41,554 nt of DNA. Origin: a virus (lineage: Duplodnaviria > Caudoviricetes). The stretch lies in IMG/VR virus record IMGVR_UViG_3300016484_000328, positions 1-41,554 of that record; one strand, given 5' to 3'. Of the stretch, positions 1 to 41,554 are shown piece after piece; positions within the stretch are counted from its first letter, which is position 1; every line of letters starts with the position of its first letter. The notes under the pieces were generated by a model. That model was not told the DNA's origin. It was given only the letters and a program-made list of their open reading frames with translations, and ran no database searches. The position numbers and the translations under genes were made by a program.

Positions 1-51
1 GGCTCCGGCTACGGCTACGGCGGCGGCGACGGCGACGGCTACGGAAATTAG
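1..51 (+). CDS. 3' part of Gly-X (G-Y/G-D/G-S) repeat protein, continuing from 41483..41554 across the genome junction
   Basis: Frame 1 reads GSGYGYGGGDGDGYGN*. The 72 nt from ATG 41483 to the window end are exactly 24 codons ending GYGDGSG. Confidence 0.75.
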   Translation, partial: GSGYGYGGGDGDGYGN

Positions 52-62
52 GGAGCGTTTAT

Positions 63-452
63 ATGGCTAACCTCGACAGCCTCAAGAAGACACTCTGGAT
101 TGTCTCAAACACCGATACCATGGCCGGTTGCTACTCAGATGCAATGACCTGCGGTTCGCTTGATGATGCAGCGACGTTTGCAATTGCCCTTCTCGAAGCT
201 GGCAATGGAGACGGCAAGTCATTCGTTGCCATCAAGATTGAAGATGGCGTCCCGTCGATTGTGACCGATGAGGTAAAGGAAGCCGCCGCCACTCTCTATC
301 TCAAAAACGAGCCTGATTATGACATGCTGTTGAAATGGGTTTCAAACACCAATGCAGGCATGGATTACGTTGACGATGCTGAGGAAAGCATAGCCGATTT
401 TGCGGCATACCAGCGCGACGTTTCCAAGACCTTTCACCAATCAATCGCTTGA
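63..452 (+). CDS. hypothetical acidic early protein
   Basis: 129-aa ORF with GGGAG RBS, in the pL operon. Confidence 0.7.
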   Translation: MANLDSLKKTLWIVSNTDTMAGCYSDAMTCGSLDDAATFAIALLEAGNGDGKSFVAIKIEDGVPSIVTDEVKEAAATLYLKNEPDYDMLLKWVSNTNAGMDYVDDAEESIADFAAYQRDVSKTFHQSIA

Positions 453-456
453 GGGA

Positions 457-579
457 ATGAAAATGGAAATCGACTTCAAAGCAGCAGCTATTCTTGCGTT
501 CAAGGAAGCATGTCAGGACATGGCATCACTTCTTGCTGTCATTGGCTTGATGCTCATTGTTGCCGCGTATGCGGGGTGA
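457..579 (+). CDS. small hypothetical membrane protein (40 aa)
   Basis: Read manually: MKMEIDFKAAAILAFKEACQDMASLLAVIGLMLIVAAYAG; GAGGG RBS; hydrophobic C-terminus. Confidence 0.5.
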   Translation: MKMEIDFKAAAILAFKEACQDMASLLAVIGLMLIVAAYAG

Positions 580-583
580 TGTG

Positions 584-943
584 ATGGCCAAGTATGATCT
601 TGAGGCGATGGAATATGAGCCGGATAAAAGCAACATATACAGCAAATTCCGCTGGCTAGAAACACCGCAAGGTGGCCAATTCTGGTCACTTCAAGCGCGG
701 GGCCTTACCGACGAAGGCCGCGCCGCCCTCGCAGAAATGCAAGCCCAATGGGAACAAGAACAAGCCGAAAAGGCAAAGCCTGAACCGGATTGGAAAGCGA
801 TTGCTGGAAGGTTGGCAGAGGCTTTGAAAAAGGCAAACAAAGCGCTTGAAAATCATCGGCAGATACCGCGCTCAAAGACGGTTTCCGCTTCAATCGGAGA
901 AAATCGTGCCGCCCTCTCCGAATGGGAGCAATACAATGCGTGA
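584..943 (+). CDS. hypothetical protein
   Basis: ORF from MAKYDL, packed in operon. Confidence 0.6.
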   Translation: MAKYDLEAMEYEPDKSNIYSKFRWLETPQGGQFWSLQARGLTDEGRAALAEMQAQWEQEQAEKAKPEPDWKAIAGRLAEALKKANKALENHRQIPRSKTVSASIGENRAALSEWEQYNA

Positions 944-1115
944 GCAGACAGAAGCGCCAAAGGATGCATACGGGGCCGGATACTTTGACCGGCAACTGAT
1001 CGCCGCAATGGAAGACATGCTGATGTTCCGCAGCTTTGAAGGCTTGCGAGATCGCGTTGCGGAAATCCTGAACGAAATGGCAGACAACAGGAGGAGCCGC
1101 AATGGAAACCACTAA
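936..1115 (+). CDS. hypothetical protein
   Basis: MREQTEAPK... with GGGAG RBS; overlaps both neighbours. Confidence 0.55.
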   Translation: MREQTEAPKDAYGAGYFDRQLIAAMEDMLMFRSFEGLRDRVAEILNEMADNRRSRNGNH

Positions 1116-1800
1116 CCAGAAAATGCGCCATTGGAACGAGTTGAGCCGCGTTCCGTCCGATGCGTTGAAACCGTTTTCACGGGCTGGCGGGTTCAAAGGA
1201 ACCGCCATCAAGCCGATGTGGACGATCAAGCGCATGACTGAGGTTTTCGGCCCATGCGGCGACGGGTGGGGAATGAATGAACCCACGTTCAATGTTGTCC
1301 CGGCTGACAAGGAAACGATGGTCTATTGCACAGTTGGCGTTTGGGTTCAGGATGGCCAGAAACGTTCTGAACTGGTCTATGGCGTTGGCGGCGACAAGGT
1401 TCTTGCCATTCGCTCAACCGGCCCGTTCATCGATGATGAAGCCTTCAAGAAGGCATATACTGACGCCTTGACAAACGCCTTGAAACACATTGGCGCTGGT
1501 GCGGACGTGCATATGGGCCTTTGGGATGGCAACAAATATGCCGACAATGACAGTGCAGCCCCGGCCAAATCATCCGCTTCGTTGAAACGCGATGGGGAAT
1601 GGGAAAAGCTGAAGGCGGAACTAGACAATGACTTTGCAGATTGTCATTCGACGGTTTCTCTAGCCAAATTGCGCGCCGACTATCGAGAAAAGGCCCGCGA
1701 AAGGAAATGGCCCGCTGCTTGGCTTTCCGCACTCGCAAATGAATTTGACACGATGGAAGCGACCCTGAGCAAGGGTGAATCGCTCATGGCAGGAGAGTGA
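1102..1800 (+). CDS. Rad52/Sak-like single-strand annealing recombinase
   Basis: Motifs FGPCGDGWG and DEAFKKAYTDALTNALKHIGAGADVH typical of the Rad52/22 family; close to SSB. Confidence 0.75.
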   Translation: METTNQKMRHWNELSRVPSDALKPFSRAGGFKGTAIKPMWTIKRMTEVFGPCGDGWGMNEPTFNVVPADKETMVYCTVGVWVQDGQKRSELVYGVGGDKVLAIRSTGPFIDDEAFKKAYTDALTNALKHIGAGADVHMGLWDGNKYADNDSAAPAKSSASLKRDGEWEKLKAELDNDFADCHSTVSLAKLRADYREKARERKWPAAWLSALANEFDTMEATLSKGESLMAGE

Positions 1801-1802
1801 AG

Positions 1803-1976
1803 ATGGACAAAATTAGGACAATCGCGGCTTATCTTTTGGACCTTTCTTATGAGGAGATGGTTGATTTCGCCATTCACTTGGCGGCGGCCATTGATGACAA
1901 AACCCAACTGAAACTTGAAATACAGGACATAGCGGAGTCCCTTTGCCGCGCCGCACATGAAATACAAGACGTGTAA
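1803..1976 (+). CDS. hypothetical protein (57 aa)
   Basis: Read manually: MDKIRTIAAYLLDLSYEEMVDF...; AGGAG RBS. Confidence 0.55.
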   Translation: MDKIRTIAAYLLDLSYEEMVDFAIHLAAAIDDKTQLKLEIQDIAESLCRAAHEIQDV

Positions 1977-1987
1977 AGGAAAACACG

Positions 1988-2299
1988 ATGGCCTACGAAA
2001 CGAAAGAGAAAGACACCAGCCTGTTTGCTCCACGTGAGCGCCGGAATGAGAATGCAGCAGACTTTGAAGGCCGCGTTCTCATCAATGGCGAACTGCATTG
2101 GGTGAACATGTGGCGCAACAAGACGCGCAACGGCGATGAGTATTTCCGCATCAAATTGAAGCCCGCACAGGCCCGCGCCGATCAGATCAGCCGGGAAGCT
2201 GGGTTTGGCGATAAACCGCGTCCTGAGCCTTCTTACGGGCAAGCAAGCAGTGGAGAGTGGAACGGCAAGCCTATAGACGATGATGAAATCCCGTTTTGA
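1988..2299 (+). CDS. single-stranded DNA-binding protein (short OB-fold type)
   Basis: Acidic C-terminal tip DDDEIPF; PDYxG-like ADFEG motif; near recombinase. Confidence 0.7.
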   Translation: MAYETKEKDTSLFAPRERRNENAADFEGRVLINGELHWVNMWRNKTRNGDEYFRIKLKPAQARADQISREAGFGDKPRPEPSYGQASSGEWNGKPIDDDEIPF

Positions 2300-2308
2300 G
2301 GTGATGCC

Positions 2309-2554
2309 ATGGGATACTTTTCAAACGGAACTGAGGGAATGGCCTATCAAGAGGAGTTTTGCGACAATTGCGCGAACGCCGATAGTGACGGGATGTGCGC
2401 GATTTGGGATGCTCACATGCTCTACAACTACTCGCAAAATCAGGAGGTCGAACATGTCCTTGACCTTCTCATTCCTCGCGCCAAAAACGGCTTAGGAAAC
2501 GAAGAATGCAAGTTTTTCAAGCGGAAGCATCCAGACCTATTTGAGGCCGCATAA
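2309..2554 (+). CDS. hypothetical Cys-containing phage protein
   Basis: GAGG RBS; MGYFSNGTEG...CDNC. Confidence 0.65.
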   Translation: MGYFSNGTEGMAYQEEFCDNCANADSDGMCAIWDAHMLYNYSQNQEVEHVLDLLIPRAKNGLGNEECKFFKRKHPDLFEAA

Positions 2555-2895
2555 TGGCTGTCTTTTCGATCAAGGATGAAACAGTCCACGCGGCGTTCAA
2601 TGCCCTTGAAAGCCATGCACAGCCAGCAGCGGCGGCGAAGGCCATGAGAGAGCGCCGGGAGGATGAAAGAAGGGCGGCGAAGGCTAGGGCCTATTTACAG
2701 TCCACAGGGACGGCAGGAGAGCGGGAAGCAAAGTCTGTCATTGACGAGGCATACCAGCAGGCATGTGAGCGCTACTATGCTGCGATTGAAGCCGATGAAG
2801 AATACAGGAACGAACGGTCGAAGTGTGAGGCGATCATTGAGGCTTGGCGAACCGTGCAATCGAATTGGCGTGCAATGGGAAAGATTGCAGCATGA
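2554..2895 (+). CDS. hypothetical helical protein
   Basis: TAATG coupling to upstream gene; helical composition. Confidence 0.65.
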   Translation: MAVFSIKDETVHAAFNALESHAQPAAAAKAMRERREDERRAAKARAYLQSTGTAGEREAKSVIDEAYQQACERYYAAIEADEEYRNERSKCEAIIEAWRTVQSNWRAMGKIAA

Positions 2896-3095
2896 TGATC
2901 CACGTCCGCGCTCACACCCGCAGAAAGCCAATCAACCCAAAGCGTGAAGCAATTCACAATGAACTGGCCATTGAACCTGCATTGCGCATCATGACCAAGG
3001 AACTGCAAGACAAGCTGGATGATGAAATGCGGGCACTGGCATTTGAGTTTGAACCGGGGCTTGAGGGCTTTCCGAATGACGGAGGATTGTTGTGA
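2892..3095 (+). CDS. hypothetical protein
   Basis: ATGA coupling; MMIHVRAHTRRKP. Confidence 0.5.
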   Translation: MMIHVRAHTRRKPINPKREAIHNELAIEPALRIMTKELQDKLDDEMRALAFEFEPGLEGFPNDGGLL

Positions 3096-3097
3096 AA

Positions 3098-3271
3098 ATG
3101 CAAACTGATAAGCGCGACGCCGAATTGCTTGAGGACATCGCAAGATATTTCGAAATGCTTGCTTCGGACTCAGAAGCCTTCGCAAGGATAGGCAATAAAC
3201 GAGAAAACCTTACTCGCGCCAAAGTGTGGCGAGAGGCCGCGGAAGACATACGGAATATTGAACTGATATGA
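3098..3271 (+). CDS. hypothetical protein (57 aa)
   Basis: Read manually: MQTDKRDAELLEDIARYFEML...; GGAGG upstream; ATGA-coupled to HNH gene. Confidence 0.55.
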   Translation: MQTDKRDAELLEDIARYFEMLASDSEAFARIGNKRENLTRAKVWREAAEDIRNIELI

Positions 3272-3657
3272 CCACTCCCATGATCGACAATCCTCTAGGA
3301 GGTCGTTCTGTCCAAGAATGGATTGGAAAGACGCCGGATACCAAATGCCCTGACAGGATAAGGGACCGTATATTCCTACGCCACAAAGGCATTTGCCACA
3401 TCTCAGATGCCAAGATCGGCCCGAAAGACAAATGGGAATTGGAGCACATCAAGGCCCTTCATGCTGGCGGTGAAAACCGGGAAAGCAATTTAGCCCCTGC
3501 CCTTGTTGAGCCTCACAAGATCAAGACGGCCAAGGAAAACAAGGACCGCGCCAAGGCAGACAGGATTCGCCGGAAAGCAAATGGCACTTGGCCTAAATCA
3601 AAAACTCCACTCCGCTCACGCGGCTTTCCAAAGACAAGGGAGATTGAGAATGTCTGA
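3268..3657 (+). CDS. HNH endonuclease
   Basis: ELEHIKALHAGGENRESNLAPALVEPHKIKT, an HNH signature. Confidence 0.85.
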   Translation: MTTPMIDNPLGGRSVQEWIGKTPDTKCPDRIRDRIFLRHKGICHISDAKIGPKDKWELEHIKALHAGGENRESNLAPALVEPHKIKTAKENKDRAKADRIRRKANGTWPKSKTPLRSRGFPKTREIENV

Positions 3658-4366
3658 ACTGACACAAGACCAAATCAACGCATGGAAATCCCTCGCCGAG
3701 AAGGCGACGAAAGGGCCGTGGGAGGCGGATGCATTCCGTTCACAAGATGTCCATCGGTCATATTGGTGGGTTGGTGTTAAGCACAAGGGCGGGCAAATAT
3801 CACTCGATGTGACACCAGATAGCGCCCATGAAGCTGCCGAGTGGGCGCTGTTCTATGACCTTCGCCACGCCGACCACGACGCCGCATTTATCGCCGCTTC
3901 CCGTGAAGCCGTCCCCGCCCTGATTGCAGAGGTGGAGCAGCTGAATGCGGATAATAACGCGCTCGCCATAGGGCAATGCTTCCACACAGACGGCAAGACC
4001 GGCCTAACCTATGACGAGCACGGCAAAGACTGCTGCGCCAAAGATGCGACCATCGCTACCCTCACCGCCCGCGTGGCGGAGTTGGAAGCGGCTAGCGTGT
4101 TCGTGTCAACTGGTGTGAAAGATGCGAATGGCGATGTTATCCATCTTGGCGACAGGGTAGTTTGTAAAAATAAAAGTTCAAGAACCAAGAAAGAATACTG
4201 GAACCCCGAATATGAAGTCGTGTGGGAAGCCCCCTCTTTCACATTGAAGCACGTGGGCGGAGGACTTGATATTGGCTCTCATAACTTCAACTTGAAGCAT
4301 GGTGGAGGCAATGGCTTCTTGTTTATTGTGAAACGTGGCCGCGCTTGGCTTGGAGGCAAGCCATGA
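3650..4366 (+). CDS. Ead/Ea22-like N-terminus fused to YopX-like C-terminus
   Basis: AEKATKGPW...DAAFIAASREAVPALIAEVE (Ead-like); STGVKDANGDVIHLGDRV (YopX-like). Confidence 0.6.
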   Translation: MSELTQDQINAWKSLAEKATKGPWEADAFRSQDVHRSYWWVGVKHKGGQISLDVTPDSAHEAAEWALFYDLRHADHDAAFIAASREAVPALIAEVEQLNADNNALAIGQCFHTDGKTGLTYDEHGKDCCAKDATIATLTARVAELEAASVFVSTGVKDANGDVIHLGDRVVCKNKSSRTKKEYWNPEYEVVWEAPSFTLKHVGGGLDIGSHNFNLKHGGGNGFLFIVKRGRAWLGGKP

Positions 4367-4542
4367 CTGACAAGCAAGCGGCATACCTCGCTGCAATCCG
4401 CGCACTGAACAACGCCGCCTATGCAGCCGTAAAAGCAGCAAAAGACACAACTGAAATGCCAATGGTCAACAGGCAAGCGCTGCGGAAAATCGCGGCTATG
4501 TCTGATCGACTGGTCGATGCTGGATTGGAGGCAAAGCCATGA
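4363..4542 (+). CDS. hypothetical protein
   Basis: GGAGG RBS, ATGA coupling. Confidence 0.55.
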   Translation: MTDKQAAYLAAIRALNNAAYAAVKAAKDTTEMPMVNRQALRKIAAMSDRLVDAGLEAKP

Positions 4543-4772
4543 ATTGCCCAGAACATCTAGTTTTCAAGACTCGGCTCTTTCGTATTTGGCATCATCAAAG
4601 AGCTGATGTTCGGCGCGAGTATGTGACTTGGCGCGAGGTCTTTAACCCGTTGCGTTACGAACTGGTATTCGGAGAAGCGCCTGCGTTTCTTGTGATCAAT
4701 AAAGAGGCTTGGATGCACGTAAAATTTTCAAATTTCATCTTTTCCATCAAGCAGAAATGGAGGAGGCCATGA
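4539..4772 (+). CDS. hypothetical protein
   Basis: GGAGG RBS, ATGA coupling. Confidence 0.55.
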   Translation: MNCPEHLVFKTRLFRIWHHQRADVRREYVTWREVFNPLRYELVFGEAPAFLVINKEAWMHVKFSNFIFSIKQKWRRP

Positions 4773-5164
4773 CTGCCGCACCGATACCGGAATGGGCAAT
4801 CAAGACAGCCGAAGATATAGACCTTTCAGATGTGCATCGCGGCATTAATGTTCATAAGAATATCGCCCGTGCTCTCATTGCCGCCCATGAGCGAGGCAAG
4901 GCGGAAGGAGTGGCACAGGAGCGGGAACGGCATAAGAACACTTGGCAGCCGATGGGCGCGGCCCCGAAGGACGGCAAGCACTGCATCCTTTCAGTGCCGG
5001 AAAAGGATGGGTTCATCTATTCGGTTCAAGGCGCATTCCAGGACGGTCAATGGAACGCGGTTCACCGTGACAATGTTGCACCTTTGGCGTGGATGCCAAA
5101 CGTGTTGCTGCCAGACCATTTCAAGCAGAAGCCTGCCGCAGCCATCCGCAAGGAGGGCGAGTAG
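4769..5164 (+). CDS. protein with DUF551-like C-terminal domain
   Basis: WQPMGAAPKDG...AWMP motif. Confidence 0.6.
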   Translation: MTAAPIPEWAIKTAEDIDLSDVHRGINVHKNIARALIAAHERGKAEGVAQERERHKNTWQPMGAAPKDGKHCILSVPEKDGFIYSVQGAFQDGQWNAVHRDNVAPLAWMPNVLLPDHFKQKPAAAIRKEGE

Positions 5165-5404
5165 ATGAACCCGCGCGAACCGAACAGCGCGCACTCGTTT
5201 ACTGAGGGTGCGGACATTTCATCAACGGGGCCAATCATGACCGCCGCCACAAAGCCGGAGGCGGTGAAGGCGTGGGCAATTGTCAAGGGTGACGAGGTTA
5301 TGGAGGTGCAACTAAGCGAAAAGGCTGCTGAGGACGCAATCCGCGAATGGTTTGGAGAGACACACCGCGTCATCCCCGTCCGCATTGTGCCGGAGGGTGA
5401 GTGA
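5165..5404 (+). CDS. hypothetical protein
   Basis: GGAGG RBS; the true start may be internal. Confidence 0.5.
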   Translation: MNPREPNSAHSFTEGADISSTGPIMTAATKPEAVKAWAIVKGDEVMEVQLSEKAAEDAIREWFGETHRVIPVRIVPEGE

Positions 5405-5575
5405 ATGACGGAGCGCAGAGATTTACCAGTAATCCCGAAATTGCCGGACAATGTGCCGACGCTGCCAAATCAGCCGGTTGCCAAGTGCGGCGAATGTGGA
5501 CGGCTGATTTACGCAGTCGATGGCTATTGCTGCCTGAATTCACGGTGCCCCGTCCAGACACGGGTGACCTGCTGA
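5405..5575 (+). CDS. small Zn-finger-like protein (56 aa)
   Basis: Read manually: ...KCGECGRLIYAVDGYCCLNSRCP...; GGAGG RBS. Confidence 0.55.
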   Translation: MTERRDLPVIPKLPDNVPTLPNQPVAKCGECGRLIYAVDGYCCLNSRCPVQTRVTC

Positions 5576-5576
5576 A

Positions 5577-5756
5577 ATGACCGCACCACTCGCCTTCACC
5601 ACAAAGCAGATCGCCGCCATAGCCAAAGGCGCGGTGAAGGGCGGCTGTATTGCTGAGGTCGAGGTCAAGACCGGCGCAACGGTTGTCCGACTTATCCCCA
5701 ATGCTTATCCACAGGCAGCAAGGCCAATTGAGCCAGAACCGGAGATACGGCTTTGA
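5577..5756 (+). CDS. putative excisionase / recombination directionality factor (59 aa)
   Basis: Read manually: MTAPLAFTTKQIAAIAKGAVKGGCIAEVEVKTGATVVRLIP...; immediately upstream of and co-oriented with integrase (positional call). Confidence 0.5.
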   Translation: MTAPLAFTTKQIAAIAKGAVKGGCIAEVEVKTGATVVRLIPNAYPQAARPIEPEPEIRL

Positions 5757-5763
5757 CTAGCCT

Positions 5764-6792
5764 ATGCCCCGAACCCGGAAATTGCCGCTCTACTGCTACC
5801 GCGAGAAAAACAGACATGGGAAGTTCGCCTTCTATGTCCGGCGCGATAGGCACGGAACGCGCATTCGATTGCCAGACGACTACGGAAGCGATGCATGGTG
5901 GAAGGCATACCATGCGGCCCTTGGCGGAGAAGCAATCCCGGTTCAGAAACCACGTGGCACAAGCCTAGAGGCCATGCTGACACTATACCAGCAAAGCCAA
6001 GAATTTACCACTCTGGCCATGCAGACCCGCAAATATCGGTCGGCGCAATTCAGGACAATGATTGTCGCCAATCCAGACGTTGACGCCGCCAAGATCAAGC
6101 CGACCGATATTCACCGGGCCATGAGCCGACGAACGCCAGATGCTGCCAACAATTTCCTGAAAGCCATGCGCGGCTTTTTCTCATGGGCTGTCAAACTTGG
6201 CTATCTGCCATCCGACCCTAGCGCCGGGATCGCCAAGGCAGCGTCAAAATCTGAAGGCTTCCATTCCATCACAGAACAAGAGGTAGCAACCTATAGGGCC
6301 TTCCACAGGCCGGGGACGGTCGCCAGACGCGCCTTTGAGGTTTTTGTGCTGACTGGTGCGAGAAGGGCAGACGCAGCTATCCTAGGGCCTCTACACGTCA
6401 TTGATGGCATGATCGAGTTTCAGGCGCAGAAGACCAAGGAATGGTGTTATGTCCCGGTCCTGCCTGACATGCAGCCAATCATTGACGAAGCCATGGCCGA
6501 TGGCCGTGAAACGTTCATTGCCGGGGAGAGTGGCAAACCATATGCAGCCGAATCCCTAGGCAACATGATGCAGCGCTGGTTCGCCGAATGTGGCCTTCCA
6601 CATTGCTCAGCTCACGGCATTAGGAAGTATGCGGCAACGAACTTTGCGAATCACGGCGTTTCGGCGCATCAGCTTATGGCGATTTTCGGCTGGAAAAAGA
6701 TTTCCCAAGCTGAGGTCTATACGAAAAAAGTGGACAGAAGGAAGCTGGCAAGGGAGGCAGGCGGCATGGTTTCGCCCCGCACCGCGCCATAA
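5764..6792 (+). CDS. int: tyrosine integrase
   Basis: Catalytic R (TGARRAD), HxxR (HGIRK), FGW, Y (EVYT); N-terminal arm-binding region. Confidence 0.93.
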   Translation: MPRTRKLPLYCYREKNRHGKFAFYVRRDRHGTRIRLPDDYGSDAWWKAYHAALGGEAIPVQKPRGTSLEAMLTLYQQSQEFTTLAMQTRKYRSAQFRTMIVANPDVDAAKIKPTDIHRAMSRRTPDAANNFLKAMRGFFSWAVKLGYLPSDPSAGIAKAASKSEGFHSITEQEVATYRAFHRPGTVARRAFEVFVLTGARRADAAILGPLHVIDGMIEFQAQKTKEWCYVPVLPDMQPIIDEAMADGRETFIAGESGKPYAAESLGNMMQRWFAECGLPHCSAHGIRKYAATNFANHGVSAHQLMAIFGWKKISQAEVYTKKVDRRKLAREAGGMVSPRTAP

Positions 6793-6955
6793 GGTGAGGG
6801 GCAGCGCATTGATTTCATTGCGCTTTTTATGGGCCTTGGCGATCCCGGCAGGAATGCAGAAACTGCATTTTAGATAAAGATTTCAATGATATGGTGCGGG
6901 GCATAGACCCGAATTGCCACCAGAAACAGTGAATAATCCTTGTTTTGCCCCTAAC
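6774..6955. repeat. integrase arm-type sites, consensus GGTGCGGGGCA
   Basis: Copies at 6774-6783 (-), 6793-6803 (+), 6893-6903 (+), 6946-6955 (-, degenerate), two on each side of the core. Confidence 0.6.
6837..6855 (-). other. attP: attP core resembling a tRNA 3' end (probably tRNA-Arg)
   Basis: Minus strand reads ATTCCTGCCGGGATCGCCA (T-arm 3' side, acceptor strand, CCA), just downstream of int and flanked by arm-like repeats. Confidence 0.7.
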
Positions 6956-6962
6956 TTTTCTC

Positions 6963-7016
6963 TTGCAATGTGTGCGCAATTGTTGCACAGTATAGATGCT
7001 AACAGAGGAGATACGG
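6963..7016 (+). promoter_or_regulatory. promoter with palindromic operator and leader for cassette 1
   Basis: TTGCAA -35 at 6963; inverted repeat TGTGC-N9-GCACA 6971-6989; leader AACAGAGGAGATACGG 7001-7016. Confidence 0.6.
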
Positions 7017-7018
7017 AA

Positions 7019-7210
7019 ATGCATATTTTTCACGTTGCAATGTTAGCTTTTTCAAAGCTGGAATTGACCGCACAGGTGACTGACGACCCGTCAAAACTCA
7101 AAGATGCCATGCTTGAAACGGCAAAAATTTTGCGCAACGAATGCGAACGGTCAGCGCCATTGTATGGTGAAATGCGTGGGGCGTTGAAGGCGTTAGAATC
7201 CTCCAAATGA
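7019..7210 (+). CDS. small hypothetical protein (candidate anti-defence/Acr)
   Basis: 63 aa, strong GAGGAG RBS, ATGA-coupled to an HTH gene. Confidence 0.65.
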   Translation: MHIFHVAMLAFSKLELTAQVTDDPSKLKDAMLETAKILRNECERSAPLYGEMRGALKALESSK

Positions 7211-7386
7211 TCCCCGATGACTTCAAACGCATCCGCCTTGCCGCTGGCCTCTCTCAAGAAAAGCTGGCGGCGATGATCGGGAAAAGCCGACGCATCATCG
7301 TCTATTACGAAAACGGCAAGACACCTATTCCGTTTCTTGTTGAGAGGTTCATGCTGGAATTGGAGAGAACTCATGACCATCATTGA
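7207..7386 (+). CDS. XRE-family HTH protein (Aca-like), 59 aa; missing from the ORF track
   Basis: MIPDDFKRIRLAAGLSQEKLAAMIGKSRRIIVYYENGKTPIP..., a clear HTH_3 pattern. Confidence 0.8.
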   Translation: MIPDDFKRIRLAAGLSQEKLAAMIGKSRRIIVYYENGKTPIPFLVERFMLELERTHDHH

Positions 7387-7810
7387 GCGCCTAAAGGCTG
7401 CGACTGGACCGGATCGGGAGATTGACGCCCGCATCAAGGCTTATCTGGAGCCAGATTTTCGGTTTATGACATTCCCCGGAGATATTAGAGGCAAGCGCCC
7501 GGCTGAGTATGAGCCGCTCGCCGCAGTAATTAACAGTGCCGGTGATTGGCAGGCGGAGTTTTGGGGCGATGTTGCCAATATTTGTGACGCTGAAAAGTGG
7601 ACCTCCTCACTAGACGCGGCCCTTGCATTGGTAGAGCGGATGCTTGGGAAAACATCGGTCTACATGAGCAGCACAGAGGAAGGTGTATTGGGGGAAAGAT
7701 TCCACCGGGCGGAAATCGGTTCTTTTGGTAGCCAAAGGGCGGCCACTCTTGTTCTTGCCATTCTCTGCGCCCTCTTTACCGCCCTTGAGGCAAAGGAGCG
7801 CAAGCCGTGA
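7373..7810 (+). CDS. conserved-type hypothetical phage protein
   Basis: MTIIERLKAATGPDREIDARI...TSSLDAALALVE; GGAG RBS. Confidence 0.65.
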   Translation: MTIIERLKAATGPDREIDARIKAYLEPDFRFMTFPGDIRGKRPAEYEPLAAVINSAGDWQAEFWGDVANICDAEKWTSSLDAALALVERMLGKTSVYMSSTEEGVLGERFHRAEIGSFGSQRAATLVLAILCALFTALEAKERKP

Positions 7811-7883
7811 CGAAAAGATACCAGCGCATATATCTTTGGCTGCTAATTTCTTGGGCAAATATCGCCCTTGAGGCAAAGGAGAA

Positions 7884-8177
7884 GTGATGGAACACTTAGG
7901 AACGTCACCGAGCGGAAGATACCGCATGGGAAGATATGGTTATGTTGTGGATGAAGATTGGCGGCCTGAAAAATCAGATAGCCATGGGCTTCTTGCAATA
8001 TTCGATGCCTCCTTTGGGAGAATGGCCAACCAGCTAGTTGATAGCGCACTTCCTTCAACCCGCGAATATTGGCGCAAGAAATTCTTTGGAGCGACGGATA
8101 TAGAAGCCGCCGACCCGCGCCCATTTATTGAAGTTTTGGCAAGCCGAACAAAGGACGCCACCCATGCCGACAAATGA
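7884..8177 (+). CDS. hypothetical protein
   Basis: AAGGAG RBS. Confidence 0.55.
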   Translation: MMEHLGTSPSGRYRMGRYGYVVDEDWRPEKSDSHGLLAIFDASFGRMANQLVDSALPSTREYWRKKFFGATDIEAADPRPFIEVLASRTKDATHADK

Positions 8178-8547
8178 AGAGATAGAGGCGCTGGCGATGC
8201 GGCTTGACTACTGCAAAATCCGCTTTGCCAGAGAGAGTGAAGCGCAGGCGGCTATTCGACGCAATGTTGCAATAGATGACGCCGCCGCCATGCTCCGGCA
8301 GTGGATTGCCGAGCGGGAATGGAAGGATATCAGAACAGCGCCTATGGATGGCACTTGGGTTCAATTGCGTGGAGGGTCCATTGATTACGGGTGGGATGGC
8401 AAAACGCAGCCGCCGTATGTGATTGCTCAGTTTATGAACGCGGAATTGCCTGAGAAAGAAGCGTGGATGTTCGCATGGTATGACGGCGGATTTTATGGCG
8501 AATATTGCAGCCCTACGCACTGGCGTCCTGCGCCAAAGGAGGCATGA
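8164..8547 (+). CDS. protein with DUF551-like C-terminal domain
   Basis: WKDIRTAPMDGT...PTHWRP. Confidence 0.6.
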   Translation: MPTNEEIEALAMRLDYCKIRFARESEAQAAIRRNVAIDDAAAMLRQWIAEREWKDIRTAPMDGTWVQLRGGSIDYGWDGKTQPPYVIAQFMNAELPEKEAWMFAWYDGGFYGEYCSPTHWRPAPKEA

Positions 8548-8799
8548 ATGACACGCGATGAAGTGATTGAGGTGATGGCGCGGGCCGCTCTGGACAGCAT
8601 AAACGCAGAGCAGGTTTACATAGGCTCTGGTGACATATCCAATGACATAACCATCGATGGAGATGTTTCTTTTCTGGGCATGGCAACCGCCGTCCTGTCC
8701 GTCATTGAAGCCATGCTCTGCGTTTACCCAAAAGGAGGCATGAATGACACAAGAGCAATTGATTTCGTCAACAAGCCAGAAATTAGCAGATATTGTTGA
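8548..8799 (+). CDS. hypothetical protein
   Basis: AAGGAGG RBS; MTRDEVIEVMARA. Confidence 0.55.
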   Translation: MTRDEVIEVMARAALDSINAEQVYIGSGDISNDITIDGDVSFLGMATAVLSVIEAMLCVYPKGGMNDTRAIDFVNKPEISRYC

Positions 8800-9007
8800 C
8801 CAATATATCCGAGAAAGCGCGAACCCGCCTGAAACATTTGAAGAAATTATGGACTATACGGTGGCCGCCATTGAAGCCGCTGGCTTTGACATTGTGCCAA
8901 AGTCCTCGACCGCAGCATCATGGAAACCGCAGTCGATAGGAACAGCAGATCGGTTTGAAGAAATTAGCAGTAGCCGGATTGTCGCACGCAGCGTTTCGGG
9001 TCTTTGA
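8744..9007 (+). CDS. hypothetical protein
   Basis: AAGGAGG RBS; AAIEAAGFDIVP motif common in phage early genes. Confidence 0.55.
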   Translation: MTQEQLISSTSQKLADIVDQYIRESANPPETFEEIMDYTVAAIEAAGFDIVPKSSTAASWKPQSIGTADRFEEISSSRIVARSVSGL

Positions 9008-9010
9008 AAA

Positions 9011-9340
9011 TCAGCCCTTCACCGCTGCCATAACCGCGTCCATGACGGCTTTCTTGACCTTGGCCACCTCTGATTCACTCAGATCAGCGGCCCTTGCCAA
9101 AACGGCCTCTCTTGGGAATGCAGGGGCCGGAATATCGGCAAAGCGTTCGCCAAGTTTGCCACGCGATTGCAAGAGGCTATATGCCCATTTGAACAAAGCA
9201 GCAGCGGCAATGTTTTCCTTGACCTCGCCAGCGGCTCTAGCCTTGGCTTCCATGGCGTCGAGTTCGGCAAGTTGCATCCTTGCCAGTTCCAATTGACGTT
9301 CGATTTCAGCGCGGCTTTTCCCGGCGTATGGGTTTTCCAT
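9011..9340 (-). CDS. hypothetical helical protein (divergent moron)
   Basis: GGAGG RBS inside hairpin 9348-9368; coiled-coil N-terminus. Confidence 0.65.
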   Translation of the reverse strand: MENPYAGKSRAEIERQLELARMQLAELDAMEAKARAAGEVKENIAAAALFKWAYSLLQSRGKLGERFADIPAPAFPREAVLARAADLSESEVAKVKKAVMDAVMAAVKG

Positions 9341-9384
9341 TTTGTGTCCCTCCTACAGGATTGGAGGGTTTAAGCACTGGAAAT

Positions 9385-9416
9385 GGCTTGATGCAAGTAT
9401 GTTTCAAATATATGGT
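9385..9416 (+). promoter_or_regulatory. promoter copy 1: TTGATG-N17-TATGGT
   Basis: GGCTTGATGCAAG...TATGGT, same elements as 9767-9798. Confidence 0.6.
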
Positions 9417-9422
9417 TTCACG

Positions 9423-9773
9423 ATGGTCGCGCTTCACAACAAAAAACTAACAACGCAGGATGTGTTCCTGGGCATACTTTGGACGGAAAGGCAAGTTATT
9501 GAATTCCGACGTGGCGAAGAGATACGCCTAATAAATGAAGGATATTCGCATATCGAAGCCATTTTGATGGCGGCTGAATTGACAAGGAAGCGGCTGCACG
9601 CGCAACCTAATTTGCGTGCTCGACAGAACGTTATGCAATCGATCAGACCTGTGAAATATGCGCACAGTCTTTCGTTCTCCGAAGAGGAAATCGATTGGCT
9701 TTTGGAAAAACTAGAAGGGGTTAATGACCCAATCGGCGTTGACATTCTAGATAAGATTCGCGCCAAGGCTTGA
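9423..9773 (+). CDS. hypothetical protein, probably leaderless
   Basis: ATG 7 nt after the -10 element; 116 aa. Confidence 0.55.
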   Translation: MVALHNKKLTTQDVFLGILWTERQVIEFRRGEEIRLINEGYSHIEAILMAAELTRKRLHAQPNLRARQNVMQSIRPVKYAHSLSFSEEEIDWLLEKLEGVNDPIGVDILDKIRAKA

Positions 9774-9798
9774 TGCAAGATGGCTTGTGATGTATGGT
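9767..9798 (+). promoter_or_regulatory. promoter copy 2: TTGATG-N17-TATGGT, upstream of the tRNA-like RNA
   Basis: Same -35/-10 as copy 1; predicted TSS ~9805. Confidence 0.6.
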
Positions 9799-9805
9799 TA
9801 TTGAA

Positions 9806-9940
9806 GTGACGGTGACACGGATGGACGTGCAGCTCACAGCGGCAACGCTGGCATATGAAACGGTTCTCTCCACTGGCTGATCACCAGTTATGCCAGCCGA
9901 TCAGAGATGCGCCAGCAGGTATCAAGCCCTGCCCGTCACA
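9806..9940 (+). ncRNA. tRNA-like RNA with expanded anticodon arm
   Basis: Acceptor stem GTGACGG/CCGTCAC + A; D-arm CAC/GTG with GG in loop; T-arm GCAGG-TATCAAGC-CCTGC; ~60 extra structured nt. Confidence 0.6.
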
Positions 9941-10030
9941 TGAGTTCCGGTGAAAGCCGGTAGCATCTGCGATGATCTGGACGGTGGTATGCGCGGAACC
10001 GTTAAAGCATCTGCGGGCACATTAAGAGGC

Positions 10031-10195
10031 CTACAGGTGAAGCCGTCCAGACACCCACCTCCAAACCACCTTTGCAAGCCATTCCATCAAGGCCCTTTGC
10101 CCCGGAATAGGCTTTCCAAACATTCTCAATATGACCAATGCAGCCGCTAGATCAGCAGCAAAGAAGATAGCCGTTCCAACTAGACCATTGCCCAT
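10031..10195 (-). CDS. small membrane protein
   Basis: MGNGLVGTAIFFAADLAAALVILRMFG...; overlaps upstream gene end. Confidence 0.5.
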   Translation of the reverse strand: MGNGLVGTAIFFAADLAAALVILRMFGKPIPGQRALMEWLAKVVWRWVSGRLHL

Positions 10196-10605
10196 GCCGA
10201 CCGCCGATTCTGCCAAAAGCAGACAAACAGCGTGAGCGCTTGGACATGTTGCAGAACTGATAAATAGTTCCAAAAATTCATGCGAAGGCCTAGCCTGATT
10301 TCAGGCGAGAGTATACCCGCGATTGCAAGCCCGTCCAATGCCAGCATGAGAAAGAAACACAGGCCAACCGTTCTCCCAAAATTGGTTTCACTGTATGCCA
10401 GCAGCAGAAGCGCTAGGCCCGTATGGAGCAATGCAAGGGCATGGATTGGATTGTCAAAGACGTGGATGAAATACCTTGCCGCAACGAGATGCACGGCAAG
10501 GAAAAGGACAGTGACATGCCATCGCCATTTCGACCCGCCAAACCAGAAAGAAGCGGCAAAAAGCGCAATGACGATGGTCAGGTCTAGCTTGTCAAAAAAG
10601 GTCAT
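10180..10605 (-). CDS. multi-pass membrane protein
   Basis: Several hydrophobic segments; ATGA coupling. Confidence 0.65.
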   Translation of the reverse strand: MTFFDKLDLTIVIALFAASFWFGGSKWRWHVTVLFLAVHLVAARYFIHVFDNPIHALALLHTGLALLLLAYSETNFGRTVGLCFFLMLALDGLAIAGILSPEIRLGLRMNFWNYLSVLQHVQALTLFVCFWQNRRSAWAMV

Positions 10606-10829
10606 CGCGTGATGTGCTTAACCGCCCACATAACGGCTTCTTCAATCTTTGTTTTTGCCAAAGACAATTCGCGCGATTGCCCCATTCCGTCCACAAGGTC
10701 ATGGAATGATAGGCCCATGTCTTTTATTGACGCCATGTTACCCTTTTCAGCGTCTGAAAGGACACGATACGCATGCCGCATCGTGTTATTAATTACCCGG
10801 TTATCCGAGGTGTTATCAACGGTAGTCAT
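10602..10829 (-). CDS. Acb2/Tad1-like nucleotide-sponge protein
   Basis: YRVLSDAEKGNMASIKDMG...RELSLAKTKIEEAVMWAVKHIT, resembling the Acb2 helical hairpin. Confidence 0.6.
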   Translation of the reverse strand: MTTVDNTSDNRVINNTMRHAYRVLSDAEKGNMASIKDMGLSFHDLVDGMGQSRELSLAKTKIEEAVMWAVKHITR

Positions 10830-10877
10830 TTTATGTGCCTTCTTGGTTCACATTGCCGGATGCCGTCCGACGCGGAT

Positions 10878-11156
10878 TTATTTGCCCGTGCGCGGCCTTG
10901 GGAACGACGCGGTATTATACGCCGCCAATGCAGCCGAGTGAAGCTGTGCAAGTCTCAGCTTTTCACGGGCGTTTGCTTTCATGGCATCGGACAGATTCTT
11001 GCCTGCCTTCGCCGCTGCCGTGGCATCGTAATTGGCCTCGAAAGCCGGGTCCGAAAGCTGGTCGATCTCAGCAAGCAAGACCCCGACTTCCGCCGCTTTG
11101 ACTTCGGCCTGATTAAGCCGGACAGCGATTTCATGTTCAATTTCGATAGGCGTCAT
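10878..11156 (-). CDS. hypothetical protein
   Basis: AAGGA RBS; ATGA coupling. Confidence 0.6.
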   Translation of the reverse strand: MTPIEIEHEIAVRLNQAEVKAAEVGVLLAEIDQLSDPAFEANYDATAAAKAGKNLSDAMKANAREKLRLAQLHSAALAAYNTASFPRPRTGK

Positions 11157-11506
11157 TCTTGTGTTTCCTTTCCATTGGATTCGATTTTCGCAGCGCCGAT
11201 ATTGACGCTTACGTCTGCATGTTCAATTCGCCAGAACACCACTTTCAACAGCGGCTCGACAAGGAATCCGCTCAGGAAACATGCGGCGGCAAACACCCAT
11301 ATTTCATTCAATATCGCCGGAAAGACGACTGTTGACGCAACAATAGCGCACCAGCCAACAATACCAGAAACAACCTTTTGCGTGAAGGTCTTGAGCCGGT
11401 AATCCCCATCCGCGACCCATCGGGCTACCCCGCCCGCAACAGCCGCACCGCCTGCATATGCAGCCGCTTTCCCCGATAGCATCACTTCGATTCCTTCCAT
11501 TTGCAA
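11153..11506 (-). CDS. membrane protein, possible second holin
   Basis: Three hydrophobic segments and charged C-terminus, at end of lysis cassette. Confidence 0.55.
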   Translation of the reverse strand: MQMEGIEVMLSGKAAAYAGGAAVAGGVARWVADGDYRLKTFTQKVVSGIVGWCAIVASTVVFPAILNEIWVFAAACFLSGFLVEPLLKVVFWRIEHADVSVNIGAAKIESNGKETQE

Positions 11507-11679
11507 AGCCTTTCGCCCTTTTCATTCCTGTCTAGGATGCGCCGCGCCGTGTCGGCTGGCAGGGCGTCAATCTGTGATGCTGTCAGATATTCAGGCCGTT
11601 CAATCTGGCAGAAGTTGCCGCCTGTGGTTTGGCAAGCGGAAACCATAATCATGAGTGCAAGCGCTAGAGCTTTTGCCAT
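11482..11679 (-). CDS. o-spanin (Rz1-like lipoprotein)
   Basis: Lipobox VSA-C; overlaps i-spanin end. Confidence 0.7.
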   Translation of the reverse strand: MAKALALALMIMVSACQTTGGNFCQIERPEYLTASQIDALPADTARRILDRNEKGERLCKWKESK

Positions 11680-11900
11680 TTTGCCTTGAGCCTTTCCTTT
11701 ACCTGTTCATCGGAAAGACGGGCGTTGTCCGCCTCAATCGTGCGGGCCGTGTCGGCAGATTTTGCATCCTTGGCAATCTGGTTATCCCGGCCCGCCTTGA
11801 ATGCAGAGCGATAGGCCGTAAAGGCCGCTGTAAGCGTCACCAGAGCGAGGGCAATGTATTTACCGAGTGCTGAGGTCAGGAAGGCGAGAATGGCGCTCAC
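11664..11900 (-). CDS. i-spanin (Rz-like)
   Basis: N-terminal TM segment plus helical periplasmic tail; precedes lipoprotein. Confidence 0.65.
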   Translation of the reverse strand: MSAILAFLTSALGKYIALALVTLTAAFTAYRSAFKAGRDNQIAKDAKSADTARTIEADNARLSDEQVKERLKAKWQKL

Positions 11901-11901
11901 G

Positions 11902-12114
11902 TCATTTCACCGGGGGCTGTTCTTTGGCCAGCCCTGTGAAACCATCACGGGCGACGTTCACAAGAATCTTGGCGAGGCCGAGTGCGGACACAATTTTGAG
12001 CGCATTCTCAGGGCCGACAAGCGGCATCCAGTCGAGTGTTTCAAGCGCGGGAAGTGCTACAATCGCCACGTTCAGGACGTTGTGCAGCAAGTTGGTGTTG
12101 AGCCATTTGGGCAT
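11902..12114 (-). CDS. holin-like membrane protein
   Basis: 70 aa, two TM segments, downstream of endolysin. Confidence 0.55.
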   Translation of the reverse strand: MPKWLNTNLLHNVLNVAIVALPALETLDWMPLVGPENALKIVSALGLAKILVNVARDGFTGLAKEQPPVK

Positions 12115-12125
12115 GGGAATTTCCT

Positions 12126-12155
12126 TTGCTAGTTGGCACTAGTTTTTGCTATACT
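12126..12155 (+). promoter_or_regulatory. promoter antisense to the late operon, with palindrome
   Basis: TTGCTA-N18-TATACT; CTAGT-TGGC-ACTAG at 12129-12142. Confidence 0.5.
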
Positions 12156-12161
12156 TTGCGG

Positions 12162-12267
12162 GTGACGGCGTAGCCGCAAACCGTATGTTGCGGCTTCCGG
12201 TTAATTGATAGACGAAGCGCTGGTTAGCTATCAGGCGAAAGCCCCGAACGGCCCGTCGTCACTTTTT
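12162..12267 (+). ncRNA. putative ~100-nt multi-branched structured RNA
   Basis: Closing stem GTGACGGCG/CGTCGTCAC then TTTTT; three internal hairpins, one with a GAAA tetraloop. Confidence 0.5.
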
Positions 12268-12921
12268 GCCAAACACTTTCAGAATGAAGGCGATAATCGC
12301 AGCGATTGGGGATTTCCGAACAACTGGCGTTTCCAGCGGCAGAAGTTCCTTGACCAGATCAGCCGCAGGCTTTGCAGGTTCCGGCACTACAGGTGAAAGC
12401 AAAAGCGCTCTGGCCAAATCAACGCGCTTCCCGCTTGCCCACAGAACCTTGCCTTGAGGCGTTGCGGGGTAGAGTGTGGCAAACGCTTCCGGGTAAACAC
12501 CGCTCTTGAACAGGGCCTTCTCGGCCATGCGACGAGGCTTGATTTCAGGCGGGTTCACCCAAGCGTCAAAGCCCTTCGCCGCGCCTTCAAAATCGCCAGA
12601 GTTGATCTTTTTGACCAGAGTAGCCTTGCCAATTGCGCCGGTATTGTAGTGGAATGATACCAGAGCGTCGAACTGGTGTTGCGCCAGCGGGACTTTTACT
12701 GCCTTGTCTACAGCAGCCTCATACCGGGCAACATCATGCCGAAGCATATCGAACACTTCCCGCATGGTGAGCGTCCCGTTGAACTTGGCAGGGTCAATGC
12801 CGCCCGCCGCCGCTGTGTGGCCAACCCCGATTGTCCAGACACCTACGCTGTCCTTGTAGCGTGATTGCACAATACCCTCATGGGCTATTAGCGCCATCAG
12901 GCCCTTGTCAGAAAGTTTCAT
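12259..12921 (-). CDS. endolysin, GH24 (T4-like) lysozyme
   Basis: HEG...YKDSVGVWTIGVGHT (E-D-T triad); QFDALVSFHYNTG. Confidence 0.9.
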   Translation of the reverse strand: MKLSDKGLMALIAHEGIVQSRYKDSVGVWTIGVGHTAAAGGIDPAKFNGTLTMREVFDMLRHDVARYEAAVDKAVKVPLAQHQFDALVSFHYNTGAIGKATLVKKINSGDFEGAAKGFDAWVNPPEIKPRRMAEKALFKSGVYPEAFATLYPATPQGKVLWASGKRVDLARALLLSPVVPEPAKPAADLVKELLPLETPVVRKSPIAAIIAFILKVFGKK

Positions 12922-12949
12922 GGCTTCGCGTCCCGTATCAAACGTTTAA

Positions 12950-15499
12950 TCAGGTCAAGTCAGTAACGAATGCGCGCACCGTGCCGCTGGCAAGGTCGAT
13001 AGTCGCGCCGCCCGCCGGGCATCGGAATTGGTAGCTGACAGTGTTTGCCGCGCTTACCCAAGCCGCTAGCTCAATGCCTTGGAGATTGAGTGAGAACGTT
13101 GCCACGACAGCATCGCCGAGTGCCGCGCCGGTAACGGTCATTGTCTGGACCGTATCGACCACACCAGCCGCCAATGACGGCGGGTTATATGTAGCCGAGC
13201 CTTCAAGGATTGCCTTGTTGGCATACAATGGCCGTGACACGAATGTTGGTGGTGAATAGGCGAACGTTGCACCTGCCAAGGTAGCCCCGGCAAAAGCGGC
13301 GCTGAGATAAACATCCGTCCCATCAATTTTCAGGATTTCATGGACAACAGCCGAGCCGGTCAACGTTACAAACTGTCCCTCACGCAATGAAGGTGTTGCG
13401 TCAACGACATTGGCGACCAGCCTTGACCCATTTGTCACATCGCCGGTCACGCTCGTCAATGTTCCATACGATCCCGAAACCGAACACTCCAGACGCTGGA
13501 CTGACTGCCCGGAGACGGACAGAAGGACGTGCGACCCGATTTTCCAATGACCGGCAGTCGGTGCAGCGGAAACGGTCTGGTTAGTCCACACCGCCGTTGA
13601 GCCGGACCTGATCAGCGGGACGCGATTTCTGGCAATGTTGTCGCTGCCAAAGAAATTTGTGTGGGAAATGAACTCCCCGCCGACAGCGGCACCTTCTGAC
13701 CAGAATCCAGTGTTCAAACTTGTTCCAGACGTGTGGTCATCCGATGGAGCAACCGCAATGCTGTCCATGATGCTGATGTTTTCGAGATAGCGGCCAGCGC
13801 CAGCAGTTGCGATTGTGATCGCCGCGTAGGAGCGCCCGGATATGTCAATGAAGCTATTCCCAGCCGCCTTAACCCCGCGAACCCCGTAGATACCCACACA
13901 TCCGAATTGCGGGCGCGATCCCATGAACGTATTGTCTTTTACCGTAAAGTTGACGCCGTTTTTGCTGCCAACGGCACCGATCAAAAATCCGCCGCGATAA
14001 GAGGCGGATTGGATCGGGTTAAGACGTGACGTGTTACCAATTACCTCGACAGCCTTGAGCGCGCCAAGGTTCAGATCATGCGTGATAGTGTTTAGGAAAC
14101 GGTTGCGGATGAATTTGATGTCATCATCTTGGCTTCCATAGTTTTTGAGTGCGGTCGAGCACGTAAAGCCCATGTAACAAAGTTCAAAGTCATTGTTTTC
14201 GACCAGAACTTTTCCGATGTTATCGCCAACCTGAGACGTGTTGAAATAGGTGATCGCTGCCGTGTTGACACTATCGCAATCATAAAATTTGTTGTTGATG
14301 ATATTGATTTTCCGGCAAATCGAAAACGAATTGTTGGGTTCAATGTCGATTGCGCCGACTGACGATGAAAGAACCGCATTGCCAATTCGGGCAAAGTAGC
14401 AATTCTCAACTGTAATGCCGTCGCTATCAATAATTGACAGGCCGTTCCGATTGTCTTTGATAAGGCCGTCATAAACGCAATCTCTGATCACAAAATTGAC
14501 GTTATGACGCTCGCTGGACGTTCCAACGGCAACACCGGCCATATATGTGCCATCGCCGCGATTGCCTTTGAAATGTACTCTTTCGATAAAGCCGTTGCTG
14601 CACCCGGCAAATGTAGAAAGGTGGGTGAATGGCGTGTATCCGAGAATATCAACCGCGCCATAAAGCGTAATATCGCGTATTGACACGCTTTCCAGATTGT
14701 CCGCCGCTGCCGTGCCAGCACCTTCAAAATAGAACATGCCGCGTGTTCCGTAAGTGCCATCGGCCTGCACAACGGTTTCAAACATTCCGTCACCTGAGAC
14801 GTGCCCATAGTTAGGGCCGGTCGCATTGCTGAATTTTACGCCGGGCAGCCCAATGAGATAGGGGCCTGATCCGGGGAAGTGGCAATGGCCAACATGATTC
14901 GCCGCTTTTTGAGCCGCCGTTACATTGTCGGTAATCCCGTCACCCAACCCACCGTAGGCGCGAACGTCTCCAAGTTTTGGAGTATGTTCAACATACAGTT
15001 TCACGCCACCATCGGTCGCAATATGGTGATCGGACGCACCAGATGCCGCGACAAGATAGACGAAGCCTTCCGAGCGGGTTCGGATATAATCACCAGCATC
15101 AATGTTGCTGTATGACAAGCCCGTGTCAGCGAGCAAAAGCGTCACTGTGTTGAAGTCGTATTTGAAGCCTTCAACGCCAGCAGTGGACCCGCCAAGTGTG
15201 GCTAGTTGGTCATTCGCGGTGGCGTCATCGACAAGCGCGCGGCCTGCGGCAGTAAAATCAGCCAATGCAGCCGTACCGGAGCCGGTAAAATAGGGCAGCT
15301 TGTCGGCGGCGCTTGTCAGGCCAGCAAGAGCCGTTAGTTCGGCGTCTTCGTCCTGTTTTCCATCGGCAAATTCCATCACTTCCGTAAGTGACGCCTCGAT
15401 ATCTTGGAGCGGTGTATTGTGCTGGCTCGCCGCCGAAAGCACACCATCAGACACGAGTGATCCTGCCGGTAAGGCATACGTAGTTCCGGTGAAAGGCAT
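12950..15499 (-). CDS. tailspike / depolymerase (pectate-lyase-like beta-helix)
   Basis: True start MPFTGTTY with AAGGA RBS; DVRAYGGLGDGITDNVTAAQKA beta-helix cap; repeated NxF strands. Confidence 0.8.
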   Translation of the reverse strand: MPFTGTTYALPAGSLVSDGVLSAASQHNTPLQDIEASLTEVMEFADGKQDEDAELTALAGLTSAADKLPYFTGSGTAALADFTAAGRALVDDATANDQLATLGGSTAGVEGFKYDFNTVTLLLADTGLSYSNIDAGDYIRTRSEGFVYLVAASGASDHHIATDGGVKLYVEHTPKLGDVRAYGGLGDGITDNVTAAQKAANHVGHCHFPGSGPYLIGLPGVKFSNATGPNYGHVSGDGMFETVVQADGTYGTRGMFYFEGAGTAAADNLESVSIRDITLYGAVDILGYTPFTHLSTFAGCSNGFIERVHFKGNRGDGTYMAGVAVGTSSERHNVNFVIRDCVYDGLIKDNRNGLSIIDSDGITVENCYFARIGNAVLSSSVGAIDIEPNNSFSICRKINIINNKFYDCDSVNTAAITYFNTSQVGDNIGKVLVENNDFELCYMGFTCSTALKNYGSQDDDIKFIRNRFLNTITHDLNLGALKAVEVIGNTSRLNPIQSASYRGGFLIGAVGSKNGVNFTVKDNTFMGSRPQFGCVGIYGVRGVKAAGNSFIDISGRSYAAITIATAGAGRYLENISIMDSIAVAPSDDHTSGTSLNTGFWSEGAAVGGEFISHTNFFGSDNIARNRVPLIRSGSTAVWTNQTVSAAPTAGHWKIGSHVLLSVSGQSVQRLECSVSGSYGTLTSVTGDVTNGSRLVANVVDATPSLREGQFVTLTGSAVVHEILKIDGTDVYLSAAFAGATLAGATFAYSPPTFVSRPLYANKAILEGSATYNPPSLAAGVVDTVQTMTVTGAALGDAVVATFSLNLQGIELAAWVSAANTVSYQFRCPAGGATIDLASGTVRAFVTDLT

Positions 15500-15512
15500 T
15501 AGCCTATCCTTT

Positions 15513-16376
15513 TCAGTATTTGATGCAGCAGAGGAACGCGAGGTTGCGCGGGCGGTTTTCAGTTCCGCTGTTGTTGTTGATGACCAGCGTGTGGGTGTGG
15601 TCAGGGGCCGTATCGGTCTCACCGTTGTAGGTAGAGCCGGAGCCGTCGCGGTATTTGGTGACATCGCCAGAGCCGCCGCCGCCCTGAATGCCATGGCTAT
15701 GTGCACCAGCAGCAGAGGCCGTGCCGGTGTGGTTATGCGGGCCGATCATTTCAGTTTGAGCGGACCCAAGGGCGCGGCTTACATCGACAGAAGCGCGACC
15801 ATTGGACAGGCTTCGGATGAACTCGCCTCTGGCGTCAGGGAGAGGAAGACGTTTGTTCGCAGCAAAGTCAGCAGCAGCAGATGCGCCGCGGGTTGTGGCA
15901 ATGCCGCTGCTTGTTTGGATTGGTGAAACGGTGTTGGACGTGTTGTCCCAAATGACAGCAAAGAGTTGGCTTGCGTCTGCGCTGGCTAGTGCTGTTGCCC
16001 CGGATGACGCGGAGCCAATCGTTCGCCCGTCAAGTTCCAGATAGCCGGTAGGAGGCGATAATAGCAGGAACCAATAGACCGATCCGACAGGCGCGGCGTC
16101 ATTCTTGGCAGCGCCGATGTTTGTTCGCGCCTGAGCCTTTTCCGTATCGCTGAAAGATTGGCTGGTAACTGCGCTCACGTATGATGTGAAAGCTGTGCTT
16201 GTGGTAAGTGCGCCAAGGTCCGAAGCGGTAGGGGAAAGGGAGACAGGCCAAGCCGTATTGAACAGGCTATAGACATCCGTCATAATCGTGTTGAATTTTG
16301 TTGACGAAATGGCTGTGCCGGAAACCGCTGATGTGTCAGAAGGCTGAGAGGCAACGCCCAAACCTGAACGAGGCAT
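15513..16376 (-). CDS. tail fiber with tail-collar domain
   Basis: PVGSVYWF...PTGYLELDG...LPLPDARGEFIR...ENRPRNLAFLCCIKY. Confidence 0.8.
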   Translation of the reverse strand: MPRSGLGVASQPSDTSAVSGTAISSTKFNTIMTDVYSLFNTAWPVSLSPTASDLGALTTSTAFTSYVSAVTSQSFSDTEKAQARTNIGAAKNDAAPVGSVYWFLLLSPPTGYLELDGRTIGSASSGATALASADASQLFAVIWDNTSNTVSPIQTSSGIATTRGASAAADFAANKRLPLPDARGEFIRSLSNGRASVDVSRALGSAQTEMIGPHNHTGTASAAGAHSHGIQGGGGSGDVTKYRDGSGSTYNGETDTAPDHTHTLVINNNSGTENRPRNLAFLCCIKY

Positions 16377-16479
16377 TGGCAAATCTCCATGAGTGATTAT
16401 CCCCGCAAGCTGACCGCCGCAGAGTGGATCGCATTAACGATTGTTGTGACTGGCCTTTATGCGGCCAAGCATGGTTGGT

Positions 16480-18099
16480 TTAGTTAGCGGGAAGTGATGC
16501 CAAACCGCCGCCGAGCAAGAGCTTGGCGATCATGTCTTTCTTGGCTTCGAGAGCCTTTTGAGCGGCGTTCTTCGGCGCTTGGATCGCGGCGGCATTGCCA
16601 CCCGATGCGATAAGACGCTCAAGGGCTTTGACGTTCGATTGCGTCATGCCCTCGGAAATTTTCTTTGTCACCATGCCAGCAGCCGCGAGCGGTAATGTCG
16701 CGCCACTGGTCGCACCTGCGGCAAGCAATTGTATGGCCATCATCAAGCCGTTGCCCTGCGGAGATAGTTTCCCGGCAAGGCGCATGGCATTTTGCGCGGG
16801 AGAGCCAAGGACGGCCTTTTTTAGCGCGGCAATTTCATCCGCAGACATACCACGCGTGTTTTTTGGGTTGGTCAACATGGTCTTGAGTTGCTGGCGCGTT
16901 GCGTTTTCGATGTTCCCGCCTGAGCCTGAGGAGCCTGCATTCAACCCTGCCTTATCAAGAAGATCATTGACCTTCTCCAACTTGGCAGACCGCCCGTAAA
17001 GGTCGCGGGCTTCCTTGATTGCGGAAGCGGCGCTTGTCGCGTCCCCTGCAAGAACATCACCGGCTTGAGGGTTTTGAACAAGTTCATCAATGGCGTCCGT
17101 CACTTTTGCAGTGAGGGCGTTGTTTGACTTGTTCATCGGCTGGAAGGCGTTACCCGCAACTTTGCGCGCTGTGTCCAACCCTTTGAGGGTGACGTTATCG
17201 CTGCCAAGCCGGTCAAGTTCATTCAGCGCGATTTTTGCACCAGACTGCAATTCAGGATGATAGCCAAAGTCAGCGAATTGGCCTTTCAGGTCATTGGTGA
17301 CGCGCTGTATTGCTTGCGGGGTATAGATAACCCCTGCATCATCGGCGCGCTTGTATGCCGCCTGTGCGGCCTGTTTAAGCCCTTCTGCATCCATTGCAGC
17401 GGGGGCTTTGTTAAACATGCCAAGGGCTTTTGAACCAAGTGCAGAAATGGCCTGTCCAGCAGCAGGGGCAGCAACACCCAAACCGGCGGCAAGCCCCGCA
17501 TTCTGGCCAAAGTCATTTCCCTGCCCTACGTTCATGGCTTCATTGATTGCAAGACTGTCAACGCCGCTCGCAAGCATCTTAGCAAGCAGCTTTTTGCCAC
17601 CTTGCATACCAGCCGGAATAAAGCGCTCTGCGGTCACGCCAGCGCCTTGCAGTTTGCCAAGCCCCACAACCATGCCGCCGATTTCTGCCGCCGTGCCTGC
17701 CCCGCCTGCCCTGTTGCGGGCGCGTTGGTCGGAATCATTCATGGCCTGTAGTTCTTCGGAGTATGTCTTGTCGGTAAATGGGGCGCGAACCGCTGCCGCC
17801 CCTGCATTGACAAGCCCGCCCGTAAGCCCTGAAACGCCAAGCTGCGCAATGTCGGACGCTGCCACAAGCGGCTTTTGCCAACTGGGAAGTGCATCATAGG
17901 CCATGCGGTCGCCAGTTGTAGGGTCTGCCTTTTGCGTCAATGCCGACAGTTGTGCATTGGCATCCTGCATTTGTGGCGATTGGGCTTGCTGAGGTGCGCC
18001 TATGTGCTGTTGCAGCGCCTTTAGAGCGCCCTCAGCATTTTCACCTGTAACCTTATACTTCTTGCCATCCGGGCCGGTGATTTGGAAAGTTGCCATCAA
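16480..18099 (-). CDS. internal virion / DNA ejection protein
   Basis: Ala/Gly-rich 539 aa; MATFQITGPDGKKY start; position after other ejection proteins. Confidence 0.65.
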   Translation of the reverse strand: MMATFQITGPDGKKYKVTGENAEGALKALQQHIGAPQQAQSPQMQDANAQLSALTQKADPTTGDRMAYDALPSWQKPLVAASDIAQLGVSGLTGGLVNAGAAAVRAPFTDKTYSEELQAMNDSDQRARNRAGGAGTAAEIGGMVVGLGKLQGAGVTAERFIPAGMQGGKKLLAKMLASGVDSLAINEAMNVGQGNDFGQNAGLAAGLGVAAPAAGQAISALGSKALGMFNKAPAAMDAEGLKQAAQAAYKRADDAGVIYTPQAIQRVTNDLKGQFADFGYHPELQSGAKIALNELDRLGSDNVTLKGLDTARKVAGNAFQPMNKSNNALTAKVTDAIDELVQNPQAGDVLAGDATSAASAIKEARDLYGRSAKLEKVNDLLDKAGLNAGSSGSGGNIENATRQQLKTMLTNPKNTRGMSADEIAALKKAVLGSPAQNAMRLAGKLSPQGNGLMMAIQLLAAGATSGATLPLAAAGMVTKKISEGMTQSNVKALERLIASGGNAAAIQAPKNAAQKALEAKKDMIAKLLLGGGLASLPAN

Positions 18100-19943
18100 T
18101 CCACCTGCTCAATCTGGTAGCCATCGATAATGACGGGTTCCTTTTTCTTACGCGGGTTCGACCGTGGAGTAAGAATGATGTTGCTTGGATCAAGCCCATT
18201 GCGCTTCGCAGTTTCCGAATACTGGTCGGCCAAACTCTGGAATGTCTGGTCCTGTTCCGCGTAAAGCTGGTTTGAGCGATTGACAAAATCGGCGCGCTGT
18301 TCTGGCGTCAGTTTTTGCCCTTCCCAAACGCCCTTGAGCTTTTCAGGGTCAAGGCCGTAGCGGGTCAGCAAGGGAGCGGCGTTCGAGGCCGTGGCAAATT
18401 CGCTTTCTCGAACAACAGAACCCGGATCAAGCATTTTCATGTAGTTGAAAATCAGGGACAGATCGCCCGCAGGTGTCGGGTTTTCTGCGCTTGCCTGAAT
18501 GCGGTTGTAGCTATCACGGACGGACCTGAAATCCTTGGTTTGCGCGTCGAATTCCTTGCGCATATCCATTTCAAGATTTGTGTCCCGATACCCTGGAATG
18601 CGGGTCATGGACTTGCCGTCCGCGTTCATCTGATAGCCAGCAGGAGCATTCTGCTGTTTGGAAGGGCTGTCTCCAAGTTCCCGGACGGTTTCACCCGTTG
18701 CTTTGTTCACAAGAACGCGCTTGCCGTTCACATCCGTAATTTCAGTGGTCACGTCAGCAGGCGGCGCATAGGCTTCCTTGACCGTCCCGTCAGGCATGAT
18801 CTGGACAAGCCTGCCGCCAACATTCTCCATTTTTGGCTTTGGATTTTGCATCTGCTGCAATTCCATCTGCGCTTTCTGCATCTGCAACTGGTTCAACTGT
18901 TGCTCTTGCTGATAGGCAGGGTCTTGCTTTTGCATTTCCGATTGGATGCGCTGCAAGGCGAATTGCTTCGTTGTGTCATCAAGCCATGGGTTCTGAATGG
19001 CCTGCATGAGCGTCGGGAGGTCAATACCGCCAGTTTGCGGGGACTGTGGAGCGGCCTGAGCGGCCTGGACGGCCTGAGGGGCGGGTGACGGCTGTTGCGC
19101 TTGTGTGGGCGCGCCAGAGGCCATTGCATTGACGGCCTGCACTGCTGGCTTTGTCTGTGCCATGCCGATTGATGGATCGAGCGAGGCGACTTGAACGCCT
19201 GCATCATTTCCGGCAAGCATGTTGGCAATCTGCTGCGCTTTGGTAATGCGGCTTCCCATATGAGGGATACCGGGGCGCAAGAATTTTGAAGACACGATCT
19301 GCGCAGCCTGTGCCGGATCATTGACGCCCTGCAAAGCCTTGATGACCGCACCTTCTGGTGTGCTGGTCAATTCATGCTTGAGAAAGCCGTAGTTCGCCTC
19401 TGGCGATGCCGGATCAAGACCGTTCTGGCCAGCCCATGCCTCGAATTGACGGCGGCGTGGCCCGGTCCATTGCGCCCAACCGAACCCGCCGCGTGATCCC
19501 TTCACCAGTGGGTTGATCTCCTGCAAGGTTTTGAAATCGCCGCTTTCGTGCGCAAGGTTGCCAGCGAAGCCAGCCGCCGCGCCAGCCGAAAGGCCGAAGT
19601 CCTGTTGCAGTCGCTTTGCCACGTCAACGCCTGTGGCGCTGATAGGAGAAACGCTCGCCTGCTCCGGGGCCGAAGCGGCAGAAGCGGGCTTGCCGCCAAG
19701 CAGTGACGCCATGATGCTTGACCGAGCCTGTGAGCCGCTTTCCATCCCAGTCTTTTCGACTTTATCCAGCCGATTGTTCTGGATGCCGCCTGCAATGCCC
19801 GCAAGCATATCGCCAATGCCCGCGCCAATTGTCGTCGGGCGGCTATTGGCCAGCATGTCTTGAATCATGGCGCGCTTGCGCTTGATCTGATCCGGCGTTG
19901 CGCTTGCGTCGATCTGGAACAGGCCTTGAGAAAATGCAGCCAT
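18096..19943 (-). CDS. ejection protein with phage tail lysozyme domain
   Basis: AAGFAGNLAHES...GGFGWAQWTGPRR (Phage_lysozyme2-like). Confidence 0.75.
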   Translation of the reverse strand: MAAFSQGLFQIDASATPDQIKRKRAMIQDMLANSRPTTIGAGIGDMLAGIAGGIQNNRLDKVEKTGMESGSQARSSIMASLLGGKPASAASAPEQASVSPISATGVDVAKRLQQDFGLSAGAAAGFAGNLAHESGDFKTLQEINPLVKGSRGGFGWAQWTGPRRRQFEAWAGQNGLDPASPEANYGFLKHELTSTPEGAVIKALQGVNDPAQAAQIVSSKFLRPGIPHMGSRITKAQQIANMLAGNDAGVQVASLDPSIGMAQTKPAVQAVNAMASGAPTQAQQPSPAPQAVQAAQAAPQSPQTGGIDLPTLMQAIQNPWLDDTTKQFALQRIQSEMQKQDPAYQQEQQLNQLQMQKAQMELQQMQNPKPKMENVGGRLVQIMPDGTVKEAYAPPADVTTEITDVNGKRVLVNKATGETVRELGDSPSKQQNAPAGYQMNADGKSMTRIPGYRDTNLEMDMRKEFDAQTKDFRSVRDSYNRIQASAENPTPAGDLSLIFNYMKMLDPGSVVRESEFATASNAAPLLTRYGLDPEKLKGVWEGQKLTPEQRADFVNRSNQLYAEQDQTFQSLADQYSETAKRNGLDPSNIILTPRSNPRKKKEPVIIDGYQIEQVD

Positions 19944-19944
19944 G

Positions 19945-20931
19945 TTAAGCTCCCAAGCTAAGGGCTTTGGAATAGTTCACGCGCTTGAAGCCATCAGAGC
20001 CGGTCACAACAGCGTCCGGCACTTTCTTTTCGACTTCCTGAGCCATGAGGCCAAGCTGCATCGGCCCGCCGCTCTTGTAGCGGTATTCATAGACATTCTG
20101 GCCTTTGACCGTGCCAACATGCTTGATGTCTGTCTTGGCGCGCCGATCCGAAAGGCTGAAAATCTTGCCCAAACCCCCGAACAGCCCGCCAATGCTGCCG
20201 TTGATTTGAGCGGCACGGTTGGCCATCTGCTGGTCATAGTTGGCAATGATGCTGCCGTTGTCCGTAATCGGAATGTTCGTCCCCTGATACCCGCCCGTCA
20301 TGAAATTGGGCTGCGATACCTGCCCGCCATTCAACAGTGCTGAAATCTGGTTGATACGCTGGTTGTCTTCTGTCAGGAGTTCGTTTGAGGCCTGTCCCCT
20401 CGCCTGCAACAGCAATTGGTTTTTGCGGTCATTGACGCCACGGTCAAAGTTGCCCATTTCGGCGTTATAGGCAGCAGAGCCAGCCTTGATCCCTTGATTG
20501 GCCAAGCGCGACCGCAATGCCTCACTCGCAGCCGCATTGTCTTCATTCATGCGGGCCGAGCCAAGTTGATAGATACGCTTTTCAACGGCGTCATTGCCGA
20601 GAGCAAAATTGCCGGTAAGCTGCTTGCCAAGCGTTCCTGATAGGTTGTTGCCAAGCGCCGACAGGTTGAGGCTAGCCGCGTCCTGCTGGTCCTTGATGGC
20701 TTTTTGCGCATCCGAAAGCGTCGTGGTCGTGGTAAAGCGCGGGACAGTATAGGTCTGTTTGGTATATGGGTCCGTCCACGTAAACGAGCCGGTCTGGTCA
20801 ACCGTTTTCGTGCCGTCCGCCGTGATTTCATTCGGGTTGTTCAAAAACGCATTGGCAATCGACGTGGAGACATTCGTTCCCGTTGATGCCGCAGACGTTT
20901 CCTTGGCGGGTGTTGGCTTAGGCTTGCTCAT
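19945..20931 (-). CDS. pilot/ejection protein with C-terminal S74-like chaperone domain
   Basis: SDRRAKTDI...VYEYRYK...GLMAQEVEK..PDAV...VNY. Confidence 0.7.
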   Translation of the reverse strand: MSKPKPTPAKETSAASTGTNVSTSIANAFLNNPNEITADGTKTVDQTGSFTWTDPYTKQTYTVPRFTTTTTLSDAQKAIKDQQDAASLNLSALGNNLSGTLGKQLTGNFALGNDAVEKRIYQLGSARMNEDNAAASEALRSRLANQGIKAGSAAYNAEMGNFDRGVNDRKNQLLLQARGQASNELLTEDNQRINQISALLNGGQVSQPNFMTGGYQGTNIPITDNGSIIANYDQQMANRAAQINGSIGGLFGGLGKIFSLSDRRAKTDIKHVGTVKGQNVYEYRYKSGGPMQLGLMAQEVEKKVPDAVVTGSDGFKRVNYSKALSLGA

Positions 20932-21391
20932 CGGCTTTTACCTTATGAAAACCGTTGGCCTTCCAATCATCGTCGGAAAGCACATAGACAGATTCGATTT
21001 TATCCCTGCCCCGAAGGCGCGGAATGTCGTAACGCTTGAACCCGTAAGCTGGGAAAATCCCATGCAAGCTCATGTTTTCGGAGTCGCCTCGAGCTGCGAC
21101 AGCCTGACACCCAAGACGCAGGAACGGGTATTCAAACATTTCTTTCAGAACACGGCGGGTAAGCCATCGCTTGGAATCAGAGGCCGCCGAAATCTCGATA
21201 ACGCCGGTTTCATCATCCCAATTGTTGAAAATGACCGCCGCGATAACCACACCATCATTGCAAATGGCCATGGCGCGGCCTTCGCCAAACCCGCGAAATC
21301 GCCCCCATATTCTTTCCGAAACAAACCGCTCCAAGGCTTCGTAAAAGGCTGGCTCGTCATCATGGCCAGCCCACACAATGCTAAACGACAA
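20918..21391 (-). CDS. GNAT-like acetyltransferase in virion operon
   Basis: VIEISAAS...WLTRRVLKEMFEYPFLRLGCQAV; same position as P22 gp14-like genes. Confidence 0.7.
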   Translation of the reverse strand: MSFSIVWAGHDDEPAFYEALERFVSERIWGRFRGFGEGRAMAICNDGVVIAAVIFNNWDDETGVIEISAASDSKRWLTRRVLKEMFEYPFLRLGCQAVAARGDSENMSLHGIFPAYGFKRYDIPRLRGRDKIESVYVLSDDDWKANGFHKVKADEQA

Positions 21392-23288
21392 CGCCGCCGC
21401 TTTCGTATGTCAGGTCGATTGAAACCAATTCAGCGTCAGGGACAACCGTCCCGCCGCAAGTCACTTGGACCATGGGAGAGACTGCATATCCGGTCTTCCC
21501 AATGGATACCCATTTGGACTTGATGGATGTTGCGGCTTCAGTATCCCATAGCGCATCATCCCAAGTCCCAACATCCCAAACGCCAGCGCTGCCATTATCA
21601 GGAGCCGCGTCAGGTGCGGCTGGCCATGTCAGAACATACCCGGTCGAAAACGACACCTTGTCATTGAAGGGCTGACCGTAGGTCCACGTAGCGCGGGCTT
21701 GGTGCAATTGCTTGATGTTTGCCGCGCCGTTGAGCGTTTCAAACATTCCAGCCGAACGGCAGACGTATGAATGGCCATCATCATTGCCGCCAACCTCCGC
21801 CTGCATGACCTTGCCGTCAGCAGTTCCGAAATAGGCATAGCCATTGAAGAGGCCGACGCATTGCACGTCCCAATTGGAATACTTCGTCCATGATCCCGTT
21901 TCCAAATTGATGACGTAGCAATAAGGTTCTTGCGTCAGGATGTTGCCCTCACCGCCGCCCCAAATGAACGAACCCCAATATCCTTCGCCCCAATCGCTTT
22001 CGATTGGTGTAGTTGTATAGGCAGCCGGGGCCGAAATGATGGCCATGTTCTTCTCTGGCCATTTGACAATGCCCCAAGGACGCGCTGAGCGAGAAAACGC
22101 ATCGCGCTTCCATACCGGCTCGATCTTGCGCGATACCGCCGCCAATGACAGCGCAGCAGGGTCTTTGTTGATGGCCTCTGATAGCGGGATTAGCCCGTCA
22201 ACGCAGGCAATGAGCAAATCGCCGCCTGCCTGCATGGTCCCGTTTTTGCCCATGGGCTTTGAAATGTCATAACGGCCAACAAGTGACCAATCATTTGCAT
22301 CGCCGGGGTTTGACCCTTGATAGATCGCCGCTTCACCATTGGTCGAAATGAACACGCACTTGTCATCAAGGCCGTCACCAGCATCGAGAGACCATGTAGC
22401 GCCGAACAGCAATGAACCACCGCGCCGGAAAACACCGTCCAAAGTAAATTCACTAGCCGCGCCGCCGATGGAATCCACCGGCATGTATACAGCCGTTTTG
22501 GTCCCCGACTTGACGTAGAAAATCCGGTTTTTGAAGGACCACACATGCGAAAATGTAGATGTGACAGCGCCGGTTATCGCCGGGATTGTCTCAACGCCTG
22601 TCGGGATGTTTGAAGTTGCCGACCCAGTTGAGGAATCCGTGATGATTTCATTGTCAACGAAAGTCCCGACAACGGTCTTGACCCGAAGTGTCCCTGTCGT
22701 GCCATTGTCTGTAACCGAAACGATAACCGCAGTTGCTCCGGACGTCCCGCCTGTGATGTTCAGGCCAACCGTGTAATTGGCGGTTTGTGCATCAAAAGCA
22801 ATCTTGGTGGTTGCGTCGTCCAGAATGTCGAAGGCTGTTCCATTATAGGTCAGAGCCTTGTCAGTTCCGTTGACTGCAATCATGTAGTCGCCGCCCGCCG
22901 TGGCAAACTGCACGAACGAATAATCGTTACTCGTGCGGCCTGTTACCAGCGGGACAGGCGGGATATAGGCGTCTGTCGGGGCCGAAACGTCATAAAGAAA
23001 ACCATTGGCCGCAGCGAACAGCTTTTCAGCAGCGCCCGAACGATACGTCAGTAGGCTTTCCACAATGCCAGCGCCAATAGTGGCATGACGCAAAGAACCG
23101 CCTCTCAACCGCGCTCCATTGCGGGTAGGGAAAAAGTTCTCAAGAACCAGCGCCCCGCCCGGATTGGCCATGGCAAGGCTTTCATTCGCCACCCATCCAA
23201 GCACAGGAGCCGGGATGGTATGCGTCCGCATTTTCTGCTGTTGCTGCTGCGAAACAGGAGTGCGCTGGAGCCTTGCGGTTCGCATCAT
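21381..23288 (-). CDS. tail tubular protein B / DNA stabilization (P22 gp10-like)
   Basis: 635 aa, beta-propeller-like; PAPVLGW...LENFFP start; position after adaptor. Confidence 0.7.
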   Translation of the reverse strand: MMRTARLQRTPVSQQQQQKMRTHTIPAPVLGWVANESLAMANPGGALVLENFFPTRNGARLRGGSLRHATIGAGIVESLLTYRSGAAEKLFAAANGFLYDVSAPTDAYIPPVPLVTGRTSNDYSFVQFATAGGDYMIAVNGTDKALTYNGTAFDILDDATTKIAFDAQTANYTVGLNITGGTSGATAVIVSVTDNGTTGTLRVKTVVGTFVDNEIITDSSTGSATSNIPTGVETIPAITGAVTSTFSHVWSFKNRIFYVKSGTKTAVYMPVDSIGGAASEFTLDGVFRRGGSLLFGATWSLDAGDGLDDKCVFISTNGEAAIYQGSNPGDANDWSLVGRYDISKPMGKNGTMQAGGDLLIACVDGLIPLSEAINKDPAALSLAAVSRKIEPVWKRDAFSRSARPWGIVKWPEKNMAIISAPAAYTTTPIESDWGEGYWGSFIWGGGEGNILTQEPYCYVINLETGSWTKYSNWDVQCVGLFNGYAYFGTADGKVMQAEVGGNDDGHSYVCRSAGMFETLNGAANIKQLHQARATWTYGQPFNDKVSFSTGYVLTWPAAPDAAPDNGSAGVWDVGTWDDALWDTEAATSIKSKWVSIGKTGYAVSPMVQVTCGGTVVPDAELVSIDLTYESGGVVV

Positions 23289-23980
23289 GGGATAATTGCC
23301 ATCGGGTAAGCCGTTGTCACGTTGGAAGGCGTTTTGCGCCGCCCTACGGTCAGCATTTTCGATCCTTTGTCGCGCCCAATCAGCTTGGCCTTGCGCTCTT
23401 CAAAGTTGGCCATATCCTCAGCATATTGCTGGCCCTTGTTGGCCTTCCATTGCCAGATAATGCCAAGTTTCAGGAGCGTTTCATCAAGCCGGAACGTGTC
23501 AGTATCCGCCGTGAAACTCGTCTTGTTGTCGCCCGTCGCCGGGGCTACGCAGAGGGTTGACTGGTAAAAGAACTTTGCCGTCTCCCCGGTCGGGATAGCT
23601 GGCTTGATGTGGATTTCGTTACCAAAGATGATCCACGCATTGATGACAAAATCAAACGCCTGAACTTCAAGCCCTAGCCATTCGTTTACGTCAGAAATGC
23701 GCGAAAATGGCGTAATCAGCGTGGAAGACCAGACTTGCGCGCCTTCGGTCATATGCCCATAATCTGACGGGAGACTGAAAGCCTCAGATGCCCCGTCGCC
23801 GGAAATGGTGTGGACCCGGCTGAGTTCCTGCCAGTCATAAGCGGTTGCGATCCTTCCCGCCATTTCATTCGCAAGCGCTACCATTTCGACATGCTCGCGG
23901 TTTGTGGACGCCGCCACAACGCTTGGAACATCCATGCCGATAACGGTGGCTGCGGATTGGATAACGGAAAGGATCGTCAT
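23285..23980 (-). CDS. head-tail adaptor / tail tubular protein A
   Basis: MTILSVIQSAA...YDWQEL...FSLPSDY; position. Confidence 0.7.
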   Translation of the reverse strand: MTILSVIQSAATVIGMDVPSVVAASTNREHVEMVALANEMAGRIATAYDWQELSRVHTISGDGASEAFSLPSDYGHMTEGAQVWSSTLITPFSRISDVNEWLGLEVQAFDFVINAWIIFGNEIHIKPAIPTGETAKFFYQSTLCVAPATGDNKTSFTADTDTFRLDETLLKLGIIWQWKANKGQQYAEDMANFEERKAKLIGRDKGSKMLTVGRRKTPSNVTTAYPMAIIP

Positions 23981-23988
23981 TTACTGCC

Positions 23989-24721
23989 TCATGCCGCCGC
24001 TTTGGCGTTGTCTTCCGCAACGATTTCATCGGCCATGCCGACAAGCGTTGCATGGGACGGATTGCCACGCGGACGGGAGCCGCGACGGTCTTCAATGAAT
24101 GCCTTGATGTCGTCGTCCTGCCATTCGGCAAAGGGCGAATTGGACACCTGAGCCGGCTCTTTGAACGGAACTGGCTTTTTCTGCATCAGTTCGGCCATTT
24201 GACGCTGCATGGCTTCAATCTGCTCTTTCATGGCCGCGTTTTCACCAGCAAGCCGCGTCACATCAGCAGAGCCGGATGCCTTGGCAATGAAGGCAATCGC
24301 CTTGTCCTTGAGCGCCCTGCCCCCCATGCCAAGACGGGCAAGAGCAGCGCCGTCCAATTCTGCAAGAGCTTCAAGCGTATGAATGTTGAGCGCCGCAAGT
24401 TCCTTGCGGTTGGCTTCTGTCAGGAATGGCGCTTCCTTGATCGGTGTGCCGCCGCCAATATAGGCAAGCCCAGCCTTGAATGCCTCATAATGCTTCGGAA
24501 AGCGCTGCGCATAGGTCAGAGGCTTGTTTGTCATTTCATCGCGGACAGTGCCCGCCATATGTGCAGGGGCCACGAGAACATTCTTCTGATCGCCAGCAAA
24601 CCGGATACGGACAAATTCCTTGTCCTCGAAAATCGGGCGTCCTTCCTTGGCGCTGAGCGAAGGATTTTCAATCGCGTCCGTGAAGAACTCAACGAACAAA
24701 TGGGGTTTTTCATCAGCCATC
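23989..24721 (-). CDS. conserved morphogenesis-region protein
   Basis: Start MADEKPH with AAGGA RBS; SAKEGRPIFED motif; HhH-like and coiled-coil segments. Confidence 0.65.
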
Positions 24722-24753
24722 TTGGCGTTTTCCTTGTCTGAGAAGGTGCGGTT

Positions 24754-24783
24754 AAAGGGAAAGGGGCGAGTTTCCCCGCCCCT
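24754..24783 (-). terminator. intrinsic terminator after capsid/decoration genes
   Basis: GGGCGGG-GAAA-CTCGCCC hairpin followed by a T-rich tail. Confidence 0.6.
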
Positions 24784-24790
24784 CCATTCG

Positions 24791-25282
24791 TCAAGCTGCC
24801 GTCGCGTCGTCCATGTACGGACGCTGGATTTCAAATTCAGCCAGACCGGTTGAAGGCGTCCCAAGGGCGGATGCGCCAAGAGCCAGTTTCACGCGGTCAC
24901 CGGCAACAACAGCATCATCGACGCTGCCAGCCGTTGCAGTCGCGTAGACAAGGGCGTTGTCCACGTACCCCGCGAGGGCCTTGCCGATTGCCTTGCCGCT
25001 GATCTGATACCAACCATACTGGCTGGCAACATTTGCCGACATGGCAACCGCGACCGGACCGATGGCGTTTGCTGCCAGAAGCGTGGTCGAATTGTCGTCG
25101 GCATTGTAGGTGACCCATGTCCCAACGGCGGTAGACGACGCGCCCTTGAGATAGATGAATTCACCGAAGCCATAGGTCGGGTCTTTGGCCTTGACGATAA
25201 GCCCAAGTTCCGCCTTGGCAGTCGTGGACGTATCGGCGATAGCCTGCCCGATAAGGCTGTTTTCGCAGATGGTGTAAGCCAT
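24791..25282 (-). CDS. capsid decoration/cement protein
   Basis: Follows major capsid gene; GEFIYLKG...YGWYQISG; Ala-rich. Confidence 0.65.
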   Translation of the reverse strand: MAYTICENSLIGQAIADTSTTAKAELGLIVKAKDPTYGFGEFIYLKGASSTAVGTWVTYNADDNSTTLLAANAIGPVAVAMSANVASQYGWYQISGKAIGKALAGYVDNALVYATATAGSVDDAVVAGDRVKLALGASALGTPSTGLAEFEIQRPYMDDATAA

Positions 25283-25293
25283 TTCAGTTCTCC

Positions 25294-26295
25294 TTACGGT
25301 GCGCTGTCATAGAGCTTCGCGGTATGCAGCGGGTTGTTCAGCGTAAGGTTCCCGAAGAAGCCGATATGCTGCACCATTGCATCCTGATTGATCGGAGACT
25401 GCTTGCCGCCGAACTTCACGAAGTTGCGATCAGGGTGATAGCGGAAACGAAGCGCCGCCGTGTCGATGAAGTAGGACGTATTGGACGGCATTGCCGAGCC
25501 GATGCCACCCTCAAGAACCACGTCAACAGACTTGCCATTGCCGTAGTATTTCAGCGCAGTGAAGCCGACGCCTCCGAGGCCGGTTTCGTCATTGATGCGC
25601 TGAATTGCCGTGGTCGCTGCCGTGTAAGCAAGATAGTGTTCCTGCGAGCAGACAATGACATTCGGGCCTTTCGTGCCGCGCGAATGAGCGATCATGACCT
25701 GATCGAAGATCGGCTTGACCGAAGTCGAGTTCACCGCCGTATAGCCGGAGAAATACGAATTCGCATCATATGCGCCGGTCCGCCAAATGGCATTGGCTGA
25801 GCGATCAATGCCGCCGTAAGTGCCGGAACTTGGCGTGGTCGGGATTGCCATCTGCAAGCCGCCGATCTGGTTTGACGCAGTGCCGTCCGAATGGATGTCT
25901 TCAACAAAGCGGTCAACCAGTTCGGTTTCTGCCGCCATGATGTGTTCTTCCATGATATCCTTGAGCTGGTTTGAACCAGAGTTCTTGAGGATATCCTCAC
26001 CCGAAAGCGTGACCGACACAGCGGCGAGCTTCGGCGTGAATTCGGCGTCATTGAACAGTTCAGCCGGGGACGGGTTGAGGTAACCATATCCCGAATAGCG
26101 GGTGTAGGTTCCAGATTCGTTGTAGAGCAGGCGCTCACGAATCGTCGGGCCGGAAAATTCCTTGAACTGGCCCTTCTTTTTCATGAGATAGAGAATGGCG
26201 TTGGAGTTCGACACAAGGTCAGCATAACCTTTGGAGCGATCCTCAAGCGCCAGCGAAAACGCTTCTTGCAAGCGTTCGTTGGTGTTCAGTGCCAT
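25294..26295 (-). CDS. major capsid protein
   Basis: 333 aa after scaffold; strong AGGAGG RBS; GTYGGIDRS...WR motif. Confidence 0.85.
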   Translation of the reverse strand: MALNTNERLQEAFSLALEDRSKGYADLVSNSNAILYLMKKKGQFKEFSGPTIRERLLYNESGTYTRYSGYGYLNPSPAELFNDAEFTPKLAAVSVTLSGEDILKNSGSNQLKDIMEEHIMAAETELVDRFVEDIHSDGTASNQIGGLQMAIPTTPSSGTYGGIDRSANAIWRTGAYDANSYFSGYTAVNSTSVKPIFDQVMIAHSRGTKGPNVIVCSQEHYLAYTAATTAIQRINDETGLGGVGFTALKYYGNGKSVDVVLEGGIGSAMPSNTSYFIDTAALRFRYHPDRNFVKFGGKQSPINQDAMVQHIGFFGNLTLNNPLHTAKLYDSAP

Positions 26296-26334
26296 GATAT
26301 GGCCTCCTGATTAGGGTTGCTTGGAATACCCGCG

Positions 26335-27345
26335 TCACAGCCCCAAACGCGCAAAGGCGTTATCGACAGCATTGCGGGCAGAGGAAGGCGGCATTCGGTT
26401 TGCCGGGTTTGAGCCGGAAGCGGGTGCGCCTGTTACGGAAAGGGACGCCTTGCGGGTTTGAGCCGTTACGTCCGGCTTTGGCTGTGGCGCTGGTGCGGCT
26501 GGCGCAGGGTTGAGCCTGTCCGCCATGGCGTAAGCGTCTGCCAAATCGTTTGCGAGGCCAGCGGTCATGAGCTTGGACATGCTCTGACGCAGTTCCTCAA
26601 AGCGCGGCTTATCCGCCGCGAACTGGTTCAGTTCGGCTTGGAGTGCCGAAATATTCTGCTGTTCAATCGTGCTTGAAACGCTGCCGATCTGCTGACGCAT
26701 GGCGTTCAGTTCGTTGCGCAACTCTCGAATGATCGTGTCTTGGGCCGAAGCCGTCTGATCGGCGGTCTGCCCCATGACTTGAGCCGCATAATCTCGCGGA
26801 TTAATGCCGACATAATCGAAAATCTTCTGAATGCCTGCAATCGGGTCTTGTTGCAGGGACATTTCAAGATTGACGTAATTGGACATGGCCTGATGAATGG
26901 GGACGCCTGCCTGAGCCGCCAAATCTTCATACGGCTTCAAAGGCTCCCATTTGGCCTGATACTCTGACAGGCCTTTTTCCATTTCGGCGAATGCGCGCTT
27001 GATTTCGGCCTTTACCGGCGCGGGAGTCTTGTCCCATTCTGCCTTTGCATCCGGGGAGAAACGGCTGGGAGCGTCAACCGCTGGCGTTTCCGCCTGAACA
27101 GTGGTTTGCTCAACCGGGTCGGTCAACGCCTCTTGAGCGGCTTCCTTCGCCTTGAAACGCCCGTTTTCGTCGCGGTCTGCGCTGGCCTGTTCCACTTCGC
27201 CGGTTGGCTTGGCTTGGTCGGCTGGTGCATCGGCAAAAGCCGCCTCAAAAGCACGGTCAATAGACCCGCGTGGCGATTCCTCATGCGAGATTTCGGGCGC
27301 AGCAGTTTCCACCGCCGCCGTTGAAGCGTCGTTCAAGTTTTCCAT
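26335..27345 (-). CDS. scaffolding protein
   Basis: Acidic/Pro-rich; RDENGRF motif; helical core; precedes capsid. Confidence 0.75.
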   Translation of the reverse strand: MENLNDASTAAVETAAPEISHEESPRGSIDRAFEAAFADAPADQAKPTGEVEQASADRDENGRFKAKEAAQEALTDPVEQTTVQAETPAVDAPSRFSPDAKAEWDKTPAPVKAEIKRAFAEMEKGLSEYQAKWEPLKPYEDLAAQAGVPIHQAMSNYVNLEMSLQQDPIAGIQKIFDYVGINPRDYAAQVMGQTADQTASAQDTIIRELRNELNAMRQQIGSVSSTIEQQNISALQAELNQFAADKPRFEELRQSMSKLMTAGLANDLADAYAMADRLNPAPAAPAPQPKPDVTAQTRKASLSVTGAPASGSNPANRMPPSSARNAVDNAFARLGL

Positions 27346-27368
27346 GTTTATACCTGTCTGAGAGGTTG

Positions 27369-27695
27369 CTAAGCGCCTAATCCGGCGCGGGAGAAGGCTT
27401 TCGATACAGTTTCCTTGACCGCCTTCCGGTCAGGTTTCGGTCTTGCCCTTGGCTTTGGCTGCGTCACAGATGCATCATTGCCAATTTCGACAACACCAGC
27501 CGCTTTGTAAGTCGCCCGGAGCGACGACTTGCTGTCATACATCTTGCCATCAAGCATGGACTGGACAGGCTGCATTGTGTCGCCAATCACCATGGGGCTT
27601 GTGAGGTTGGAACGCTTGCCTTGCGGGCGCTGGTATTCATCTGCCGGGACCAAAGCCTGTTTGCTTTCATCCCAAATCCACCGCCCTCTAATCAC
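27369..27695 (-). CDS. conserved head-region hypothetical protein
   Basis: QSMLDGKMYDSKSSLRATYKAAGVVEIGND. Confidence 0.65.
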   Translation of the reverse strand: MIRGRWIWDESKQALVPADEYQRPQGKRSNLTSPMVIGDTMQPVQSMLDGKMYDSKSSLRATYKAAGVVEIGNDASVTQPKPRARPKPDRKAVKETVSKAFSRAGLGA

Positions 27696-28045
27696 GCTGC
27701 GAACAGAAGCATAATCGCGGCCTCTTCCTCTTCATCGTTCAACTGCTTGATGTATTCAGCCAAAAGCGCTTCGATTCGCGCTGCGCTGGCATCAATCCCG
27801 GACATGTCGGCTTCATACCGAACCGCCCGAATGATCTCTCTTTTGACTTCCGGCGTTACATCGTTGGCATCATCAATATCCGGCGCGTCCATGAACGCCC
27901 GTTCAATGATTACCTTGAGTTCGTTATCCCATGCTTCGCGCTTGGCTTGATGTGCCTTGCGCCTGCTTCCATCACCGCCTGAATCAATGATGACAATTGG
28001 CGGGATCACGCTTTGTTGCGCCGCTCTCCTAAGCAGCAGAGACAT
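27692..28045 (-). CDS. hypothetical protein
   Basis: Ends DEEEEAAIMLLFAA; coupled to next gene. Confidence 0.6.
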   Translation of the reverse strand: MSLLLRRAAQQSVIPPIVIIDSGGDGSRRKAHQAKREAWDNELKVIIERAFMDAPDIDDANDVTPEVKREIIRAVRYEADMSGIDASAARIEALLAEYIKQLNDEEEEAAIMLLFAA

Positions 28046-28048
28046 GGG

Positions 28049-29503
28049 TCATTCCCAACCAAACATCGGCGTATAGGTGAAGTTGATCACCTGAGAGGCG
28101 GTTGCTGTGCCGTTCAGGAACTTGCCAACCAAGGCAATGAATTCGCCGGGATTGACGAAAATCGGAGCATCACCGAAATCAATGTCAATCGGTCCCTTGT
28201 CCGGCGAGGAACCTACAGCAGCGCCAACCGGCCAATTCATGAAGCCAAGGGCCACACGGCGCGGCGCTTTTGTCGTTGCAGCCTCAGCGGTGGCCAAGGA
28301 AACCGCATTGTGCCCAAATGCCAAGCAGAACTGGATTGTCGTTGGCGTTGTGGCAACCGCAGCGCCCATGTTGACCGCATCGATACGAATGCCACGCAGG
28401 ATAAGCCGCCTGCCTTGAACGTTTGCCGTGCCAGCCGGAACCTGATAGCTGGACCAAATGCCATCCGTTGCAGCCGCCGCCGCCGCCGTGACCGCGCCTT
28501 GCCCACCAAGGCCGCCGGGCAAGTTGGCAGTCAGTGCCGTATTGGAAGGCGCGGCAGCAGTCGGGTTTGTCGAGTTCACATAGGTCGCCAGAGAACCCAT
28601 GGTTCCGCCTGACAGGCCCTGATAGGAGCCATAGACACGCTGGCCTAGAATGGAGGCCGTCTGTGCAATGTTCGGCCCGCCGACCGATACTGTGTAGTCG
28701 TTTAGCACAAACGATAGAGCGGCCCCGGCAGCACCACCGACAATCGCATGACGCAGCGCAAATGGCAGGGATGCCGACATGCACGGCTGCCCTTGGCCGG
28801 AAGGCGTGTCCAGAGAGGCATAAAGGACGCCATCAATCCAGAATTCAACTTCGCGTTCATGCATCGCAATGATGAACTGGTATTTGCGATTATTGACATA
28901 GGTAAAGTCAAAGACAGAGGTTGGCGTTTCCGTGCCGTTTGAGTTGATAACCCCAAGCATCCCAGCAGAGGTCAGGCGGAAGTGCACACCATCACCCGGC
29001 GCAAATGGGTTTGTCGTGGCCGGGCGGGAAAGACCGAAGTCAATGATGGTATTTGTTGTCGGCGCAGCCGTGAAAGACCCTTCAATCTCGCAATACAGTT
29101 GAGACGCGCCGAGGATAGGAAATTCCGCATAGGTGACAAACGAGCCGCCCGTTGTGGTAGTCGTGATGTTGCCGCTGTTTGTGGTCAGACCGGCAGCAGA
29201 CCATGCAAAAGCCATGGTCGTGTTGCGGTAAATGTGCTTCCCGGTATTTTGAGCAGTGTAGTTGAATGTCTCACAATCAAAGATTGCCTCATGGGCAATA
29301 CGAAAGCGGCTGTCATCATCCGTTTCCGGGGCTTGCAGATAGCGCGCCCCGGTTTTGCTGCCAGTGTCGTTTTCCGAGAATATCGCCATAGCAGCGACAT
29401 CGGCGGGCACATCACCAGTCGGGATTTTCACAAGCAGTTGATTTGAGGAATTTACCTCAGCAACATTCCCGCTTGTGTTGCCCTCAATACGAAAACCAGC
29501 CAT
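28049..29503 (-). CDS. putative virion accessory protein with lectin/ConA-like segment
   Basis: 484 aa Thr/Ala/Gly-rich; YQFIIAMHEREVEFWIDGVLYASL strand pattern. Confidence 0.55.
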   Translation of the reverse strand: MAGFRIEGNTSGNVAEVNSSNQLLVKIPTGDVPADVAAMAIFSENDTGSKTGARYLQAPETDDDSRFRIAHEAIFDCETFNYTAQNTGKHIYRNTTMAFAWSAAGLTTNSGNITTTTTGGSFVTYAEFPILGASQLYCEIEGSFTAAPTTNTIIDFGLSRPATTNPFAPGDGVHFRLTSAGMLGVINSNGTETPTSVFDFTYVNNRKYQFIIAMHEREVEFWIDGVLYASLDTPSGQGQPCMSASLPFALRHAIVGGAAGAALSFVLNDYTVSVGGPNIAQTASILGQRVYGSYQGLSGGTMGSLATYVNSTNPTAAAPSNTALTANLPGGLGGQGAVTAAAAAATDGIWSSYQVPAGTANVQGRRLILRGIRIDAVNMGAAVATTPTTIQFCLAFGHNAVSLATAEAATTKAPRRVALGFMNWPVGAAVGSSPDKGPIDIDFGDAPIFVNPGEFIALVGKFLNGTATASQVINFTYTPMFGWE

Positions 29504-29797
29504 TTAATCGCTCCAAACATACCGGCATTTCACATCGCCGGTAATCCTCATTTCGGACGCGGCCACAAGCGTAAAGCCAACCCCGGCAATCACGTTTTCC
29601 GCTGCTAAACTTACCTTCAAAGGCAGGATACGCGCATGTTCATAAGCATTATGGTCATTTGTGTTGTCACCCATGAACCATGCTTCAACATATGCGCCGG
29701 AAGGAATGTCGCCCTGCCCGGTGATCACAGTTTCGACAATGTTTGTCCCCGGCGCTTCCCCAAAAGACAGAACCGCCTCCCCAACACCTGATGCCAT
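29504..29797 (-). CDS. small beta-rich hypothetical protein
   Basis: TGATG coupling to portal. Confidence 0.6.
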   Translation of the reverse strand: MASGVGEAVLSFGEAPGTNIVETVITGQGDIPSGAYVEAWFMGDNTNDHNAYEHARILPLKVSLAAENVIAGVGFTLVAASEMRITGDVKCRYVWSD

Positions 29798-32124
29798 CAG
29801 TTCACCGTTTCAAACTGCATTGCATAGGAACCGTCCGGCTGCTTTTTGACCGAACGTGGCGATGTTTGAGCCTTCGCTAGAGCGGTCATGCCCTGAACGA
29901 TTGCCTGCGTCTGTTGCATCATCATTTGCATCATGGCCATTTGCGCTTCACGCGACGATTTCATTTCGTCCATGATCGCTTGGAATTGCTTGCGGTCGTC
30001 CTCGAACGAGTAGTCAGGCGGCAATCCAGCATCGATCATCTTGCCGTTCAGTTCGCCTTGGCGCTGTGCCGACTTGAATTCGCGATCCTTGGCGCGGTCT
30101 TCTTGATCCATCTTCTGGCGTTCACGGTCAGCCAGATTGCGGGCGAATTCAGTGGCAAATTTCAGCTTCTCTGTATCAGCGCGCATGGCATATTCTTGCC
30201 GCTTGGCCTCCATTTCCATGGATTTCATGTCCATGTTGGCCTTGTGCTCTGCCTGCTTGAGTTCGCCTTCCTGCTGCCGTGCCTCAGCGTCTGCTTTGGC
30301 CTTGATTTCCTCTGGCGATGGGCCTTTCGGCTTTTGAGACATGGCCTTGATCTGCTCAGACAGCGTATCAATAGCGCCGTCCAGTTCGCGCCCCGCCCTG
30401 AACGGCGCAACAACGAACTTGAGCGTTTCAGCGACGAATGGGCCGCTTTCGGGGAAACCCTGCAACATGGGCGCTGCTTGGCCAAGGAACCCGCCCAAGG
30501 CCGTCATGAACTCAGAACGCATCTGCTTTTCAGCATTTTCGTCCGGCTGGATTGTCGAGTCCGTCTCAATGTCCAACACAAACGGGCGCATGCGCTGTTC
30601 GCGGAACAAGGCAACGATCTTGTCAATCGTTACTGTTTGCTCAAGTTGCTGCACTTGCTGTTGAACCTGCTGCTTAAGCTGGGTTGCCTGTTCAGGGTTT
30701 TCCTGCGCCATCTGCATCATCTGCGGATTTTGCGTGGCCTGTTCAACCTGCATCATCAACTGTTGGATTTGCCCTTGAATGTCCTGATCTGTCGGCAATT
30801 CCATTTGCGCCATGTCGATCATGGTCTGTGGCTGGAAATTCTCTGCAATGATCTCACCAGCCATGCGCGTCATATCGCGGGCAATGCGGACAAGTTCGGC
30901 CTGACGGTCTCGAATGCGGACGTTGCCATACTGGCTCTTGAGCTCTTGAGCGCCAAGCGTTTCATTCGGATCAGTCGCGCCGCGCATGATATCAGAGAGG
31001 CCGGTTATCTGGTAAACGTCCTCAATGAACTGACGGCGCAACTCAACGCAGCTTTGGACTGTCGTGGCAACTTCCTGAATGGGTAGCCAGACAATGGCAT
31101 CCTTGAGAGAAGTCCCGCCCAATGCCGCGAAGTTCGACACAGGAACAAGCACGGCGTTGTTCGACTGGTCTTTCATTGCCCGTTCGATGGCCGTCGAAAG
31201 TTCTTCTTGACCGGCAGCATAGAAGCCCTTGAGACGCAGCCCCTCAGCAAGCGCTGAAATGCGGGCGGTCAGTTCGTTGATTTCCTCGATCTGGTCCTTG
31301 TAGTAGACAAAATCAGGGACGGGGATCAAAGAACGACGCTGCAACGTGCCATAGGCAGGGCGCGGGCAAGGGAAGAAGTCATCAAGCGTCAGGAATGGGT
31401 CTTGGATATCAAGAACCTCGTCAACGCCTTCTGTGACCCAAACAACCTTCTTGAGTTCCTTGTGCCAGATTTCCCAAACAGCGGCCTGCTTTTCGCCCTT
31501 GTGCGCCTGATCCTCCTTCTTCTTGTCCTTGAATGTCGCCTGCAAGAACACATCGCCGAAGCGCTTCAAGCCCTTTTCATGGTTTATCCATGACCTGCGG
31601 GCAACCCATTCAACCTCTTTCCATTTGCGGGCCGGGCTGTGCAGGAAGTCCTCGCGGTCAACGTGTTCGAAACAAACGCTCTCCTCTTTTTCGTCCGGCT
31701 CGAACTCATACCGGAGCCAGACAGCGCCACGAGCGGAAATGGCCAGATCATCACGCAGCGCAAGCATTGTGGAGTTGATGTCTTCAAGGTCAAACAGCGT
31801 TTCCAGATCGCGTTGCAGCAATTCGGACGCGGTGCGAGCAAGCTCCCTACGGTCTTTGTGGCGAGTGGTAACGACAGGCGCGGGCGGGCGCGAATAAATG
31901 GAAGGCTTGAGAACTTCAAGGTTCGCCCAAAACGTCTGGAACTCCCGCTCAGAGCCGCCCTTGGCCAGTGATTCAAGATCAGCATACAGCTTGTCAATGC
32001 TGTCGCACTTTTCCTGATACGTGCGAAAGAACTTGGTCGCTTCCGCAATCATGTCTAGCCACGGCTTTGCATCGCGGGAAACCTTCGGGGCTTCCTGCGC
32101 TTCGGCCTGTGTTTCTTCAATCAT
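29797..32124 (-). CDS. portal protein
   Basis: 775 aa directly after TerL; YQITGLSDIMRG, IETDSTI motifs; long C-terminal coiled coil. Confidence 0.85.
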   Translation of the reverse strand: MIEETQAEAQEAPKVSRDAKPWLDMIAEATKFFRTYQEKCDSIDKLYADLESLAKGGSEREFQTFWANLEVLKPSIYSRPPAPVVTTRHKDRRELARTASELLQRDLETLFDLEDINSTMLALRDDLAISARGAVWLRYEFEPDEKEESVCFEHVDREDFLHSPARKWKEVEWVARRSWINHEKGLKRFGDVFLQATFKDKKKEDQAHKGEKQAAVWEIWHKELKKVVWVTEGVDEVLDIQDPFLTLDDFFPCPRPAYGTLQRRSLIPVPDFVYYKDQIEEINELTARISALAEGLRLKGFYAAGQEELSTAIERAMKDQSNNAVLVPVSNFAALGGTSLKDAIVWLPIQEVATTVQSCVELRRQFIEDVYQITGLSDIMRGATDPNETLGAQELKSQYGNVRIRDRQAELVRIARDMTRMAGEIIAENFQPQTMIDMAQMELPTDQDIQGQIQQLMMQVEQATQNPQMMQMAQENPEQATQLKQQVQQQVQQLEQTVTIDKIVALFREQRMRPFVLDIETDSTIQPDENAEKQMRSEFMTALGGFLGQAAPMLQGFPESGPFVAETLKFVVAPFRAGRELDGAIDTLSEQIKAMSQKPKGPSPEEIKAKADAEARQQEGELKQAEHKANMDMKSMEMEAKRQEYAMRADTEKLKFATEFARNLADRERQKMDQEDRAKDREFKSAQRQGELNGKMIDAGLPPDYSFEDDRKQFQAIMDEMKSSREAQMAMMQMMMQQTQAIVQGMTALAKAQTSPRSVKKQPDGSYAMQFETVN

Positions 32125-32127
32125 GGG

Positions 32128-33486
32128 CTACAACCTAATTCGTGTCGTGTTCCGAGGCTCAGGAGCGCCGGGAATGAATACTTGTTCGGGCCTTGCCAGC
32201 GGCTTAGGCTTCGTGTCTGTCTCTGGAATGTGCCGCCATGAAAGCGCCATGTATCGAAAAGCATCAGCCAAGTGAGAAGTCCAATCATGAACTTCTGTCG
32301 GCCTGAATGTCTTCTTTTCATCATCCCATTCGCGCCGGTATTGTTCTAGCGCTGAAATGCCTATGTCCTCAGTGCGAGGATGAAACACGCACCGCGAGAG
32401 CGTTGAACGCGCTGCCTGTATGCCATCCATCTTTGATACATTCGCCACTAGCTGCGGGTTAAGCCCGTGCTGCCTCATGGCTTCAAGGCGCTGTGGAGCG
32501 CCGGTAACAGCCCAAACCCTTTGCTTGGCATCATGCGGGACAAAATCAACACCACGCTTCCAAGGCTTTGCGTGGCAAATTTCTGCGAAATGATCGACAC
32601 CAGCGCCGGATGCTGAATAGCAATCGAGAACCAAAACCTGTGTGCCGACAACCTGAAACCACCAGATTGACGTGTCGTCTCTTACGCCAATATCCCAAGC
32701 CGTATGCACCGGCCTATCCGGCTCAGGCTCAATTTCGAGGATTCGCCCTTCATTGCGAACCGCCAGCATTTCCCTTGCATAGAAAGCGCCCAAGATTGCG
32801 GCGTTGAACGAGCAAAGATATTCCTGCTCAAACTGCGCCCTGCCCAAATCCTCGCCATAGAGCGCAACATATTCGCTTAGGCTTTCTTCCAATTGCTCAG
32901 GAGACAAAGCCCCTGTGTCATGAACGTTGCTGACTTCGGCAAACCAGCGCGGGTTGTCCTTTGCCATCTGATACATGGCATAAGCATGGTTGCGCCCGCG
33001 AGGCGTCGTGATGAACGCTGCCCAACCTTGGTTTTCCTCAAGCATCGGGCGGTGATATGCCCATGCACTCGGATTAGCCAAAGCCCACTCTGAATAGGCA
33101 ATGCCAGCAACGCCAGCGCCTACAGTAGCGTCAAACCTGTCTGAACCGATAATCTGCCATGTTGACCCGCATTTGAGGCGGATGAACATTTCCTGATCAT
33201 TGCGCGTCTCACAAATCTCAGGCGGAAAGGCTTCATCAATGCGGCGCTTGCCTGTATGTGCATTAACCGCTGTCCACAATGCCTTTCGCCCTTGAGCGTA
33301 TTCAGGAAGGCAGTGCCAATATGAACCAATGCGCTTATGAGCAAGTTCACATGTTGCGGCTAGGACGATTTCATCCTTGCCCCATCGTCTGTGCGCAATC
33401 TCAATTGCGCGGGCGTTCGGTGTGTTGACTAGGTATTCATGGAACGGGCGCTGATACCAGCGAATGCGACGTGTGAACGTTGTCAC
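32128..33486 (-). CDS. terL: terminase large subunit
   Basis: HRRWGKD Walker A; TTPRGRNH; AWDIG nuclease motif; HDWTSHLADAFRY. Confidence 0.92.
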   Translation of the reverse strand: MTTFTRRIRWYQRPFHEYLVNTPNARAIEIAHRRWGKDEIVLAATCELAHKRIGSYWHCLPEYAQGRKALWTAVNAHTGKRRIDEAFPPEICETRNDQEMFIRLKCGSTWQIIGSDRFDATVGAGVAGIAYSEWALANPSAWAYHRPMLEENQGWAAFITTPRGRNHAYAMYQMAKDNPRWFAEVSNVHDTGALSPEQLEESLSEYVALYGEDLGRAQFEQEYLCSFNAAILGAFYAREMLAVRNEGRILEIEPEPDRPVHTAWDIGVRDDTSIWWFQVVGTQVLVLDCYSASGAGVDHFAEICHAKPWKRGVDFVPHDAKQRVWAVTGAPQRLEAMRQHGLNPQLVANVSKMDGIQAARSTLSRCVFHPRTEDIGISALEQYRREWDDEKKTFRPTEVHDWTSHLADAFRYMALSWRHIPETDTKPKPLARPEQVFIPGAPEPRNTTRIRL

Positions 33487-33758
33487 GGTTTGTTTTCGTA
33501 AATGGTCTGGAATGCGATGCCAATCGGCCCGCCTCCCTCGCCAGAAACTTGCAGCGGCAATAGCTTCGGATAGATGGTTGCCCAGAATGCCCGCTCATTC
33601 AACGGGTCTTCCTTTGCCCAATTCACAAGTCGTTCAGAACCGCCCAATGCATCAGCAGCTTCTGCAATAGCATCCTTGGCGGCTTTACCAATCTTGTTTG
33701 GGCTTCCTTTTGGACGCCCGCCTTTGTTTTTAAGGTTTCCGTCCGTTATTAAACTCAT
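33483..33758 (-). CDS. terminase small subunit-like protein
   Basis: GGRPKGSPNK motif; immediately upstream of and overlapping terL. Confidence 0.65.
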   Translation of the reverse strand: MSLITDGNLKNKGGRPKGSPNKIGKAAKDAIAEAADALGGSERLVNWAKEDPLNERAFWATIYPKLLPLQVSGEGGGPIGIAFQTIYENKP

Positions 33759-33803
33759 GTCGTGTAACCTTCATGCGGTTTGAGCGCTATGAAACAGCCT
33801 AAT

Positions 33804-33921
33804 TCGCACATTTGCGATATAAGCCCGCGATTTTCTGCATTATTGAGATATTTTCTGCAAATACCCTGTTGACATGTCGCATATTTGCGATATAGTAGGG
33901 ACATCAACAGAGGAGATACGG
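33804..33921 (+). promoter_or_regulatory. strong promoter with two palindromic operators and leader for cassette 2
   Basis: TTGACA(33869)-N16-TATAGT; TCGCAYATTTGCGATATA at 33804-33821 and 33877-33894; AACAGAGGAGATACGG 33906-33921. Confidence 0.75.
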
Positions 33922-33923
33922 GA

Positions 33924-34118
33924 ATGACCAAGATCAACACAGAGATTCAGTTTTGGGCGGACAAGGCGGATGCAGCACACGCTAAACTTGGCAAATTGGT
34001 CAAGCGCTATGAAAACGCGACACCTGAAAACTACCAACTGCTTCTCTCTCAAATCCATGAAGCCGAAAAAGACATTGAACTTTTTGAGGCAAAATTTGAT
34101 GAATTGATGGTGGCATAA
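33924..34118 (+). CDS. small helical protein (candidate anti-defence/Acr)
   Basis: 64 aa, GAGGAG RBS. Confidence 0.7.
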   Translation: MTKINTEIQFWADKADAAHAKLGKLVKRYENATPENYQLLLSQIHEAEKDIELFEAKFDELMVA

Positions 34119-34358
34119 ATGCTGACTTCAGAAGAAATAAAAACCCACGTTTTCAATCAGCTTTTATGGTACGCCCTTCTCGCCGAGAATGAAATGAATT
34201 TCAAAGAAGCTGAAGAATTTGCGCAAAGACACCTTGTCGATACCCTGTGTGCTTACCTTTCAAGCGCATTGTTATGCGCGGAATTAACCATCGACATGCT
34301 ACCGGAAGAGATACAAAGCCGCGCTGAACGCCAAATTTACAATTGGGGTGGGCTATGA
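34119..34358 (+). CDS. small acidic protein (candidate anti-defence/Acr)
   Basis: 79 aa, Glu-rich, coupled to both neighbours. Confidence 0.65.
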   Translation: MLTSEEIKTHVFNQLLWYALLAENEMNFKEAEEFAQRHLVDTLCAYLSSALLCAELTIDMLPEEIQSRAERQIYNWGGL

Positions 34359-34540
34359 CCCCCACCGAATTCACCACAGCCCATAAGCAGCTTGGCCTTA
34401 GCCGGGCTGCTTTCTGCCGTCTTATTGGTATAGCTCCGAACTCTGGAACCGCATATGCATCAGGCAGGAAACCTATTCCTTTGACTGTTGCTCTTGCTGT
34501 TGCCGCTGTTATGCGGGGCTTGAAGCCTTGGCCTGAGTGA
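34355..34540 (+). CDS. HTH protein (Aca-like)
   Basis: MTPTEFTTAHKQLGLSRAAFCRLIGIAPNSGTAYASGRKPIP. Confidence 0.8.
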   Translation: MTPTEFTTAHKQLGLSRAAFCRLIGIAPNSGTAYASGRKPIPLTVALAVAAVMRGLKPWPE

Positions 34541-34656
34541 ATTGGCGGCGCTGTTATAGGCCGGTTGAACAGTCTGGAGAGGCGGGAGCGGCAAACCCTA
34601 GATGCAATTGTGCATCATAAAAACATGTCCTTTTGAAACTGATTTGCGAGGGTATG

Positions 34657-34905
34657 TCAATAGGGCAGAGCCGTCACAACTGTTTTCCTTAATCGGTCAT
34701 ACACAACTTTCATATCTTTGCCATTCCATCGGACAATGTGATGGCTGCGGGTGTTACTTTCTTTGAAGACATGCGTCGTTTGCCCAGCGCGTACCAACCG
34801 ATTTATGGCGTCTACATCAATTGAATGTTCTCCATATCGCTCAGCGGCCCTCATTGAAAAGTGCTTTGCCTGAATCGCGGCTGTCTTTGGGGGCTTGCGC
34901 CTCAT
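34657..34905 (-). CDS. small basic protein with H-x3-R-x2-ER motif (DUF4258-like)
   Basis: KHFSMRAAERYG...KVVYD...VVTALP. Confidence 0.55.
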   Translation of the reverse strand: MRRKPPKTAAIQAKHFSMRAAERYGEHSIDVDAINRLVRAGQTTHVFKESNTRSHHIVRWNGKDMKVVYDRLRKTVVTALPY

Positions 34906-35531
34906 GCTGCCTTCCTCGCCTTTCCCCGGCTGAAATATTCTGCCAATCCGTTCAGCGCCAGACGCAAATCGCCGACCATTGATGTGAATGATTGATCGCG
35001 GACCACGCAGTAATCCAGCGCGGCAAACAGGTTGCCGTGGCTTTCATTCTGCCGTCTTTGCACTGAGGCTATGGCTTCATTCCAGCGCGTCTTGATCGCC
35101 TGCCAGCGCTTGGCTTGTTCTTCTGGCGTGTCTGTCATTGTGCCGAATGTCGAGCGCTCATATATGGCTTCGCTGCTGCCAATCTGGCGATGATAGAGAT
35201 TGCGCAGTTCGAGATAGCGCAGCCCGGCTTCATATTGCTCTTCGGTCAATCCAATCGGGTCGTGCTTGTCATTGCGGTGGCGTATGCACAAGCGGCCAAT
35301 GAATGATCCTGCTTTCTGGTCTTTCGCATCCTTTGGGGTAAGGCCGAATACCTTGGCACGGAGCTTGAGAGGCTCTTCGTCGGCGGGAATTTCCCTCACA
35401 GATACCGTAGGATTCTTCGCTCTGGAAATCCTGCCATTGGGTTCACGGGCGGCTTTTGACTTCTTGCGTGCCATGATGTGCCTTAGCGCCTTTCCTTGAG
35501 GGTCTGTGACAGGAATGAAATAGCAGGTCAC
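34902..35531 (-). CDS. putative late-gene regulator (Q position)
   Basis: REPNGRISR N-terminus; LRLALNGLAEYF C-terminus; lies before late promoter region; start may be internal (MARKKS). Confidence 0.55.
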   Translation of the reverse strand: MTCYFIPVTDPQGKALRHIMARKKSKAAREPNGRISRAKNPTVSVREIPADEEPLKLRAKVFGLTPKDAKDQKAGSFIGRLCIRHRNDKHDPIGLTEEQYEAGLRYLELRNLYHRQIGSSEAIYERSTFGTMTDTPEEQAKRWQAIKTRWNEAIASVQRRQNESHGNLFAALDYCVVRDQSFTSMVGDLRLALNGLAEYFSRGKARKAA

Positions 35532-35683
35532 GCATTGGCCTTCATTGCATGTTTGGCCTTCTTGCGGAGTTTTCTGGCCTTACGGACCAAATATGCTACC
35601 TCAAGTATCTTGGCTGCCTCTGATTCATATATTCTTGGGCAAGCCTTTATCACCGCGTCAATTTCTTCTTGTGAAACTTTCAT
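35528..35683 (-). CDS. small basic hypothetical protein (51 aa)
   Basis: Read manually: MKVSQEEIDAVIKACPRIYE...; coupled on both sides. Confidence 0.5.
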   Translation of the reverse strand: MKVSQEEIDAVIKACPRIYESEAAKILEVAYLVRKARKLRKKAKHAMKANA

Positions 35684-35940
35684 GAGGCCAATGGTCCCCG
35701 AAACGCTGAAAAAACACTGTTTTCGATGGACGCCTTGCTTGTGGACACTTGAATAAAGAATTCAGTCCCGTCAATTTTTACCCAAAAGTCCCGGCTCCCC
35801 AAGCCCCCGCCAGTATCTATGTTGGTTCCCTCGTCGGCAACCGAGCGCAGCGCTGCTTCAATACGACTGCAAGTGTCAAGAAACTTCTTGGTTGGCATAT
35901 CGCCACTTCCAAAATCCAATTCATCGTTGCTGAAAATCAT
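35680..35940 (-). CDS. hypothetical protein
   Basis: DTGGGLGSRDFWV; ATGA coupling. Confidence 0.55.
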   Translation of the reverse strand: MIFSNDELDFGSGDMPTKKFLDTCSRIEAALRSVADEGTNIDTGGGLGSRDFWVKIDGTEFFIQVSTSKASIENSVFSAFRGPLAS

Positions 35941-35958
35941 GCTGCATTCCCTTGGCTT

Positions 35959-36504
35959 TCATCGTGCGCACCTTCCCAAAATCGATTGCCGGATTCCTTC
36001 AATATCGCTTCGGAGCTTTGCGTCATTTGCCATCAATGCAGTAACCTTGCGGATTGCAAAGAGCACTGTAGTATGATCCCGCCCGAAACGGCTTCCGATT
36101 TGTGGCAATGAACGCGGCGTCATCATCTTCGCCAAATACATTGCTACTTGTCTTGGCAAAACAATAGCTCGCGTCCTGCGATTTGATTTGATTTCACTGA
36201 TTGTCACATTATACCAAATCGAGACTTTTTCAATGACGCGTTTGATTGTGACTGGAACCGCTGGCGATTCCGGCCTGTTTTCACCAATTTCCATGGTTGC
36301 TTGAGCGTAGCTATTGATAGCGACATGATCTCTATAGCACATGACATGCTGATCAAAGCCAAAGTCCCAATTGTCCGGTCTCATGATGCGCGCATTTGGT
36401 TTGTAAAGCGCCACACTACCCGGCTTCCATAGCCTTGCTCTTGTGGCAGCAGCAGCGCGAAGCATGGATGATGCGTCTGTGTATTGAATGGCGGTGACGT
36501 ACAT
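35959..36504 (-). CDS. protein with DnaA C-terminal (domain IV) HTH
   Basis: RTRAIVLPRQVAMYLAKMMTPRSLPQIGSRFGRDHTTVLFAIRKV. Confidence 0.85.
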   Translation of the reverse strand: MYVTAIQYTDASSMLRAAAATRARLWKPGSVALYKPNARIMRPDNWDFGFDQHVMCYRDHVAINSYAQATMEIGENRPESPAVPVTIKRVIEKVSIWYNVTISEIKSNRRTRAIVLPRQVAMYLAKMMTPRSLPQIGSRFGRDHTTVLFAIRKVTALMANDAKLRSDIEGIRQSILGRCAR

Positions 36505-36734
36505 TATGACGCCCTCGCAACAATTTTCCCCAGCGCTTCCTTGCAAAGGGCCTGATGCTTATGCCCATCAATCGCCGCATACTTCGCAAAAAACTTCCTA
36601 GCTTCCGCTGTTCTTTCTTTCCCAGCGACCCCACTAAGAGTCAAAAATGCGTCTGCATATCCCAGATGGTCAAAGTCATAATCAACAAATGATGTATCAT
36701 AGAACCTCATGTGTATCGGTTTGTCGCTCATCAC
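36504..36734 (-). CDS. hypothetical protein
   Basis: Coupled on both sides. Confidence 0.55.
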   Translation of the reverse strand: MMSDKPIHMRFYDTSFVDYDFDHLGYADAFLTLSGVAGKERTAEARKFFAKYAAIDGHKHQALCKEALGKIVARAS

Positions 36735-37120
36735 GCTTCCCTCGCCTGTTGCTGTTCATATGCCCGGAGAAATGGGGTTTTGTAATTCGATGGCCTCAAT
36801 TGCGTGATATTTGGCGCTTGCGAGGCCCGCTGGGCGCGTTCGGCCTCTCTGGCAACATACGCCCGCTCTAGCAGGCAATCGTCTTTCCAGCGTTCGCTAT
36901 TGAGCCAAGAGGAGGCAAGCGGGATAAATTCCCGGTCACGCTCTTTCAGATTGCGCAGATACCACTTTGCGCCGTCGATGATGTCATCTGGCAAAGCGCC
37001 TTGCAGCATCAGCTTTAGATAGGTTGGCCTTGCCTTGCCGCGCCCGTCTGTGCCGCGCTGGTGCGGACGCCAGAGTGTCCAGAATGCTTCAAAGCCTTCC
37101 GGCTCTTGCTGCTGTTTCAT
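36731..37120 (-). CDS. C-terminal-domain-only phage replication initiator-like protein
   Basis: FEAFWTLW...GRGKA...FIPLASSWLNSERWKD; no N-terminal HTH. Confidence 0.6.
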   Translation of the reverse strand: MKQQQEPEGFEAFWTLWRPHQRGTDGRGKARPTYLKLMLQGALPDDIIDGAKWYLRNLKERDREFIPLASSWLNSERWKDDCLLERAYVAREAERAQRASQAPNITQLRPSNYKTPFLRAYEQQQAREA

Positions 37121-37329
37121 GATTGCACCGGGGGCTTGGGGAAAGTTTCGAGCGGCATCCAACAGTCAACGCCAAACATTCTTCCGCTTTCCGGCTCTAC
37201 GGCGTCAAACCCTTCAGTGAATATGCTCCTCTGGACTACTGCGACACACGGGCCAGCCACGCGCTTACGCCAAACGATAACCGGGACTCCAAGTGGACAT
37301 GAACCCATAGGCAACCATTTAACGTGCAT
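37117..37329 (-). CDS. DUF551-like protein
   Basis: KWLPMGSCPLG...VDCWMPL. Confidence 0.55.
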   Translation of the reverse strand: MHVKWLPMGSCPLGVPVIVWRKRVAGPCVAVVQRSIFTEGFDAVEPESGRMFGVDCWMPLETFPKPPVQS

Positions 37330-37513
37330 TTGCGCATCCTCCCTGTATTGTCCTGAACCCCAATCGCTCCGCTCTCTCGCGGGTGATGATTCGATGTATG
37401 CGCCATTCGGAAATTTCCTTCCGGTGGCGTTCGGATAGTTTCTGCGCAATCTCATGCGTGTTTTTGCCTTGCTTCCATAAGTGCAAGACTTGGCTTTCGA
37501 GGGGATGGCTCAT
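37319..37513 (-). CDS. small HTH protein
   Basis: LHLWKQGKNTHEIAQKL...ISEWRIHRII. Confidence 0.6.
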   Translation of the reverse strand: MSHPLESQVLHLWKQGKNTHEIAQKLSERHRKEISEWRIHRIITRERAERLGFRTIQGGCANAR

Positions 37514-37821
37514 GCTGCCTTGGCCTCCCTGTCTGTCCCGCTGGCAAGCCCTACAATCCAATCAATGGCGTCAACGCTGGAATGAAGCATGATGATCTTG
37601 CTGCCCTTCCATGAGGCGTTAAAGTCGGTTTGATTGGTGTTCAGTTTCTTGCCAGCGCGCATTGCCCTTGGTTTATATCCGATCCCATAAGGCGGGTTAG
37701 TCACCACAGCATCAACCTTGCCAATCTGCGGCATCACCTCAAGGCAATCGCCTTGGATCATCACACAGTCGCCGATGAACTCGATGCGCTTGGCTGCGGT
37801 TATGCTGGAAATATCAATCAT
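37510..37821 (-). pseudogene. truncated N6/N4 DNA methyltransferase (catalytic motif only)
   Basis: GDCLEVMPQIGKVDAVVTNPPYG present; ORF ends at ~103 aa with no FxGxG SAM-binding motif. Confidence 0.65.
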
Positions 37822-38192
37822 GCAGCCGCCTCCCTTTCCATCCATTCAAGGTCAATTCGTATTTGACCATTGGGCATGATTGGCGGGGCCTTGGACGCGC
37901 TTATCGTCCATTTGCTGTCATCTATGCCGACAACATCGGAAACTCCGTCCAGAAGCGCCTTTGAGGCCGCAATCATGTTGTCCAAATCCCTGCGGCGATT
38001 GTCAGGCGGGAAGAACGTCACCTTGACGTGAAGAGCATCGGCATTGATCTGGCCTATGCCGTCCGCCTTCAGTTGCCATGCGGCTTGAGTTCGTGCGCTC
38101 TTCTTTGCCCGTGCAAGTATCACCCAATGCTGCCGTGCGTTCGGAGACAGCTTTGGGCTTGGGAATGGCAGAAACACAACGGCGGTAGCCAT
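37818..38192 (-). CDS. rusA: RusA-like Holliday junction resolvase
   Basis: FFPPDNRRRDLDNMIA...DGVSDVVGIDDS. Confidence 0.8.
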   Translation of the reverse strand: MATAVVFLPFPSPKLSPNARQHWVILARAKKSARTQAAWQLKADGIGQINADALHVKVTFFPPDNRRRDLDNMIAASKALLDGVSDVVGIDDSKWTISASKAPPIMPNGQIRIDLEWMEREAAA

Positions 38193-38389
38193 CACATCAC
38201 CGCCTTGAGGTGCGAAAGCTGCCAAAACCCTATCCCGTATTTTTGCTCAATCCGGGCCAAAGCGCCCTCAGTATCGCCAGCGGATCGCATTTCTCGCTGG
38301 ACCATTCGGCGCACGTAATTACTCGCTACAGCGGCGCTCATTTCTTTTTCTGTTCCCTGCATTTCATTATCAAAGTTCGATAAGGCCAT
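38192..38389 (-). CDS. cII-position regulator-like protein, possibly truncated
   Basis: RRMVQREMRSAGDTEGALARIEQKYGIGFWQL HTH-like segment; position downstream of cro. Confidence 0.45.
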   Translation of the reverse strand: MALSNFDNEMQGTEKEMSAAVASNYVRRMVQREMRSAGDTEGALARIEQKYGIGFWQLSHLKAVM

Positions 38390-38510
38390 TCCGATTCTCC
38401 TGTGCAATCCTGTGTTTGCGAGACGACAGGAGACAGGAAATGGGAATGGTTCGGATTGGCACTGTTGCGGCGAAAATCATCGCTGCGGCCAATGACAATC
38501 GAAAGGATGC

Positions 38511-38778
38511 GGGAGCGCCGCCCATGGGAGGAGGGACAAGCGGCGCTCCCTGTCAACCGGGCGGGAAAGGAGCAAACCACCCGGCGATCAGAAAGGTTTC
38601 GGCATGAGGTTTCACTGCCCGTAGTGACACGCAACCTCATGCCTATGGGCAGGCGAGAACGTGCGGCCAAAAGATCGAACGACGCGCCGGAGGATGGCAT
38701 ACGGTCGTTCCCTGCCCTGTGTTGGAAAGCGGCAGCATTCGCGCTGCCGTGAGTTGGCAAGCCATGGGAGGCGCTTGC
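38511..38778 (-). ncRNA. hairpin array with anti-SD loops (cuckoo-like sRNA candidate)
   Basis: Five to six stems; four loops read CCCTCCTCCC, CTCCTT, TCCTCC and CCTCCC on the minus strand. Confidence 0.5.
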
Positions 38779-38786
38779 GGGGTATG

Positions 38787-38996
38787 TCATGATTGCAACA
38801 AACCTTCTATTGGAACCCGCGTTTTGCAACCATCGTAAAAATCAGAAAAAGCGACTGGTGGGGATTCAACACCAATAGATTCAGCCCATTTTTTGGCTTG
38901 CAAACTATCGGGATACGTAAAGGCGCGATTGCATGATGCATTAGAACACTTTTCGCCAAATGCTGCGCAAAATGTCATATCACGATAGCAAAACAT
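38787..38996 (-). CDS. Cys-rich hypothetical protein
   Basis: MFCYRDMTFC...CSNASCNR. Confidence 0.6.
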   Translation of the reverse strand: MFCYRDMTFCAAFGEKCSNASCNRAFTYPDSLQAKKWAESIGVESPPVAFSDFYDGCKTRVPIEGLLQS

Positions 38997-39139
38997 CACA
39001 CACCTACCGGCCAATTGTCGTTGGCGTCATTGTCTTCATCGCGGCAATCAAGTGCTGCCTTTGCATCGAAATATCTTGCGGCAAGAAAGACATTGCCAAT
39101 CAGGGAAAGGATAAGAATGGATGCCCAAAGCGAAGTCAT
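38996..39139 (-). CDS. small membrane-anchored protein (47 aa)
   Basis: Read manually: MTSLWASILILSLIGNVFLAARYF... Confidence 0.5.
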   Translation of the reverse strand: MTSLWASILILSLIGNVFLAARYFDAKAALDCRDEDNDANDNWPVGV

Positions 39140-39429
39140 GCTGCACCTGCCATCACTTCACTTGGAACCAAACGATATGCAAAGACGCCCTGCCCTAGAC
39201 ATTTGCGCTCGACAGTGCTGCCGCCGAATTTTGGTTTGCGGAAATCACGAATGCGGGCAGATGCCGCAGCCCAATTGTGGCCGGTCCTTGCTTCAATCTC
39301 CGAGGCCGTATGCCATTGGCCGTCAGACATGAGAGACCACACATCAAGCGCTTGGCCGTCCAGACGGATACGGTCACGCTCTGGAATGAAGGTTGTTCCG
39401 TCACGGTCTCCAAGAATTGTTGCGGTCAT
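39136..39429 (-). CDS. winged-HTH protein
   Basis: LMSDGQWHTASEIEARTGHNWAAASARIRDFRK...YRL. Confidence 0.65.
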   Translation of the reverse strand: MTATILGDRDGTTFIPERDRIRLDGQALDVWSLMSDGQWHTASEIEARTGHNWAAASARIRDFRKPKFGGSTVERKCLGQGVFAYRLVPSEVMAGAA

Positions 39430-39578
39430 CTTTTCACCTTGACGGAAACGTTGCGCTTTATATCCCAACCTTCTGAAAGCGGGCCGCAATGGTCGCATTC
39501 CTTGCGCTGCACACTGTCGATCTGGACAACTTTCGTTGCCCCGCCGCACTTTGGGCATTGAGTCAAAATAGCGGTCAT
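39426..39578 (-). CDS. small Zn-ribbon protein (50 aa)
   Basis: Read manually: CPKCGG...CDHCG; ATGA-coupled on both sides. Confidence 0.55.
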   Translation of the reverse strand: MTAILTQCPKCGGATKVVQIDSVQRKECDHCGPLSEGWDIKRNVSVKVKR

Positions 39579-39796
39579 GATTGCACCGGCTTTGCGCTGG
39601 ATGGGGATTCGACAATCTCAAAAATGTCAGGCCGTAGCTGTTCCGCTGGAATGCCTGTGACGGCCTCAACCCTGCGGACGTGTTCCGCCGGGACCGACTT
39701 CCACATCGAGATCGTGGACGGGCGCTTGCCAAGCTCATTGGCAATGCGGGTTGCCATGCCCCGGTTTGCCTTGAGAAATGATTTGAACTGTTCCAT
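39575..39796 (-). CDS. cro: Cro-like repressor (YdaS type)
   Basis: IANELGKRPSTISMWKSVPAEH...TGIPAEQLRPDIF; divergent from cI. Confidence 0.85.
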   Translation of the reverse strand: MEQFKSFLKANRGMATRIANELGKRPSTISMWKSVPAEHVRRVEAVTGIPAEQLRPDIFEIVESPSSAKPVQS

Positions 39797-39802
39797 GCGG
39801 CC

Positions 39803-39849
39803 AATATCAGTCAAAACGAAATTTCAGTCAAGCGCAATTTTTCAGTCAG
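39803..39849 (-). promoter_or_regulatory. pR promoter and OR operators
   Basis: TTGACT-N17-GATATT; TCAGTCA repeats at 39807, 39824, 39842. Confidence 0.75.
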
Positions 39850-39891
39850 AGGCTATGGAGTGAAAAAAAGACTCGCCGGATTATTGTGACC

Positions 39892-40215
39892 ATGGGAACA
39901 CGGTCCAAAACCAATGGCGCGCCGCGTCATTTCATCAAGCAATGGCGAAAACACCGGGGCTTGAGCCAAGAGCAGCTTGCAAGCCGATTAGGCGTTGCCA
40001 CGTCCACAATTTCGCAATTGGAGACAGGCAAGCAGGGCTACAGCCAAGCCACGCTTGAAGCCTTGGCCGACGCCCTCACATGTTCGCCGGCTGATTTGAT
40101 TATGCGCGACCCGACATCGAAGGGGCCTATCTGGTCAATTTGGGAACAGCTTAAGCCGGAGCAACAGAAAACAGCCATTGAAATGCTGGAATTTCTTAGG
40201 AGGAACGCTGCATGA
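39892..40215 (+). CDS. cI: CI-like XRE repressor without peptidase domain
   Basis: IKQWRKHRGLSQEQLASRLGVATSTISQLETGK; only ~107 aa. Confidence 0.85.
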   Translation: MGTRSKTNGAPRHFIKQWRKHRGLSQEQLASRLGVATSTISQLETGKQGYSQATLEALADALTCSPADLIMRDPTSKGPIWSIWEQLKPEQQKTAIEMLEFLRRNAA

Positions 40216-40568
40216 TAGCCCTACCATCCTTGCCAGCGCGGGCTTATCCAACGCTGATAGCAATACTCATTTTGGCTACAGGGTGCATGACTTTGGCAGG
40301 CTGCCAATCAACCGGCCCTGCAACCCCGGAACAAATCCAAGCCATGGCTAACACCTGCCAGCAATACGGCTTCAAGACCGGGACCGCAGAGTTTGCCAAC
40401 TGTGTTGCCGCCCTTGATGCAAGGCGGTTTCAGGAGGCCCAATTGGCGGCGGATCGTCGGCTTGCTGCCAGTAACGCGTTGATGGCAGCAGGAGCCGCGC
40501 AGCAGTCGAGCCGCCTCAATTGCCAAACAATCCGCGTCGGGCAAACGCTGCAAACAAACTGCTTTTGA
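40212..40568 (+). CDS. lipoprotein co-transcribed with cI (candidate superinfection exclusion)
   Basis: Lipobox LAG-C; CQQYGFKTGTAEFANC motif; ATGA-coupled to cI. Confidence 0.65.
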   Translation: MIALPSLPARAYPTLIAILILATGCMTLAGCQSTGPATPEQIQAMANTCQQYGFKTGTAEFANCVAALDARRFQEAQLAADRRLAASNALMAAGAAQQSSRLNCQTIRVGQTLQTNCF

Positions 40569-40625
40569 GGCCCTGTAGATATAACCTTCCTATTCAGAGC
40601 CTCTATACCTCTTAAGAAAGAAACC

Positions 40626-40699
40626 CTTTCCGTATTTCAGCTTTCCGTATTTCGTATGCCAACCATGTCATAGGTGGTTATGACAGCCATGTCATAGGT
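40626..40699. repeat. iteron-like repeats (candidate origin)
   Basis: CTTTCCGTATTTC x2 (40626, 40641); CCATGTCATAGGT x2 (40663, 40687); inverted TGTCATA/TATGACA. Confidence 0.55.
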
Positions 40700-40985
40700 C
40701 AAGGCTGTAAACGCTAACCCTTCCCGCTTGGCGGCGCACTTTCACATACATTTCATCTTCAAGTTCCTTGAGCGCCCGTGCGACTTGCCGGGGCGAAACC
40801 TCAAGGTCTTTTGCCATGGTTTTCATGGCCGGATATGTGAACGGCCTCTTGGCGCTCATGCGCAGCGCGACATAGCAGCCTGTCAGCTTGCCGTTGCGGC
40901 TCACAAACCCGTCAGACAATAGCTGGCGCATCCATGCATCGCGCCGCCTCAACCAGCGGCCAGTGTCGATTTCCGGTTTTTCCAT
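40692..40985 (-). CDS. winged-HTH (HTH_36-like, replication-initiator N-terminus type)
   Basis: YPAMKTMAKDLEVSPRQVARALKELEDEMYVKVRR...YSL. Confidence 0.75.
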   Translation of the reverse strand: MEKPEIDTGRWLRRRDAWMRQLLSDGFVSRNGKLTGCYVALRMSAKRPFTYPAMKTMAKDLEVSPRQVARALKELEDEMYVKVRRQAGRVSVYSLDL

Positions 40986-41030
40986 GCCCTCTTATGGCAC
41001 ATCACATTTTTTCATTCAAACCGAATTTTT

Positions 41031-41062
41031 CGCTTGACTGACATTTTGTTTTGACTGATATT
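41031..41062 (+). promoter_or_regulatory. pL promoter and OL operators
   Basis: 30/32 identical to the pR sequence (39803-39834, minus strand); TTGACT-N17-GATATT. Confidence 0.75.
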
Positions 41063-41117
41063 CCAATCATCACCAGCAAATCACCGGATAGGCCGGGATT
41101 GGGGATGGAGAACGGAA

Positions 41118-41486
41118 ATGGATATTGAGAAACTCAAAACAGCAATTGAAGTGGCAAAGCTGCTTGAATGCGATGCCAAGCCATCGGCCCCCGCTGGTGG
41201 ACGGGCAATTATCGTTCGGTCGCGTGATGCTGGCGTGATTTTCGGGAAGTATGCCGGGAATGATCGTGACACGGTTCATGTCACTGATGCCGTTCAGATG
41301 TGGCGCTGGAAAGCCGCAAAAGGCGGGACACTTCTCGACTGTGCCGAATATGGCGTTGATGCCACCGGCTGCAAATTTTCGTTCAGCAAGGGAAAGGTCA
41401 CGGTCTTCAATGCTTGCGCAATGATCGACTGCACGGATGAGGCCGCAAAGTCGATTTCTGCGGTGAAAGGCGGCGAGTGGAAATGA
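41118..41486 (+). CDS. DUF6948-like protein
   Basis: IIVRSRDAGVIFG...DAVQMWRW...TLLDCAEYGV...MIDCTDEAAKSI; followed by Gly-X repeat gene. Confidence 0.65.
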   Translation: MDIEKLKTAIEVAKLLECDAKPSAPAGGRAIIVRSRDAGVIFGKYAGNDRDTVHVTDAVQMWRWKAAKGGTLLDCAEYGVDATGCKFSFSKGKVTVFNACAMIDCTDEAAKSISAVKGGEWK

Positions 41487-41554
41487 CCAAATTCATTGCT
41501 TTCAACGATTATGATCCAGCCAAGGATAGAGGCGGCTACGGCGACGGCTCCGGC
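41483..41554 (+). CDS. 5' part of Gly-X repeat protein (continues at 1..51)
   Basis: MTKFIAFNDYDPAKDRGGYGDGSG, open at window end. Confidence 0.7.
   Translation, partial: MTKFIAFNDYDPAKDRGGYGDGSG

What the first reader, a model, noticed from the sequence alone, without database searches (positions are those of the whole stretch)
33804..34540. acr-aca-like operon inserted antisense just upstream of the terminase genes
Seen: a near-consensus promoter (TTGACA-N16-TATAGT) with a palindromic operator TCGCA-N4-TGCGA between -35 and -10. A second operator copy (17/18 identical) lies 73 bp upstream. Two small orphan ORFs (64 aa; 79 aa, acidic) and a terminal short HTH gene follow, all on the strand opposite their neighbours. 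Established: strong promoter + inverted repeats + small genes + HTH autorepressor is the architecture of anti-CRISPR (acr-aca) and other anti-defence operons. Inference: 33924..34118 and 34119..34358 are candidate new anti-defence proteins and 34355..34540 is their Aca-like repressor.
Basis: partly seen in the sequence, partly recalled or inferred. Interest (0 to 1): 0.78.

Follow-up and report, generated by a model that had tools for sequence, protein, structure and literature searches.

The report
Swappable Aca-like cassette before phage terminase
A temperate phage carries, backwards and just before its DNA-packaging genes, a small cassette in which a strong promoter and a predicted self-repressor stay fixed while the tiny genes between them differ from phage to phage, which likely marks a pool of untested proteins that counter bacterial immunity.

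Summary
The HTH (34355-34540) belongs to a family that ends short operons in many phage contigs. The operator TCGCA-N4-TGCGA tracks its recognition helix: 28 of 31 loci with that helix type have it, against 0 of 24 with other helices. Autorepression is therefore well supported, though binding is untested. The genes between promoter and HTH are swapped freely (53 called ORFs, 39 clusters), which rules out a fixed toxin-antitoxin pair. 30 of 39 operon loci lie antisense directly upstream of terS/terL, across 8 unrelated terminase groups. The HTH is not Aca1, Aca2 or Aca10, but it folds like Aca10, shares Aca2's half-site, and aligns full length to the HTH beside validated acrIC9 in Rhodobacter phage RcapNL. 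No cargo protein, including the window's two, matches a known Acr or anti-defence protein, so that step rests on architecture alone: about 55% for anti-defence in the broad sense, about 15% for anti-CRISPR. The boldest reading is a phage equivalent of the plasmid leading region at the first-entering DNA end.

The parts
33804..33817 (.). upstream operator TCGCA-CATT-TGCGA, 45 bp from the terS start codon
   Evidence: a second upstream copy is common in relatives
33869..33896 (+). sigma70-type promoter TTGACA-N16-TATAGT
   Evidence: near-identical in L013 and L051
33877..33890 (.). core operator TCGCA-TATT-TGCGA between -35 and -10
   Evidence: variants in run X5 change only the central spacer
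33897..33933 (+). short leader, ribosome site and first codons; belongs to the fixed frame and is shared with loci that carry other cargo
   Evidence: identity to L013 ends about 10 nt into the gene, to L051 after 6 codons
33924..34118 (+). cargo ORF1, 64 aa, pI 5.0, no relatives beyond near twins; candidate anti-defence protein
34119..34358 (+). cargo ORF2, 79 aa, acidic, predicted three-helix protein of a small unnamed family; candidate anti-defence protein
   Evidence: not homologous to AcrIC9
34355..34540 (+). 61-aa XRE-type HTH, predicted autorepressor (Aca-like)
33483..33758 (-). putative terminase small subunit (context; named by position before terL, PHROG hit is of unknown function)
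32128..33486 (-). terminase large subunit (context)

Best explanation
This is an accessory phage cassette with a fixed frame (strong promoter, palindromic operators, terminal HTH gene) and exchangeable small cargo genes, predicted to be transcribed by host polymerase as soon as the DNA enters, to make likely anti-defence proteins in a short burst, and then to be shut off by its own HTH. Shown by sequence comparison: frame conservation, cargo exchange, operator-helix co-variation, position antisense before terS. Inferred: the HTH dimer binds TCGCA-N4-TGCGA between -35 and -10 and blocks polymerase (about 90%). Inferred: shut-off protects the converging late transcript that must cross the cassette to reach terS-terL, and keeps the cargo quiet in the lysogen. 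Inferred: ORF1 and/or ORF2 inhibit a host defence (about 55% for any defence, about 15% for CRISPR-Cas).
For: Operator (<=1 mismatch, within 1.5 kb upstream) in 28 of 31 loci with the G-I/L/V-x-x-N-[ST]-G-[TI]-A-Y helix and >=400 bp upstream, 0 of 6 with the RNMP helix, 0 of 18 others; background 6 sites in 211,040 bp. The 3 misses have changed helices and changed palindromes: ACGCA-AATT-TGAGT in L026/L027 and TCACA-ATTA-TGTGA in L081. All 6 RNMP loci have GCACA-N4-TGTGC at <=2 mismatches. Cargo: 53 called ORFs in 39 BLAST clusters. L002 against L065/L075/L077: promoter 98%, HTH 92-97%, cargo 45% (unrelated); L002 against L067: whole cassette shared (98/100/90%) before unrelated terminases. 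The two nearest cultured terL relatives show no such cassette in the stretches read, so it looks dispensable. HTH model pLDDT 96; Aca10 Z 9.9, rmsd 1.1, 54 aligned, tied with NE0471 Z 10.2 and HigA2 Z 9.6. Best PDB sequence hit of the family profile is Aca2, E 0.0026. The half-site equals that of the Aca2 probe (TTCGCA-AT-TGCGAA) and the sister half-site equals Aca1's (PMC9410881 legend). The HTH after acrIC9 in phage RcapNL aligns over 58 columns, probability 94.8%, E 5e-8, with the same two-operator layout.
Against: No cargo match to a known Acr or anti-defence family: 38 relatives' cargo proteins against Pfam gave 1 hit, DUF3560; none in NCBIfam; 3 of 38 in PHROGs, none anti-defence; none convincing among 43 in PADLOC; 3 of the recurrent families had no PDB relative. 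Cargo is not uniformly acidic: pI runs from 4.2 to 12. The same HTH domain also occurs alone and in loci most like the NE0471 C-terminal domain, the top hit by broad profile (E 7e-13) and by fold, so the domain is no proof of an Aca role. The 34% link to the acrIC9 HTH is at the level of the wider XRE subgroup and its operator differs. ORF1 variants show 8 nonsynonymous to 4 synonymous codon changes, no clear purifying selection. Loci are related, so the counts are not independent. The looser GCACA pattern also matched 6 of 31 and 2 of 18 loci of the other groups.
Confidence: 0.55

Rival explanations
1. Same autoregulated cassette, but the cargo are early host-takeover or lysis-lysogeny modulators (inhibitors of division, transcription or proteases) unrelated to immunity.
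For: Small, early, unrelated proteins under a strong promoter fit equally well; no cargo matches an anti-defence family.
Against: The extreme cargo turnover under a constant frame fits a changing set of targets better than conserved host machinery (inference); the closest characterised architecture is acr-aca (PMC9410906).
Confidence: 0.2
2. A lysogen-expressed moron: the cassette gives the prophage-bearing cell superinfection exclusion or anti-phage defence, with the HTH setting a low steady level.
For: The phage is temperate (integrase and CI-like repressor); own promoter, antisense orientation and lower GC (0.40-0.49 against 0.54) are typical of morons (established knowledge).
Against: An operator inside the core promoter predicts silence once repressor exists; no convincing PADLOC match among 43 proteins.
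Confidence: 0.15
3. A type II toxin-antitoxin module: ORF2 or ORF1 is the toxin and the HTH the antitoxin-repressor.
For: Fold neighbours include the HigA2 and MqsA HTH domains and NE0471; toxin-then-HTH order occurs in HigBA (established knowledge).
Against: HTHs 92-97% identical sit behind unrelated genes; about 35 partner families; at 61 aa the protein is all HTH plus one helix, with no toxin-binding extension; no toxin family match.
Confidence: 0.05
4. The frame itself is the function: antisense transcription and HTH binding next to terS tune or delay late-gene expression or packaging, and the cargo is largely neutral.
For: The upstream operator lies 6-192 bp from terS in most loci; L081 has the HTH with no cargo and L064 only a remnant; ORF1 shows weak constraint.
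Against: ORF2 is conserved over its whole length at about 40% in three remote relatives; several cargo families recur in separate phages; near relatives lack the frame.
Confidence: 0.05

Closest known systems
acr-aca operons (Aca1, Aca2, Aca10; PMC9410906, PMC9410881, PMC13551039)
   Same: Strong sigma70 promoter, one inverted repeat in the core promoter and often a second nearby, small variable genes, terminal HTH; Aca10-like fold; half-sites matching the Aca2 and (sister subfamily) Aca1 probes; a near-invariant Arg after helix 3 (R38) in the place of Aca2 R39 by the alignment.
   Different: No known acr in any operon examined; 4-bp AT-rich spacer instead of 1-2 bp; no Aca2 C-terminal domain; likely alphaproteobacterial hosts; fixed antisense position before terS; no 5' UTR hairpin in the window (21-nt leader).
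acrIC9 directon of Rhodobacter phage RcapNL (PMC7391736)
   Same: Alphaproteobacterial phage; acidic 79-aa gene followed by a homologous HTH (34%); two palindromes, one between -35 and -10.
   Different: Operator GTGCG-N5-CGCAC; HTH in the middle of three genes; beside the integrase, not the terminase; ORF2 is helical and unrelated to AcrIC9.
Anti-defence leading regions of conjugative plasmids (10.1101/2023.02.15.528439)
   Same: Variable small genes in one orientation next to a DNA-transfer start; DUF3560, a cargo in L001, lies near ssb and a methyltransferase on IncF plasmids (PMC11781037).
   Different: Phage dsDNA with an ordinary promoter; that this end enters first is inferred, not shown.
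Promoter-borne modular shuffling in T4-type phages (PMC2839356, listing only)
   Same: Small unknown genes exchanged at conserved regulatory sequence.
   Different: Here the frame includes its own repressor and occurs in temperate phages.
NE0471 C-terminal HTH domain (PDB 2AUW)
   Same: Best structural (Z 10.2) and broad-profile (E 7e-13) match.
   Different: NE0471 is a 170-aa two-domain protein; this one is the 61-aa domain alone.

Membership tests
Aca regulators (functional class) | HTH DNA-binding protein at the end of a short operon of small genes | tested here: met
Aca regulators (functional class) | Conserved inverted repeat inside the core promoter | tested here: met
   28 of 31 against 0 of 24 loci
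Aca regulators (functional class) | Operon contains a proven acr gene or homologue | tested here: inconclusive
   no match in Pfam, NCBIfam, PHROGs or PDB for the cargo tested; no dedicated Acr library was available, and new Acrs would not match
Aca regulators (functional class) | Protein binds the repeat and represses the promoter | not testable with these tools
   needs EMSA and reporter; co-variation is indirect support
Aca2 family | About 120 aa with a C-terminal dimerisation domain | tested here: not met
   61 aa; match covers residues 1-46 only
Aca2 family | Operator of the TTCGCA-AT-TGCGAA type | tested here: not met
   same half-site, spacer 4 not 2
Aca10 family | Sequence-level family membership | tested here: not met
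   absent at E<=1 with profile A1; E 0.11 over residues 3-39 with the broad profile; 20% identity in the fold match
Aca10 family | Operator AATACGCTCA-T-TGAGCGTATT | tested here: not met
Aca1 family | Sequence membership and GGCACA-N-TGTGCC operator | tested here: not met
   only E 6e-4 with the broad profile; window operator differs; sister subfamily shares the half-site with another spacer
Type II toxin-antitoxin | Fixed cognate toxin next to the HTH | tested here: not met
Anti-CRISPR proteins (ORF1, ORF2) | Inhibition of a CRISPR-Cas system in vivo | not testable with these tools
   no homology-based shortcut found

The most novel reading that the evidence does not exclude
Temperate phages of likely alphaproteobacterial hosts have a leading region of their own: one mobile, self-silencing cassette family is held by selection immediately upstream of terS, antisense, so that its promoter is among the first DNA to enter the cell whatever the packaging type, and its roughly 35 unrelated cargo families form an unexplored library of anti-defence proteins.
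Probability: 0.3. Interest if true: 0.85.

Novelty: new variant of a known kind. Interest (0 to 1): 0.66.

Why it matters
The HTH and its operator are a new search handle: promoter plus HTH bracket the cargo exactly, and one pass gave about 35 small protein families, nearly all without annotation, from a host group little covered in the Aca papers read here. Operator-helix pairs in three subfamilies give a natural specificity series. The fixed position offers a direct test of an open question, whether phage anti-defence genes are placed relative to the first-entering genome end, which a 2026 preprint says has not been systematically evaluated (10.64898/2026.10.15.759504).

Tried and rejected
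ORF1 and ORF2: no hit in PHROGs, Pfam (above noise), NCBIfam, PADLOC or PDB sequences; no locus in viral contigs; Atlas gave nothing usable. The ORF2 model (pLDDT 89, 4 sequences) had no clear fold match: best Foldseek E 0.59 in the viral library, best Z 6.0 at rmsd 8 in PDB; this does not show a new fold. ORF1 was not folded by me. ORF2 as an AcrIC9 homologue (both 79 aa, acidic) was rejected. The window's HTH had no tblastn match among 50,697 GenBank phages. The operator-first scan of viral contigs gave 8 sites: 2 with a family HTH downstream (one already held), 1 cut by the contig end, 5 apparently unrelated. The Shehreen supplement had none of three family peptides or three operator spellings; most of its sheets appear to list accessions rather than protein sequences, so the peptide result is weak. 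AcaFinder's predicted families and the supplements of PMC13551039 and of the bioRxiv preprints were not seen and could hold this HTH. No RNA holder listed. No HTH dimer prediction was obtained. Earlier-findings look-ups returned nothing. Literature searches for this family or position showed no description in their listings. No extra regulon in the genome: one 1-mismatch site at 729, and 2-mismatch sites no more frequent than control (19 against 22).

Full report
Setting. The window is a whole virus record, 98% complete, with integrase, CI-like repressor, portal, head and tail genes. Its terL is 65% and 63% identical to those of Rhizobium phage RHph_I3_18 and Bradyrhizobium phage ppBjS10J-1, so the host is probably an alphaproteobacterium (inference).

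Observation. The two operators are the only exact TCGCA-N4-TGCGA sites in the genome, against 0.18 expected; any repeated 5-4-5 palindrome within 150 bp arises 0.065 times per shuffle. GC falls to 0.40-0.49 over the cargo against 0.54 overall, but third-position GC (0.45-0.48) is close to that of terS (0.49), so composition is weak evidence of recent insertion.

The HTH family. 54 proteins including the query were found, aligned and used to fetch loci from viral, genome and metagenome contigs (L001-L107). Duplicates with identical flanks were collapsed and 7 loci without a whole HTH were dropped. Four fragments or miscalls (L022, L050, L104, L106) and the window were left out of the operator count, as were 2 loci with under 400 bp upstream. 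The operator was present in 28 of 31 loci with the window's helix type, 0 of 6 with an RNMP helix and 0 of 18 others; background was 6 sites in 211,040 bp. The three misses have altered helices and altered palindromes. All 6 RNMP loci carry GCACA-N4-TGTGC at up to 2 mismatches, a loose test also passed by 6 of 31 and 2 of 18 other loci. The central four bases are 95% A/T over 42 sites, and variants in run X5 alter the spacer but not the half-sites. The loci are related, so the Fisher value of 1e-12 overstates independence, but operator change following helix change in three subfamilies is hard to explain unless this HTH reads this site.

Cargo exchange. Between promoter and HTH my script called 51 ORFs in 34 loci; with the window's two they fall in 39 BLAST clusters. 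About four calls are probably wrong (L049, two 26-aa ORFs in L078, one frame in L097), leaving roughly 35 families. Window and L013 are near-identical from the upstream operator through the ribosome site to about 10 nt into gene 1, unrelated across the cargo, 76% alike again from the HTH start codon, and unrelated after its stop; L051 shares six codons. Another contig in run X5 continues the same promoter into a different gene. L002 shares promoter (98%) and HTH (92-97%) with L065, L075 and L077 but not cargo, and shares the entire cassette with L067 in front of an unrelated terminase. A fixed toxin-antitoxin pair is thus excluded. The two cultured terL relatives show no such cassette in the stretches read upstream of terS; for RHph_I3_18 the last 198 bp were seen as annotation only.

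Position. Of 39 loci in which I could place the operon promoter (window included; solo and TA-like HTH loci left out), 30 lie antisense within 1.1 kb upstream of terS or terL, 7 do not (one has terS at 1.85 kb, one sits between terL and portal), and 2 have too little flank. The 17 terL sequences form 8 groups at a 40% identity cut, including gpA, TerL_ATPase, Terminase_3 and Terminase_6N types. Several terS genes lack a Pfam hit and are named by position and by similarity to each other. From recalled knowledge, cos or pac lies at or near terS and packaging runs into terS-terL, so under last-in-first-out ejection the DNA just upstream of terS enters early, and an antisense operon there enters promoter first. 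Against this: an in vitro study reports either lambda end leaving first at about 50% (PMC10287942, abstract only); headful packaging permutes ends; and the slot may simply tolerate insertions, a control I did not run.

Comparison with known systems. The family profile's best PDB hit is Aca2 (E 0.0026, HTH part only). A broader profile ranks NE0471 first (E 7e-13), then a designed protein, Aca2 (2e-6) and, lower, Aca1 (6e-4) among many XRE proteins. The model (pLDDT 96) matches NE0471 (Z 10.2, rmsd 1.9, 61 aligned), Aca10 (Z 9.9, rmsd 1.1, 54) and HigA2 (Z 9.6, rmsd 2.2, 61), which are tied. The Aca2 and Aca1 probes printed in PMC9410881 (passages) have the same half-sites as the main and sister subfamilies, with shorter spacers. 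A sister-subfamily query hit the HTH of Rhodobacter phage RcapNL (35%, E 8e-3). The gene before it is AcrIC9 (PMC7391736, passages), and that HTH aligns to our family at 94.8% probability. So it works like an Aca in regulation and is kin to one Acr-linked HTH, but is not a member of Aca1, Aca2 or Aca10. PMC9410906 (passages and supplement term searches) supplies the defining layout. PMC13551039 (abstract and two of three parts of Results) reports that fewer than half of Aca1/Aca2-regulated genes have assigned functions, so unknown cargo is usual. PMC9765179 (passages) had no mention of Alphaproteobacteria, Rhodobacter or terminase. The time-continuum preprint was read as passages and part 1 of 4, the plasmid preprint as passages, PMC11781037 as one passage, PMC2839356 as a listing.

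The cargo itself. ORF2 has three remote relatives over its full length and a confident three-helix model with no clear structural match. ORF1 has only twins; the listed X5 differences (40 of 48 shown) give 8 changed and 4 silent codons in ORF1 and 4 and 3 in ORF2, with no stop or frameshift. Among 38 relatives' cargo proteins only DUF3560 and two PHROG families of unknown function were recognised. Nothing here shows what the cargo does.

Verdict. A real, mobile, very probably autorepressed cassette family with exchangeable cargo and a striking positional bias. Anti-defence is the best reading of the cargo (0.55), anti-CRISPR specifically about 0.15. New variant of a known kind; interest 0.66.

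Noticed in passing
window 33830-33859: Direct repeat ATTTTCTGCA at 20-bp spacing between the two operators; partly kept in L013. Role unexplained.
   Followed up: no
window 34657-34905 (-): 82-aa gene converging on the HTH, no family hit; its H-x-x-x-R-x-x-E-R start and V-V-T end recall RelE-like small nucleases (recalled pattern, untested).
   Followed up: no
window 6914-12132 (+): Twelve ORFs tested after the integrase have no PHROG hit: a second accessory region.
   Followed up: partly
L001, L002, L005, L016, L017, L026, L054, L066, L076, L077, L078 (downstream of the HTH): The cassette often sits between terS and putative DNA-modification genes: ParB-methyltransferase, TAGT glycosyltransferase, Mom, PALP.
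   Followed up: partly
L081:660-919: HTH with no cargo between terL and portal, with helix HQNTG and its own palindrome TCACA-ATTA-TGTGA.
   Followed up: partly
L049:1450-2019: Ahrensia MAG contig: one operator and a frameshifted HTH gene with no clear cargo, possibly a decayed cassette.
   Followed up: partly
P0066: 167-aa protein labelled GIY-YIG nuclease by its source, fused to a family HTH at its C-terminus.
   Followed up: no
L016, L017, L068, L071, L074, L088 leaders: Small hairpin GGC-AAGGA-GCC over the ribosome site (-4 kcal/mol), and two hairpins in the L002 group; may parallel Aca1/Aca2 RNA binding. Absent in the window.
   Followed up: partly
L119:1749-3237 (Ralstonia phage Cimandef): Distant HTH relative after five small genes, next to the annotated terS but in the same direction.
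   Followed up: no
L118:3232-3540 (RcapNL gp31): Very acidic 102-aa third gene of the acrIC9 operon, uncharacterised in PMC7391736.
   Followed up: no
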